Source: Cyanobacteriota bacterium
GTDB taxonomy: Bacteria > Cyanobacteriota > Cyanobacteriia > Cyanobacteriales > Nostocaceae
Direction: 5' to 3'
NCBI GenBank assembly: GCA_046045965.1
Contig: JBJOKS010000004.1
Span: forward strand, 64,001-128,000
DNA: 64,000 bases
The translations under genes and the position numbers were made by a program. Within the stretch, counting starts at the first letter, position 1; each line of letters starts with the position of its first letter. Below are positions 1 to 64,000 of this stretch, one piece after another. Below the pieces are notes generated by a model. The model worked only from the letters and a program-made list of their open reading frames with translations, made no database searches and was not told the DNA's origin.

Positions 1-33
1 TAAAAATTCAGCGATAATCTAATTAGGAGAAAC

Positions 34-411
34 TTATGGTTTGAAAACAATAGGTAAAGCAACCTTTAATTTCTGACCTGTTGTTAAATCTTGTACTTCT
101 GCAAGTCGATACAAAGAAGTTGCTGCTGAAGCAACGGTTTTTTCTTGAGTTAAAGCAGGAAGAAAACTGATAAATTGATATCTACCATTGCTTTTGGTTA
201 CTTCCATCAGTTTTGATTTTTCATCGGTTGCATTGCGATTGATAACAATAGGCATATCATCAATAATTTCAAATGATTTATCACCTACTTGCAAAGACTC
301 TGCAAAAACCGGAGATGCAAGAGTGGAAAAAGTGACAAATAAAGCAAGTCCAGCAAATGCTGTTTGGGTAAACTGCTTGATTCGTTTACCAACAGACGTA
401 AAGTGTGTCAT
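34..411 (-). CDS. Hypothetical exported protein
   Basis: 125-aa ORF with a basic N-terminus, a hydrophobic stretch and an A-x-A-like cleavage site (SPVFA|ES); divergent from the STAND gene. Confidence 0.65.
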   Translation of the reverse strand: MTHFTSVGKRIKQFTQTAFAGLALFVTFSTLASPVFAESLQVGDKSFEIIDDMPIVINRNATDEKSKLMEVTKSNGRYQFISFLPALTQEKTVASAATSLYRLAEVQDLTTGQKLKVALPIVFKP

Positions 412-670
412 ACTAACCTGTAGAAATAAATTACGATACCTGACCTTTAGGGGTTGGGTTTTTTCTTGCGCTTCAGTTCAATGTCTAGATTGATGACTGC
501 TTGTGCTGTTTTCTCAACCCATACCAAAAATTTAACCAGTACCTAATAGCCTTGTCTACCCACTGTAGTGGTGAGTTGTATAAAAAAAATAGTGGGAAAA
601 AGTAGGGTTGGTGGGTAAAAAATGCTAAATTTACTTAATATCCACTGAAAATTGTCTAAAATCCTGCTAG

Positions 671-3031
671 ATGATAAATATTAATGATAATGATGCGGTA
701 GAATTTACTCAAAATCTGATTCATAACCACACTAAAAAATCTCTTAATAATACACAGATGACTGTATTGAGGGCTTGTTTCGAGGGTAAAGGTTATCCAG
801 ATATAGCTAAGGAGAATAATTTTAATTACGATCATACTAAAAAAACTGGTTATGAACTATGGACAATACTTACTGAAATATTAGGAACAAGAGTTACACA
901 AAAGAATTTTAGAACTGTAATAGAACAAAAGTTACAGACTGAAAAAAAGAAAACATCGAATTCTGAAATCTCACCCAAATGTAATGATGAGTTACGTGAT
1001 TTTTTCGGACGAGACACAGCAATTAAGGATATTGATAAACTTGTTAATGAACGCAACAAAATCATTGTAATTCAAGCCGCAGGGGGAGTAGGAAAGACAA
1101 CGTTAGCCAAGCAATATTTATATAATAATTTTGATTTAGTCCTACCACTAGAAATGGCTAAAGATACAGAAAATATTACTGCTGTTGAAAGTGAAATTGA
1201 AACTTGGCTAAAACAATACTTTCAAGAAGAACCAGGAAGAGATTTTAAAACTACCCTAAATAGGCTCAAACAACAATTACAAAACCGCAAAGTAGGAATA
1301 TTAATTGATAACTTAGAACCTGCTTTAGATGAACGAGGTAGGTTGATTGAAAAAAATAGTCTTTATGTTGAACTATTAAGAGTTTTAGCTGGTGAAAATG
1401 TACAGTCTCTCACCCTCATTACCAGTAGAGAACGTTTATGTGATGATCGTGTGAATGGTATTTATCATTATCATTTAGCTGTGTTGACTGTAGAAGCATG
1501 GGGAGAATTTTTTACAACTCGTAAAATTAAGATTGATACCCCATCTTTGGAAGCAATGCAAAAGATTTATGGGGGTAATGCGAAAGCAATGGATATCCTG
1601 TTTGGGGTAATGAGAGAAGATTATGATGGGGATATGGCCGCTTATTGGCTAGAAAATTCTACTTGCGTAGAAACGGAATTAAAGAATTTAGTTGAAAGTC
1701 AATTTAAACGGTTGCAGACTTTAGATATTGAAACTTATAAACTACTTTGTCGGTTAGGATGTTTTCGTTATCAGGATGTACCCAGAGTTTCTACAGATGC
1801 GCTGTTAGCTTTACTTTGGGATGTTCCTCAAGAGAAGCAAAGAGATGTAATTAAAGCTTTGCGAAATCGGTGTTTAGTTGAGTTTGAAAAGGGTGAATAT
1901 TGGTTACATCCAGTTATTCGGAAACAGGGGATAGAGAGGTTGAAAGCAAGTGGAGAATGGGAGGAAGTAAATTGTAAAGCGGCAGAATTTTGGACTAATA
2001 GTGTGAAGACTATTGAAACTATAGATGACGCAAAAAAAGCATTTGAAGCTTATCATCATAATGTGGAAATTAATGATTATGATCAAGCTGTTTCTATAAT
2101 TCTTAAAGAAAGAGATAATAAATGGGTAAAAAGTTCTACTTTTAGCGTATCATGCTATAGACTGGGTTTATTGCAACAAATAATTTTAGCTATTAATTTT
2201 TTAAAAGACCAAATAGTAATAGGCTATGAATTAGCGAGACTTTACAATATTTTAGCTTTAATTTACTGGGTTAATGGTTGCATTTATGATGCTAGTAGAT
2301 GTTCAGAAAAATCCATAGATATTATTAGGAAACATCAAAAATTATCTGAGAATAGAAAATGTTGTACCCACAATAACGAAAACCATGAAATTCAGGTCAA
2401 TTCTTTATTTTTGGAAGGTGTATTGAGAATTTCTATGGGTGAATTAAAATCAGCAATGGAATTATTTACTAAAATAGTATCCTATGAAGATTCTCTAGAA
2501 AATTACTATAATTTAATCATAAAACCCTGGTTTTGTTTAGCATATTTAAATTCCTGCTTGGGATTTAAAAAAGAAGCATATTTTTTTGCTAAAAAGAGTG
2601 AGTTTTCAATATCTTTAAGTGAATGGGAATTAGGGCATAAATTATTTTTTTTAGGTAAAACATATAAAAATCTTGGGAAAATAGAAAAATCCTTTTCAAT
2701 ATATAAACAAGCAATTGAATTTGCTGAAGAAAGTCATTATACTCAACTTAAAGCAAAAACATTAACTGGTTTAGCAGAACTATATCGAATACAAAATGAT
2801 TTTAAAATTGCACTTTTCTATCATTCTGAATCAATTGAAATATTAGATAAAATTGGTGCTAAATGTGATTTAGCAGAAGCATACTACCAACTAGGATTAA
2901 CATATCAAAAAATAGGTGAAACTGAGAAAATCCACACCAACTTTAACGAAGCTATCCGACTATTCAACGAAATCGAAGCACCTAAGCAAGTTGAGAAAGT
3001 GGAAAAAGCGAAAACAGGAAATATTGATTAA
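671..3031 (+). CDS. STAND-class NB-ARC ATPase with N-terminal HTH-like domain and C-terminal TPRs
   Basis: Walker A AAGGVGKTT, Walker B ILIDNLE, LITSR sensor motif, GGNAKAM (GxP-like), WLHPVIR (MHD-like), and C-terminal TPR repeats (AEAYYQLGLTYQKIGE). Confidence 0.85.
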   Translation: MININDNDAVEFTQNLIHNHTKKSLNNTQMTVLRACFEGKGYPDIAKENNFNYDHTKKTGYELWTILTEILGTRVTQKNFRTVIEQKLQTEKKKTSNSEISPKCNDELRDFFGRDTAIKDIDKLVNERNKIIVIQAAGGVGKTTLAKQYLYNNFDLVLPLEMAKDTENITAVESEIETWLKQYFQEEPGRDFKTTLNRLKQQLQNRKVGILIDNLEPALDERGRLIEKNSLYVELLRVLAGENVQSLTLITSRERLCDDRVNGIYHYHLAVLTVEAWGEFFTTRKIKIDTPSLEAMQKIYGGNAKAMDILFGVMREDYDGDMAAYWLENSTCVETELKNLVESQFKRLQTLDIETYKLLCRLGCFRYQDVPRVSTDALLALLWDVPQEKQRDVIKALRNRCLVEFEKGEYWLHPVIRKQGIERLKASGEWEEVNCKAAEFWTNSVKTIETIDDAKKAFEAYHHNVEINDYDQAVSIILKERDNKWVKSSTFSVSCYRLGLLQQIILAINFLKDQIVIGYELARLYNILALIYWVNGCIYDASRCSEKSIDIIRKHQKLSENRKCCTHNNENHEIQVNSLFLEGVLRISMGELKSAMELFTKIVSYEDSLENYYNLIIKPWFCLAYLNSCLGFKKEAYFFAKKSEFSISLSEWELGHKLFFLGKTYKNLGKIEKSFSIYKQAIEFAEESHYTQLKAKTLTGLAELYRIQNDFKIALFYHSESIEILDKIGAKCDLAEAYYQLGLTYQKIGETEKIHTNFNEAIRLFNEIEAPKQVEKVEKAKTGNID

Positions 3032-3037
3032 CCAAAT

Positions 3038-3066
3038 GTAGGGATTTAGCATTGCTAAACCCCTAC
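3038..3066. repeat. GTAG-type REP-like palindrome (further copies at 54267-54291 and 57971-57999)
   Basis: GTAGGGATTTAGCATTGCTAAACCCCTAC; three near-identical copies, each just downstream of a stop codon. Confidence 0.8.
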
Positions 3067-3091
3067 TACATTCTTAATTACAAATTACAAA

Positions 3092-3520
3092 TTACTTTCC
3101 AGGTTTCACCACCAATACAGAACAATTAGCCTCTTCCATCACCTGAGTGCTAACAGAACCCTGAACAATTCTTTTCATCCCCGTTAACCCGCGACTACCA
3201 ATCACCACTAAGTCAGCTTTGTAAATATTGGCTAGTCTAATAATCTCGTCCGCAGGATCACCAGTTACTAATTCTAACTCGCTTTTGACTGACAATTGTT
3301 CCTGATATGATTGCATCTGCTTTTCAACATGGAAATAAGCCGACTTTGGTGAGTCTGGATGAGGACGATCAGCGGGTAATTCTATTTCTGACTCTGGGGT
3401 AGGAAATACATGACAAAGAATAACTTTGGTGTTTGACGACAGCACCAAATCACCTAAAGTCTGAATTACTCGTTCAGCAATTTCCGAGCCATCCAGAGCT
3501 ACTAAAATAGTTTTTAACAC
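3092..3520 (-). CDS. Universal stress protein (UspA family)
   Basis: ILVALDGS N-terminus and ADLVVIGSRGLTGMKRIVQGSVS motif. Confidence 0.93.
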   Translation of the reverse strand: MLKTILVALDGSEIAERVIQTLGDLVLSSNTKVILCHVFPTPESEIELPADRPHPDSPKSAYFHVEKQMQSYQEQLSVKSELELVTGDPADEIIRLANIYKADLVVIGSRGLTGMKRIVQGSVSTQVMEEANCSVLVVKPGK

Positions 3521-3697
3521 CGCTTTTGTCTCCTCAAGGTAGACCCCTTAAATTATCACATCAAGAATTTGATTGGTTGGAACACCAACAATTTTCCTCA
3601 TGTGAACTTTAGTTTGCTAAAATTCACAAACTTACTATTATTAACTATGAAGTAGCTGCTGTCAACCGCATTCAGGGAAAAAATATTGCATTCTAAA

Positions 3698-4999
3698 TTA
3701 CTCTTGTTCCTCAACTCGCCTTCGTACTGAATCAGCATGAGAAGGTAAACCTTCGGCTGTAGCTAGAGTGTCAATTGCACTAGCCACTTTCCCCAGTGCT
3801 GTTGGTGAGTATTGGATAATACTAGAGTGTTTAAGGAAAGTTTCTACACCCAAAGCAGAAGCATAACGGGCAGCACCGGAGGTAGGTAAAGTATGGTTAG
3901 GACCAGCCAAATAGTCTCCTACAGCTTCTGGTGTGGAATTACCCAAGAAAATAGCACCAGCATGACGAATCTGCGAAATTAAAGCCCAAGGATCTTGAAC
4001 TTCTAATTCTAGGTGTTCAGGAGCAAATTCATTTGAGAGTTGTGCTGCTGCTTCTAGAGATTCGACAACGACAATTAAGCCGTAATGTGCGATCGCTTTT
4101 TCTGTGTCTATTCGTCTTGGGTGATCGATCAGTTGTCTATCTACAGCTACCTGGACTTTCTTTGCTAAACCAGCATCTGTTGTTAACAAAATCGCTGCTG
4201 CCATTGGATCATGTTCAGCCTGTGCTAACAAATCCGCCGCTACGTGTGCAGCATTAGCTGTTTCGTCAGCAATAATCAGCACTTCGCTAGGTCCTGCTAA
4301 AGAATCAATCCCCACTGTGCCGTAGACTAGCTTTTTAGCCAAGGTGACATAAATGTTACCAGGTCCACTAATCACATTCACTTTAGGAATTGTTTCTGTA
4401 CCATAGGCTAAAGCAGCGATCGCTTGAGCGCCCCCAATGCGATAAATTTCTTCTACTCCAGCTTCCTGGGCAGCTACCAAGACTGCTGGATTAACTGCTT
4501 TACCTGCCCCTAGCGGTGTTACCATCACTATCCGAGGTACACCTGCTACTTTAGCGGGTATAGCATTCATCAACACCGTACTGGGGTAGGAAGCCCGACC
4601 TCCAGGGACGTATAAACCTGCCCGATCTACAGGAGTATAGCGTTTACCCAGTACCACTTCATCATCGCCAAAGTGTACCCAGCTTTTTGGTACACGCTGA
4701 CGGTGAAACGCTTCAATTTGGCGACAAGCCAGCTGAATAGCTGCCAACAAATCCTTTGATACCTGTTGGTAAGCCGCATCCAGTTCTGAACCTGTCACCC
4801 TTAGTTCTTCTGGTTGCAAGGTTTGGTGGTCAAATTCGGCTGTGTAGTGCAGTACAGCTTTGTCGCCTTGGCGTTTGACTGCTTGCAACACTTCCCGCAC
4901 CGTTGCTTCTTTGTGAAGCACTTGTTCATCCTGGGTGCGATCGCAGATACGTTGTAGTTCGGATATAACGTCTGCCTGCTGAGTAATAATTCGCAGCAT
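3698..4999 (-). CDS. hisD: Histidinol dehydrogenase
   Basis: GLYVPGG, GPGNIYV, AGPSEVL, QAEHD, APEHLE and GPNHTLPT motifs. Confidence 0.97.
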   Translation of the reverse strand: MLRIITQQADVISELQRICDRTQDEQVLHKEATVREVLQAVKRQGDKAVLHYTAEFDHQTLQPEELRVTGSELDAAYQQVSKDLLAAIQLACRQIEAFHRQRVPKSWVHFGDDEVVLGKRYTPVDRAGLYVPGGRASYPSTVLMNAIPAKVAGVPRIVMVTPLGAGKAVNPAVLVAAQEAGVEEIYRIGGAQAIAALAYGTETIPKVNVISGPGNIYVTLAKKLVYGTVGIDSLAGPSEVLIIADETANAAHVAADLLAQAEHDPMAAAILLTTDAGLAKKVQVAVDRQLIDHPRRIDTEKAIAHYGLIVVVESLEAAAQLSNEFAPEHLELEVQDPWALISQIRHAGAIFLGNSTPEAVGDYLAGPNHTLPTSGAARYASALGVETFLKHSSIIQYSPTALGKVASAIDTLATAEGLPSHADSVRRRVEEQE

Positions 5000-5428
5000 G
5001 GAGTAAGGACAATGCCAAAATTAGAATGTTCCCGTTTGAGAATTAGTTTGGCTCTTTACCCATTCAGGGATCAGGCTCATCCTAAATTCTCTTCTCTAGC
5101 TTAACCTGGATTTTTTTGATACTCCCAAGATTCTTACCTGTGAAAATCCATCCTCATTAAAAATGAACTGAATTACCAGTTACACCTCTGCTTGCGGTTT
5201 TGGTGAGTTGGGACACTGTTTAGTTATCCTATTTTAACGCATTTCCTGATTTTCCGGCTCTCCTACTTTCAGAAAATTTCACAAACCAGATGAGGGCTAT
5301 TTTTTAATGATCAGAAAATTCTCAGGTAATATTTTTTCGGGAAATTATAACATTGGCAATTTTGGTGCTATATTAGTAAATCTAGTAGTGTGTGTACATA
5401 TTAATTAATAGTTTTTTTGGAATTGACT

Positions 5429-5722
5429 GTGGCGAATACAAAGTCTGCTCTCAAACGCGCCCAAATCGCAGAACGCAACCGACTGCGTAACAAAGCATAT
5501 AAGTCAGCAGTAAAGACGCTGATGAAGAAATACTTTACTGCTGTGGAAGCTCATGCGGCTAATCCTACTCCAGAATCAAAACAAGCAGTAGATGCTCGGA
5601 TGTCTGAGGCTTACAGCAAAATTGATAAAGCTGTAAAGCGGGGTGTGCTACATCCCAACACCGGGGCGAGGAAAAAGTCAAGGTTAGCTCACAAACTTAA
5701 ACCGCTGACCCAAACAGCATAG
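5429..5722 (+). CDS. rpsT: 30S ribosomal protein S20
   Basis: GTG start giving [10 protein letters not shown]...; [22 protein letters not shown]. Confidence 0.97.
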
Positions 5723-5790
5723 TAGTCATCAGTCATTAGTCATTAGCTAAGAGATTAATGGCTCACCCAATGCCCAGAAATGACTCCATC

Positions 5791-6588
5791 ATGCAATTAG
5801 TAGACACCCACGTACATCTCAACTTTGATCTATTTCAGCCAGATTTAGCAGCAGTGCGATCGCGTTGGCAAGAAGCAGGGATAGTACGTTTAGTACATTC
5901 CTGTGTTCACCCCGAAGAATTTGCCAGCATTCAAACTCTAGCTCACCAGTTTCCCGAAATCAGTTTTGCCGTTGGTTTGCATCCTTTAGACGCAGCCAAA
6001 TGGAATCACCAGACAGCAGAGAAAATCAAATCTCTAGCCAGTTCCGATTCTCAAGTGGTAGCGATTGGAGAAATGGGGCTAGATTTTTACAAGGCAAATG
6101 ACTATGAACAACAGTACATAGTATTTGAAGCGCAATTAGCGATCGCAGCCGAACTTAACTTACCAGTGATCATCCATTGTCGTGATACCGCACCACAGGT
6201 AAGAGAAGTATTGCAAAAATGGCGGGAAAATCAAGGGGAAAGAGTGCGGGGTGTAATGCATTGTTGGGGGGGAACGCCAGAAGAAACCCAATGGTTTCTG
6301 GATTTAGGCTTCTATATCAGCTTCAGTGGCACTGTTACCTTTAAAAACGCGAAAACCATCCAAGCATCAGCCGCTATGGTGAGTAGCGATCGGCTACTGA
6401 TTGAAACAGATTGTCCGTTTCTGGCTCCCACACCCAAAAGAGGCGAAAAACGCAACGAACCAGCTTATGTAGGTTATGTAGCTGCACAAATAGCCAAAAT
6501 CAGGGGGGAAACATTAGAGGCGATCGCCCATCAAACCACCGAAAACGCTTGCAAATTATTCGGACTCTCATTAACAAAGAGTAATTAA
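5791..6588 (+). CDS. tatD: TatD family deoxyribonuclease
   Basis: DTHVH, GLHP, IGEMGLD, IIHCR, GVMHCW and ETDCPFL motifs; start placed at MQLVDTH. Confidence 0.93.
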
Positions 6589-6632
6589 ACGCAGTAAATT
6601 GCTTTTCTACCAAATCAATCGCCAGCAAAAGT

Positions 6633-6654
6633 AGGCACTCAAAGAGTGCTTTTT
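6633..6654 (+). terminator. Probable intrinsic terminator after tatD
   Basis: AGGCACTC-aaa-GAGTGCTT hairpin followed by a T run. Confidence 0.45.
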
Positions 6655-7465
6655 GAGCATTACCTTGAGTAAGTCCAGCAATTTACAAAAATAAGACTCT
6701 CGGAGGACAAAAATATGCTAATATTATTCCCTCCAAAACATTTTACTTGCGTCATAATGATAAAGGAAGGAATTTTTAACTTACTACTGAAAATTGCTGG
6801 TTAAGGATAGGTATAAAATCTATCTAGCTGGTTGGGTAATGGTGATTGTTGATAAAATAAAACCCAAATTTCACGGACATCTAAAATATCTCTACAAGCA
6901 GATGCTCTCAATAAATAACAAACCCTGGCAGCCTAGTTTGATATGGAATTGTACACAACAGCGTATCTCGGCGTATTTAAATATAGAAAATTCTTAAAAG
7001 AAAGAGCCTTGTGACCAAAATTCAGCAAAATAAATCCATCCTGATGCAAAGCCAATTCTTGTGGATTCTTCATTTTTGGGATCTCACTGTGAGTATAGAT
7101 GAGGTCTTTTAAAGATACAACAGTGGGGATGAGCATAGATTTAATGAACGGGCTAAGTGGGAGGGCTGGAGTGATCAAAACAAATCAAACTCAGGAAGAT
7201 ATCAACAATATGTTCTTCTGGCATAACTTCCCACACTGGATGTTAGTCATCCTAGCTGATCCTCCAGGGCGATTAGCCACTTGTCAAAAGCGTCCATTCC
7301 AGATTTAATTGCTGCGGAAAGCTCGCACTTGTAAACAGCAGGTAGTGTCAAGACAAGTTCCCCAACATCTGGCCTAAACAAAGCTAGAGGCGGAACACCA
7401 CAGTAGGGGCAGGGTTTCCCTGCCCATCCAAGCGAAAGTTTAACCAGGTTGACAAAGGTAGAGGC

Positions 7466-10400
7466 ATGATTAACGAAACATATATGGAACCCGCCTTTCT
7501 GTTACCCGACTTGATTGAAATCCAGCGTTCAAGCTTTCGCTGGTTTTTAGAAGAAGGGCTAATAGAAGAGTTGAACTCCTTTAGTCCGATTACAGACTAC
7601 ACAGGAAAATTAGAACTACACTTTTTAGGTCATAACTATAAACTCAAAGAACCCAAGTATAGCGTCGAAGAATCTAAACGGCGGGATAGCACTTATGCAG
7701 TGCAAATGTATGTTCCTACTAGACTCTTAAACAAAGAAACAGGGGATATTAAAGAACAAGAAGTATTTATAGGCGATTTGCCTTTGATGACAGATCGGGG
7801 AACGTTTATCATCAACGGAGCCGAGCGCGTCATAGTCAACCAAATCGTGCGATCGCCAGGAGTTTATTACAAATCAGAAATTGACAAAAACGGTAGACGG
7901 ACTTATTCTGCCAGCTTAATCCCTAACCGGGGGGCATGGCTGAAATTTGAAACAGACCGTAACGATTTAGTTTGGGTACGCATCGACAAAACCCGCAAAC
8001 TATCAGCCCAGGTACTACTCAAAGCACTAGGATTATCAGACAACGAAATCTTTGATGCCCTACGCCACCCAGAATACTTCCAAAAAACCATCGAAAAAGA
8101 AGGGCAATTTTCCGAAGAAGAAGCCCTCATGGAGTTGTATCGCAAACTGCGTCCCGGTGAACCACCAACCGTATTAGGTGGACAGCAACTCTTAGACTCC
8201 CGCTTCTTCGACCCCAAACGCTACGACTTAGGGCGAGTAGGCAGATACAAACTCAACAAAAAACTGCGCCTCTCCGTTCCCGACACACTGAGAGTTCTCA
8301 CCCCTGGGGACATCTTAGCAGCCGTAGATTATCTAATCAACCTAGAATATGACATTGGTAGTATTGACGACATTGACCACCTCGGAAATCGCAGAGTCAG
8401 AAGCGTAGGTGAACTACTACAAAACCAAGTCAGAGTAGGGTTAAACCGTTTAGAGCGGATCATTCGGGAAAGAATGACTGTATCAGATGCCGAAGTTCTC
8501 ACCCCAGCATCCCTCGTCAACCCCAAACCCCTAGTAGCAGCAATCAAAGAATTCTTTGGTTCCAGCCAACTGAGTCAGTTCATGGATCAAACCAATCCCC
8601 TCGCAGAACTCACCCATAAACGCCGACTCAGTGCCTTGGGTCCCGGTGGTCTAACCAGAGAAAGAGCAGGTTTTGCAGTCCGGGATATTCACCCCAGTCA
8701 CTACGGACGCATCTGCCCCATTGAAACACCAGAAGGACCAAACGCCGGATTAATTGGTTCATTAGCCACCCATGCCCGTGTTAACCAATATGGATTCCTA
8801 GAAACACCCTTTAGACCAGTAGAAAACGGACGTGTCTGCTACGAAAAAGCCGCAGTCTACATGACAGCAGACGAAGAAGACGACCTGCGGGTAGCACCAG
8901 GAGACATCCCAGTTGATGAAACCGGACACATTATTGGACCACAAGTACCAGTCCGCTATCGTCAAGAATTTTCCACCACCACACCGGAACAAGTAGACTA
9001 CGTAGCAGTTTCACCCGTACAGATTGTCTCCGTAGCCACCAGCATGATTCCCTTCTTGGAACACGACGACGCAAACCGCGCCCTCATGGGTTCCAATATG
9101 CAACGGCAAGCAGTACCTTTACTTAAACCAGAGCGTCCGTTAGTAGGAACAGGTTTAGAAGCCCAAGGAGCGCGAGACTCAGGGATGGTGATAGTTTCCC
9201 GTACAGATGGCGACGTTGTTTATGCCGATGCAGCAGAAATTCGCGTCAGAGTCAGAGAAAAAGCCCTGACCGGCGGGGAAGATGCAAACAGCAATGCTGC
9301 CAAACCCCAGGAAATTAGATATGTATTGTCTAAATATCAACGTTCCAACCAAGACACCTGCCTCAACCAAAAACCCCTAGTCCGCATTGGTGAGAAAGTC
9401 GTAGCTGGACAAGTTTTGGCAGATGGTTCTTCGACTGAAGGGGGAGAACTGGCACTAGGACAAAACATAGTCGTAGCTTATATGCCCTGGGAAGGCTACA
9501 ACTACGAAGACGCGATTTTGATATCCGAACGTCTGGTACAGGATGATATTTATACCTCAATTCACATTGAAAAATATGAAATTGAGGCCAGACAAACCAA
9601 GCTCGGACCAGAAGAAATCACCAGAGAAATTCCCAACGTGGGAGAAGATGCTCTGCGACAGTTAGATGAACAGGGAATAATTAGAATTGGAGCCTGGGTA
9701 GAATCCGGTGATATTCTAGTGGGAAAAGTTACCCCCAAAGGTGAATCTGACCAACCTCCAGAAGAAAAACTGCTACGGGCAATCTTTGGTGAAAAAGCCC
9801 GTGACGTGCGGGATAACTCCCTGCGAGTTCCCAATGGTGAAAAAGGCCGGGTTGTGGATGTGCGGTTGTTCACCAGAGAACAGGGTGATGAACTGCCACC
9901 GGGGGCAAACATGGTGGTGCGGGTATATGTGGCACAGAAGCGCAAAATCCAAGTCGGCGACAAAATGGCAGGGAGACACGGCAACAAGGGGATTATTTCC
10001 CGCATTCTCCCCGCTGAAGATATGCCCTATTTGGCTGATGGTTCGCCGGTGGATATTGTGTTGAATCCTTTGGGTGTACCGAGCCGGATGAACGTGGGTC
10101 AAGTGTTTGAATGTTTGTTAGGTTGGGCTGGTCACAACTTGGGAGTGCGGTTTAAGATCACTCCCTTTGATGAAATGTATGGGGAAGAGTCTTCCCGCCG
10201 CATTGTTCATGGCAAACTGCAAGAAGCGAGGGACGAAACTGGTAAAGACTGGGTATATAACCCTGATGATCCGGGCAAAATCATGGTTTATGACGGCCGC
10301 ACGGGGGAACCCTTTGACCGTCCCATCACCGTGGGAGTCGCTTATATGCTGAAGCTGGTGCATTTAGTGGATGACAAAATTCACGCCCGTTCCACAGGAC

Positions 10401-10807
10401 CCTATTCTCTGGTAACTCAGCAACCCTTGGGTGGTAAAGCGCAACAAGGTGGTCAAAGATTTGGAGAAATGGAAGTTTGGGCGCTGGAGGCTTTTGGCGC
10501 TGCCTATACTTTGCAGGAATTGTTAACAGTTAAATCCGACGATATGCAAGGTAGAAATGAAGCTCTGAATGCGATCGTTAAGGGTAAGGCTATTCCTCGT
10601 CCGGGTACTCCAGAATCTTTCAAAGTGTTAATGCGAGAGTTGCAATCTTTGGGTTTGGATATTGCGGTTCACAAGGTGGAAACCCAAGCCGATGGCAGTT
10701 CTTTGGATGTGGAAGTTGACCTAATGGCGGATCAATCTGCTCGCCGCACTCCTCCCCGTCCTACCTATGAGTCACTTTCTCGTGAGTCTTTGGAAGAAGA
10801 CGAATAA
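7466..10807 (+). CDS. rpoB: RNA polymerase beta subunit
   Basis: [25 protein letters not shown] and [14 protein letters not shown] motifs. Confidence 0.99.
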
Positions 10808-10949
10808 TTCATAATTAGTAATTCATAATTCATAATTAATTTCGCAGTTATGAATTATGAATTATCAATTATGAGTTAATTTTGTGTCCCCAATAATTCA
10901 TAATTAATTCCCCAATTATGAATTATCAATTATCAATTATGAATTAATT
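10805..10949. repeat. STRR heptamer arrays (TAATTCA / AATTATG / AATTATC), arranged partly as inverted pairs
   Basis: Tandem 7-mers fill the rpoB-rpoC1 spacer. Confidence 0.85.
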
Positions 10950-12827
10950 ATGCGTTCTGTTCAATCTAATCAATTTGACTACGTAAAAATTGGTATTGCC
11001 TCACCAGAAAGGATTCGCGCCTGGGGTGAAAGAACTTTGCCTAATGGTCAGGTGGTGGGAGAGGTGACAAAACCAGAAACCATCAATTACCGGACTCTGA
11101 AACCAGAGATGGATGGTTTGTTTTGTGAGCGGATTTTTGGACCGGCGAAGGACTGGGAATGTCATTGCGGTAAATATAAAAGAGTTCGTCATAGAGGCAT
11201 TGTCTGTGAACGCTGTGGCGTTGAAGTCACAGAATCACGGGTACGTCGTCACAGAATGGGTTTTATTAAACTGGCTGCACCAGTGGCTCATGTGTGGTAT
11301 CTCAAGGGCATTCCTAGCTACATTGCTATTTTGCTAGATATGCCGCTGCGGGATGTGGAGCAGATTGTTTATTTCAACTCCTACTGTGTGCTGGCTCCGG
11401 GTAATGCGGATACTCTCACCTATAAACAACTGTTGAGTGAAGACCAGTGGCTAGAAATTGAGGATGCTATCTATAGCGAAGATTCCCAACTGGTAGGTGT
11501 TGAAGTGGGAATTGGGGCTGAGGCGCTGCTGCGACTGTTGGCAGATATTAATTTGGAGCAAGAAGCAGAAAACCTGCGGGAAGAAATTAATAGTGCTAAG
11601 GGGCAGAAACGCGCCAAGTTGATTAAACGGCTGCGGGTGATTGATAACTTTATTGCCACTGGTTCTAAACCAGAGTGGATGGTGATGTCAGCAATTCCCG
11701 TCATTCCTCCAGATTTGCGGCCGATGGTGCAGTTGGATGGGGGGAGATTTGCCACCAGTGATTTAAATGATTTATACCGCCGGGTGATTAATCGTAACAA
11801 CCGATTAGCGAGACTGCAAGAAATTTTGGCTCCTGAGATCATTGTCCGTAACGAAAAACGGATGTTGCAAGAAGCTGTAGATGCTTTGATTGATAATGGT
11901 CGTCGGGGTCGGACGGTGGTGGGAGCCAATAACCGCCCGTTGAAGTCGCTTTCGGACATTATTGAAGGTAAACAAGGACGTTTCCGCCAAAACCTGTTGG
12001 GTAAACGGGTGGACTATTCAGGACGTTCTGTAATTGTGGTGGGTCCCAAGCTGCAAATTCACCAGTGTGGACTACCCAGGGAAATGGCCATTGAACTGTT
12101 TCAGCCCTTTGTGATCAATCGGTTGATTCGTTCTGGCATGGTGAACAATATCAAGGCTGCCAAAAAACTGATTTCTCGCAATGACCCCAGCGTGTGGGAT
12201 GTGTTGGAAGAGGTGATTGAAGGGCATCCGGTAATGTTAAACCGAGCACCCACACTGCACAGGTTAGGGATTCAGGCTTTTGAACCAATTTTGGTGGAGG
12301 GGAGAGCAATTCAACTGCATCCCCTGGTATGTCCGGCTTTTAACGCTGACTTTGACGGCGACCAAATGGCGGTTCACGTGCCTTTGTCTTTGGAAAGTCA
12401 GGCAGAAGCGCGTTTGTTAATGTTGGCTTCCAACAACATTCTTTCACCTGCAACGGGCAAACCTATTGTCACTCCTAGCCAAGATATGGTGTTAGGAGCT
12501 TATTATCTGACAGCAGAAAACCCTGGTGCTACCAAGGGGGCTGGTGGTTATTTCTCTTCTCTGGATGACGTGATTATGGCATATCAACAAGATCAGGTTG
12601 AGCTTCATGCCTATATTTATGTACGGTTTGATGGAGAAATGGAAACTGGACAACCAGATAACGAACCGCAAGAAGTGAGAGAAAACGAAGATGGTACTCG
12701 GACTTTGCTGTATAAATTCCGCCGTGTTCGTCAAGATGCCCAAGGAAATTTAATTTCTCAGTATATCTACACCACCCCAGGTCGGGTGATTTATAACAAA
12801 GCGATTCAAGAAGCTTTAGCTAGTTAG
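10950..12827 (+). CDS. rpoC1: RNA polymerase gamma subunit
   Basis: Zn finger CHCGKYK...CERC and catalytic NADFDGD. Confidence 0.99.
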
Positions 12828-12829
12828 GT

Positions 12830-12987
12830 GAGTGGTGACTGGTGACTGGTGACTGGGAAGATTTATTTTCTTGCATCACAAAGTACATACAGGTTTTGAA
12901 GGATTAATTTCCCAATCACCAATCACTAATCACTAATCACCAATCACCAATAATGACTAATGACTAAGGACTAATGACTAATGACTG
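12830..12987. repeat. STRR heptamer arrays (GGTGACT, AATCACT, AATGACT)
   Basis: Tandem 7-mers in the rpoC1-rpoC2 spacer, running into the rpoC2 start codon. Confidence 0.85.
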
Positions 12988-15900
12988 AAAAAATGATTTT
13001 TCGTAACCTTGTCGTTAACAAGGGTCAGCTGAGAAACTTAATATCCTGGGCATTTACCCACTATGGAACAGCGCGGACAGCGGTAATGGCAGATAAGCTC
13101 AAAGACCTGGGCTTCCGTTATGCCACCAAAGCCGGAGTATCAATCAGCGTTGATGACTTGATGGTTCCTCCCTCCAAGCGATCGCTTTTAGAAGCAGCAG
13201 AAGAGGAAATTCTCAGCACCGAAGCCCGATTTAAACGGGGGGAAATTACGGAAGTTGAACGATTCCAGAAGGTAATTGATACTTGGAATGGAACTTCTGA
13301 AAGTTTGAAAGACGAAGTTGTTACCTACTTCAAAAAAACCAATCCCCTCAACTCGGTTTACATGATGGCCTTTTCTGGGGCGCGGGGTAACATTTCTCAA
13401 GTGCGGCAGTTGGTGGGGATGCGGGGACTAATGGCAGATCCCCAAGGGGAAATTATTGACTTACCCATTAAAACCAACTTCCGAGAAGGATTAACAGTTA
13501 CAGAATATATTATTTCTAGTTACGGAGCCAGAAAAGGATTAGTTGATACCGCGCTGCGGACTGCGGACTCTGGTTATCTGACCCGGCGATTGGTGGATGT
13601 ATCCCAAGATGTGATTATTCGTGAGTTTGACTGTGGTACTACCAGAGGTATACCCATTCGGGATATGACCGAAGGTGCGAAAGTCTTGATTCCCATTGGC
13701 ACAAGATTGATGGGGCGGGTAGTGGCAGAAGACGTGGTTCACCCTAGCACCGGGGAAATTATCGCCACCCGTAACACACCTATTTCTGATGACTTGGCCG
13801 CAGCTATTCAAAAAGCCGGAGTTAAAGAAGTTATAGCGCGATCGCCACTGACCTGTGAAGCGGCTCGTTCTGTGTGTCAACATTGCTATGGTTGGAGTTT
13901 GGCACATGCCAAAATGGTGGACTTGGGTGAAGCAGTGGGAATCATTGCGGCTCAGAGTATTGGAGAACCGGGTACTCAGTTAACCATGCGGACATTCCAC
14001 ACCGGGGGAGTTTTCACAGGGGAAGTGGCACAACAGGTACGGGCGAAAATTGACGGCACGGTGAAAATTTCTCGCAAGTTGAAAACCCGTCCCCATCGGA
14101 CTCGTCACGGTGAAGACGCGCTCTATGCCGAAACTAATGGGACTTTGGTTTTAGAAGCCAAGGGAGATGCAGAAAACCAAGAAATTTCCATTACCCAAGG
14201 TTCGACTTTATATATAGTTCCCGGACAACAGGTAAAAACTGCCCAATTGATCGCAGAAGTGGCACTGGGAGGCAGAACCACCAGAACCAACACGGAAAAA
14301 GCGGTGAAGGATGTGGCTTCTGACCTGGCGGGAGAAGTGCAGTTTGCGGATGTGGTGGCGGAACAAAAAACCGACCGTCAAGGTAACACCACCACGACAG
14401 CATCTAGAGGTGGTTTGATTTGGATTTTGTCTGGGGAAGTTTATAATTTGCCCCCTGGTGCAGAACTGGTGGTGAAAAATGGTGATGCGATCGCCTCCAA
14501 CGGAGTTTTGGCAGAAACCAAATTAACCACGGTGCATGGTGGGGTAGTGAGACTGCCAGAAGCCATTCCTGGTAAAGCGACTAGGGAAATTGAAATCATT
14601 ACTGCTTCTGTAGTTTTGGATCAGGCAACGGTAACAGTTCACAGTTCCCAAGGCAAGAATAATTACTTAATTCATACCGGGGAAGGGAACAGGGAACTCT
14701 TAACAGGGAACAGTGAAGAGTCACTCAGCACTAAGTCCCAAACCTTTAACCTGCGGGCTACACCGGGAACGAAGGTACAGAATGGACAGGTAGTAGCAGA
14801 GTTAATTGATGACCGTTATCGCACTACTACTGGTGGCTTTTTGAAGTTTGCTGGTATTGAAGTTCAGAAAAAAGGCAAGGCCAAGTTAGGCTATGAAGTG
14901 GTGACTGGTGGTACACTGCTGTGGATTCCTGAAGAAACCCACGAAGTTAACAAGGATATTTCTTTGTTGTTGGTGGAAGATGGGCAGTTTGTGGAAGCTG
15001 GAACAGAGGTGGTGAAGGACATTTTCTGTCAAACCAGTGGTGTGATTGAAGTTACCCAGAAGAACGACATCCTGCGGGAAATTGTGATCAAACCCGGTGA
15101 ACTGTTGATGGTGGATGATCCAGAAGCGGTGATGGGCATGGATAACACTTTCATTCAACCAGGGCAAGAGTTACAGGGAACAGTGGCCACAGAACTGCGT
15201 TATATTCAGTATGTGGAATCTACAGAAGGACCTGCACTCTTAAGCCGTCCGGTGGTAGAGTTTGATGTTCCTAGTAATCCAGATTTGCCTTCGACAACTA
15301 CAGTTAGTCAACACACTGGCAGGTCAATTCAATTGCGGGCTGTGCAGCGGTTGCCCTATAAAGATTCTGAGAGAGTGAAATCTGTGGAAGGGGTGGAACT
15401 GCTGCGGACTCAGCTGGTATTGGAAATTGAGCAAGAGGGAGAACAGGATCATGCAGCTTCACCTTTGGCAGCGGATATTGAATTAGTTGCTGATAGTGAA
15501 AATGCTGAGATTCAGAAGTTGCAATTGGTGATTTTGGAGTCTTTGGTAGTTCGTCGAGATATTGCCGCAGATGCCACCCAAGGCAGCACCCACACAACCC
15601 TAGAGGTGGAAGATGGTTTGACCATTGCTCCTGGAGCAGTGGTAGCCCGGACACAGATTTTGTGTAAGGAAGGGGGAATCGTCCGGGGTGTGCGTCGAGA
15701 TACGGAAGCTGTGCGCCGCTGTTTGGTGTTGCGAGAAAGCGACATGATGACTATCAGCAGCACCACAGCGCCAAAGGTGAAGAAGGGTGATTTGTTGGTG
15801 GAAGGTGCAGAAATTGCCCCTGGTGTGTTGGCACCGGTATCAGGACAGGTGGTAGCAGTGAGCAGTCAGCGGTCAGAAAGTTCTTCTGCTCTGACAACTG

Positions 15901-17093
15901 AGAATAGTTCACTGATCACTGTTAGAGTTGGCCGTCCTTACCGAGTCAGTCCTGGTGCGGTGTTGCAAATTGAGGATGGGGGACTGGTGCAGCGGGGTGA
16001 TAATTTGGTGTTGTTGGTGTTTGAGCGAGCTAAGACCGGGGACATTATTCAAGGTTTACCGAGAATTGAAGAACTGTTGGAAGCTCGTAAACCCAAGGAA
16101 GCCTGTATTTTGTGCCGTCGTCCTGGTGAGGTGAAGGTTGTGTATGGTGACGGTGATGAAGGGATGCCTTTGTCACGGGAGGCTTATGCGATTAAGGTTA
16201 TGGAATCTGGGGGTGTGGTGACAGACTATCCTCTTGGACCTGGACAAAACTTGATAGTTCCCGATGGCGCTCATGTTTTGGCTGGGCAACCTTTGACTGA
16301 TGGACCTTCTAACCCCCATGAGATTTTGGAGATTTTCTTTAGTCTCGGTTCTGAGGACGGGGTTTATGCCTGTGCTAGTCATGCTCTGCAAAAGGTACAG
16401 AGCTTTTTGGTGAATGAGGTACAGATGGTGTACCAGTCTCAAGGAATTGAAATTTCTGACAAGCACATTGAAGTCATTGTCCGGCAAATGACGAATAAGG
16501 TCCGCATTGATGACGGTGGGGATACGACTATGTTGCCGGGTGAGTTGGTGGAACTGCGTCAGGTGGAACAGGTGAATGAAGCTATGTCCATTACTGGTGG
16601 TGCTAAGGCTCAGTATACTCCTGTGTTGTTGGGGATTACTAAGGCATCCTTGAATACTGACAGCTTTATCTCTGCGGCTTCTTTCCAAGAAACTACTAGG
16701 GTGTTAACTGAAGCTGCTATTGAGGGTAAGTCTGACTGGTTACGTGGTTTGAAGGAAAACGTGATCATTGGGCGGTTAATTCCCGCTGGTACTGGTTACA
16801 ACACCTATGACGAACCCAGCACCATTGAGGATTTTGGTACTGATTTGGGTAGTGGGGTTTTGGATGAGGTGGATGATCCACTGGATATGGTTTTGGATGA
16901 CCGCACTGCTAAACTGTACAGCTTAGATACTCCTGCTTTGGGTGATGGTAGTTATGGTGGTAGACGGGGTGATCGGGCGATTTTAGATGATGATGATGAT
17001 TTGATTGCTGATGAAGTGATTTCGGGTGTTGAAGAAGAGGAGGAAGATGACTACGAAGAAGAGGAGGAAGATGATGATTATGATGAAGAATAA
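12981..17093 (+). CDS. rpoC2: RNA polymerase beta' subunit (C-terminal part, RpoC2)
   Basis: [30 protein letters not shown], large SI3 insertion, [12 protein letters not shown], acidic tail. Confidence 0.99.
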
Positions 17094-17111
17094 AGCCGAA
17101 AGGTAATATTT

Positions 17112-17152
17112 GAAAAGGGCAAAGGAAACATAAACTTTTGCCTTTTTCTTTT
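17112..17152. terminator. Probable (bidirectional) terminator after rpoC2
   Basis: GAAAAGGGCAAAGG...CTTTTGCCTTTTTC hairpin between convergent genes. Confidence 0.55.
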
Positions 17153-17180
17153 ACTTTTGCTCCCACTTAATTTGCCTAAA

Positions 17181-17558
17181 TCAAAAATTAGTAACGGTAA
17201 AACTTAAACCAGAATCAAGGGGGGGAACTTTTAAATACTCGATAGGTTCATAATTTTGACTATTTGAGTTATTTGTTGCCGAACATGATTGAAAAAAGGT
17301 TTCTGGATTGTTGATATACTCCAGTGGGTTAATTTTTTTGCATTCTGGATCAGTTACTCTTAAACCTGGATCGTTATTATTAGCAGTATCTTTGACAATA
17401 TTCCACTTGTTGGTAATTGTGGCTGCTTCTGTTACTAAATTTGCGGATTGTTCGGGTTTAATTGTGACATCGTAAATTGGTTTGGGGTTAGCATAAGCAT
17501 TAGAATTGATAGCCAGCCCACCAATCACAACAACTAAGGTGAAAAGGGAATATTTCAT
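17181..17558 (-). CDS. Hypothetical exported protein
   Basis: Signal-peptide-like N-terminus (MKYSLFTLVVVIGGLAINSNAYA); two Cys. Confidence 0.65.
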   Translation of the reverse strand: MKYSLFTLVVVIGGLAINSNAYANPKPIYDVTIKPEQSANLVTEAATITNKWNIVKDTANNNDPGLRVTDPECKKINPLEYINNPETFFQSCSATNNSNSQNYEPIEYLKVPPLDSGLSFTVTNF

Positions 17559-17760
17559 ATTAAGTTGACTAGAATTTAAGACTCTGGAAAAAATTACAAT
17601 CTGTTAAGCACAAATACTGTTTACATAAAACAAGTTTAAACCACATTTAGACTTGATTCTGGAACTAATAAAACTTTTCTCTATTTTTCTTATTAAAAGT
17701 CTGTTAAAGTTCAATATTTTTAATATTCTTGCTGTTTTTCTATGGCTGCCATAAGCCTTG

Positions 17761-17890
17761 GCGACTGGAAGTCGCAGCTATACAGACAAAACCCACCTCC
17801 GTGGGTTTCAAACCCTTGATTTTTCATTACTCCACGCGGGTGGACTTTGCTTGTGTAGTAGCTAGCGTTCGCGAAGCGTGCCGGAGGCAT
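17761..17890. repeat. REP/REPIN-like inverted-repeat element followed by a short dispersed repeat
   Basis: Hairpins GCGACTGGAAGTCGC and AAACCCACCTCCGTGGGTTT, imperfect inverted second arm, then a 25-mer shared with 54194-54218. Confidence 0.65.
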
Positions 17891-18010
17891 CTTTTTAATC
17901 GCCCAAAACTTTTCAAACATCCTCTTAGAGTGACAAGTTTGCACAAATGTCCTCTGTCAGCTATACTTCATTCTGTGTATTTGAATTCGTAAATCATAAA
18001 TTTCCTCAAG

Positions 18011-18556
18011 ATGACTACTGAAAATAATATTCCTGCTTTAGACAGTTTAGAATATGTTGCTTATATTGACGAGAATGGAGAATTACCAGAACAATTTCAG
18101 GGTAAAATAGGAGTTTACGCGATTTTTAATCAAGAAAGAATTCTGCAATTTGTTGGTTATTCCCGTGATGTTTATCTCAGTTGTAAGCAGCATTTAGTCC
18201 GTCAACCAGAACAATGTTATTGGTTGAAGGTAGAAACAATTGAACGTCCTAACCGCACGATTTTAGAACAGATTGAAAATGCTTGGATTTCTGAAAATGG
18301 TAGTCTTCCTTTAGGTAATGGAGAAAATAAAGAAAAATGGACTAACCCTATTAATAGTCTGGTACTAATGACAACTGAAGAACAAGCTAATTATCAAAAT
18401 CCACTAATTGAAGATTTAACAAAAATGAAACTCGTTAAAAATGTGGCGCGACGAGTTGAAGCTGAAATTTTAGCGGTGTTAGAAGCACGGGGGTTAAAAA
18501 CCCAAATTCGCTTTAATCCTAAATTAAAAGAAGAAGGTTTACTAGATTTAAAATGA
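18011..18556 (+). CDS. GIY-YIG nuclease family protein
   Basis: IGVYAIF...LQFVGYSRDV...KQH motif pair. Confidence 0.8.
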   Translation: MTTENNIPALDSLEYVAYIDENGELPEQFQGKIGVYAIFNQERILQFVGYSRDVYLSCKQHLVRQPEQCYWLKVETIERPNRTILEQIENAWISENGSLPLGNGENKEKWTNPINSLVLMTTEEQANYQNPLIEDLTKMKLVKNVARRVEAEILAVLEARGLKTQIRFNPKLKEEGLLDLK

Positions 18557-18561
18557 TGTTT

Positions 18562-18738
18562 TTAAAGCTGTAATTCCAATCCTGGTAAAACATCTTCTCC
18601 AAAAAAAAACAGCGGTAAGTTTGACAATTTCTATAGGTTTTCCGAAAGGTTTAAGTCTTTCTTAACAGTACAGAGTTGGTAAAATTGCTCGTCTGTAAGG
18701 TGAATAATAGGTGCTAGGTTTAAGGTGACGGTATTCAT
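18562..18738 (-). pseudogene. Internally deleted Uma2-family endonuclease remnant
   Basis: MNTVTLNLAPIIHLTDEQFYQLC (typical Uma2 N-terminus), then a stop, then GEDVLPGLELQL* (typical Uma2 C-terminus) in another frame. Confidence 0.7.
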
Positions 18739-18789
18739 GCGAGATTATTAGTGCAATTGTTCTGGTTTAAATTTTTCAGAGTCAGCCAT

Positions 18790-19551
18790 TTAGCCATCTT
18801 CGTTATCACCAAAATCAGGTTCAATACCTAGAGTGCGTAATTGTTCTGCTAATCTTTCTGCGCGTCGTTTTTCCCGTTCCTTTTGTTTTCTTTCCCGTTC
18901 TGCCGGTGTGAGAACCCAGTTACCTGAAGCATCATACCAGCGTAACCACTGCCGTTCAATGCCTTGATAGACACCTTGCCACAGTCCTAAACCTAATTCA
19001 ATATCATTTAGCCATACACGCAGTTGATTGATTTCCAATTCAGCATAACTACTTGCCTGTAATTGAAATGCTCTTAACTCGTCAGTGTAACGATCAAAAA
19101 CTATATAATAGGGTACTCTTAAAACTCGTTCGTAAACTTCCCACTTAGTTGGGGGTTGACTAGCATCTCGTAAGGTTCTCCCTAAATCTTCTTTTTCTGT
19201 TCCTGGTGAAATAAATTCTACCACCACAAAAGGATTAACGCCTTCTTGCCAAACTACATAACTTAGCCGCAGTTCTTTTTGTGCATACAACCTGGGGACA
19301 TCAACGACAGCAAACCAGTCAGGGCGTTTATACCATAATGGATGATGAACATCATAGTAAAGATTTAAGTCTGTGGCGATAAATACCTGATTTTCCGGGA
19401 AGTTGGACGGACAAAAAGTTTCCCGTAATAACTGCGGTTGTAAAAGATGAAATTCGTCTGGCAAACCGGGTTCCTCTGGATTTTCGCTAGGTAAATCATA
19501 CATTGTCGGTAGGAATTCCTTAGCAGAACGCGGTGGGTCTGTTTGATACAT
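18790..19551 (-). CDS. Uma2 family (DUF820) endonuclease
   Basis: LPTMYDLPSE, RPDWFAV, VVEFISPGT, KWEVYE, and the WLRWYD...AERLAEQLRTLGIEP tail. Confidence 0.92.
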   Translation of the reverse strand: MYQTDPPRSAKEFLPTMYDLPSENPEEPGLPDEFHLLQPQLLRETFCPSNFPENQVFIATDLNLYYDVHHPLWYKRPDWFAVVDVPRLYAQKELRLSYVVWQEGVNPFVVVEFISPGTEKEDLGRTLRDASQPPTKWEVYERVLRVPYYIVFDRYTDELRAFQLQASSYAELEINQLRVWLNDIELGLGLWQGVYQGIERQWLRWYDASGNWVLTPAERERKQKEREKRRAERLAEQLRTLGIEPDFGDNEDG

Positions 19552-19914
19552 AACGGCTGCAAAAAAGAAATGTCAAGTTCACTATATGCTTGTTTTAATT
19601 CTTGATATTGCAATAAATCCAGTGCTAACCTTCTTACTTGAGAACTAGATTTACAGACTTTAATAATTTTGTAGTTATCAACAAACTCTACTTATGGTGC
19701 TGGTGAGGAAATTGATATTTTTTCCATTTGCATGGAATTACCATCTGGTGATTTTTTACCTAAATCAGCAATTAGGTTTAAAAAATTGCACTAAATTCAT
19801 TCATGGTGTGTTATACTCTTGGTTATTATGTAGCAATACATAATACAATAACCCCAGTAACTATCTGTTAAGTGGGGTAAATTTCAATGCAAAATTAGTT
19901 TACGGAGGAAATCA

Positions 19915-20055
19915 GTGTTTAAGCACTATTTTTGTATTTTCGCGTGCTTGTGTGCGATATCCTATATATCTCACAATGTAGCAACAACGGCTAAGTACAG
20001 CGATTCAACGGTCAAGACAGTAGAATCAGTAGTTACAAAAATTAAGGAGAAGTAA
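19915..20055 (+). CDS. Putative 46-aa small protein (below the ORF-track cutoff)
   Basis: GGAGG RBS 6 nt before GTG; MFKHYFCIFACLCAISYISHNVATTAKYSDSTVKTVESVVTKIKEK with a hydrophobic, Cys-rich N-terminus. Confidence 0.4.
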   Translation: MFKHYFCIFACLCAISYISHNVATTAKYSDSTVKTVESVVTKIKEK

Positions 20056-20153
20056 GATAACAAAATCTTCCGCTTGAGTCAAATAAATGATCTTCGTGTA
20101 CTTATAACAAGCATTGTTAGATTTTGCTTGCATTTTGAAATTCACGGAGACAT

Positions 20154-20183
20154 GGGTAGTGTGGGTAGCACTGCCCTTTTTTT
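20154..20183 (+). terminator. Intrinsic terminator, possibly the 3' end of a small RNA
   Basis: GGGTAGTG-tgggtag-CACTGCCC followed by T7; no long plus-strand CDS upstream. Confidence 0.75.
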
Positions 20184-20346
20184 ATTGACATCTTTAATAT
20201 AACACACACTATCTTATTTGTTATCTTTTTTGTAGAAAATAAATAAGGATAAGGAGTTTTTTCTCCTTTCCTCCGAATGCAGTTGATGAGTCTCTGACTC
20301 AACTACCACGACAAAATCGGGTAAAGTGGCTTGTATTCTGGGTTTG

Positions 20347-20434
20347 GAGGCAGAGCCTCCTGGTAGGCAATAGAATTGTTATCTAAATTGTAGAATTTAA
20401 ACTGTAGGCATTCCCAGCCGGAGTCTGGGAACGA
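20347..20434. repeat. Palindromic dispersed repeat (GAGGCAGAGCCTC ... TTCCCAGCCGGAGTCTGGGAACGAG) interrupted by an AT-rich insert
   Basis: Two hairpins visible; GTAGGCA duplicated at 20363-20369 and 20404-20410. Confidence 0.55.
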
Positions 20435-20598
20435 GGGATTAAACACGGTTTAATGATTTTATTTTCCTGCATATCGTATTCATATCACCTTTGTCCAAAC
20501 TCCAAAAATGTGATGTTTGGGGGGAGGAAAGCGATCGCTTGTAGATGCTAGACTCCGAAAGTGCGATCGCTAAGTTATATTTTTTCACTGCGTTGGAG

Positions 20599-22311
20599 TT
20601 AATAATAACTCGCTGATTTGCGATGATGCACAGCCGTCACACCATCTTGATTTAACACCTTCCCATCATTAACAGTGGCATAAACCAACCAATGATCACC
20701 GGCTTCCATGCGACTTTGAACAGAACACTCCAGGTAAGCTAAAGCACCATTCAGAATCACACCACCATTATTAGCTTCTGTGGTTTCCAAACCAGCAAAT
20801 CTATCTTGTCCAGGGGCGTAAACCTTCATAAAATGCTTGCGTATTTCCCGACCTTCGGCCAAGACATTGACAACAAATTGATTACCAGTGTAAGTCATGC
20901 TTTCCATTGCCCTATCCTTAGCTACCGCAATAGTTAAACCAGGAGGACTAAAGCTGGCTTGTGTTACCCAAGATGCTAACATCCCCGTTTTAACTTCCCC
21001 TTGAGTAGCGGTGACAACACACAGAGAACCAACAATGCGACCTACTGCTTGTTCGACATTAGTTGCAGGTTGTCTAGCGACAACAGATTTTCTAGCGGCG
21101 CGTTTTAATGCTTGAGCGAAATCTGTTCCTGCTTCTTCACAGGTTTGTAAGGTGACTTCGTTAGGTTTGAACTTAACGCGGATGGTGTCAAAACCAAATC
21201 TGTAACCTGCATCTTTGAGTTTACTTTCTATTAAATCAACTGCTTCCCCACTCCAACCAAAAGAACCGAAAACACCAGCGAGTTTATTGTTAGTAGCTGT
21301 TGATAAAACGATTCCTAAAGCTGTTTGCACTGGTGTGGGTGCGTGGCCTCCTAATGTGGGAGAACCGATCACAAAACCTGCGGATTTTTCGATAGCGGTT
21401 TTGATTTCTTCGGGATCTGCAAATTCGCAATTTATTGATTCAACACTGACACCTGCTTTAGTTATACCACGAGCGATCGCACCTGCTAAAGTTGCAGTAT
21501 TGCCATAAGCAGAAGCATAAATCAAAGTTACGCTCATTTCGGCGTTAGTTTGTTGCTTGATCCATTCTCGATAAGAATGAGTAAGTTCTTGTAAAGCATA
21601 TCTTACCAAAGGACCATGACCAGTAGCATACAACCTCACTGGCAAATCTGCCAATTTATCCAAAGCTGTTTCTACTTGTTTAGCGTGGGGAGCCATGAGA
21701 CAATCGAAATAATAGCGGCGATCTTCATTAAAGACTTCCCAACCTTCATCAAATACTTGATCACCACAAATATGCGCTCCAAATAATTTATCGGTAAATA
21801 AGATATTTGTTTGTGGATCATAAGTACAAAGTTCGTCAGCGTAACGGGGGTTAGGTGTAGGAATAAATTGTAAATTATGTCCTTTACCTAAATCTAAAGT
21901 TTCATCACCCCGCATTACTAAGATTGGTAAATCCTCATTTTCTAAAGCTGCACGTAAATTTATTGCTCCTGGGTTGGAACAAACAAAAGTAATTTGTGGT
22001 GCAATTTCTAGTAAAGCTTTTAATGTTGCCGCCCGGTTAGGATTGATATGACCAAGAATTACATAATCAATGGTTTTGATATCAATTCTTTTTTGTAAAG
22101 CATCTAAATAAATTTCCGTAAAAGTTTCACCAGGAGGATCAATTAAGGCAATTTTCTCACCTTGAATTAAAAAAGAATTAGCAGTTGTACCTTTAGCCAA
22201 AGCATATTCTATTTCAAATCTTAACCTTGCCCAACTGCGCGATCGCAATATTGTTGTATTTGTACCAATAGGCAAAATTTGTACATCACGGGGCTTAGAA
22301 TTTTCTGACAT
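20599..22311 (-). CDS. flv1: Flavodiiron protein Flv1 (Flv1A-like)
   Basis: PRDVQILPI, RLRFEIEYALAKGTTANS, non-canonical metal site (GHINPNR), flavodoxin and flavin-reductase domains; downstream of flv3. Confidence 0.9.
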   Translation of the reverse strand: MSENSKPRDVQILPIGTNTTILRSRSWARLRFEIEYALAKGTTANSFLIQGEKIALIDPPGETFTEIYLDALQKRIDIKTIDYVILGHINPNRAATLKALLEIAPQITFVCSNPGAINLRAALENEDLPILVMRGDETLDLGKGHNLQFIPTPNPRYADELCTYDPQTNILFTDKLFGAHICGDQVFDEGWEVFNEDRRYYFDCLMAPHAKQVETALDKLADLPVRLYATGHGPLVRYALQELTHSYREWIKQQTNAEMSVTLIYASAYGNTATLAGAIARGITKAGVSVESINCEFADPEEIKTAIEKSAGFVIGSPTLGGHAPTPVQTALGIVLSTATNNKLAGVFGSFGWSGEAVDLIESKLKDAGYRFGFDTIRVKFKPNEVTLQTCEEAGTDFAQALKRAARKSVVARQPATNVEQAVGRIVGSLCVVTATQGEVKTGMLASWVTQASFSPPGLTIAVAKDRAMESMTYTGNQFVVNVLAEGREIRKHFMKVYAPGQDRFAGLETTEANNGGVILNGALAYLECSVQSRMEAGDHWLVYATVNDGKVLNQDGVTAVHHRKSASYY

Positions 22312-22622
22312 AATTTTAATCTCCATTTCTTAATATCTTTCTTGTATTTATATTGTTTATTTCAACTTCAAGACATTCAACAAAAACAAATTCAACCAAC
22401 CAAAAGCAAAATACCTCAAACTCTTATTTCTCAGCGTTCTCTGCGTCCTCTGCGGTTCGTTTATCAAATAATTGGTTTCTGAAAAATTCCCAAAAAACCC
22501 AACTGTATAATACCTGATTTTTAGTAAGGTGGACATTGCCCACCCTACAAGATCATTAACAATTCATAATTCGCCATTTTTAATTTCTCTTCAATTACGA
22601 ATTACGAATTACAAATTACCAA

Positions 22623-24371
22623 TTAATAGTGATTACCTACTTTACGATGGTGAACTGCTGTCAGTGCTTCCGGTTTGGAGACTCTACCCGCATAAACCGT
22701 ACTATACACCGCCCAATGATCGCCACAGTCCATCCGGCTAACTACTTCACATTCCATGTAAGCTAAAGCATCACCCAAAATAGGCGCTCCATTTTCCGCA
22801 GGTTGGGTTTTGACTCCTTCAAAACGATCAGCACCAGGAGCGAACCGTTTTAAGAAGTGTTTCATTAATGGTTGATAATTGCCTTCTTCCAGTACATTGA
22901 GAACAAAGCGATCGCCTACTTGCATCAAGGATTCAATTGCGCGATCTTTAGCTACCGCAATGGAAAAACCCAAGGGTTTAAAACTCGCTTGACTCACCCA
23001 AGAAGCTAACATGGCGCTAGATACATCGCCTTTTTTAGCTGTGATGATATACAAACCGCCGCTAATTCTCCCCAATGCTTTATCTAAATCAGCACCTAGA
23101 GACTTCATAGCTTTGATGCTTTTATCTCTTGTTACCCATTGTGCTAAATCAGTTCCCGCTTCTTCGCATTTTTTGTAAATGTTTTCTGTCGGTGTTTCCC
23201 GAATTTCAATTACAGGAAAAGCTACATTCAAACCCGCAGCGCGGAATTTATTCAACAGTGGGTAAGTAGGTTCATCATCACCACCACCGGTTTCAAAAAT
23301 ACCAATGGCTTGTTTTTCGTTAGCAGATCCTAAAACCGTACTCAATGCAGTTTGAACACTGATATTACTAGATACGGGCGGCATTCCCACGACTAGCCCT
23401 TTACAACGTCCTACAAGTTCCCGTAACTCTTGTAAATCAACTGTTCCACCCAAATCCACCGCCTCTACAGCTACCCCAGTTTTTACGATACCATTGGTAA
23501 TAGATTGTGCTAGGCGATCGCTAAATCCATACTCAGAAATATAAAATACACCAACAGTTGTTTCTGCTTTGGTTTGGTTTTGACTCCAATTGCGGTAACG
23601 TCCCGTTAATTCTTCAACATTGTGATATAATAACGGACCATGACCTGTAGCAATCATCTTGATGGTTTTTAATTCTGCCATCCGCTTCATTGCAGAAAGC
23701 ACAGAACGGGCATTAGGACCCATCAAGCAGTCATAATAATATTGAAAATCTTTTTCAATGGCTGCCAAGTTATCATCAAAAGTGCTGTCTGTGCAGTAAT
23801 GCAAGCCAAAAGCATCGCAGGTAAAGAGAATTTGGGTTTTGTGGTCAAAGCTAAAAATAGTATCAGGCCAGTGTAAATTAGGCGCAATTACAAATTCAAA
23901 CTCGTGACCATTACCGAGATCCAAGCGATCGCCATTTTTAACAATACGACGTTTAAACGGCTGATGTACCAAATCTTCTAAAAATTGAATTGCTACCTTA
24001 GAACCTACCACAGTTATCTCAGGAGCTTTTTGCAGCAAGTCTTTCACCAAGCCGCTGTGATCCGGTTCTGTGTGGCTGATAATTAAATAATCAATATCTT
24101 GCGGATTGATTAAACCAGTGAGTGTATCAAAATATAGTTGGCGAAACTTTTCATGAGACGTATCAACTAGGGCTGTTTGCTCACCACGGATCAGAAATGA
24201 GTTATACGTTGTACCGTTTTGCAGACCAAACTCAATATCAAAGCGATCGCGATCCCAGTCCAAAGAACGAATAGCCGTGGTATCCTGAGAAATTTCTACA
24301 GTCTGTATGGTGAGCCGTTTTGCAGGGGCTGTGTTTCCCTGTCCATCATGTTTATCGGTGAGCAATACCAT
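22623..24371 (-). CDS. flv3: Flavodiiron protein Flv3 (Flv3A-like)
   Basis: RFDIEFGLQNGTTYNS, canonical HTEPDH, LHWPD, TCDAFG, HHRKVGNHY. Confidence 0.93.
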   Translation of the reverse strand: MVLLTDKHDGQGNTAPAKRLTIQTVEISQDTTAIRSLDWDRDRFDIEFGLQNGTTYNSFLIRGEQTALVDTSHEKFRQLYFDTLTGLINPQDIDYLIISHTEPDHSGLVKDLLQKAPEITVVGSKVAIQFLEDLVHQPFKRRIVKNGDRLDLGNGHEFEFVIAPNLHWPDTIFSFDHKTQILFTCDAFGLHYCTDSTFDDNLAAIEKDFQYYYDCLMGPNARSVLSAMKRMAELKTIKMIATGHGPLLYHNVEELTGRYRNWSQNQTKAETTVGVFYISEYGFSDRLAQSITNGIVKTGVAVEAVDLGGTVDLQELRELVGRCKGLVVGMPPVSSNISVQTALSTVLGSANEKQAIGIFETGGGDDEPTYPLLNKFRAAGLNVAFPVIEIRETPTENIYKKCEEAGTDLAQWVTRDKSIKAMKSLGADLDKALGRISGGLYIITAKKGDVSSAMLASWVSQASFKPLGFSIAVAKDRAIESLMQVGDRFVLNVLEEGNYQPLMKHFLKRFAPGADRFEGVKTQPAENGAPILGDALAYMECEVVSRMDCGDHWAVYSTVYAGRVSKPEALTAVHHRKVGNHY

Positions 24372-24483
24372 AACTCCCCTCCTTGACTTTCATTGAGTAT
24401 TTATTCCTCTTCCATTATTGTGACACGGGTTGAATATAACTTTTTCTTGAAAAACCTATAACTGACTTAAGAAAGTTAAAACT

Positions 24484-25290
24484 GTGAAACAGAATATCCA
24501 ACCACAACATAAAAATAGCCCTTGGTTAGCCTTAATGGTTGGTAATTCCCGGCTACATTGGGCTTTGTTTATAGATCAAGCTCTTGACTCAGCCTGGGAT
24601 ACAGAGCATCTATCAGAGTCTGATATAGAACAATTAGCAAAAACAAATACTCTGCCGCTTCCCCCGTCTTATTCTCACCCCATTTTCCTATCTCCCAACC
24701 TGCCTATTACTCTTGTCTTAGCCTCTGTAGTTCCCAGTCAAACACAACTTTGGCAAACTTACCCAAATCATCGTTTAATTACCTTATACCAAATTCCTAT
24801 TCTGGAAATGTATCATACATTGGGCATTGATCGCGCTTTGGCTTTATTAGGTGCTGGTAAATCTTATGGATTTCCTATATTAGTAATTGATGCGGGAACT
24901 GCATTAACATTGACAGGTGCAGACTCAAATCCGCGTCTCATTGGTGGCGCTATTTTACCCGGTTTAGGTTTACAATTTACTAGTTTAGGACAAAAAACCG
25001 CACAATTACCATTGTTAAAAACTAGCGAAATTAGGGAATTACCGCCACGTTTTGCTATGGATACATCCCAAGCCATTCAAAGTGGTATAATTTACACTTT
25101 ATTAGCAGGAATAAAAGAGTTTATTGATGAGTGGTTATCGTTATTTCCTGATAGTAAAATTGCCATGACTGGTGGAGATAGTGATTTATTGAAAACCTAT
25201 CTTGAAATTCAGTTTTCAGAAATAGGTGAAAAGATAATTTTAGATAAAAATTTGATATTTTGGGGAATGCGAGAAGTTCATTTTGTCTGA
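24484..25290 (+). CDS. coaX: Type III pantothenate kinase
   Basis: MVGNSRLHWA, ASVVP, LGIDRA, VIDAGTALT, GGAILPG and TGGD motifs. Confidence 0.92.
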   Translation: MKQNIQPQHKNSPWLALMVGNSRLHWALFIDQALDSAWDTEHLSESDIEQLAKTNTLPLPPSYSHPIFLSPNLPITLVLASVVPSQTQLWQTYPNHRLITLYQIPILEMYHTLGIDRALALLGAGKSYGFPILVIDAGTALTLTGADSNPRLIGGAILPGLGLQFTSLGQKTAQLPLLKTSEIRELPPRFAMDTSQAIQSGIIYTLLAGIKEFIDEWLSLFPDSKIAMTGGDSDLLKTYLEIQFSEIGEKIILDKNLIFWGMREVHFV

Positions 25291-25457
25291 ATCAGGATAT
25301 CCAGGATTTGAGGATTTACAGGATTGTTTTTGATGATTTTAATAATTTTGATTGGGGAGAAATTGGTATTTGTCTGAATCAGGATATCCAGGATTTAAGG
25401 ATTTACAGGATTTTTTTGATGATTTTAATAATGGAGATTTGGGAAATGATTGGTATT
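25283..25457 (+). repeat. Tandem duplication of an ~87-bp unit containing a 43-bp dispersed repeat
   Basis: TTGTCTGAATCAGGATATCCAGGATTT(G/A)AGGATTTACAGGATT at 25283 and 25370; inverted copies at 44728-44770 and 45451-45493. Confidence 0.85.
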
Positions 25458-25465
25458 TTGCGATC

Positions 25466-25639
25466 TCATAATCTACAATCTGCTAAGGTGTTAGGTGGTT
25501 TAATTTGCAGATGTTTCACTACACATTGAGGATGGTTAGGTAAATCTAAATCTTGTGCTAAATAGGTATCACCAAACGCACCGCTACCCAAAACGCGGAT
25601 GATTTGATAACGTTGACGTAGCTTGACACCTATCACCAT
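25466..25639 (-). pseudogene. Truncated Ser/Thr protein kinase (N-lobe only)
   Basis: MVIGVKLRQRYQIIRVLGSGAFGDTYLAQDLDLPNHPQCVVKHL...* contains the Gly-rich loop and catalytic Lys, then stops after 57 aa. Confidence 0.8.
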
Positions 25640-25776
25640 CTGACTTACAGAGAAAAAGCAGATACGGTAGTTATTGTGTCACATTCTTTTAATAAAGGCA
25701 ATATGGGTGATGGGGTGATGGGGAGAATAACAAGCAACTAATGACTAATGACCAATAACTAATGACTAATGACTAA

Positions 25777-26271
25777 TTATGCCAAAGTTGTTAAACCTTG
25801 TAAATAATCTTCTAACTGTCTAGCATGATCATGAGACATTTTTGGTTGAGGTAAAGAACTAGGATCAAAAGCTTGAATTTCTAAGACTTCTAAATTATCT
25901 TGAACTTTCATTTCTCCTTGTACTTCAGCTTCAACCACAATACAAATTGAATGAATTCTCGGATCTCGATCTGGTGCGGAATAAACTCCAACTAAACGCC
26001 GAATTTTCAGCAATTCTAGTCCAGTTTCCTCCATTAACTCGCGACGGACTGCACTAGAAATATCCTCTCCCCAGTCCACCATACCACCAGGTAAAGACCA
26101 GCAACCATCATCACTGCGGCGAATAAGGACAATTCGACCATCAGGTAAAATCGGAATAACGCTAGTACCAGTAATGGGATGGCGAAAAATAATACCCAAT
26201 ACTGTTTGTCCAACGTGCCATAAGCTACGAGGGGACTGAATTAATGAAGTAAAAAAAGCTAGGATATTCAA
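25777..26271 (-). CDS. NUDIX hydrolase
   Basis: Nudix box GGMVDWGEDISSAVRRELMEETGL; start codon uncertain. Confidence 0.92.
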   Translation of the reverse strand: MNILAFFTSLIQSPRSLWHVGQTVLGIIFRHPITGTSVIPILPDGRIVLIRRSDDGCWSLPGGMVDWGEDISSAVRRELMEETGLELLKIRRLVGVYSAPDRDPRIHSICIVVEAEVQGEMKVQDNLEVLEIQAFDPSSLPQPKMSHDHARQLEDYLQGLTTLA

Positions 26272-26779
26272 TCTTCAAATGTTTGTGTTGTACTTGATAA
26301 TTGCCTAGCACTTAATAGAAATGTAACTCACGAAATATTAATTGCGTTTTGTTTTATACAAATCTATAGAGTGTTGGGGATATTATTCTCATGCTGATCT
26401 TGAGAATTAGTCAATTTTAACATCTGCTTTCAGTAACCGCATAGGATTTACCAATACAATCGATTAGTGAACCAATAAACCTTTGCTACTTTTTTAAATG
26501 TATTGCTGGTTTAAATTATTGAGGAATTGTTTAAATAAATTAGCCTTTATTGACATCAGTCAACTATTTGTGATCCCAGGATGGATAATTGAGATCAAAA
26601 TAGTCACTATTGGAGAAATAATCATAAATTTACCTTGACATAGCCTATTTAAATCAGGTATAATGGTATGCTGTTCAAAGCATTGTGATTTTCTGCACTA
26701 GGCTAAAAGTGTATCAATAACATCGGTAACTAAATATTGCCTAAGTGTAGGTTTTTTGTTGTTTATTCATGAGGTGAAT

Positions 26780-26953
26780 ATGGCCAAGCGCCGTAACCCG
26801 AAAAAAGAAAAGGCGCTACGGAACCAGGCTTATGCCAGAAAGTTTCGTAAACGGACTACGACAGGAAGAATGCAAAGAAGGTTCCAACAAAGACCACCTA
26901 AGAGTGAAGAAGATGAAGGAACAGGAGCAGCAGCAATGGATGCAGCTGATTAA
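26780..26953 (+). CDS. Small highly basic protein with acidic tail
   Basis: GAGGTG RBS before ATG; MAKRRNPKKEKALRNQAYARKFRKR...; own terminator downstream. Confidence 0.75.
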   Translation: MAKRRNPKKEKALRNQAYARKFRKRTTTGRMQRRFQQRPPKSEEDEGTGAAAMDAAD

Positions 26954-27001
26954 TTTGACTGTTTGAAAATTACTTTACTTTGGAATTAATTTGCTATGTT
27001 C

Positions 27002-27039
27002 GGGCGTACATCTACTTATATTTGTACGCCCTTATTTTT
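27002..27039 (+). terminator. Intrinsic terminator
   Basis: GGGCGTACA...TGTACGCCC followed by TTATTTTT. Confidence 0.65.
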
Positions 27040-27168
27040 AGGTGACTGAGGAATGGGAAGAAAGCAGGGGAAGCAGGGGGGAGAATATTAACTTTTGCCT
27101 ATTGCATGAGTGCTTTTTGCCTTCTGTTAGCAATTACCAATTACCAATTACCAATTACCTAGACATTG

Positions 27169-28551
27169 TTATAGAATTTGAGTTTTGGCTGTGGAGATAG
27201 CCTGTTTAACTTGCTCAAAACCTGTACCGCCGTAACTGTTGCGGGCTGCAACTACTTGACGAGGAGATATAGCTGCATAAATATCCGCTGCAAAGGATGG
27301 GTGTATTTGTTGCCACTCTTCTAGGGTTAAATCTTTGAGAAGTTTACCAGCAGCTATACTGGTTTTTACGACCTTACCGACGATATTGTAAGCTTCCCGG
27401 AAGGGTACGCCTCTTGCTGCCAAATAATCTGCTACATCGGTAGCGTTAGCAAAGTCTTCTGTAACTGCTTGTGCTAGTCGCTGGGTACGAAATTCTAAAC
27501 CTTCCCGCAACAAAATTGTCATTGCTTCTAAACAGGCTTTGACGGTGTTAACGCTGTCAAATATGCCTTCTTTGTCTTCTTGCAAGTCTTTGTTATAGGC
27601 CAGGGGTAAACCTTTCATAATGACTAACATCGCCTGGAGATGACCAAAAACACGCCCTGTTTTCCCGCGCACTAATTCTGGTACATCCGGGTTTTTCTTT
27701 TGAGGCATGATGCTAGAACCTGTGGCACAGCTATCTTTGAGGGTGACAAAGCGAAATTCTTCTGATGCCCAAAGGATGACTTCTTCTGAAAGACGGCTGA
27801 GGTGAACCATGATTATACTAGCAGCACACAGAAATTCGATGGCAAAATCGCGATCGCTCACTCCATCCAAGCTATTAGCATAAATACTGTCAAAATGCAA
27901 TAGTTTAGCTGTGTAATGTCTGTCAATGGGAAAAGTTGTTCCCGCTAAAGCCCCACAACCCAAGGGGGAAATATTCACCCGTTTGTCAACATCTCCTAAC
28001 CGTTCCCAGTCCCGTTGTGCCATCTGAAAGTACGCTAGGAGGTGATGAGCTAAACTCAGAGGTTGGGCGCGTTGGAGGTGAGTATAGCCAGGAATGAGGG
28101 TTTCAATATTTTGTTCCGCAATATCCAGTAATACCGTTTGAAATTCCCGTAAATACTGGCGAATTTGTTGAATTTGGTCGCGTAGATAAAGTCTGGTATC
28201 TGTTCCTACTTGGTCATTACGAGAACGGGCGGTATGCAGCTTTTTACCGACATCTCCCACAATTTCTGTGAGTCGCTTTTCTACAGCAAAATGCACATCT
28301 TCTGCATCAATACCAGGTTGAAATTGGCCTTGTCGGTATTCTTGGCGGACTTGTTCTAAACCCGTAACTAATTGCTCTCCTTCTTCTGGGGAAATAATTC
28401 CTGTGTGAGCCAGCATTTGGGCATGAGCTTGGGAACCAGTGATGTCATATTCTATGAGTTCAATGTCAAAAATTATACTGGCATTAAAGCGAGCGATCGC
28501 TGGATGTAGGGCGGTTTCAAACCGCTGGCTCCAAGTTTGTTTTTCGGTCAT
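27169..28551 (-). CDS. argH: Argininosuccinate lyase
   Basis: [22 protein letters not shown] and [12 protein letters not shown] motifs. Confidence 0.98.
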
Positions 28552-28648
28552 AAATTAGAAAGGAGAGGAAATAATTATTTGTGATCTTAGATTTTGAATC
28601 AACATCAATCCAAAATCCAAAATCCAAAATCCAAAATCTAAAATCCAT

Positions 28649-28861
28649 TTAACCGTAACTGGTTAAACTCTTAAATAAATAGCCAATAATTATACCAGTC
28701 AACATCGCCCATATTTGTCCTGTTTTGACAAAGTTGTTCCAAGCATTTTGCATCTGTCCTAAAACGTCTGGATCTTTGATGCTAGTAGCCACAAAGTTAA
28801 TATCAATGTGTATATTCCCCAAGAGGGAAAATAGCGGATCATGCAAATGTAAATATTCCAT
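28649..28861 (-). CDS. Small membrane protein, hypothetical
   Basis: C-terminal hydrophobic helix WNNFVKTGQIWAMLTGIIIGYLFKSLTSYG. Confidence 0.65.
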   Translation of the reverse strand: MEYLHLHDPLFSLLGNIHIDINFVATSIKDPDVLGQMQNAWNNFVKTGQIWAMLTGIIIGYLFKSLTSYG

Positions 28862-28964
28862 AATGCCTTTACCAAAAGGGTTATCAGCTGTGTTATTGAA
28901 TTTGAAGTAATCTATCCCATAACACGTTACCGCAATTATACGCAGTTTCTACTTTAATAGCCTA

Positions 28965-29750
28965 CTAAATCTGAGATGCCAAGCGCAATTTCTCGGAAGT
29001 TCGCAAAATTTGACCTGCTAAAACTGCTGCACCGAAGCCGTTATCAATATTAACTACACCAATACCAGCAGCGCAAGAATTAAGCATTGTTAATAAAGGT
29101 GCTAAACCGCCAAAACTCGCGCCATAACCGATGCTGGTGGGAACAGCAATGACGGGAGAATCTGCTAAACCAGCTACCACGCTTGGTAAAGCGCCTTCCA
29201 TTCCCGCTACTACAATTAACACCGATGCTGAAGCAAGCAAGTGACGGTTATCTAGTAAGCGATGAATACCTGCTACACCCACATCCCAGAGACGCTGGAC
29301 ACGGAAACCGTAAAGTTCAGCCGTCACAGCTGCTTCTTCCGCAACCGGTAAATCAGCAGTACCAGCGGAAAGAATACCAATTTCTCCAGGGAAGATAGGT
29401 TCAATCACAGGGGGCTTAATGGCACAAATTCGCGCTAACTCAAAATATTGCAAACCTCTGACTTTTTTTTGCAGTTCTGCATAAACATCAAGGGAAATAC
29501 GTGTGGACATGACCACAGAAGCACGCTGACGCATAACTTCCATAATTTGAGCAATTTGATCAGGTGTTTTACCAGGACCCCAAATTACTTCCGGGAAACC
29601 AGTTCTTAAATGACGATGGTGGTCAATTTTAGCAAACTCACCTACAGATTCATAAGCTAAATCTTTGAGTGAGTCTAAGGCTATCTCTGGGCTAATTTTA
29701 CCATTAGCAACAGCTTCTAAGAGCGATCGCAAATTTTCAGGTTGACTCAT
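28965..29750 (-). CDS. larB: LarB / CpmA family AIR-carboxylase-like protein
   Basis: DHHRHLRTGFPEVIWGPGK, SAGTADLPVAEEA, DVGVAGIHRL, AGMEGALPSV and VVNIDNGFGAA motifs. Confidence 0.92.
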   Translation of the reverse strand: MSQPENLRSLLEAVANGKISPEIALDSLKDLAYESVGEFAKIDHHRHLRTGFPEVIWGPGKTPDQIAQIMEVMRQRASVVMSTRISLDVYAELQKKVRGLQYFELARICAIKPPVIEPIFPGEIGILSAGTADLPVAEEAAVTAELYGFRVQRLWDVGVAGIHRLLDNRHLLASASVLIVVAGMEGALPSVVAGLADSPVIAVPTSIGYGASFGGLAPLLTMLNSCAAGIGVVNIDNGFGAAVLAGQILRTSEKLRLASQI

Positions 29751-29752
29751 TC

Positions 29753-29864
29753 GATTTTGGATTTTGGATTTTGGATTGATATTTTGGTAATTGGTAATTG
29801 GTAATTAGATTATTCATCTTCCCAGTCCCCAGTAAAGAGTCCCCAGTCCCCAATCACCAGTCCC
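29753..29864. repeat. STRR heptamer arrays (GATTTTG, TGGTAAT, CCAGTCC)
   Basis: Tandem 7-mers between the ABC substrate-binding gene and larB. Confidence 0.8.
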
Positions 29865-31652
29865 CTACTTTGTAATTTTAATTTCATGAATGTTCCAGAA
29901 TAGACCACCCAGAGCAGAAAAGTTAATTCCTTCAAAACGGTTTCGTAATGCGGAGAGAGAATAGGAATTTACCAAGTAAATAAACGGTAAATTATCCTGT
30001 GTTAATCGTTGACTTTCGGCATAAATTTCTTTAACCTTTGCTTCATCAAATTCTTGTGCGCCTTGAATATAAAGTTGATGTATTTGCGCTTCCCAAGGTG
30101 CAATTTGCCAACCTTCTATTGGTTTTTGTCCTGGTTGGGGTTTTTGGTTAAACATATGTAAACCACCTTCAGGAGACCAGACATTTGCCCCATCATTTGG
30201 TTCTAAACCACCAGTCAAACCTAGCAAAGATGCTTCCCAATCTAAAGTATTAGAAAGTTTATCTAGAAAAGTATTCCATGCTAAAGGTGTGAAATCAACT
30301 TGGATACCAATTTTGCTCAAATCTTGTTTAATTTGTGATCCCATCGCTTCACGAATCTTGTTACCTGCATTGGTAAGTAAAGCAAACCTGACACGGTTTC
30401 CTTGAGCATCTTCTAGTTGATTTTGAGCATTGTATTTAAAACCAGCTTTGAGTAATAATTCCTTGGCTTTTTCAGGATTGTAATTATAAACTTTCAACCC
30501 TTTTTCTGGTGAAAGAAAATAAGGACTTTGGACAGAAATTGGTGAATCTTGTGTTTGTCCCAAACCACGAAAAGTATTATTAATCATGGTTTGTCTATCA
30601 ATTGCATAAGCTATAGCTTGACGAAATTCAACACTATTAAACCAACGGGATTTAATAGGATCTACAAGAGGTTTACCGTTTCTTTTACCTTTATTTAAAT
30701 TGAAAGAAACAAAACTTGTACTTGATGATGGTCCACCATTATAAATTTTAAAATTACCTTGTTTTTCCTGAACCTTTAGCAAAGAAAAATAATCAGGTGT
30801 CACCCCTACAGAGTCTAAACCACCAGAACGAAATTGTAGTAAAGCAGTGTCTGTGGATTCAACAATTTGCCAAACAATACGCTCAATATAAGGTTGGGGT
30901 TTACCTTGAGCATCTTTACGCCAATAATAGGGGTTACGACGAAAAATTATCCGTTGACTGGTATCGTAACGTTCGAGTTTATAAGGACCATTGACAATAA
31001 TTTGTTCAGGTGGAGTATCCACACCCCACATTGTCAGAAACTTTGGTTTCCCATCTTGATCTTTAGTTTTTACCGATTCTCGTAACACATGAGCAGGTAA
31101 AATAGCAGCACCAGCATTTTGTAAAAAAGGTCTAAAAGGTTCAGGTACGCTAAATTCTACCCGTCTATTATCAACTTTTCTCACAGTAGGAAGTTTGCGA
31201 TCTTTACCAATTCTCAAAATATCTCTCAGATCCGTAGGTATGTCTTCATTTAGATAAATATCGTTATAAGTAAATACGACATCATCTACTGTTAAAGGTT
31301 GACCATCTGACCATTTTAAATTATCGCGTAGTGTGAATGTAATTTTTAATTTATCTGCTGAAACTTCCCAGGATTCTGCTAAAATTGGCTCAAGTTCACC
31401 CGTAATAGGATTTTGGCTAATTAGTCCCTCATAAGTATAACCGAAAATATTAGGAGATTCGGAACTGAGAGCATAGTTAAATGTTTTGGGATCACTGAGA
31501 ATACTAGTTACTAATTGCGGTACTTGCTGACTTGCATTACTTTTGAAATTACTGGGATTACAACCTGTGATTGATAATGCTGTAAAAGAAAGGAGAGTGA
31601 TGAGTAATAAAAAGCGTTTGGTGTGATTGAGAATGTTTTTATTAAATGCCAT
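29865..31652 (-). CDS. ABC transporter substrate-binding lipoprotein (peptide/nickel family 5)
   Basis: Lipobox ITGC, DPKTFN, LAESWE, WSDGQPLTVDDVVFT, GPYKL. Confidence 0.92.
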   Translation of the reverse strand: MAFNKNILNHTKRFLLLITLLSFTALSITGCNPSNFKSNASQQVPQLVTSILSDPKTFNYALSSESPNIFGYTYEGLISQNPITGELEPILAESWEVSADKLKITFTLRDNLKWSDGQPLTVDDVVFTYNDIYLNEDIPTDLRDILRIGKDRKLPTVRKVDNRRVEFSVPEPFRPFLQNAGAAILPAHVLRESVKTKDQDGKPKFLTMWGVDTPPEQIIVNGPYKLERYDTSQRIIFRRNPYYWRKDAQGKPQPYIERIVWQIVESTDTALLQFRSGGLDSVGVTPDYFSLLKVQEKQGNFKIYNGGPSSSTSFVSFNLNKGKRNGKPLVDPIKSRWFNSVEFRQAIAYAIDRQTMINNTFRGLGQTQDSPISVQSPYFLSPEKGLKVYNYNPEKAKELLLKAGFKYNAQNQLEDAQGNRVRFALLTNAGNKIREAMGSQIKQDLSKIGIQVDFTPLAWNTFLDKLSNTLDWEASLLGLTGGLEPNDGANVWSPEGGLHMFNQKPQPGQKPIEGWQIAPWEAQIHQLYIQGAQEFDEAKVKEIYAESQRLTQDNLPFIYLVNSYSLSALRNRFEGINFSALGGLFWNIHEIKITK

Positions 31653-31676
31653 AATTTCACTAAAAATAAATATTAT

Positions 31677-31927
31677 TTAGGTTGATGAACGAGAATTATT
31701 AAACCAGTCCAGAAAATGCTGTGTCATTTTTTTAGTTCCATATCTCTTTTAAAATTAAGTTTTTCCTGCTTTTCTAATTTATAAACTGTAACTGCTTCTA
31801 TATAACAAATATGGGGTATAAATATTTCTAAAGACTTAGGTGGATTATACAGCAAATTATCCGCTCGTGCATCCTGTCCTTTAGCAATAGATATTAAAAA
31901 GTTAGTTTCCATATAAACTATGGTCAT
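31677..31927 (-). pseudogene. Truncated PIN-domain protein
   Basis: IVYMETNFL (PIN beta1 motif) and IPHICYIE, stop after 67 aa at an A-run; short out-of-frame tail TQHFLDWFNN. Confidence 0.6.
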
Positions 31928-31965
31928 TTTTATATTCCTGGTACTGGTAATTAAATATAAATTAT

Positions 31966-32517
31966 CTACTCTTCTTCATAGTTTTGTGAATATGTTTCTC
32001 CATTTTTTAGCTTTGCTAATAAACCTATTTTTCCTAATTCTTCAGAGGCAGGTGGTATTTCTGATTTCCAGTGATAATTCAAATCTCTTAACCAAGAGAT
32101 CATGAGAGTTTTCAAATAGAATTGAAATATTTTTTTATCGCAAAATTCTGAATCATAATGGCTGATAATTTTTCCTGTATTTAATGATATTTCTAGTTTG
32201 CGAAATACACCATTAGTAGATTTAAAAATATTGATTTCTGTTAAATTTGCTGATATAGCAAATCTAGGGTTTTCCTGAGAGTTTTGTAAATATAGGTTAA
32301 TGACTTTTGATAAATTATTTTCATGATTTTCTAGATTTTCTTGGATGTTGACATTTGCTAATAATGCAATTTGCTGATTTTGATCTAAAACAATAATATC
32401 TGGAGAATGTAGTTGAAATAAACTTTCTATTTTTTCTGGTGAATTAACTTGATTATTCCAAATATTAGAAATTAGTCTGATTTTAACTAATTCTTCTGGT
32501 TTATCTAAGCTAAACAT
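31966..32517 (-). CDS. Hypothetical protein with a degenerate PD-(D/E)XK-like motif
   Basis: AT-rich 183-aa ORF; PDIIVLD...ALLANV resembles a restriction-endonuclease-like core without the ExK. Confidence 0.55.
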   Translation of the reverse strand: MFSLDKPEELVKIRLISNIWNNQVNSPEKIESLFQLHSPDIIVLDQNQQIALLANVNIQENLENHENNLSKVINLYLQNSQENPRFAISANLTEINIFKSTNGVFRKLEISLNTGKIISHYDSEFCDKKIFQFYLKTLMISWLRDLNYHWKSEIPPASEELGKIGLLAKLKNGETYSQNYEEE

Positions 32518-32532
32518 TTTTCCATTCTCCTA

Positions 32533-33015
32533 TTAATCACCTGTTACCAACAAAACCACAGCATAAGCACAAATCCCTTCTTCTCTGCCAGTTGGTCCCA
32601 ATTTTTCATTAGTTGTAGCTTTGACACCAACTTGATTAGATTCTAATTCTAAAACCGCTGCTAATTTATCCCGCATTGTAACGATATGGGGTTTTAATTT
32701 GGGACGTTCTGCAACAACGACAGAATCAATATTGCCGATTTTCCAACCTTGGTCACGAATTAACTGATTAACTTGTTTTAATAATACAAGACTATCAGCC
32801 CCTTTCCATTGGGGATCACTGGGGGGGAAGTAATGGCCAATATCCCCTAAAGATAATGCTCCCAGCATAGCGTCCATGATGGCGTGAGTGAGAACATCAG
32901 CATCACTGTGTCCTAACAAACCGAGTTCATGGGGAATGTGAACACCGCCTAAAATTAAATTGCGATCGCTCACCAATCTGTGAATATCGTAGCCGTTACC
33001 AATTCTGATGTTCAT
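32533..33015 (-). CDS. ispF: 2-C-methyl-D-erythritol 2,4-cyclodiphosphate synthase
   Basis: [18 protein letters not shown] and KATTNEKLG motifs. Confidence 0.97.
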
Positions 33016-33023
33016 AAAAAATA

Positions 33024-33152
33024 GAAGTTCAGGAGTTCAGAAGTTCAGAAGTTCAGGAGTTCAGGAGTCAGAAGGTAAATATTTCTCCCCAGTCACCAGT
33101 CACCAGTCACCAGTCACCAGTCCCTAGTCCCCAGTCCCTAGTCCCCAGTCCC
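33024..33152. repeat. STRR arrays (GAAGTTCA/GGAGTTCA 8-mers; CCAGTCA/CCAGTCC 7-mers); the trmD stop codon lies inside the array
   Basis: Tandem repeats directly visible. Confidence 0.8.
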
Positions 33153-33842
33153 CTGTCTCTCTTGTTCCCATTTTTCCAGCAAATCGGGACGACGGGAAGC
33201 GGTGCGTTGAATTTGTTGTTGAAAACGCCAACGGGCAATTTCCGCATGATTACCACTTAGTAGCACATCTGGCACTTTCCAACCGCGAAAATCCGCTGGA
33301 CGGGTATACTGAGGAAAATCTAATAAACCTTCCTCAAAACTCTCTGCTTTGAGAGATTCTACCTTACCCACAGTTCCTGGGAGGAGACGCACCACCCCAT
33401 TAATTAAAGCCATCGCCGGAATTTCTCCACCAGTGAGAATAAAATCACCTAAAGAGACTTCACGAGTGATCAAATTCAAAACTCTGTCATCTACGCCTTC
33501 ATAATGACCACAAATCACCACCAATTGGTCATAATTAGCCGCTAATTCTCGCAGGAGGGGCTGATTTATCGTTTGACCTTGGGGACTCATCAAAATCACC
33601 TCTTGGCGCGGTAGAATCGGCAGCGACTCCACAGCAGCAAAAATTGGTTCAGGCTTCATCAGCATTCCCACACCCCCCCCGTAGGGTTCATCATCGACCT
33701 TACGATGCTTATCAGTGGTAAAATCCCTGGGATTAACCAGATTTACTTCAGCAATCTGCTTGGCTAGGGCTTTACCCAAAAGACCGGAACTGAGAACCGA
33801 GCTAAAACAATCAGGAAAAAGCGTAACTATATCAAAACGCAC
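33138..33842 (-). CDS. trmD: tRNA (guanine-N1)-methyltransferase
   Basis: VDDEPYGGGVGM, ICGHYEGVDDR, SLGDFILTGGE and VPDVLLSGNH motifs. Confidence 0.98.
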   Translation of the reverse strand: MRFDIVTLFPDCFSSVLSSGLLGKALAKQIAEVNLVNPRDFTTDKHRKVDDEPYGGGVGMLMKPEPIFAAVESLPILPRQEVILMSPQGQTINQPLLRELAANYDQLVVICGHYEGVDDRVLNLITREVSLGDFILTGGEIPAMALINGVVRLLPGTVGKVESLKAESFEEGLLDFPQYTRPADFRGWKVPDVLLSGNHAEIARWRFQQQIQRTASRRPDLLEKWEQERQGTGD

Positions 33843-34062
33843 AGTAATTCGTATTTAATGACACTAAGATGAGATTGGAACATTTAACGTAAATTGCCAA
33901 GGAGTTCAGGAGTCAGGAGAATGGCTTGCACCACGCTACGCTATCGAGGAGTCAGAATAATTTACTTTTTTCCCATTTTCCCATCACTCCATTTTTACCC
34001 CGCCCGTTAAATGTTCCCCAGAAGTCAAAGGCAGGTAAAACTGGAGATAAACTGGATCAACA

Positions 34063-34076
34063 GTATCTAAAATTAC
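34063..34076. promoter_or_regulatory. NtcA binding site upstream of cphB
   Basis: GTA-TCTAAAAT-TAC is a perfect GTA-N8-TAC; NtcA control of cphBA is established in Anabaena. Confidence 0.7.
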
Positions 34077-34556
34077 CAGAATTTTTGGCTTTTTGGTGGA
34101 AGCAAAAGTTTTTCTAATTACTTAATTTATGTTTAAATATTGTCACAACTAAATTTAAATTAATAATCCCACCAAAGTTAACAACTTCCAGGATGCATCA
34201 AGCCAGCCTCTGAAAAAGAGTGTCAAGACTTGCAAAGCCCCCCAACTTAAAGGGTGAACCTAGCCTTCAAGCACTATTTTATCTTGCCAGTCTGGAATAA
34301 GTAGATAGGTGAAAAACAAGGCACTGGCGATGAGGAACAGTAACGGACATGACAGAATTGAGGCTTCGTGTGCGTTTAAGGAGAAGTTGGAGAGACAAAT
34401 TTCGCCACTCCACACTGATCAAAAGAGTCCTCTCAAAGCAGCAAAGGGCGAAAATCAACAGGCTACTAAACCTTGTTAAATTCACACGCCATTCGCCACA
34501 AGCCGGGGGAACCGTCCAAGGCGATGGCTTCTGAAGTTGTTGACCAAAGAAACACA

Positions 34557-35420
34557 ATGCAGCAATTAAAAGCTAAATCGCTGGAAATGAGGACACCCCA
34601 AGCAACTAAAACCGCCGTTCTAGTTATCGGAGGCGCAGAAGACAAAGTTCACGGACGCGAAATCTTGCGGACTTTTGTTGCTCGTGCTGGTGCTAGCAAG
34701 GCATATATTACAATTGTTCCATCTGCCTCCCGCGAACCAGCCATCATTGGTGGTCGGTATATTCGCATTTTTGAAGAAATGGGTGCTGAAAAGGTTGAGA
34801 TTTTAGACATTCGCGAACGCGAACAATGCGAAAACTCTCAAATTAAAGCATCCTTAGAAGCCTGTACTGGGGTCTTTTTAACAGGAGGGGATCAATTACG
34901 CCTCTGTGGAGTTCTGTCAGATACACCAGCGATGGAAATTATCCGCCAGCGGGTGAGAGCAGGACAACTAACCCTAGCAGGGACCAGTGCAGGGGCGGCG
35001 GTGATGGGACATCACATGATTGCAGGTGGAGGTAGTGGGGAAACGCCCAATCGTTCCCTGGTTGATATGGCAACAGGCTTGGGATTTATTCCCGAAGTCA
35101 TTGTGGATCAGCACTTTCATAACCGCAATCGGATGGGAAGATTGATTAGTGCGATCGCCGCTCATCCAGATCGCCTTGGCATTGGCATTGATGAAGATAC
35201 CTGTGCTGTGTTTGAACGTGATGGTTGGTTGCAAGTCATGGGTAAAGGTAGCGTGACAATTGTTGATCCTACAGAACTCACCCATACCAATGAACCCCAT
35301 GTCAGTGCTAACGAACCCTTGACTGTACATAACTTACGTCTACATATCCTCAGCTACGGAGATCGCTTCCATCTTTACCAACGTACTGTTTTACCTGCTG
35401 TGCATCGGATCTCCAGCTGA
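34557..35420 (+). CDS. cphB: Cyanophycinase
   Basis: IGGAEDK, FLTGGDQ, catalytic GTSAGA, VDQHF, GIDEDT; start placed at MQQLKAK. Confidence 0.97.
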   Translation: MQQLKAKSLEMRTPQATKTAVLVIGGAEDKVHGREILRTFVARAGASKAYITIVPSASREPAIIGGRYIRIFEEMGAEKVEILDIREREQCENSQIKASLEACTGVFLTGGDQLRLCGVLSDTPAMEIIRQRVRAGQLTLAGTSAGAAVMGHHMIAGGGSGETPNRSLVDMATGLGFIPEVIVDQHFHNRNRMGRLISAIAAHPDRLGIGIDEDTCAVFERDGWLQVMGKGSVTIVDPTELTHTNEPHVSANEPLTVHNLRLHILSYGDRFHLYQRTVLPAVHRISS

Positions 35421-35429
35421 CGGGATAGA

Positions 35430-35443
35430 GTATCTGAGGTTAC
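35430..35443. promoter_or_regulatory. NtcA binding site between cphB and cphA
   Basis: GTA-TCTGAGGT-TAC is a perfect GTA-N8-TAC in the intergenic spacer. Confidence 0.6.
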
Positions 35444-35591
35444 ACTGTGTTGACCGCGCACCTATTTTCTGTGGCAAAAAAATTAGACACATACTATCTA
35501 AAAAGAAAAAACTGTTTGTCATGAACAGTTTAGCGGTCAATTTCAGTAAGAAACTAGAATTTTGGTTCCGAATCTCCATCTACCTATTCCC

Positions 35592-38294
35592 ATGAGAATC
35601 CTCAAGATCCAGACCTTACGCGGCCCAAACTACTGGAGCATTCGACGCCATAAACTAGTCGTCATGCGCCTAGATTTAGAAACTCTCGCTGAAACACCCT
35701 CAAATCAAATCCCTGGCTTTTATGAAGGATTAGTTGAGGCTCTGCCAAGTCTGGAGGGTCACTATTGTTCGCCGGGCTGTCGTGGCGGTTTTTTGATGCG
35801 TGTACGAGAAGGCACTATGATGGGTCATATCGTAGAACACGTAGCTTTAGAACTCCAGGAATTAGCTGGAATGCACGTAGGTTTTGGCCGCACCCGTGAG
35901 ACTGCCACACCTGGGGTTTACCAGGTAGTGATTGAGTACATAAATGAGGAAGCGGGACGTTATGCCGGACGTGCAGCGGTACGGCTGTGTCAAAGTATTG
36001 TTGATCGGGGCCGTTATCCCAAGGCAGAACTAGAGCAAGACATCCAAGACCTCAAAGACTTTTGGCGTGATGCTTCCCTTGGTCCTTCTACAGAAGCAAT
36101 TGTTAAAGAAGCAGAAAAAAGAGGCATTCCTTGGATGCCTTTAGCAGCACGTTTTCTGATTCAACTCGGCTATGGTGTCAATCAGAAGCGAATGCAGGCC
36201 ACAATGACCGATAACACAGGCATTCTCGGTGTAGAACTAGCTTGTGATAAAGAAGCCACTAAACGCATCCTCGCCGCCAATGGTGTACCAGTACCCAGAG
36301 GCACGGTGATCAACTTCTTGGATGATTTAGAAGAAGCCATTGATCATGTTGGTGGTTATCCCATAGTCATCAAGCCCCTAGATGGTAATCATGGGCGCGG
36401 TATCACCATTGATATCAGAAGTTGGGATGAAGCTGAAGCAGCATATCAAGCGGCCAGACAGGTTTCCCGTTCTATTATTGTGGAACGCTATTATGTCGGG
36501 CGTGACCATCGAGTATTAGTTGTTGATGGCAAGGTTGTCGCCGTCGCTGAACGAGTACCAGCTCATGTAGTTGGTAATGGTAGATCCACCATCGCTGAAC
36601 TGATTGAGGAAACTAACCAAGATCCCAATCGCGGTGAAGGTCATGATAACGTCCTTACCAAAATTGAACTAGACCGTACCAGCTACCAGCTATTAGAACG
36701 GCAAGGCTACACCATCAAAAGTGTACCTCCCAAGGGGACAATTTGTTATCTGCGGGCAACGGCTAACCTGAGTACAGGTGGGATCGCTGTAGACCGCACC
36801 GACGAAATTCACCCGGAAACCGTTTGGTTAGCACAACGAGTAGTCAAGATTATCGGTTTGGATATTGCCGGTCTGGATGTGGTTACTACGGATATTAGCC
36901 TTCCCTTGAGAGAAGTGGATGGTGTAATTGTAGAAGTTAACGCTGCCCCTGGTTTTCGGATGCACGTCGCCCCCAGTCAGGGTACTCCTCGCAACGTCGC
37001 CGGTGCAGTCATGGATATGCTGTTTCCCAATGAAAAACCCAGCAGCATTCCCATCCTCAGCATCACAGGCACTAATGGTAAAACTACTACAACTCGTCTG
37101 TTAGCACATATCTATAAGCAAACAGGTAAAGTTGTCGGTTATACCACAACTGATGGGACTTATATCGGTGATTTCTTGGTAGAAGCTGGAGATAATACCG
37201 GTCCCCAAAGCGCCCATGTTATCCTGCAAGACCCAACGGTAGAGGTGGCTGTATTAGAATCGGCACGTGGTGGTATTCTCCGTTCTGGTTTAGGCTTTGA
37301 GGCTGCTAATGTTGGTGTGGTGCTGAATGTGGCCGCAGATCATTTAGGCATTGGTGATATTGATACTATCGAGCAATTAGCTAACCTCAAAAGCGTAGTT
37401 GCAGAAGCTGTATTCCCTGATGGCTATGCTGTTCTTAATGCTGATGATCACCGTGTAGCCGCAATGGCAGAAAAAACAAAAGCCAATATTGCCTACTTTA
37501 CCATGAATCCCGACTCGGAACTGGTGCGAAACCATATCCAAAAGGGAGGAGTGGCAGCAGTATATGAAAATGGCTATCTGTCAATTGTCAAAGGTGATTG
37601 GACACACCGCATAGAAAGAGCAGAAAATATACCATTAACAATGGGCGGAAAAGCGCCATTTATGATTGCCAATGCTTTAGCCGCAAGTTTGGCAGCTTTT
37701 GTCCAAAATGTGACTATTGAACAAATTCGGGCTGGGTTAAGGACTTTCCGCGCTTCAGTTAGTCAAACTCCGGGCAGAATGAATTTGTTTAATTTGGGTA
37801 AATACCATGCTTTGGTAGATTATGCCCATAACCCTGCTAGTTACGAAGCTTTAGGTTCTTTTGTCCGCAATTGGACGACGGGACAGCGCATAGGAGTAGT
37901 AGGGGGACCTGGCGATCGCCGTGATGAAGATTTTGTCACTCTGGGTAAATTATCAGCAGATATCTTTGACTACATGATTGTCAAGGAAGATGATGACACT
38001 AGAGGAAGATTACGGGGTTCGGCTTCAGATTTGATTATTCAGGGTATTACCCAAGCCAAGCCTAATTCCCGTTTTGAATCAATTCTGGATGAAACCCAAG
38101 CCATTAATAAAGCCTTAGATATGGCTCCTGATGGTAGTCTAGTGGTAATTTTACCGGAAAGTGTGAGTCGCGCTATTCGGTTAATTAAGGTGCGGGGTGT
38201 ACAGGAAGAAATTCAGCCACAAAGTGCAAATACTACGATTAATGATTCCCAAAATGGGGTAGCACCTTCTTCTGTGGTTAATACCCTACTCTAA
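35592..38294 (+). CDS. cphA: Cyanophycin synthetase
   Basis: MRILKIQTLRGPNYWS, ATP-grasp VIKPLDGNHGRG, Mur-ligase ITGTNGKTTT, VDYAHN. Confidence 0.98.
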   Translation: MRILKIQTLRGPNYWSIRRHKLVVMRLDLETLAETPSNQIPGFYEGLVEALPSLEGHYCSPGCRGGFLMRVREGTMMGHIVEHVALELQELAGMHVGFGRTRETATPGVYQVVIEYINEEAGRYAGRAAVRLCQSIVDRGRYPKAELEQDIQDLKDFWRDASLGPSTEAIVKEAEKRGIPWMPLAARFLIQLGYGVNQKRMQATMTDNTGILGVELACDKEATKRILAANGVPVPRGTVINFLDDLEEAIDHVGGYPIVIKPLDGNHGRGITIDIRSWDEAEAAYQAARQVSRSIIVERYYVGRDHRVLVVDGKVVAVAERVPAHVVGNGRSTIAELIEETNQDPNRGEGHDNVLTKIELDRTSYQLLERQGYTIKSVPPKGTICYLRATANLSTGGIAVDRTDEIHPETVWLAQRVVKIIGLDIAGLDVVTTDISLPLREVDGVIVEVNAAPGFRMHVAPSQGTPRNVAGAVMDMLFPNEKPSSIPILSITGTNGKTTTTRLLAHIYKQTGKVVGYTTTDGTYIGDFLVEAGDNTGPQSAHVILQDPTVEVAVLESARGGILRSGLGFEAANVGVVLNVAADHLGIGDIDTIEQLANLKSVVAEAVFPDGYAVLNADDHRVAAMAEKTKANIAYFTMNPDSELVRNHIQKGGVAAVYENGYLSIVKGDWTHRIERAENIPLTMGGKAPFMIANALAASLAAFVQNVTIEQIRAGLRTFRASVSQTPGRMNLFNLGKYHALVDYAHNPASYEALGSFVRNWTTGQRIGVVGGPGDRRDEDFVTLGKLSADIFDYMIVKEDDDTRGRLRGSASDLIIQGITQAKPNSRFESILDETQAINKALDMAPDGSLVVILPESVSRAIRLIKVRGVQEEIQPQSANTTINDSQNGVAPSSVVNTLL

Positions 38295-38300
38295 TTTCCG

Positions 38301-38328
38301 GTAGGGATAATTTATCAATTGTCCCTAC
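38301..38328. repeat. GTAG-type palindrome directly after cphA (possible terminator)
   Basis: GTAGGGATAATT-tatc-AATTGTCCCTAC. Confidence 0.6.
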
Positions 38329-38463
38329 TGTTGATTTTTCTTGATGTTTTTGGTTCGTTAGGTCGTCGGTTTTTTTATTAGTTACTAACTAGGTTGGCGT
38401 TAAAAATTATCTTGATGGTATGCTTGGAGGAAAGAGGACGGTTAAGAACAAGATAATATTATT

Positions 38464-38763
38464 ATGAGGATTATTTCTACATCAAAACTAAAACAAGATG
38501 CTAATAAATATCCCGATTTAAAACAAATTATTGATAGTTGGTGTTTGGTAGTAAAAGGTGTTATCTGGAATCATTTAGAAGATGTTAAAAATGTTTACCC
38601 TAGCGCGGAAGCAGTGGGTAATTTTACAGTTTTTAATCTCAAAGGAAATAAATATCGTTTAATTGTGGGCATAGATTATATCAAACAAATTGTTTATTAT
38701 AAATATTTATTAACTCATGCAGAATATGATAAGGATAGGTGGAAAAATGATCCGTACTATTGA
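38464..38763 (+). CDS. higB: HigB family toxin (mRNA interferase)
   Basis: MRIIS...YPSAEAVGNFTVFNLKGNKYRLIV...LTHAEYDK. Confidence 0.92.
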   Translation: MRIISTSKLKQDANKYPDLKQIIDSWCLVVKGVIWNHLEDVKNVYPSAEAVGNFTVFNLKGNKYRLIVGIDYIKQIVYYKYLLTHAEYDKDRWKNDPYY

Positions 38764-39157
38764 TCGTAATGTTTATAGTCAACTCCTAGCTAAAGTTGCT
38801 CCTAAAATTATTGAAACTGAAGCAGAATATCAATCAGCATTACAAGAAGTTGAAAAGCTTTTATTTAACAAAAATCGAACCACCGAGGAAGATACTTTAT
38901 ATGATTTATTAGTGATGTTAGTAGAAAAATATGAAACCGAAAATCATTTTTTAGAACCTGCAAAACCTCTGCAAGTTCTACAACATTTGATGGAAGAAAG
39001 GGGAATGAATGAAGCAGATTTATTAAATATCTTAGGTCTTAAAGAAGGTGATCAGGAAATAGTAACCGCTATTCTCCAAGGTGATTGTAATATCAATGCA
39101 GAACAAGCTGAATCTTTAGGTAAATATTTTCATGTTCCGTCTAGTTTATTTGTTTGA
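38747..39157 (+). CDS. higA: HigA family antitoxin (HTH)
   Basis: PKIIETEAEY, LVEKYE, LQHLMEERG...LGKYFHVPSSLF; overlaps the higB end. Confidence 0.9.
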   Translation: MIRTIDRNVYSQLLAKVAPKIIETEAEYQSALQEVEKLLFNKNRTTEEDTLYDLLVMLVEKYETENHFLEPAKPLQVLQHLMEERGMNEADLLNILGLKEGDQEIVTAILQGDCNINAEQAESLGKYFHVPSSLFV

Positions 39158-39227
39158 TTATTGAAGGTGTACAATTAGACAATGAGTAAGTTTGTAAGTA
39201 ATGGTTGGTAAATTTATTTTGATATTT

Positions 39228-39605
39228 TCATTTTTTATCATATTTTCGTTGCCAGTAAGATTTACCAGCGCGAAATGCTGCTAAAGATAGAGATTTAGTT
39301 AATAATTTTTTCTGAGTATTTATTTCTGGTTGTTCTGATGCTGGTTCATTTCTGTCTTCAAAATCTGGTAACAATAAAATTACTATCAGAAACACACCTA
39401 TAATAATTGCAATAAACCCTTCTATTTTACCCCATGTAAACTTGATAAATAACTCGAACAATAGCATTATAAAGCCTGATATACCACGCCCTGTATAACC
39501 ATCGTCAAAATTATCCATGAAGTGAGGATAGTTAATTTCTAAAATACCGATTCCTATAAGTAGGAATGAAGGAATAATACATTTTATTCTTTCTATGATA
39601 GTCAT
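39228..39605 (-). CDS. Small multi-pass membrane protein
   Basis: About three hydrophobic segments; starts 2 nt after the stop of the upstream gene. Confidence 0.7.
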   Translation of the reverse strand: MTIIERIKCIIPSFLLIGIGILEINYPHFMDNFDDGYTGRGISGFIMLLFELFIKFTWGKIEGFIAIIIGVFLIVILLLPDFEDRNEPASEQPEINTQKKLLTKSLSLAAFRAGKSYWQRKYDKK

Positions 39606-39607
39606 TT

Positions 39608-40924
39608 TTATTTCTCTTCATAAGGTAAAAGATATAAACCAGGTGGTGTATTATCATCAGGTAGAATATCTTTACTACTTTTGACATTTTCACTTTCACA
39701 TAAAACCGCAAAAGATTGTAAACTATCTAATCTCGCTAAAAGTTCGCTGAGGGTATCTAAATATTCAGCTATAGCAATTTGGCGATGTGTCCAAATTTCA
39801 TCCCATTTGCTACTATATGACATTTCAAATTCGACATCTATATTAGTTTTTTTGCGGCGAATATCTTCAGGTGATAATGTAGAATCTTGGGGAGAAATTT
39901 GGGTAATTCTTTCTACTCGTTCCGGTGTAATATGGTCTTGAAAACGAGAATGTGTAAAGCGATAAGTTGTAGATAAATAAGGGTTTTCATCTGTAATTAA
40001 TTGAGTTGCCCAATTTTGGGATATTTGTTGAAATTTATCTACTTCTATGGTTAATAATTCTCTAGCTTCTTGATGTTGTCCAATTTCTAATAATAAGTTA
40101 GCTTCTGTTGCTGTTGCTACCGCCCAACCTTGAATAGCAATATCTGTATTTAGCATTAATTCCGCGTCTAATGCTGGGGAAATTTGTAACGCTTGATTTG
40201 ATAAAAATAATCGTACTCTATTAGCAACTTTTAAAGATTCTCTAGGTGATTCGTTGGGAAATAGTTTTCTGTCGTTTAATTCGGCATTTAATGAGGCAAT
40301 TTCTTTAATTATCATTGCTTGTTGAATATGAGAAATTGCTTTAGCTAAATTTTGTTGTTTTTGGCGATTATCTTCTACTAAAAGATATAAATAGGCAAGT
40401 TGTCCAGAAATTATATCTAATCTGTTTTCTACTCTATTTAAGCCTTTTTCTAAGTTATCAAAACCTTGAGTTAATTGATTTTCAATTCTATTTAAGCCAG
40501 ATTCGAGTCGTTCAAATCCTGCTTCCATTGACTGTTGAATTTGACCTAACTTGTTTTGAATTTGATGTAATTTATAACCCATGTAAGCAAAACCAGCAAT
40601 ACTTACTCCCAGGTTTAAAACACTTGCACCAGCAGCTATTTGAGTTAATCCCATTACTGATGATAAGGTTTTTTCAATTCCCATTAATTTATGATAGGTT
40701 AATCCATGACCTATAACATCTATTCCTCCTAATACGGGGGAAAATGGAATATTTACTAATTTGTTAGTTAGTCCTGGTGTTTCTGCTAAATGGCGAACTA
40801 TTTGACCTGCTTTTTCTGTACCAGCAGCCCAGCGAATAACGCTACCATAGCGTTGCATTGAACCATTTAATAAACCTTGGATAATTTCTGGACTGTTTAA
40901 TAAAAGAGTGGTATCAATTAACAT
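39608..40924 (-). CDS. Hypothetical protein with Gly/Ala-rich hydrophobic segment and long coiled coil
   Basis: VMGLTQIAAGASVLNLGVSIAGFAYMG followed by heptad repeats; GGAG RBS upstream. Confidence 0.8.
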   Translation of the reverse strand: MLIDTTLLLNSPEIIQGLLNGSMQRYGSVIRWAAGTEKAGQIVRHLAETPGLTNKLVNIPFSPVLGGIDVIGHGLTYHKLMGIEKTLSSVMGLTQIAAGASVLNLGVSIAGFAYMGYKLHQIQNKLGQIQQSMEAGFERLESGLNRIENQLTQGFDNLEKGLNRVENRLDIISGQLAYLYLLVEDNRQKQQNLAKAISHIQQAMIIKEIASLNAELNDRKLFPNESPRESLKVANRVRLFLSNQALQISPALDAELMLNTDIAIQGWAVATATEANLLLEIGQHQEARELLTIEVDKFQQISQNWATQLITDENPYLSTTYRFTHSRFQDHITPERVERITQISPQDSTLSPEDIRRKKTNIDVEFEMSYSSKWDEIWTHRQIAIAEYLDTLSELLARLDSLQSFAVLCESENVKSSKDILPDDNTPPGLYLLPYEEK

Positions 40925-40941
40925 TTTATTATCTCCTAATT

Positions 40942-41772
40942 TTAACGATTATAAACTGCAAAATCTCCGTAGGCTTCCATTTGTAATCTAGGTGAAATGT
41001 TAAAATCAACTGTTAAATCACTTAATTTACGAAAAGCATCATATCTATCCAGTTGATTAACATTAGGTTGAAAACCTGGATCAATTCTTTTTAGTTGAAT
41101 ATAAACTAAACAAATATCATATTCTGATTCTTGTCCAGGTGATACTTGATAACGACTAATATTAGGTTGTATTGTTCTATAATCTGATTCTGAACCTGTC
41201 CATAAATATTTTGTCAGTTCATAGAGTTGTTCTCCATCATTAGAATCAATACTTCTTTTTTCTAAAATTGAATTAAGAAAATCTACTTGTGAAGCTGAAA
41301 TTACTAACACCAAAAACTGTTTAGTAATTCTTTGTACTGAAGGAGATGGAAGATTATAATCATATTTAGCAGGTCTTATTTCTAGACCACGAGTTTGTTT
41401 CTGAGGCTGTTTTTGTTTTTCATTATTAACTTTCCAAACCCAATAACCGATTGCTACAACGCCAAAAGCTATAACTACAGTAACTTTCATGTTTTCACTC
41501 CTGATATTAATTCTCTGACAAATATTATCAACCAAATAATATAATTTACTCCTTCTATTTATGAAATCTATTTTTTCCCATTCTTGATATAAATAATTAA
41601 TTAATGGTTTTATTTCAAATATATATACAGATTCATTCAAAATATAATTTTTAATATCATTATCTATTCCTAATTTACTACACCAAGCACGAACAGCAAT
41701 ATCTAGATTGTTAAGCGTGGTATTATCAGGGTGAAGTTGACTAGAAATTTCGTTGATTAATTGAAAGAACAT
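40942..41772 (-). CDS. Hypothetical single-pass membrane protein
   Basis: TM segment VTVVIAFGVVAIGYWVW followed by a basic linker and a globular C-terminal region. Confidence 0.75.
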   Translation of the reverse strand: MFFQLINEISSQLHPDNTTLNNLDIAVRAWCSKLGIDNDIKNYILNESVYIFEIKPLINYLYQEWEKIDFINRRSKLYYLVDNICQRINIRSENMKVTVVIAFGVVAIGYWVWKVNNEKQKQPQKQTRGLEIRPAKYDYNLPSPSVQRITKQFLVLVISASQVDFLNSILEKRSIDSNDGEQLYELTKYLWTGSESDYRTIQPNISRYQVSPGQESEYDICLVYIQLKRIDPGFQPNVNQLDRYDAFRKLSDLTVDFNISPRLQMEAYGDFAVYNR

Positions 41773-41870
41773 AATAAGATGTTAAACACAAAACAAAATA
41801 TAATCATTATAAATCATTCATTTGGGAATGGTCTTTATCCATTCCTGACAAATATTGAGCAAAAGCATAA

Positions 41871-44390
41871 TTAAGATTCACTAAAATCTTCTTCTAACTT
41901 TTGACAAAGTGCATTTGCTTTATCTTTTTGTAATTCAAAATCTTGCCAAAATAGTTTTTCTTGTTCAAAATTTTCCTCAATAATCCTTAACTGCTGTTCT
42001 AAAGCACGTTCAGCTAAATTAGTAATATCATTAACTGATTCCTCAAAGATGCGACTAACATAATCTAACCTTTGAAGAATCCATTTTAGTAAAATATCCC
42101 ATAAACTGCCTTTTTCTTTTGCAATTCCACTTAACCATTGTTTAGCCATTAAATCTGGAGATGGTAAAAACAATTCCACATATTCAACATCAGCAGTAAT
42201 ATCACGAGTTACTGCTTCTGTATAATTCTGAGTAACTGGCCTGCTTTTAGTTCTACTTTTTGTACTCTTAAAACAAGAACCCTCTTCATAGTATTCTGTG
42301 TAATTTTCATATTCTGTTTTAGTGCGTGTTTCATATTCTGTTTTTTGCCCAACTACCTCTTTTTTCTTAGTTTCATTTTGTTTAATGTTAGCTTCTAAAT
42401 TAAAAAAGTTCTTTGGTAAGGTTGGTAAATTCTGAGATAACTTCTTGCGTAGATCACTGATAGCTGCTTTTTCAAGGTTAATTGAAGATGCAAAAGTTTC
42501 TTCTGATAAACAGATTTTCAATCTTTTAACTTGTTCATCCACTAATGATTCTAAAGCCTGTTCAAAATCTTTAGCTTTTCCTTGGAGAAAAAACTCTGCT
42601 CTTCTTGTTATAGCTTGTCTCATACAGTGATATAACAATCTCACATGACGTTCATCATGTTCAAGTTCTTTTTTACCATTATTATCATCTGCTCTAACAC
42701 TTTTGAATAAATATTCTGATTGTGTAGAAAATTTACTCAGTCGGCGGCTAACATTATCATAAGTTTTGGCAATGTCATCAGCTAATGCAGGTGATGTCAC
42801 TTCCTGAAGTTTATCTCTTAATTCAAAAGCTCCTAAATTATTTTTTAAAGAGTCACGAACTGGAACAACTAGAACTTTAGTTAAGTCACCTTCTACTTCA
42901 TCAACTGCTTTAAAAACTTTATCAAATCCTTCAAATTTAAAACCTTTTTTTTGATAATGTTGTTTAACCTTAATAGGAGCTTGAGGATCATTTGTTTTCA
43001 AAAATCCTATTAATTTCTCAACTTCTGAACTAAACTCTTTGCCTATTTTATTGATATTTGCTTGTAAATCTTGACGAATTTTAGCTATTTTTTCTTTTTC
43101 TAATTCAACCTGTTCCTGATTATAAATTTTTCGAGTTTGAATCAGAACCTCTAATACCTGTGATAAAGCCGAATAATTTTCAAATACTTCTACTAATGCA
43201 GGAAATATTACTAACTTATCAAATGATTCTTCTACTCTGATCTGAAAACGTCGCCATAGTTCCTTACCTCCACTCCATTCTAAAGCATAGAGTAGAATTT
43301 GTAACATAGTTTCATCATTAACAGCAATTCCTTGAGATACCTGTCTTCTAATATCTCGAAACCAGTCCTCTAAATCCCAGTCATTTTCAGTATGTTCTGC
43401 TAAAATATTTGCACAGTCTTTAAACATAAATCTCAACAATTCTAATCTTGTCTTTTGCTTAACTTTTGATGGTTGATTTAAAGCACCAGCACCCCAAGCA
43501 CATTGGGCATAATATAAAAGACGAGCATTAAAAGGTAAAACATCTGGCAGTTCAGGAAGTGATAAAACTTCTTTAATTTCTGCTCTTAACTTATTAATTC
43601 TCACATCCAAAGGTAAATCATCAGCACCACGTTGATCAACTCGATTTAAAATAAAAATCATCGAGTCTGTACGCCCTTGTAAATATTCAACTACCTTTTT
43701 TAATTCTTCTAATAATCGTTTTCTATGACTATCATCAACCTGCATATAGTCCAAAGCAACTAAACTAAAAGCCTTATTAACTTGCTGTTGAATAGTTGCC
43801 AAATTAGTCCGATCTTGTACTGATTTTAAACCAGGTAAATCAATTAATTCTACCCCTATTCCTGGAGGTAAACCTAATAAATTAGGATCACAAGCTGGTA
43901 ATAAACTCACATAAGCTGTTATTTGGGGTGCTACATATTCGCGTTTTTGTCTTGCTTCATGATAGGAGTGCATGACTGAACGAATACGTTGATATAAATC
44001 ATCATCACTTAATCCCGTCCATTCTCCAGTTTCCCAAGCTGCATCTTGGGTTTTTTCAATAATTAATTTTGACTCTGAAGAATGTTTGAGTGTTAAAACT
44101 CCTCCACTCATTTCTCCTGCTTCTATGGGGGCAATTTTTCGCCCTATTAAAGCATTAACTATGGTTGATTTTCCAGAGGATGTTGTACCAATGGTAGCTA
44201 TACGAAAACTGGGATTTTCTAATCTTTCTACTGCTTCTTCAAAAGCATCTAAAAAACCATCTAAAGCTGATTTAATTCCCGGATCTGCAAATACATCAGG
44301 AGAGGAATTAACTAAATTAGCAATTGAGTTACCTAATTCGTTTAATAAAGTGCGAGCGTTGTTTAATTTGGCATCAATATTCATTACCAT
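41871..44390 (-). CDS. Bacterial dynamin-like GTPase
   Basis: G1 GTTSSGKSTIVNALIG, G3 LIDLPG, G4 ILNRVD, extensive helical trunk. Confidence 0.88.
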   Translation of the reverse strand: MVMNIDAKLNNARTLLNELGNSIANLVNSSPDVFADPGIKSALDGFLDAFEEAVERLENPSFRIATIGTTSSGKSTIVNALIGRKIAPIEAGEMSGGVLTLKHSSESKLIIEKTQDAAWETGEWTGLSDDDLYQRIRSVMHSYHEARQKREYVAPQITAYVSLLPACDPNLLGLPPGIGVELIDLPGLKSVQDRTNLATIQQQVNKAFSLVALDYMQVDDSHRKRLLEELKKVVEYLQGRTDSMIFILNRVDQRGADDLPLDVRINKLRAEIKEVLSLPELPDVLPFNARLLYYAQCAWGAGALNQPSKVKQKTRLELLRFMFKDCANILAEHTENDWDLEDWFRDIRRQVSQGIAVNDETMLQILLYALEWSGGKELWRRFQIRVEESFDKLVIFPALVEVFENYSALSQVLEVLIQTRKIYNQEQVELEKEKIAKIRQDLQANINKIGKEFSSEVEKLIGFLKTNDPQAPIKVKQHYQKKGFKFEGFDKVFKAVDEVEGDLTKVLVVPVRDSLKNNLGAFELRDKLQEVTSPALADDIAKTYDNVSRRLSKFSTQSEYLFKSVRADDNNGKKELEHDERHVRLLYHCMRQAITRRAEFFLQGKAKDFEQALESLVDEQVKRLKICLSEETFASSINLEKAAISDLRKKLSQNLPTLPKNFFNLEANIKQNETKKKEVVGQKTEYETRTKTEYENYTEYYEEGSCFKSTKSRTKSRPVTQNYTEAVTRDITADVEYVELFLPSPDLMAKQWLSGIAKEKGSLWDILLKWILQRLDYVSRIFEESVNDITNLAERALEQQLRIIEENFEQEKLFWQDFELQKDKANALCQKLEEDFSES

Positions 44391-44647
44391 TGAGTTTACC
44401 TTTTAATAATCTTGGTTGATGAGGTGTAATAAAAAGCAGATTTAGATAATGGTTTAAATCAAGGATGTAAACAGATTAGACTAAAAATATAAGCAAGATT
44501 GAAAACACGGATACGAGTAATACCCTTGCAATACTAAATATCATAACTAGGTTTAAGTGTGATTGTAAATACTTATTTGGTGAATTTTTTGATAATTTTG
44601 TTAAAAGAAATACATAAAGATTAAACTTTTTTAATAATCCAATAATC

Positions 44648-44695
44648 CAGGGAATAAATTCCCTGTCTAAAAGCTCAAGTCGGTTAAAACTGACT
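44648..44695. repeat. Double-hairpin REP-like element
   Basis: CAGGGAAT-aa-ATTCCCTG and AGTCGGTT-aa-AACTGACT. Confidence 0.55.
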
Positions 44696-44819
44696 AGAAT
44701 CTAAGGTAATTTACTATTTAACAATCACATCCTGAAAATCCTTAAATCCTGGAAATCCTGATTCAAACAATTAATAATTTATAATTAATCTAACTATAAC
44801 TTTTCAAAAGGTAAGAGTT

Positions 44820-45059
44820 ATGAACCGATGGGAAAATTTAGATGCTATAGAAAGACAACCTGATAAAGTAAGTGGTGCATGGGTATTTCGAGGAACAAGA
44901 GTTCCCGTTGCTGCATTATTTGAAAATTTGCGTGATGGTGCAACAGTAGATGAATTTTTGGAATGGTTTCCACCTGTACAAAGATCACAAGTTGATAAAA
45001 TTTGTTCTATTATCAATGCAACTGAGCTTGGTGATTATCAAGAAATTACCATAATCTAA
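44820..45059 (+). CDS. DUF433 family protein (antitoxin-like); C-terminus possibly degraded
   Basis: IERQPDKVSGAWVFRGTRVPVAALFENLRDGATVDEFLEWFP. Confidence 0.85.
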   Translation: MNRWENLDAIERQPDKVSGAWVFRGTRVPVAALFENLRDGATVDEFLEWFPPVQRSQVDKICSIINATELGDYQEITII

Positions 45060-45395
45060 AAAGTTAAATTCATTGATAAAATGATGACCTTACCACCACC
45101 ATTACAAACAGAGTTCAACCAGAAGTTAGAACAGCATGAAAAGGAGTTAAATATGCCTTTTATCAGTCCTATTGAAGAAATAGCAGAAGAAAAAGGTGCT
45201 AGAAAAAACAGCCAAAACAATATTATCAAAATCCTCGCCAACAGATTTAATAATGTTCCAGAATTGATGAGCAATTCCATCAAAGAAATCGAAGATATGT
45301 CTATTCTGGAAAATCTACTTTTATCGAGTATTAGTGTTAATTGATTGGAGGAATTGCAAAAGTTAATTGATGCAGAATTACAGCAAAATCAATGA
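45060..45395 (+). pseudogene. Remnant of an Rpn/YadD-like (DUF4351-type C-terminus) protein
   Basis: KFIDKMMTLPPPLQTEF...MPFISPIEEIAEEKG...ILANRF...ISVN*LEELQKLI; no N-terminus and an in-frame TGA at 45342. Confidence 0.65.
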
Positions 45396-45493
45396 TATTA
45401 GATCCCTGATTTCTTCTATCATGAGGAAGTCAGGGATTTATCAAAATCCTCATCTTGTAAATCCTTACATCCTGGATATCCTGATTCTGACAA

Positions 45494-45661
45494 TTATGAT
45501 TGTTCTGAATTATCATCTTCATCAGTCTTTTTCATTCCCTCTTGAAAATTCTTGAGGCTTTTTCCTAAAACTCCCCCCAACTCAGGAATTTTCTTGGGTC
45601 CAAAAATCAAAATTGCTACTATGGCAATGATCACTACTTCCGGCCATCCTAATCCAAACAT
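45494..45661 (-). CDS. tatA: Twin-arginine translocase TatA/E subunit
   Basis: MFGLGWPEVVIIAIVAILIFGPKKIPELG. Confidence 0.95.
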   Translation of the reverse strand: MFGLGWPEVVIIAIVAILIFGPKKIPELGGVLGKSLKNFQEGMKKTDEDDNSEQS

Positions 45662-45723
45662 ATCATCTTCCTCTTGACTCACTTTAGATTAACTATACAA
45701 TTTATTCCGTCCTAATTTGTAAA

Positions 45724-47133
45724 TTACGATTTAATATCATAACTTATTTCTATGCCTAACCAATTACTTAATTCATGAGCCAACCATTCTAATTCAGTTT
45801 CCGACTTAATTACATCTGCATCAACAGTTATTTCAAATTTTTCTACACCTGCGAAAATTACTAATTTTGGTTTAACTTCAACCTTATCTCCTTCACTATC
45901 TATTTTAAAATATTTGGGTGTAAAAAGCAATTTATTAATGTTTTCTTTGGGTGCAGAAGTACGGTTAATTTTCATTCCCCACAGATAATCACTACGGGAT
46001 ATTTGGTTCTGATTTATGCTGATTTTCAAACTACCAAACAGGAGAAAAAATATAAAATATATCATAATAAACCCCACACCCCAGAATGGTAGTAAAAATA
46101 AAGTCAGGATGATATTTAGAGGAAAAGAACCAGCAAGAACACTAGAAGTCCAAAATAAAACGAATGAGTTCCAACCTACTGTAAATGGAATCAACAATAA
46201 GATAATTGGGTGAACGCCCAAAGCCGGAATAGTAATTTCTAAAGATTCATCATTTTTAATTAATTTAATTTTACTACCTGCTGGTTTAGCAATCGTTAAA
46301 TTTGTAATCTCAGTATTTTCTGGTTTTTCTAAAGCTGTGAGTGCTTCTTTTGCAGATGTAAACCGCTTTGCTAAATCTGGTTCTATCATCTTTTTTAACC
46401 AGTTAGTAAAGCTCGGACTAAGATTTGCAACTTGCTCAAATTGTATGCGAAAATCTTTTTGTGGTAAGTCTGCTGGTTGAGTACCTGTGATTAAATAAAT
46501 TAATGTGCATCCTAAACTATACAGGTCAGAAGCAGGAACTGTACGCCCTCCAAATTGTTCTTGTGGCATATAACCATAAGTCCCTACAATAGTTCTTGTA
46601 CCTGTTTCTGCGGCTAAAATGGTTTGCACAGAACCAAAATCTACTAAATAAACTTTTCCCACACTATTGCCAGATCGCTCTCCTAACAAAATATTGCTAG
46701 GCTTAATATCACGGTGGATCACTGGTGGATGTAATTCATGGAGATAAACTAAAATTTCTAAAATGGCTTTAGCTATCTCTTTAACTTCACTTTCTGTAAA
46801 AGTCCTGCCAGTTTGTAGGTATTGTTCTAGGGTTTTGGCGGCAATATAAGATTGAATGAGGGCAAATCCTTGATAATTAGCGGATTTTACCTCAAAATAG
46901 TCGAGATAGTCAGGTATGGATGGGTGGGATAAAGAGTTTAACGTTTCGGCTTCCCGTTCAAACAGTTTGAGATCATCCCATTCAAAGTCACTACCGAAAG
47001 AAAGTAACTTGACAATTACCAAGTCATTGTTTACCACATCACGGGCTAAAAAAGTTCTTCGTCCTGACTTTTTACCTAACTGCTGTTGAACTTCGTACCT
47101 TTGATTTAATACTTCCCTATTCATCATAATCAC
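45724..47133 (-). CDS. Ser/Thr protein kinase with C-terminal membrane domain
   Basis: HRDIKPSN, DFG and GTYGYMPQE motifs; two C-terminal TM helices. Confidence 0.93.
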   Translation of the reverse strand: MIMMNREVLNQRYEVQQQLGKKSGRRTFLARDVVNNDLVIVKLLSFGSDFEWDDLKLFEREAETLNSLSHPSIPDYLDYFEVKSANYQGFALIQSYIAAKTLEQYLQTGRTFTESEVKEIAKAILEILVYLHELHPPVIHRDIKPSNILLGERSGNSVGKVYLVDFGSVQTILAAETGTRTIVGTYGYMPQEQFGGRTVPASDLYSLGCTLIYLITGTQPADLPQKDFRIQFEQVANLSPSFTNWLKKMIEPDLAKRFTSAKEALTALEKPENTEITNLTIAKPAGSKIKLIKNDESLEITIPALGVHPIILLLIPFTVGWNSFVLFWTSSVLAGSFPLNIILTLFLLPFWGVGFIMIYFIFFLLFGSLKISINQNQISRSDYLWGMKINRTSAPKENINKLLFTPKYFKIDSEGDKVEVKPKLVIFAGVEKFEITVDADVIKSETELEWLAHELSNWLGIEISYDIKS

Positions 47134-47327
47134 TTATAGGGTTATGTTGTTAAACTTTCTCTAGTTTATTCTTGTTTACTCACTTTAGCCAGTAGTAAAA
47201 ATTTGCTGTTTGGGGTGTAGGGGAGATATCAAGTCAAAAAACAGGGAACAGGAACAGGGATATAGATATTTTTCTTCTGACTCCTGACTCCTGACTCCTC
47301 CTGATAATTTTTAATTTTTAATTGCTT

Positions 47328-47930
47328 ATGCCTTCTCAACTTTGGCCGTATATTACCCCTGGTATTCCTGATGACTTGTTTGAGAATTTGCCCGGTATAC
47401 CTTTAAGTCAGCGAGAATTAAGATTGTTGTTAATTTCCCAACTGCGACTTAAACCAGACTCGGTTTTGTGGGATATTGGTGCAGGGACAGGTACAATTCC
47501 TGTGGAAGTTGGTCTACTGTGTCCACAAGGAAGGGTTATCGCTGTAGAACGAGATGAAGATGTAGCCAAGTTAATTAAACGTAATTGCGATCGCTTTGAG
47601 GTCAAAAATGTAAAAGTGATCGAAGGTAGCGCCCCAGAGTGTTTACATGATATTCAACCAACTCCTGACCGTGTGTGTATAGAAGGGGGAAAAGCTATCC
47701 AGGACATTTTACAAGCTGTCTGGCTTTATTTACCTTTATCCGGTCGAGTTGTCGCTACAGCTGCTAATCTAGAGAGTCTGTATGCTATTTCCCAAAGCTT
47801 TTCTCACTTAAGAGCTAGAAATATTGAAGTTGTACAGTCTGCGGTTAACCGCTTAGAAACACGTGGTTTTTCTCAAACCTTTGTTGCTGCTGATCCCATT
47901 TTTATTCTCAGTGGTGAGAAACTAGACTAA
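47328..47930 (+). CDS. cbiT: Cobalt-precorrin-6B C15-methyltransferase (decarboxylating)
   Basis: TPGIPDDLF, WDIGAGTGTIPVE, EGSAPECL, PDRVCIEGG. Confidence 0.9.
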   Translation: MPSQLWPYITPGIPDDLFENLPGIPLSQRELRLLLISQLRLKPDSVLWDIGAGTGTIPVEVGLLCPQGRVIAVERDEDVAKLIKRNCDRFEVKNVKVIEGSAPECLHDIQPTPDRVCIEGGKAIQDILQAVWLYLPLSGRVVATAANLESLYAISQSFSHLRARNIEVVQSAVNRLETRGFSQTFVAADPIFILSGEKLD

Positions 47931-48211
47931 ACAATTAAAAATTAAAAATTAAAAATTAAAAATGATGGCCTGGACATGGGTAAAAGAAGCGAAAGGGTAT
48001 AGGGAAGGGGAAAAATTTCTCTTCCTTGCTATTAGGCTTTTTATGACTCAGCTTTTCCTGAACTTGAGATTGGTAATTTTTGATTTGGGATTGCAGCCAC
48101 AATCTTCAATAAACTGTTACGCTTTCAATTTGTACTCTATTGGTGGTCATGATTTCAACTGTGACTAAATTTCCTCATTTTTAATTTTGCATTGTTAATT
48201 TTTAATTGCTT

Positions 48212-49099
48212 ATGCCTTGGTCTCGAATTATTAGTGGAATTATTGCGATCGCCCTTGCTTTGTCTTCAACCCTTTTGGGGGGTTGGTATTTCACCATAGC
48301 TATTGCGATCGTTGTATTTTTAGGTCAACAAGAATATTTTAATTTAGTTCGAGCCAGAGGCATAGCTCCTGCTGCCAAAACTACCATATTTGTCAGTTTA
48401 ATTTTATTAGCTATTTGTACTCTTGAAAGCAGTTTAGCGGATGCGCTCATGCCTATAGCCGGAACTTTTATTTGTTTTTACCTACTGTTTCAACCTAAAT
48501 TTGCTACCATTGCTGATATTTCCGCTTCTATTATGGGGCTATTTTATGTCGGTTACTTACCAAGTTACTGGGTACGGTTGCGAAATCTCAATAGTACAAA
48601 TATTATTAGCAATCTTCCCTTTGGGGGTTTTTGGCCTAACAACTGGAATGAAATTTTCACCCAGGGAAATGCAGATGCTTTACCACAAGGTTTAACATTG
48701 ACAATTTTAACTTTTTTATGTATTTGGGCTGCTGATATTGGTGCTTATATCTTTGGTAAGTTCTTTGGTAAAACCCCTTTATCAAATATCAGTCCGAAAA
48801 AAACTGTAGAAGGTGCCGTTTTTGGCATCACAGGCAGCGTTATAGTAGCCATAGCCGGAGCTTATTTTCTGCATTTTCCCTACTCTTTAATTACTGGTTT
48901 AACCTTGGGTTTATTGATTGGAATTGCTAGTCTTTTAGGTGATCTAACTGAATCTATGTTAAAACGAGATGCAGGAGTAAAAGACTCAGGACAATTGATC
49001 CCCGGTCACGGTGGTATATTAGATCGCACTGATAGTTATATTTTTACTGCCCCTTTGGTTTACTATTTTGTAACGCTGATTTTACCTTTACTAAGGTAA
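48212..49099 (+). CDS. cdsA: Phosphatidate cytidylyltransferase
   Basis: ISPKKTVEG, GDLTESMLKRDAGVKDSGQLIPGHGGILDRTDS. Confidence 0.97.
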   Translation: MPWSRIISGIIAIALALSSTLLGGWYFTIAIAIVVFLGQQEYFNLVRARGIAPAAKTTIFVSLILLAICTLESSLADALMPIAGTFICFYLLFQPKFATIADISASIMGLFYVGYLPSYWVRLRNLNSTNIISNLPFGGFWPNNWNEIFTQGNADALPQGLTLTILTFLCIWAADIGAYIFGKFFGKTPLSNISPKKTVEGAVFGITGSVIVAIAGAYFLHFPYSLITGLTLGLLIGIASLLGDLTESMLKRDAGVKDSGQLIPGHGGILDRTDSYIFTAPLVYYFVTLILPLLR

Positions 49100-49182
49100 T
49101 TGGTAATTGGTAATTGGGTTATGAACCTCCCCTGCTTCCCCTGCTTCCCCAGTAAAGAGTCCCCAGTAAAGAGTCCCCAAAA

Positions 49183-49896
49183 TTAAGGGTTGACGTTGAT
49201 GCGTCCACGACATAATATTTGGCTAGATTCCAAAGTTAATTCTTGGAGATCAACATCTGAACCAAGGTCTAAATGGAATCCAGAATTATTTTCTAAAATT
49301 GGTTCTTGATTATACAGAATTTTAATCTGTGTTAATTGTAGTTCTTGACCGTTGAGCAGTTCTAAACCCAGAGAAATTTTTAGGAATGCGGTTTCACTGT
49401 CAGTAGCTAAAACCCCATACAGTATTAAATGCTGATTGTCAAGTGTGATTTTCTGCCAAGAAATAGGCTTGGATTTTTCCCATGGTTCTGGTAATAGTTT
49501 AACCAGTACATCATTTAAGCCAGTTGATAATAATTCTGATGAGAGGGATTCATTCAGATGCTGTTCTTCTATGATTAATTCAGCAACCACCGGCACTATT
49601 TCCAATAGTCGCAGGGGCTTACCCTTAAGTACAGATCCAATGTTTATCTGTATATTCTCAGCCGTAAGTTGTATGCGTGTAACATGAATACCTTGATAAA
49701 CTGCATTGGTAGCAAAAATAGATACAGAGGGAATGCAACCGGAAAGAAGTTGGCGATCGCTGGCACCAATTTCGATCTCAATCTGAGATACTTGGGTGAG
49801 TTGTGTTTTTAGCCATAGCTTGATTGCGGTGGTGAGAGCTTTAGTAATTAAGCGTATTTTATTACCATTTGCTGCTGGGGAAGTTTTATCTGTCAT
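49183..49896 (-). CDS. DUF2993 (LmeA-like) family protein
   Basis: AIKLWLKTQL...QLLSGCIPSVSI...AVYQGI pattern typical of this cyanobacterial family. Confidence 0.65.
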   Translation of the reverse strand: MTDKTSPAANGNKIRLITKALTTAIKLWLKTQLTQVSQIEIEIGASDRQLLSGCIPSVSIFATNAVYQGIHVTRIQLTAENIQINIGSVLKGKPLRLLEIVPVVAELIIEEQHLNESLSSELLSTGLNDVLVKLLPEPWEKSKPISWQKITLDNQHLILYGVLATDSETAFLKISLGLELLNGQELQLTQIKILYNQEPILENNSGFHLDLGSDVDLQELTLESSQILCRGRINVNP

Positions 49897-49956
49897 TTAA
49901 CAACTTTATTGTCTATATTTGCTCAAAAATTCCGAAATCTTAAACTGCTCTTAAAT

Positions 49957-49970
49957 GTAATAGTTATTAC
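49957..49970. promoter_or_regulatory. Candidate NtcA box in a divergent promoter region
   Basis: (T)GTA-ATAGTTAT-TAC matches GTA-N8-TAC. Confidence 0.35.
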
Positions 49971-50026
49971 TATTAACTAGAAAATGGGAAGATTCAATTT
50001 TGGGTATGAACTCAAGCACAACTCAA

Positions 50027-50111
50027 TACAGCAGGAGTCAGGAGTAAAACAGGCGAATGTGTATAGGTTTCAATTTCGATTCTGTACCTTATTGATGTGC
50101 AATCTACTGTA
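50027..50111. mobile_element. MITE-like element with TA(C/T)AGCAG terminal inverted repeats
   Basis: TACAGCAG...CTACTGTA; homologous to an inverted copy at 60759-60825. Confidence 0.6.
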
Positions 50112-50151
50112 ATAATAATTCTCAATTGATAAAGGAAGAAGCAATTTATAC

Positions 50152-50916
50152 ATGGAGGCCAGGGTACAAAAAATTATTTCTCAATGGGGTATAGCCTCAC
50201 GTCGTGAAGCGGAAGAAATGATTAAGCAATCACGAGTGCAGATAAATGGGATTTTGGCACATTTAGGTCAAAAAGTCGATCCCCAACGAGACACCATCTC
50301 TATTGATGGTAAACCTGTTTCTCAAGGCGATCGCCCATCTTTAATTTATTTGTTACTGCACAAACCAGTGGGAGTGGTTTCCACCTGTGATGATCCCCAA
50401 GGAAGACTTACTGTTTTGGATCTATTACCCCAAAAATTACAAAAGGGTACTGGTATTCACCCAGTAGGGCGTTTAGATGCAGATTCTACGGGTGCATTAA
50501 TTCTCACAAATGATGGGGACTTGACATTTTCGCTAACTCATCCTAGTCATAATATTTCTAAGACATATCATGTTGTGGTTAAAGGACATCCCCCAGAAGC
50601 AGTTCTGAGGATGTGGCGTGAAGGTGTTGTACTGGAAGGCAGAAAAACACGACCTGCTCAAGTACGCTTGATTGAACGTTTGGCAAACCAAAGCAAATTA
50701 GAAATAATTTTGCAGGAGGGTAGAAATCGCCAGATTCGTCGTGTAGCTGAACAGTTAGGATATCCTGTGATCCAACTTCATCGCACTGCGATTGGTTCAA
50801 TTCAATTACAAACACCAAAAGCTGGACTTCTCGGTGCTGGTGACTATCGTCATCTCACCCCAGAGGAGATTATTTTTTTAAAGAATCAGATAAAGCGGAT
50901 ACCTATTAATGATTAA
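50152..50916 (+). CDS. rRNA pseudouridine synthase (RsuA/RluB family)
   Basis: S4 domain (GIASRREAE), HPVGRLDADSTG, EGRNRQIRR. Confidence 0.95.
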   Translation: MEARVQKIISQWGIASRREAEEMIKQSRVQINGILAHLGQKVDPQRDTISIDGKPVSQGDRPSLIYLLLHKPVGVVSTCDDPQGRLTVLDLLPQKLQKGTGIHPVGRLDADSTGALILTNDGDLTFSLTHPSHNISKTYHVVVKGHPPEAVLRMWREGVVLEGRKTRPAQVRLIERLANQSKLEIILQEGRNRQIRRVAEQLGYPVIQLHRTAIGSIQLQTPKAGLLGAGDYRHLTPEEIIFLKNQIKRIPIND

Positions 50917-50943
50917 GTGGAGTTAAGGAGTTTAATACAAATT

Positions 50944-51741
50944 ATGAAATGGCCAAGAAAAAAAGCTGAAAAGCCGAGCAAACCGTCGATTGAACAACAA
51001 CAAGCAGAAAAATTGACACAATTGGGCGCTAAACTTGCGGACTTGCGTCAACAGCAGGATTTATCACTAGATGAAATTGTGGCAATGACAAGAATTCCTC
51101 GCAGATTGTTAAACGCGATTGAAGTAGGAGATTTAGACGATTTACCAGAACCCATTTATATTCATGGTTTAATCAGGCAATTTGCTGACGCATTGGGGCT
51201 GAAGGGGGCAGAATTTGCCAGTAATTTTCCCGTCGGTTCTCAGCAGGTGAGTTCTCAAAGCAATTGGCAGCCTAAACCTTTTTTTCAACTGCGTCCTCTT
51301 CATCTTTACTTGCTTTACATTTTCGTAATTATCTGCTCCGTCAATGGTTTATCTCAGTTATTAAATCAGACTGCTCTACAGGCAAAAAATAGCCAAAATC
51401 AACCAAAGGTGCAGACAAATTCCGATTTAGCACCTCAGAAACTCCAAGCCAAGGATTTACAGGACATTCCATCTGGTATCAACACTTCAGAAGCTCAAGC
51501 TGTAGAAATTGGTGTCACCTTGAAGTCATCATCTTGGATTCGTGTTGTGGCCGATGGTAAAACTGAGTTTGAAGGGGTGCTTCCAGAAGGTTCTCATCGC
51601 AACTGGAAAGCCTCTGAGGAACTGACAGTGAAAACTGATAATGCTGGGGGTGTGTTGATGAGCGTTAATCAAGAACAACCCAGGGAAATGGGAAAACCAG
51701 GAAAAGTTGAGGAAATCAGGATTGCGGCTAGGAAGTCTTAA
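50944..51741 (+). CDS. rodZ: RodZ-like HTH membrane protein (DUF4115 C-terminus)
   Basis: HTH (LSLDEIVAMTRI...AIEVG...LPEPIY), one TM, C-terminal SWIRVVADGK...NAGGV; start could be 50917. Confidence 0.75.
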   Translation: MKWPRKKAEKPSKPSIEQQQAEKLTQLGAKLADLRQQQDLSLDEIVAMTRIPRRLLNAIEVGDLDDLPEPIYIHGLIRQFADALGLKGAEFASNFPVGSQQVSSQSNWQPKPFFQLRPLHLYLLYIFVIICSVNGLSQLLNQTALQAKNSQNQPKVQTNSDLAPQKLQAKDLQDIPSGINTSEAQAVEIGVTLKSSSWIRVVADGKTEFEGVLPEGSHRNWKASEELTVKTDNAGGVLMSVNQEQPREMGKPGKVEEIRIAARKS

Positions 51742-51974
51742 AACCTGCTAAGTTAGCAGGGGCTGGTTTAACTAAATATAAAATTTATCATTGGGATGCA
51801 GCACACTTTAGATAATATTGCGGTGATCTGCCAATGTGAACTCATGCACATAACTAAAAATAGCTATGTTGCCTTTTCTGTTCCAATGTAAGTTAAACCA
51901 ATCCCTAGCTATCACTATATTTTAAGTACGCAATGGTGATTCCTGCTTTATACTACGCACTCATAAAAAGTTAA

Positions 51975-53483
51975 TCAGGAACTTATTGGAGCGCGTCCGT
52001 AAAGTTTGGTGAGAATTTTTAAGCGATCGCTCAATTCTTTGGTCAACACCTCTCTCTGATAACGCCATTCCCAATTACCTTCAGCTGTACTGGGATAATT
52101 CATTCTGGCTTCTGTTCCCAATCCTAAAACGTCTTGTAAAGGAATAATCGCTTGATTAGCGATGGAGCTCAAAGCTAAACGAATGAAATCCCAGTTTATA
52201 CCATCAGGACTGATAGATCCCAAATATAACAACAAATTTTGCTTTTCGTAATCATTCGCAGTATTAAACCAGCCTAGAGTCGTGTCATTGTCGTGAGTGC
52301 CAGTATAAACTACAGCATTACGTGGGTAATTAAAGGGTAAAAATGGATTACCAGGATCAGAACCAAAAGCAAAATGTAATACCTTCATACCGGGAAACTC
52401 AAACTGATCACGCAGTGCTTCCACTTCTGGGGTAATAATCCCCAAATCTTCTGCCAAGATGGGTAATTTGCCTAACTTTTGTTTAATAACTTCAAAAAAA
52501 GCTACCCCTGGTGCTTCTACCCATTCACCATTGATAGCGGTTTCTTCTCCTTGAGGTACAGCCCAATAAGCCTCAAATCCGCGAAAGTGGTCAATCCGAA
52601 TTATATCTACATAATCCAGCATTGCTTCAAAACGTTGCACCCACCATTTGAAATCTTGTTTTTGCAACTCGTCCCACTTGTAAACTGGGTTGCCCCAAAG
52701 TTGACCTGTGGCGCTAAAATAATCGGGTGGAACTCCTGCCATTAAAGCCGCTGCACCTGTTTCTTCATCTAAAGCAAAAATATCGGGATTTGCCCACACA
52801 TCCGCACTATCATGAGCTACATAAATGGGGATATCACCAATAATATCGATCCCATTTTGGTTAGCATAATTTTTGAGTTCTGACCACTGACGGAAAAACT
52901 CATATTGGATGAACTTGTAATAAAATATCTCCGGTGCCAACTCGTGTTCCATCCGAGCTAATGCTGCTGGTTCGCGTTTTGCCAGTTCTGGTTCCCAAGT
53001 GTTCCAGCTTGCATCATTTCGGGCATCTTTGAGCGCCATAAACAGAGCATAATTATTCAGCCAATAGCCTCTAGTGTTACAAAAAGTGTGAAATGCTTTT
53101 CTTTGTACATCAGTGGCGTGGGTTTTAAATTTTTCGCAAGCTTGTTTGAGCAGATTTACCTTTATGGGGATAACTTGCTCAAAATTCACTTTATCAGCGG
53201 GAAATTCGGGTAAATTCGCAAAATCTTCTGGAACTAATAAACCTTCTTTTACCAGTTTTTCTGGACTAATTAAAAAGTAATTTCCTGCCATTGCTGAGTA
53301 GCACATATACGGAGAATTACCATAACCAGTTGGACCAAGAGGTAAAACTTGCCAATATTGCTGGTAGCTGTCTTTGAGAAAATCAATAAAACGATAAGCT
53401 TCTAAACCTAAATCCCCAATTCCGAAGCGACTGGGGAAAGAACTTGGATGGAGTAAAATTCCGCTTGATCTGGGAAAAGGCAT
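51975..53483 (-). CDS. malQ: 4-alpha-glucanotransferase (amylomaltase, GH77)
   Basis: RSSGILLHPSS, WQVLPLGP, GQLWGNP, RIDHFRGF, AEDLG, YTGTHDNDT. Confidence 0.98.
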   Translation of the reverse strand: MPFPRSSGILLHPSSFPSRFGIGDLGLEAYRFIDFLKDSYQQYWQVLPLGPTGYGNSPYMCYSAMAGNYFLISPEKLVKEGLLVPEDFANLPEFPADKVNFEQVIPIKVNLLKQACEKFKTHATDVQRKAFHTFCNTRGYWLNNYALFMALKDARNDASWNTWEPELAKREPAALARMEHELAPEIFYYKFIQYEFFRQWSELKNYANQNGIDIIGDIPIYVAHDSADVWANPDIFALDEETGAAALMAGVPPDYFSATGQLWGNPVYKWDELQKQDFKWWVQRFEAMLDYVDIIRIDHFRGFEAYWAVPQGEETAINGEWVEAPGVAFFEVIKQKLGKLPILAEDLGIITPEVEALRDQFEFPGMKVLHFAFGSDPGNPFLPFNYPRNAVVYTGTHDNDTTLGWFNTANDYEKQNLLLYLGSISPDGINWDFIRLALSSIANQAIIPLQDVLGLGTEARMNYPSTAEGNWEWRYQREVLTKELSDRLKILTKLYGRAPISS

Positions 53484-53498
53484 AATTAACCTGAAATA

Positions 53499-53610
53499 TA
53501 TAGCAGGAGTCAGAAGTCAGGAGTCAGAAGTCAGGAGTCAGGAGTCAAACTCTTTTTTGGAGGGAGTTTTATTATCAATTGATGTCCTAACTACCTTGGC
53601 GGTTGCTATA
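53499..53610. mobile_element. MITE-like element with TATAGCA terminal inverted repeats carrying a CAGGAGT STRR array
   Basis: TATAGCAG...TTGCTATA with internal (CAG(G/A)AGT)n. Confidence 0.6.
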
Positions 53611-53748
53611 AAAGGTAGCGATCGCCTAAAACAGACGCATCGAATTTATCATGACATAGGTAGGTTTGATAGTTGTTATTCATGAAGAAATAGGAACGAT
53701 GGTAAAGAAATGAGAAGATTAATCACAATAACTGTTAACAACTGAACA

Positions 53749-54180
53749 ATGACTTATAGAAATCCTGCACCTACTGTTGATATTATTATCGAATTAATTG
53801 ATAGACCCCATCGCCCGATTATATTAATTGAGCGACATAATGAACCTTTAGGATGGGCTATTCCTGGTGGTTTTGTAGATTATGGTGAACCGGTGGAAGT
53901 GGCAGCTAAACGGGAAGCTGAGGAAGAAATAGGTTTACAAATAGAGTTAATTGAACAGTTTTTGGTTTATTCTGACCCTAGTCGTGACCCCCGTCAACAT
54001 ACGATTAGCATTGTGTTTTTGGCAACAGCGACGGGTGAACCTGTAGCGGGTGATGATGCTCAGGGTGTGGGTGTTTTTGAGCCTTGGTGTGTACCGAGTA
54101 ATTTATGTTTTGACCATGACCGGATTTTGCGGGATTATTTCCGGTATCGTAATTATGGGATTCGTCCCCGGTTGGGGTAA
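53749..54180 (+). CDS. NUDIX hydrolase
   Basis: [41 protein letters not shown]. Confidence 0.93.
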
Positions 54181-54298
54181 GAGAAATGAACCACGTTCGC
54201 GGAGCGTCCCGAAGGGATAGAAGCGAAGGACACGAAGGAAGAAAGAGAGGAAGAGAGGATAAAAATGTAGGGGTTTAGCATTGCTAAACCCAAACTGT

Positions 54299-54709
54299 CT
54301 AACTCCCAGATTGTCTCAACAAGTAGTCTAAAACTCTATCAATTCGTTCCAAAGCTGCATTAGTTGAACGTTGGAATTCTTGCAACTGTGATTTTTGCTC
54401 TTCATAGTTCCGGTCAAGTTTTAGCATTAGTGCTTCTAATCTTTCAGTTCGTGCTTTTGTTTCTTCTGTCTCACTACCTGCTTTGTTAAATAGACGTTGG
54501 GTGTGAAATACAAACTCATCAACTCGATTTGATAATTGGTCAACTTTTACCCCTAGCTGGTCAAGTTGTGATTGAGTACGGTCTTGTTTTGCACCCAACT
54601 CATCAATCCGCCGATTTGCTGACTCTGCATAGGTAGCAGCTGAGGTTAACAGTTGACGAATGGTAGCAAATTCACTTTCTACACGGTCAAGCCTTTGTTC
54701 TGTGGTCAT
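54299..54709 (-). CDS. Coiled-coil hypothetical protein
   Basis: Heptad-rich ORF; MTTEQRLDRVE...LERIDRVLDYLL; ATGA overlap with the upstream gene. Confidence 0.75.
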   Translation of the reverse strand: MTTEQRLDRVESEFATIRQLLTSAATYAESANRRIDELGAKQDRTQSQLDQLGVKVDQLSNRVDEFVFHTQRLFNKAGSETEETKARTERLEALMLKLDRNYEEQKSQLQEFQRSTNAALERIDRVLDYLLRQSGS

Positions 54710-54876
54710 GTTAGTTCTTTTTGTTTTTGGCGGTTAGCTAGTGCATCACTGACAAGTATTTTTACCATCTGACTCATAGAGCGTTTTTCGTTTTTCGCTG
54801 CTGTTGATATTTCTGCATAAAGCTTTAAATCATCTTCATCGGTGAAATATATGTTGAGTCTTTTTCCTTGGGTCAT
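54706..54876 (-). CDS. Ribbon-helix-helix-like DNA-binding protein
   Basis: KRLNIYF beta strand, then helices LYAEISTAAKNEKRSMSQMVKILVSDAL; start may be further upstream (to 54936). Confidence 0.7.
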   Translation of the reverse strand: MTQGKRLNIYFTDEDDLKLYAEISTAAKNEKRSMSQMVKILVSDALANRQKQKELT

Positions 54877-55055
54877 AACAGCACTGCTTAATATTTCCAT
54901 GTTTTCATTTTCTCTTGATTTCGCTCCCCTTGTCATACAGTGTTAGCTAGTGCTATTGTAGCACTATTATTGCTCACTAGACAACATCGCTCTCAATACC
55001 TGTAATTTAGCGTTAAGCATTGTTTTATACTTATATGAGTATTTAATGGTGATTT

Positions 55056-56303
55056 ATGGACGCTAAAGAACTTTTAGAGAAATACGCCGCAGGACACCGG
55101 GATTTTAAGGGGCAAAATCTTAGAGGTATAGACCTTACAGGTGCAAATCTGATTGGTGTAGATTTAAGAAATTCAGATTTGACAGGAGCAGATTTGAATG
55201 ATGCTAACTTGAGTAAAGCAAATCTTCAACAAGCAAACCTCACCAGAGCATCTTTAAAAAATGCTAATTTAAGTGAGTTGGTAAATAGTTCTGGTTTAAA
55301 TTTGTCTTGGGTAGATTTGAATAATGCCAATTTTTGCAAAGCAAATCTAGATCATGCAAATTTCAGTAACGCTCAATTGGATCATGCTAACTTGAGAGAT
55401 GCTACACTACAATCGGCAAATTTTACTGAAGCTTCTCTAATAGATACAAACTTAGCCAGAACTAACCTAAATTCCGCTAATTTTACTAACGCTAACTTGA
55501 CTAATTGTGATTTAAGTCAAGCAATAAACCTAAATAATGCAGCACTAAAAAATACCAATTTTCAAGGTTCAAAGATTCGAGGTGTTAATCTACAAAATAA
55601 AGATTTATCATGTCTAAATTTGGCTAATGCTGATTTGGGTGCAGCAAACCTAAATAGTGTAAATTTCCGAAAAGCTTGTTTACAAGAAATAAATTTAGAA
55701 AGAGCAGATTTGCAAAAAACCGATTTAATGAAAGCAAATCTCGATGGTGCAAATTTAAGAAGAGCAGACTTAACCAGCGCAAATATCTATGGTGCAACCT
55801 TTAATAATGCTGACCTCACAGGTGCGATAATGCCAGATGGAGAAGTTTATACAACAGATGTTGATTTAGACTTCGTTAAACCAGATGCACCGTTACCAAA
55901 AGAGATTGTTATGACTCGTGAAGTTATCCGTACCGATAAAGCACCTGCACCCGTTGGACCCTATAATCAAGCTATTGTGGCTTCAGGGAAAATGGTGTTT
56001 GTAGCTGGACAAATTGCTATTGATCCCCGTTTAGGTGATGTGGTTTATACCGATGATGTCACCAAGCAAACGGAACAGGTGATGCGAAATATTGAAGCTA
56101 TCCTCAAAGAAGCCGGCGCTACTTTTAATGATGTGGTTAAAACAGGTGTATTTTTAGCTGATATGAATGATTTTGCTGCTGTTAATGCGGTTTATGCTAA
56201 ATATTTTCCTGAAGATACCGCCCCTGCGCGTGCTTGTGTGCAAGTTTCCCGTTTACCTAAAGATGTGTTGGTAGAGATTGAATGTATTGCTGTGATTAAT
56301 TAG
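55056..56303 (+). CDS. Pentapeptide-repeat protein fused to a RidA/YjgF (Rid family) domain
   Basis: A(D/N)Lxx repeats, then [12 protein letters not shown]...VAGQIA...[23 protein letters not shown]. Confidence 0.9.
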
Positions 56304-56394
56304 CAGATTTTTCTCAAGTATACTATTAGCGGGCAAGATGCCCGCACCACAAGAGTTTTATTTTATAATTTGTTGGGTATTGGCTAATCTAATT

Positions 56395-57177
56395 TTAGTT
56401 TTCTGGTTCAATACCAAGCGATCGCAGTTGTGCAGCTAATTTTTCAGCACGCTGTTTTTCATTTTCAGCACGTTGCTTTTCTTGTTCTATTTCTTGTTGT
56501 TTTTGTGCTACCAACTCAGAACTCCACAATAATAAATTTCCTTGTTCATCCCACCATCTTAACCATTTAGTAGTGAGATTTTCCCTTGTACCTTCCCAAA
56601 TACCAAGATAAAGTTTGATGTCCTCTATCCAGTAACGTTGGTTTGGATCAGGGGTTTGTATTTGGTATTGTTTACTATTTTTATCTAAGCGATAAACTTC
56701 TAATTCTCCCCGATCTGGTTCAAAAATAATATAGTGAGGAACTTTTAATATTTTTTCATAAAAAAACCATTTTCCAGGGGGATAAGTTGGTTTACTAGAA
56801 TATTCTGTACCATCGGTATCAGAAATAAATTCTATGACAATAACCGGAATATCTCCCTGTAGTTGGGGTGTATAACTCCGAAAAACTTCTTGCTTAGTTG
56901 TGCGAATTTCGGGGATATAAGCCCAGTCAGGTGCTTTAACGACAATTTTGCCATTTACAGTTGCACAGATGCCATAATTCGTAGTTATGAGGCAATTGGG
57001 AGCAAGTTTACCAGCCAGTTGGAGGCTTTCGGTTAGGGCTGCGGCTTGGGTAGGTTGGTAGATGTTATCCACTGGATCGTCGGGAAGGATGTAATCATCG
57101 GGTAATTTTTCCCAAGTGATTTGATAGTCTTGGGTGGTGATGATCATGGTGGGTTTTCCTGTTTGCAGGTTTATCAA
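56395..57177 (-). CDS. Uma2 family (DUF820) endonuclease
   Basis: LPDDPVDN, KAPDWAY, VIEFISDT, GKWFFYE, WLRWWD, LRSLGIEP; start may be 57147. Confidence 0.9.
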   Translation of the reverse strand: MINLQTGKPTMIITTQDYQITWEKLPDDYILPDDPVDNIYQPTQAAALTESLQLAGKLAPNCLITTNYGICATVNGKIVVKAPDWAYIPEIRTTKQEVFRSYTPQLQGDIPVIVIEFISDTDGTEYSSKPTYPPGKWFFYEKILKVPHYIIFEPDRGELEVYRLDKNSKQYQIQTPDPNQRYWIEDIKLYLGIWEGTRENLTTKWLRWWDEQGNLLLWSSELVAQKQQEIEQEKQRAENEKQRAEKLAAQLRSLGIEPEN

Positions 57178-57194
57178 TGATTATATCAAGTTGC

Positions 57195-57260
57195 AGATCC
57201 CCGACTTCTGAGATCAATTGATCATTTATGGACACAATAAATAAAAGAAGTCGGGGGTCT
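57195..57260. repeat. Miniature inverted-repeat element (AGATCCCCGACTTCT...AGAAGTCGGGGGTCT); related copy at 45400-45439
   Basis: 15-bp imperfect inverted repeat around an AT-rich core. Confidence 0.65.
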
Positions 57261-57304
57261 TATTGGCTTACCTGAATTATTACATTCTTAATTACCGGAA
57301 ATGT

Positions 57305-57787
57305 CTAATAAGGGCTAATCTCAGGATATAAAATATTAATCCGCTTACGTCTTAGTGCAACTTCCTCTTGTTGTAGCTGCTCTAACTGTTCTACTTTTTC
57401 TTCTGAAACCCCTAAAATAGCAGCCATCTCCCGAACTTTTACTCTTTCCTCTTCATGATAATCTCCGTCAGCAGCACAAGCCCGAATCGCAGTCAGAAGT
57501 ATATCTCTTTGTGCTATTGATACTTGAGGAGAACGAGCAACCACTTCTTGTAAATCCTCATTTGCTTCATATTGTCGTAGTTCTTCAACCACCCAGTCTG
57601 CTACTCCCCAAGATGCCAAAAACCCAATCACCCAATCTTTTTCTTCTTGTGAGAGAACCCCATCCCCTTTAGCACAACATAAAACCGCTTTCATATAAAT
57701 CGCACAATCTTCATCTGTAGGAATTTGGTTAAAACCAAAGAACCAGTTAAAGGTCCAAAATGAACCCAGTTTTCTAATGTCAGACAT
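57305..57787 (-). CDS. TerB-like (tellurite-resistance fold) protein
   Basis: Twin motifs AKGDGVLSQEE and AADGDYHEEE. Confidence 0.75.
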   Translation of the reverse strand: MSDIRKLGSFWTFNWFFGFNQIPTDEDCAIYMKAVLCCAKGDGVLSQEEKDWVIGFLASWGVADWVVEELRQYEANEDLQEVVARSPQVSIAQRDILLTAIRACAADGDYHEEERVKVREMAAILGVSEEKVEQLEQLQQEEVALRRKRINILYPEISPY

Positions 57788-58008
57788 AGTTTTTATATAA
57801 GTATTGTACCAAAAAATAATACCATTAATGATGAGAAAACTGCGGCGATAAATATAAAAATAATGTTAATTTATCAACTAATTAGTGTTCGCCATAATTG
57901 CTCAGGGTAAGAACATCTCAATCATGCTTGACCCCATTTTTCACAAACAAATGTAAACAGCAATAACAAGATAGGGGTTTAGCATTGCTAAACCCCTACA
58001 TATCACGT

Positions 58009-59976
58009 CTACTTACTCGCTTGTTCTGTTAACTTAGTCAACACATCATTAGACCTTTCCACAAAAGATTTCATTCCTTCAGCATCAAAGCCTTTTTGTG
58101 ACATCAACGCCAAATCATAAACGTGCTGACAAATCATTTTTGTTAACTGTTCTGAGGATGATTCTCCATCACCTTGAATAATGCTACCTTGATTGATAGT
58201 TAAAAGGTTTTGAATCAAAGGATGGGCAGTATTTACTAACAAAATATGATCTTCAGGAAATTCGGCGTTTTGCTGCTGCATCATGGCGTTCATATCGCGC
58301 AGACGACGCAAAATTTCCGGTAACAATACCATTGCTGGTGGTGTTCCTTGGGGATTATCTGATTTTAACGCTTCGGTGCGAATATTAACTTTTGGTTTGT
58401 TGAGTGATTTTTCAAATAATTCTTTGATAATTTCACTCTTGGTTTTATTAGTTGCAGGGTCTACAATTTCCCCTGATTTATCATCCAATAATGTGTTATC
58501 TAAATCAGAGTCTACCCGTGTAAATTTAACGTCCTGATATTCTCTTTCTAGGAAGTTAATAAAGTGGGTATCAATGAAGGAGTCCATAAATAGAACTTCT
58601 AAACCTTGGTTTTTGTGCAGTTCTACATAAGTTGCTTGACCGGCTTCATCGGTACAGTAAAAAACTTTATTTTCGTGACGTTCTTTGTTACGTTCTAAAT
58701 ATTCTTTGAGGGTGGTGTAAGGTAAACTGGTGGTTGTACCTGAAGTCACATCTTGCCAAACATCACTATCAGAAGATTGGACTTCTACTGCGGGTGTTTC
58801 TGCGGGTTTTGTTTCTATTGTTGCAGTGCTGCGGAAGATGAGGATGTCTTCGACTTGTTTTTTAAATTTCTCGTCGTTGAGAACACCAAATTTAACAAAT
58901 GTACCCAAATCTTTCCAAGCATTGATGTATTGTTCGCGGTCGTCGCGATATAATTCTTTGAGTCTATCTCCGACTTTTTTAGCGATGTAATCCCCTATTT
59001 TTTTAACAGTGCGATCGCCTTGTAACGCACTACGGGAAACGTTCAAAGGAATATCTGTACTGTCAATTACTCCCCGCATTGGTAGTAAAAATTGGGGAAT
59101 AATTTCATCACAGTTATCACTTACAAAAACTTGATTACAGAATAACTTGGTTTGTCCTTTTGTGACATCTACATCAGGGCGCATTTTCGGGAAATACAAA
59201 ATCCCGTTAATAATAAACGGATAATCTGTATTCAGATGCACCCATAACAAAGGTTCTTCTTGGAAAGGATAGAGATAGCGGTAAAATTCTAGATAATCTT
59301 CTTTAGTTAAACTGCTAGAAGATTCTCTCCAAGCCGCTTTTTGTTGATTCAATACTTCCCCATCTAATTTGATGGGAACTGGCATAAAATCACAATAAGT
59401 TTTAACTAAATTCTTAATTCTCGCAGGTTCTAAATATTCTTCCTCATCGGGCATTAATGTTAATGTAATGGTAGTACCGCGAGAGGTGCGAGAAGATTCA
59501 TCTAATGTAAATTCTGGTGAACCATCACAACTCCAGTGTACTGCTTGAGAACCTTCTTTGTAGGAAAGAGTGTCAATTTCGACTTTTTTCGCCACCATGA
59601 AGGAGGAATAAAAACCTAAACCAAAATGTCCGATAATTGGTTGATCGGCTTTTCCTTCATATTTGTGAATAAATTCTTCCGCACTGGAAAAAGCAACTTG
59701 GTTAATATATTTCTTGACTTCTTCTGCGGTCATCCCAATGCCATTATCGGATATGGAGAGGGTTTTTTTATCTTTATCAATGGCAAGGGTAATTTCTGGT
59801 TCACCAATATCCCCATTATACTCTCCAGCGCGAGACACCATTTTGATTTTTTGAATCGCGTCTACAGCGTTGGATACCAGTTCCCGTAAGAAAATTTGAT
59901 GGTCTGAATAAAGAGATTTTTTGATAATTGGGAAAATATTCTCAGTATGTATACTGATAGTGCCTTGTTCTAACAT
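58009..59976 (-). CDS. htpG: Molecular chaperone HtpG (Hsp90)
   Basis: LYSDHQIFLRELVSNAVDA, DNGIGMT, IGHFGLGFYS, IPLNVSRS. Confidence 0.98.
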   Translation of the reverse strand: MLEQGTISIHTENIFPIIKKSLYSDHQIFLRELVSNAVDAIQKIKMVSRAGEYNGDIGEPEITLAIDKDKKTLSISDNGIGMTAEEVKKYINQVAFSSAEEFIHKYEGKADQPIIGHFGLGFYSSFMVAKKVEIDTLSYKEGSQAVHWSCDGSPEFTLDESSRTSRGTTITLTLMPDEEEYLEPARIKNLVKTYCDFMPVPIKLDGEVLNQQKAAWRESSSSLTKEDYLEFYRYLYPFQEEPLLWVHLNTDYPFIINGILYFPKMRPDVDVTKGQTKLFCNQVFVSDNCDEIIPQFLLPMRGVIDSTDIPLNVSRSALQGDRTVKKIGDYIAKKVGDRLKELYRDDREQYINAWKDLGTFVKFGVLNDEKFKKQVEDILIFRSTATIETKPAETPAVEVQSSDSDVWQDVTSGTTTSLPYTTLKEYLERNKERHENKVFYCTDEAGQATYVELHKNQGLEVLFMDSFIDTHFINFLEREYQDVKFTRVDSDLDNTLLDDKSGEIVDPATNKTKSEIIKELFEKSLNKPKVNIRTEALKSDNPQGTPPAMVLLPEILRRLRDMNAMMQQQNAEFPEDHILLVNTAHPLIQNLLTINQGSIIQGDGESSSEQLTKMICQHVYDLALMSQKGFDAEGMKSFVERSNDVLTKLTEQASK

Positions 59977-60140
59977 ATCCGTGTGTTTGATTTACTTGCA
60001 GATAATTCTGACAATCAATTTTCAACTATATATGTCTTTTTGCAGGTAAGGAATACCTCTAAATAATGATTCGGATTACACTACCATGTTAGGGGATTGG
60101 TGATTGGGGAATGGTGACTGGGAGGAGAATGTTAGTTTTC

Positions 60141-60215
60141 GTAGGTTGGGTTGAATAAAGTGAAACCCAACAAACCGTTAGAAACCTTGGGTTTCCTATC
60201 GTCAACCCAACCTAC
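60141..60215. repeat. GTAG-type REP doublet (REPIN-like inverted pair)
   Basis: GTAGGTTGGGTTGA...GAAACCCAA ... TTGGGTTTC...TCAACCCAACCTAC. Confidence 0.75.
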
Positions 60216-60281
60216 ATAATTATATTTTTTTGGCTTAACCGAAAAGTATTGGGTTACTATTTGACTCAGGAGGTATAAGTT

Positions 60282-60743
60282 ATGGAAGAATTGCTGGAAT
60301 TGAAAGAATTGCTTATCAGTGGCAATATTCCTGATGCGTTGCTGCTAGTTGAAGAGATGACGGAAATGAGTAAAGATCACAAGCTGAATAAGATTTTTAG
60401 CTTTAGTATTATTTTACTACTACATTTGATTAAAAAATCAGCAGAAAACCGTTCTAAAAAATATTGGGAATTATCTATTTCTAATTCCGTTAGGCAAATT
60501 CAACGTACTAACAAACGCAGGAAAACAGGTGGCAATTACCTGACTTTACCAGAATTACAGGAAACTCTAGAAGATGCTTATCAATCAGCAATAAATCAGG
60601 CGGCTTTAGAAGCGTTTGAAGGTAGATATGAAGCTGAAGAATTAGCAGCTATGGTAAATAAAGAGATGATATTGGATCAAGCCCTTGCTTTAATTTTGGA
60701 TAATGCAAAATACTCTTATGGAGTGGGTATTTTGTCCACTTGA
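60282..60743 (+). CDS. DUF29 family protein
   Basis: MEELLELKELL...EEMTEMSK...ILLLHLIK...WELSI; GGAGG RBS. Confidence 0.8.
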   Translation: MEELLELKELLISGNIPDALLLVEEMTEMSKDHKLNKIFSFSIILLLHLIKKSAENRSKKYWELSISNSVRQIQRTNKRRKTGGNYLTLPELQETLEDAYQSAINQAALEAFEGRYEAEELAAMVNKEMILDQALALILDNAKYSYGVGILST

Positions 60744-60758
60744 AACAAATCCTGTATT

Positions 60759-60825
60759 TATAGCAGATTGCAGATCAATGAGGTACTTTCGCCAGTTTTA
60801 CTCCTGACTCCTGACTCCTGCTGTA
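60759..60825. mobile_element. MITE-like element (inverted, shorter relative of 50027-50111)
   Basis: TATAGCAG...CTGCTGTA ends; shares AGGAGTAAAAC and GTACCT(C/T)ATTGAT blocks. Confidence 0.6.
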
Positions 60826-60826
60826 T

Positions 60827-61456
60827 TTAAGATAAGGAAAATAATTTCTTGATTTTGTCCGTATCTAACATTTGTTTATCTGGTTGTTTGGGTTCGGATT
60901 TTTCATCTACATAAAAACGATATAACACATTTTCATCTTTAAAATCATGTTCATTATTCAGAGGATGAATCCATTTTTCTGCAATTAATCTCTTGCCAAT
61001 ACCCATAGCTTTTTCATGGGAAATTTTCAGGTATTCTATTAACCAAGCTACGGCTTCACTACCTAAGAAACAATGATGATAAACTCGCAAATTGTACCAA
61101 TGATCTTTAATATTAATTCCTTTCTCGTTCCTCATTTTATTAACTAATGATTTCAGATTAATTTCCGCAACTGGCATATCTTGAATTTTATCAGATTTCT
61201 GTTTCACTTGATCATTTTCCTGCCAAATAACATAATCGGTTTTTTCTTCAACTAAAATGATCAGAAAATGACCTTTATTTTCTAAGGAAATAGCTTTGGC
61301 TTTTTCAATAGCTGCTTGCTTTTCTTCTTTAGGAAAAGAATGCAGTTTAATAAATAATTTATCTCCATAAGATATACCAGCTATGGTTTTTAATTTATCC
61401 CCAATAGTCTGGGTAAGCTGACAATATTTTACTTGTTCAGGGTTGACAAATAGCAT
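60827..61456 (-). CDS. DEP-domain protein
   Basis: IKDHWYNLRVYHHCFLGSEAVAWL...AMGIGKRLI...IH...FKDENVLYRF matches the DEP pattern. Confidence 0.75.
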   Translation of the reverse strand: MLFVNPEQVKYCQLTQTIGDKLKTIAGISYGDKLFIKLHSFPKEEKQAAIEKAKAISLENKGHFLIILVEEKTDYVIWQENDQVKQKSDKIQDMPVAEINLKSLVNKMRNEKGINIKDHWYNLRVYHHCFLGSEAVAWLIEYLKISHEKAMGIGKRLIAEKWIHPLNNEHDFKDENVLYRFYVDEKSEPKQPDKQMLDTDKIKKLFSLS

Positions 61457-61884
61457 AATAATTTAACCTCACTTTGAAAATGAAACCCGATGTTGAAACA
61501 CAACAGTAATCTGAATGTAATAAGACTGTAATTGAGATAGCAACCCTGAAATGATGATGATACTGAGTTATACCTTTCTGTGGTGTCGTTAATTAAAATT
61601 ATACACGATAAAATTATGGTTTGTCACCCAATATACTGTTTTTTTTGAAAATTTACGTGACTATATGCTGAAAATTAAACCTTTTATCACAGAAGTAAGT
61701 AGTCAGTATTCAGGTGTAAAAGCCTGTTTAGCAAGACTTTCATGATAAATTGATGTCCTCACTACTCTGTTACTCTGTCTATGTCTATAATTTGCTGTCT
61801 TTGATTGTAGTTTTATTTGTTACAGCAAATTTTAAAACTAAGTAGATGGTGGATTAAGCAGGAATTAACCCACCAGCAGCGTTT

Positions 61885-64000
61885 TTACACTTCCGATGAT
61901 GCTTCTACTAATTTAACTGTCTTTTTCCCCACTGACACTTTGACTGATTGTTTTTTAGAGAATGTCAATCCATTTTCACCTTTATCTATAAAAATCGTAT
62001 CCCCAGAAATAAAGGTATTCTCTAACAATTTGGTAGCCAGTGGGTTTTCGACTTCCCGCTGAATAGACCTTTTTAGCGGACGTGCGCCATAAACAGGGTC
62101 ATATCCAGCTTCGACTAAATAATCACAAGCAGCCTGTGATATTTCAAAGGAGATTTTTTGCTCTTTGAGCAGTTTTTCCACCCGTTTTAGTTGAATACGG
62201 ATGATATGGCGCATTTCTGAACGACTGAGAGTATGGAACAATATCAGATCATCAACGCGGTTGAGAAATTCAGGACGGAAGTGACTTCTTAAACCTTCCA
62301 TCACTTTATCTCGCATCAAATCATACTTTGAGTCATCACCGGAAACATCAAGAATATGCTCACTACCAATGTTGCTAGTCATGACTATAACTGTATTTCG
62401 GAAATCTACTAACCTTCCTTGAGAGTCAGTAACTCTACCATCATCTAACACCTGAAGCAGAATATTAAACACATCGGGATGGGCTTTTTCTACTTCATCC
62501 AGCAACACCACAGAATAGGGATGACGACGGATAGCTTCGGAAAGTTGACCACCTTCTTCATAACCGATGTATCCAGGAGGCGCACCCACTAAGCGGGAAA
62601 CGGAGTGTTTTTCCATGTACTCGGACATATCTAAACGCACCAAAGCGTCATCGGAATCAAAGAGAAATTGAGCTAAGGCGCGGGCAAGTTCGGTTTTACC
62701 CACTCCAGTTGGTCCCATGAACAAAAATGACCCAATAGGACGAGAGGGGTCTTTCATTCCCGCACGGGCGCGACGAATAGCAGCAGCAACGGCAGCAACA
62801 GCTTCTTCTTGGCCGATAACTCTTTCGTGTAAATGGCTTTCAAGTTTCAGTAATTTCTGGCGTTCTGACTCTAACAGGCGGTTAACTGGTATACCTGTCC
62901 ATTTGGCGACTATTTCGGCAATATCAGCTTCGGTGACTTGTTCCCGTAGCAGGGTAGAACCTTGATTTTGAATTTCTAATAACTGTGTTTCTTTAACTTC
63001 TCGTTCCCTTTGCACTCCTTCCAGCTTGCCATATTTCAATTGTGCAGCTTTGTTTAAGTCATAATCTCTTTCAGCTTGTTCAATTTGCACCCTAAGCGCG
63101 TCTTCTTCTTTTTTTAAAGTGCTGATAGCTTCTAATAATTGCTTTTCACCTTGCCATTGTTCGTTAAATGTTTGTTGTTTAACGGTTAAAGTGGCAATTT
63201 CCTGTTCTATTCGGTCTAAACGTTCCTTCGTTTGCGGTGTAGCTAGTTCTTCCCCTGATAAGGACAGTTTTTCCATTTCTAGCTGCATTAAGCGTCTATC
63301 AATGGTTTCCAGTTCCGCAGGTTTGGAGGTAATTTCCATTTTTAATTTCGCTGCGGCTTCGTCTACTAAGTCAATGGCTTTATCAGGTAAAAACCGATCT
63401 GCAATATAACGGGCTGATAATGTTGCTGCTGCCACTAAAGCGGAATCGGAAATTTTGACGTTATGATGTACTTCATAACGCTCTTTTAAACCACGTAAAA
63501 TAGAAATGGTGTTTTCTACGGTGGGTTGATCTACATATACCTGTTGAAAACGACGTTCTAAAGCTGCATCTTTTTCGATGAATTTACGATATTCGTCTAA
63601 AGTCGTCGCACCAATACAACGCAATTCACCACGGGCTAACATAGGTTTAAGTAAATTACCAGCATCCATTGATCCTTGTTGGTTAGAACCTGCACCAACG
63701 ACGGTATGCAGTTCATCAATAAATAGGACTACTTGCCCGTTAGACTCCGTAACTTCCCGGAGAACATTTTTTAGACGGTCTTCAAATTCACCACGGTATT
63801 TTGCGCCGGCAATTAAACTACCAATATCCAAAGATATCAATTGACGGTTTTTCAAAGACTCAGGAACGTCACCGTTAACCATTCTTTGGGCTAAAGCTTC
63901 AGCGATCGCAGTTTTACCAACGCCAGGTTCACCAATCAAAACTGGGTTATTTTTGCTACGTCTTGATAAAACTTGAATTACTCGCCTAATTTCATCATCA
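61885..64000 (-). CDS. clpB: ATP-dependent chaperone ClpB (5' part outside the window)
   Basis: [14 protein letters not shown], long M-domain coiled coil, [26 protein letters not shown]. Confidence 0.96.

Follow-up and report, generated by a model that had tools for sequence, protein, structure and literature searches.

Within the 64,000-nucleotide stretch of DNA analysed here, henceforth the window, lies a variable island carrying the genes of a dynamin-like GTPase (DLP) and of three smaller proteins, termed B, C and D (Table 1). The four genes are co-directional and closely spaced, as the first-pass annotation had described them, with gaps of 98, 17 and 2 nt in the order DLP, B, C, D, and the AT-richness it remarked upon is reflected in a GC content of 0.315 for positions 39228-44390 vs 0.381 for the genome, a value exceeding that of only 0.4% of 963 genome windows of 5.2 kb. 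HigBA and DUF433/Rpn remnants had been placed on the two flanks. HigB (PF09907, E 2e-27) and DUF433 (E 1e-13) are indeed recognized, but the Rpn remnant gave only a sub-threshold DUF4351 match (E 0.05); a 315-aa open reading frame in locus L031 contains a stretch 82% identical to it, and there too higA adjoins the module. Additional higBA-like copies lie at other places in the genome.

Table 1. Features of the locus, in window positions
Feature	Positions	Strand	Description
DLP	41871-44390	-	839-aa dynamin-like GTPase
B	40942-41772	-	276-aa single-TM protein; likely membrane adaptor of the dynamin
C	39608-40924	-	438-aa JukB-like protein; predicted pore-forming effector
D	39228-39605	-	125-aa membrane protein; local passenger
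higB-higA	38464-39157	+	toxin-antitoxin pair, convergent with the DLP-B-C module, same variable island
Variable island, 6.1 kb	38539-44640		downstream of cphA; holds higBA, D, C, B and DLP

In a genome of the same genus (G001) the alignment to the window runs to position 38538 and restarts at 44641, the island being absent, and in G003 a different dynamin of 795 aa occupies the island site. No HIP1 sites occur in 38300-44700, where about three would be expected, and no terminal repeats were found flanking the island. Scans for promoters (32 vs 36.7 expected) and terminators (4 vs 2.4) stayed at chance level, and contigs of RNA runs from four studies, which overlap parts of the locus or its relatives, allow no indication of transcription. 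Mobile, variable placement of the module is suggested by its low GC content, the lack of HIP1 sites, the absence of the module from the syntenic site in same-genus genomes, and a copy carried on a conjugative plasmid. The cluster is not a core feature of the Nostocales.

Predicted proteins of the module

The assignment of the largest protein to the dynamin-like GTPases was upheld by Pfam Dynamin_N (58.7 bits, cut-off 27, E 9.6e-16). Its P-loop GTTSSGKS occupies residues 68-75, DLPG and NRVD motifs are present, and G1, G3 and G4 are intact, the motifs being conserved across an alignment of 27 sequences (A3). The architecture combines a long helical stalk with a beta-hairpin-like insert of variable length at about residues 690-740, and PDB entry 2j68 (BDLP) is matched at E 1.1e-5. 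No strongly hydrophobic paddle was found in any of the 27 DLPs, whose 19-residue hydropathy maximum is 0.9-1.5. With Dynamin_N, G1, G3, G4 and a large helical build, its sequence places it among the bacterial dynamin-like proteins.

B had been described as a single-TM protein, and hydropathy agrees, giving one strong TM at about residues 94-117. This segment is preceded by an N-terminal helical domain and followed by a linker and a C-terminal alpha/beta domain at about 150-276 (alignment A2). The C-terminal domain is conserved and the N-terminal one hypervariable, missing in some homologues and 27-28% identical to its counterparts in L031 and L032, where the C body is 96-97% identical. No match to B was found in Pfam, PADLOC, NCBIfam or fold searches, the best fold rows being at E 0.15 (Foldseek) and Z 4.9 (VIA, spanning residues 1-125 only); the ESM Atlas returned nothing usable, and a B profile nothing significant in the PDB. 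The AF2 model of B has a pLDDT of 84.6 and a pTM of 0.50, and the positive-inside rule divides on its topology, 18 vs 12 of 36. A predicted DLP-B complex scored 0.58 (best of three controls 0.00); its separate runs share 78% or more of their contacts, and the partner pLDDT is at least 83. The tool grades such a score as weak, because just 18 of 157 solved complexes passed its mark with a score of 0.60 or less, while the two mismatches that passed, out of 215, both lay in this range. The modelling lends weak support to binding of DLP by B, which is likely to be the membrane adaptor of the dynamin.

In C, hydropathy finds again the Gly/Ala-rich segment and the coiled coil noted at first pass, the former a mild one at residues 89-115 and the latter following it, but the view of C as a protein without known kin had to be abandoned, since PADLOC matches it to JukB (E 8.3e-14, residues 8-133). 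At the N terminus lies a small beta domain, after which come a conserved hydrophobic segment of Gly and Ala (88-122), a coiled coil and a helical bundle. All 35 C homologues examined are matched by the JukB model, and against the PDB the C family profile A4 has the JukB structure 9jht as its sole significant match (E 3.4e-7); the narrow profile A1 gave nothing significant there, and haemagglutinin rows in these searches were discarded as coiled-coil noise. Significant sequence homology to JukB is confined to about residues 8-135, the first third of C. The structural model, whose pLDDT is below 50 across 53-190, ranks 9jht first in Foldseek (E 0.12) and aligns with it in VIA over 204 residues between 3 and 401 (Z 9.0, rmsd 6.5), a Z that designed helical proteins exceed. 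C also retrieves a true JukB (PADLOC E 4e-142) adjoining jukA on a plasmid. Its R31, invariant in A1, aligns with R33 of that plasmid JukB, a Pseudomonas protein other than the P. aeruginosa reference; in P. aeruginosa JukB the essential Arg is R31. We take C to be, at the superfamily level and on grounds of sequence, a member of the JukB family.

Relatives of C in the ESM Atlas fall in unnamed cyanobacterial clusters only, and none was found in viral contigs (0 of 203 candidates). A search of the JukB superfamily yielded 594 representatives at E <= 0.001. Some of the distant JukB-like genes are partnered by dynamins of other lineages (L124, L126, L150), others lie in DUF499/DUF1156/SNF2 and vWA-PP2C-kinase clusters, and some of the proteins are fused to lipase or LRAT domains. 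Several Nostocales also have a solo JukB-like paralogue with no dynamin, often adjoining a nitrogenase-component-family gene. The lipase and LRAT fusions, the Cry-like helical bundle of C and the description of LeoA as OMV-related would suit a toxin aimed at other bacteria or at grazers, in which the dynamin would pack C into vesicles and B would act as its anchor or as an immunity protein. Against this, C shows no hydrophobic signal at its N terminus by hydropathy, the module flanks have no recurring secretion genes, and the nearest relative to have been characterised acts in defence inside the cell. We place this reading last in probability among those considered.

Composition, spread and neighbourhood

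The cluster was first proposed as a four-gene system whose partner genes would accompany the dynamin elsewhere. This holds for B and C, found with it in the order DLP-B-C in 38 of the 45 genome loci retrieved with C, a count in which kin genomes are not independent (four of the seven loci without the full trio are contig edges), but not for D, which follows C in 2 of the 45; the four-gene system was rejected on this count. The D gene occurs in two of 101 genomes, including the window's own, and no homologues of DLP, B or C were found in the 14 kb examined around the copy in G073. Described at first pass as a multi-TM protein, D has two to three hydrophobic segments, which hydropathy grades as strong, moderate and weak. 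In most loci C starts about 10-20 nt after B, and full-length module-type DLPs in the 101 genomes have B and C next to them in 13 of 13 cases, one across a contig break. Divergence of the C body tracks that of the DLP G domain (Spearman 0.90 over 24 related loci, which are not independent). Fourteen newly fetched B loci comprised ten DLP-B-C units, one remnant and three examples of a sister cassette, in which DLP and B are retained and a second dynamin stands in place of C. L057 has DLP and C with no B, and broken, fused or remnant copies occur at L038, L048, L074 and L089.

Of 401 cyanobacterial genomes searched, 21 gave a match to B, all non-self matches belonging to the window's own order, and close relatives of DLP are named from Polyangiales and Myxococcales. 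The trio travels through filamentous cyanobacteria, and probably through myxobacteria too. One copy lies inside BREX, flanked by pglX and pglZ-brxL (L136). Others have cas12k on one side and a type I methylase region on the other (L037), are flanked by GmrSD and Z1 genes (L139) or stand upstream of an Hma-like cluster (L192), and RM genes adjoin some copies. The enrichment near defence genes raised at first pass did not emerge, PADLOC matches (E <= 1e-25) amounting to 18 of the 149 nearest vs 14 of 145 farther genes, where the far set is drawn from within 10 kb of the same loci rather than from the genome background and several matches are generic kinases; most cyanobacterial copies adjoin no recognised defence gene.

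This flat comparison favours a role unrelated to phage, in membrane repair or stress remodelling, like that of cyanobacterial dynamins proposed for thylakoid or cell-membrane upkeep, as do the apparently stable context of the solo JukB-like paralogue and the repair roles proposed for SynDLP and DynA (PMC9950537). Set against it are the patchy, low-GC, plasmid-borne or syntenically missing copies, the broken, fused and remnant ones, the hypervariable B N-domain, the kinship with JukB and the insertion inside BREX, and we hold a repair module to be rather improbable.

Relation to known systems

Juk (10.1101/2022.09.17.508391; PDB 9jht) is presented in the preprint as JukA combined with varied effectors, and JukB pores are described in PMC13434031 and PMC13282480 as breaking the early infection vesicle of jumbo phages. 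Homology between C and JukB extends from the N-terminal beta domain through the hydrophobic segment into the first part of the coiled coil, and in predicted fold most of the C chain can be aligned with 9jht. C nevertheless exceeds JukB in length by about 110 aa, and the JukB model gives it 50 bits, compared with 471 for a true JukB. Whereas Juk varies the effector of JukA, here the effector has a different partner, jukA being absent beside every intact module and the partners of C being a dynamin and a TM protein. A tblastn search of 91 loci with the plasmid JukA and the genome's YaaW gave one match, at L093 (a C fragment, no DLP), and none at intact modules. The JukB family table of the Juk preprint mentions cyanobacteria, and some C proteins may already be among its entries. 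PF03981 was not found in the window's own genome, which does hold one weak JukA/YaaW-like match (PADLOC JukA, E 4.4e-7), unlinked and on a different contig. C and this protein might then constitute an ordinary Juk, with DLP and B as a separate co-located unit, much as in the sister cassette, where DLP and B go together and C is lacking; the short B-C gap, the 13 full-length dynamins never seen without C and the parallel divergence of C and DLP speak against such a division, to which we give very little weight.

With Eleos (LeoA-LeoBC; 10.1101/2022.05.11.491447) the module has in common a dynamin-like GTPase, an intact P-loop and a mobile operon; the two-dynamin Eleos is described as protecting against the jumbo phages AR9 and PBS1 and as requiring its P-loops. 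Unlike the two consecutive dynamins of Eleos, the module has one, matched by LeoA over residues 10-95 only (E 7.5e-11) and weakly by LeoBC (E 2e-7), and its other genes encode a JukB-like protein and a putative TM adaptor. Against the Leo models, the two dynamins of the sister cassette give weak matches or none. Dionysus (DinA-DinB-DinC; 10.1101/2025.09.30.679545) is a functional analogue that likewise comprises three genes, among them those of a TM protein and of a pore-forming effector directed at the phage vesicle, and is composed of MAEBL-like DinA, TerB-like DinB and ClyA-like DinC. It has no dynamin, DinC is set apart from JukB-like C by its description as ClyA/Hbl-like, and no Pfam match to a TerB domain was found in any of the four proteins of the window. 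The cyanobacterial DLP clades KGK, HSR1, Tandem A/B and Chaperone (PMC5827413) likewise have a Dynamin_N protein with an extended P-loop motif, but are followed downstream by KGK, HSR1, DnaK or a second dynamin, where the module has B and C. The C protein of O. nigro-viridis PCC 7112 is Osc7112_2185, whereas all three DLPs listed for this strain (2088, 2089, 5337) lie elsewhere; unclassified DLP entries of that study may include module-family members.

No complete match was found in PADLOC-DB 2.0, a set of models that does not include Dionysus, in keeping with the initial impression of an uncatalogued system, and no description of a DLP-B-C cassette was found in the papers searched on JukB/Juk, Eleos, Dionysus, bacterial and cyanobacterial dynamins, jumbo phages, conflict systems and cyanobacterial defence. 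The module is best read as neither Juk nor Eleos, but as a membrane-acting candidate phage defence, a reading more specific than first proposed because C is a relative of JukB.

A proposed mode of action

From the observed gene order, co-occurrence, patchy distribution, dynamin motifs, JukB homology and lack of a linked jukA, and by analogy with the action of both component families against jumbo phages, we tentatively propose (probability about 0.42) that DLP-B-C is a three-gene unit defending against phage through dynamin-gathered C pores on a phage-associated membrane. Membrane-anchored B is predicted to hold the dynamin at the membrane, its hypervariable N-domain perhaps acting as the sensor. 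The dynamin would substitute for JukA and, driven by GTP, recruit and gather the JukB-like C, which would form pores on the phage-associated membrane at the infection site, so that infection would be stopped early and the cell would survive. The mobile placement, the defence genes around some copies and the pairing of distant JukB-like genes with other dynamin lineages favour this model. Against it count the flat neighbourhood comparison, the short reach of the JukB sequence homology, L057 with its missing B and the sister cassette with its missing C, the unlinked JukA/YaaW-like gene and the solo JukB-like paralogues.

The same trio might alternatively turn the pores of C on the membrane of the host itself, so that an infected cell of a filament or swarm would be killed or isolated (abortive infection). 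The predicted TM would anchor B in that very membrane, and the carrier groups, namely the window's own order for B and Polyangiales and Myxococcales for the DLP relatives, are largely multicellular. The C bundle resembles the Cry pore-forming domain at Z 9-10, values that are nevertheless unspecific for helical bundles, and JukB and Dionysus DinC are described as sparing the host membrane, with survival of the cell. We judge abortive infection somewhat unlikely; phage defence of one kind or the other, at the phage or the host membrane, is probable.

The module would join two families tied to jumbo-phage defence in separate systems, and JukB, a small family dependent on JukA, would be widened into a modular superfamily. 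In B, which has no family or fold match, a bacterial dynamin would possess a dedicated adaptor to the membrane. The Eleos text states the mechanism of its dynamins as unknown; pore gathering by DLP would give bacterial dynamins a testable job in immunity. Cultured strains, namely Chlorogloeopsis fritschii PCC 6912, Calothrix NIES-2100 and Nostoc TCL26-01 (on a plasmid), carry the genes, and the module can therefore be tested. A broader and more doubtful reading is that a dynamin with its own membrane receptor forms an interchangeable sensing platform for varied effectors, and that JukB-like pores have been coupled to dynamins more than once; the effectors of the platform would include the JukB-like pore, a lipase-JukB fusion and a second dynamin. 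If true, such a platform would be a bacterial counterpart of the Mx/GBP-type GTPases that attack an invader's membrane, and vesicle-forming jumbo phages would infect bloom-forming cyanobacteria and myxobacteria.

Composition of the module

Four minus-strand open reading frames lie where the first-pass annotation had placed them, separated by gaps of 98, 17 and 2 nt and each present once in the source genome: a dynamin-like GTPase (DLP), the single-TM protein B, protein C and the small membrane protein D. DLP matches Pfam Dynamin_N, with Nostoc BDLP as top PDB match. The block has a GC content of 31.5% against 38.1% for the genome, exceeding only 0.4% of 963 windows, and the HIP1 octamer is absent from 6.4 kb in which about three copies are expected from the genome rate. 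In the adjoining higBA, higB matches PADLOC PD-Lambda-2_A (E 1e-24), but of the 402 positions of PD-Lambda-2_B higA covers no more than the opening 86, which makes the pair an ordinary HigBA.

Coordinates of the module and associated features
Feature	Location	Strand	Description
DLP	window 41871–44390	−	839 aa, dynamin-like GTPase
B	window 40942–41772	−	276 aa, single TM
C	window 39608–40924	−	438 aa
D	window 39228–39605	−	125 aa, membrane protein
higBA	window 38464–39157	+	HigBA pair
Dispersed repeat	window 44720–44775, 45451–45496		~46–55 nt
Short ORFs	window 31724–32517		two, AT-rich, between ispF and a peptide-binding protein gene
Sister cassette	L112:6865–12381; also L113, L117, L118, L119, L188–L190		related dynamin + B-like TM protein + 760-aa dynamin
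DLP-C fusion	L038:9371–11155		in-frame
jukAB	L193:5240–6927 (plasmid NZ_CP044084.1)		canonical, unannotated
G003 dynamin	L174:10177–12564		795 aa, downstream of cphA

Used as a query against GTDB genomes, C yielded 45 loci, of which 38 carry DLP, B and C in this order, some copies being broken (e.g., L048, L056, L062); the partners, whose co-occurrence with the dynamin the first-pass annotation had left to be checked, thus do accompany it elsewhere. In four of the seven exceptions C lies at the edge of a contig or close to it (L045, with B present, L046, L070, L073), while L057 has DLP immediately 5' of C without B, L074 a solitary truncated C, and L038 an in-frame deletion joining DLP residues 1–211 to C. 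Such a fusion, apparently from loss of B and the remaining DLP, also occurs in protein P0170. With DLP as entry point, 28 of 101 related genomes matched: 13 full-length module-type proteins, all followed by B and C (source genome included, one spanning two contigs), seven fused, broken or fragmentary copies, and eight of a sister type. B matched 21 of 401 cyanobacterial genomes, all within the window's order, and 14 previously unseen loci fetched comprised ten DLP-B-C modules, three of the sister type and one remnant. D, in contrast, lies 3' of C in only 2/45 loci, themselves close relatives, and was found in two of the 101 genomes, source genome counted, with no module near the other genome's copy. 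Because D rarely accompanies C, the conserved unit is DLP-B-C, and the four-gene unit originally proposed contracts to three.

Relationship of C to JukB

C, at first listed as an unknown, is by sequence a relative of JukB, pore effector of the anti-jumbo-phage system Juk. The PADLOC JukB model matches its residues 8–133 (E 8.3e-14) and 35 of 35 members of its alignment, and a profile of 66 C relatives found just one PDB sequence with significance, the JukB crystal structure 9jht (E 3.4e-7, against 0.063 for the next). The C profile search returned 594 representatives at E ≤ 0.001, 36 of the 45 scanned from the best 150 matching JukB at E ≤ 1e-5. C itself also retrieved a true JukB adjoining jukA on a Pseudomonas plasmid, and the C profile, compared singly with this JukB, scores it at E 4e-15. 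The jukAB pair (L193) has a type I RM system on one side and an STY4851/ECs_5259-helicase cluster on the other. AF2 modelled C with middling confidence (pLDDT 61, <50 over residues 53–190); Foldseek places 9jht at rank 1 without significance (E 0.12), and by VIA-align it reaches Z 9.0 at rmsd 6.5 over 204 aligned positions (residues 3–401), the sole N-terminus-starting match among those listed, with designed helical proteins scoring above it and Cry-protein bundles about equal. An exported toxin is the least probable reading considered. The most conserved stretch of the module is the hydrophobic segment 88–122 of C (mean identity 0.87).

The available text of the Juk preprint (10.1101/2022.09.17.508391) describes sensing by JukA, which recruits JukB, with cells surviving, inactivation of JukB by R31A, and cyanobacterial proteins among JukB family members; the available text of two reviews (PMC13434031, PMC13282480) has tetrameric JukB pores breaking the early phage vesicle. 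Whereas Juk has jukA, none was found beside an intact module, so the module is not Juk. The source genome has a JukA-like gene unlinked to the module, and use of this unlinked YaaW by C is quite improbable.

Distant JukB-like genes lie 5' of an unrelated 870-aa dynamin (L124 and L126 and, in part, L125 and L127), 5' of a dynamin pair (L150) and 3' of a vWA-PP2C-kinase triad (L169). A 388-aa form sits inside DUF499-DUF7680-DUF1156-SNF2 clusters (L151–L154, L160, L162–L165) and on a Chlorohelix plasmid another JukB-like gene has a helicase on either side (L194); none of these has an evident jukA. Lipase_3 or LRAT is fused to JukB-like domains in P0123, P0137, P0141, P0145, P0149, P0260 and P0215, and C of two cyanobacterial modules (L089, L187) is, by length comparison, the size of the lipase fusions (585–632 aa). 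A solo paralogue of 375–474 aa in several Nostocales and kin (L096–L099, L101, L103–L108, L111; duplicated in L098; absent from genome G000), with no dynamin seen nearby, often adjoins a 467-aa nitrogenase-component-family gene, presumably chlN.

DLP, B and the sister cassette

B has a conserved C-domain and, in 36/40 members, one TM, while its N-domain varies or is missing; no family or fold match was found for it. Its N-domain is 27–28% identical to close relatives in which the body of C is 96–97% identical, and the same stretch is replaced in an RNA-run contig. Eight sister-type genomes were fetched from the DLP entry set; in six, a B-like gene comes next after a related DLP, and a second, distant dynamin stands in place of C; of the remaining two, one has no second dynamin and the other runs into a contig end. 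The two DLPs share ~40% identity in the G-domain, hhalign shows B and the B-like protein to be homologous (probability 92.6, E 4e-7), and both DLP types group in one clade with support 99/98 (in a tree of 19 rows with long branches and no reference dynamins). Since the sister cassette keeps DLP and B, these two make up, on such homology, the core, with an exchangeable third gene. The lack of any strongly hydrophobic segment in DLP would be consistent with a requirement for an anchor, and a predicted complex weakly suggests that B binds DLP (score 0.58, where the highest of three controls reached 0.00, at least 78% contact agreement, partner pLDDT at least 83), a score the tool rates as weak: predictions at this level fail more often than they hold if the pairing is not likely beforehand. 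The sister cassette, patchy across cyanobacteria and present in same-genus G002, is a candidate system in its own right; its 760-aa dynamin has the P-loop GLEKAGKS and no PADLOC match.

The mismatch with known multi-dynamin arrangements, as first reported, holds. Eleos has two dynamins in the available text (10.1101/2022.05.11.491447), whereas the module has one, with weak partial Leo matches, and is thus not Eleos; no parts of Dionysus, as its own preprint presents it (10.1101/2025.09.30.679545), were seen, and DLP falls in none of the cyanobacterial clades named in the available part of PMC5827413. The literature searched, with the final Juk paper and supplements outside it, holds no description of the DLP-B-C cassette.

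Mobility, genomic context and possible function

Module flanks vary between loci and are alike only among close kin. Same-genus G001 aligns to window position 38538 and again from 44641, without ~6.1 kb carrying higBA, D, C, B and DLP; because it retains the first bases of higB, island loss is as possible as gain. At the same site G003 has a different, unrelated dynamin, which suggests a hotspot for dynamin-type cargo downstream of cphA; G002 has other genes there. The dispersed repeat, with 122 matches of at least 35 nt on 41 contigs of the source genome, also sits at the G001 junction. Elsewhere in the window, a 67-aa short ORF resembles, by eye, a PIN-domain fragment. A conjugative Nostoc plasmid carries one module copy. 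In metagenomes, 13 of 16 C-clade loci have all three genes, contig ends cutting the other three; as several have 63–70% GC and the closest named relatives of a high-GC DLP are from Polyangiales, Myxococcales and a Deltaproteobacteria bin, the module probably reaches myxobacteria.

Individual modules are set among defence genes: L136 has pglX on one side and pglZ-brxL on the other, L037 is likewise bracketed by cas12k and a type I methylase region, L139 by GmrSD and Z1 genes, and the L192 module has an Hma-like cluster downstream of it. No enrichment of defence genes nearby appeared: across 45 loci, PADLOC (E ≤ 1e-25) matched 18 of the 149 nearest ORFs (153 minus four) versus 14 of 145 more distant ones (a random draw from 194). 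With this test flat, we infer defence from what the components are, from their mobility and from selected contexts rather than from island enrichment. A stress repair module is improbable.

In the proposed mechanism, given a probability of about 0.4 as a whole, B would tether DLP to a membrane, the GTPase would upon infection assemble where membrane is disturbed or phage-derived and bring in C, and the hydrophobic segment of C would insert to form JukB-like pores. That the same machine instead kills the host cell is the main alternative, and a less likely one. The module most likely acts in the manner of Juk, with a dynamin as the front end.
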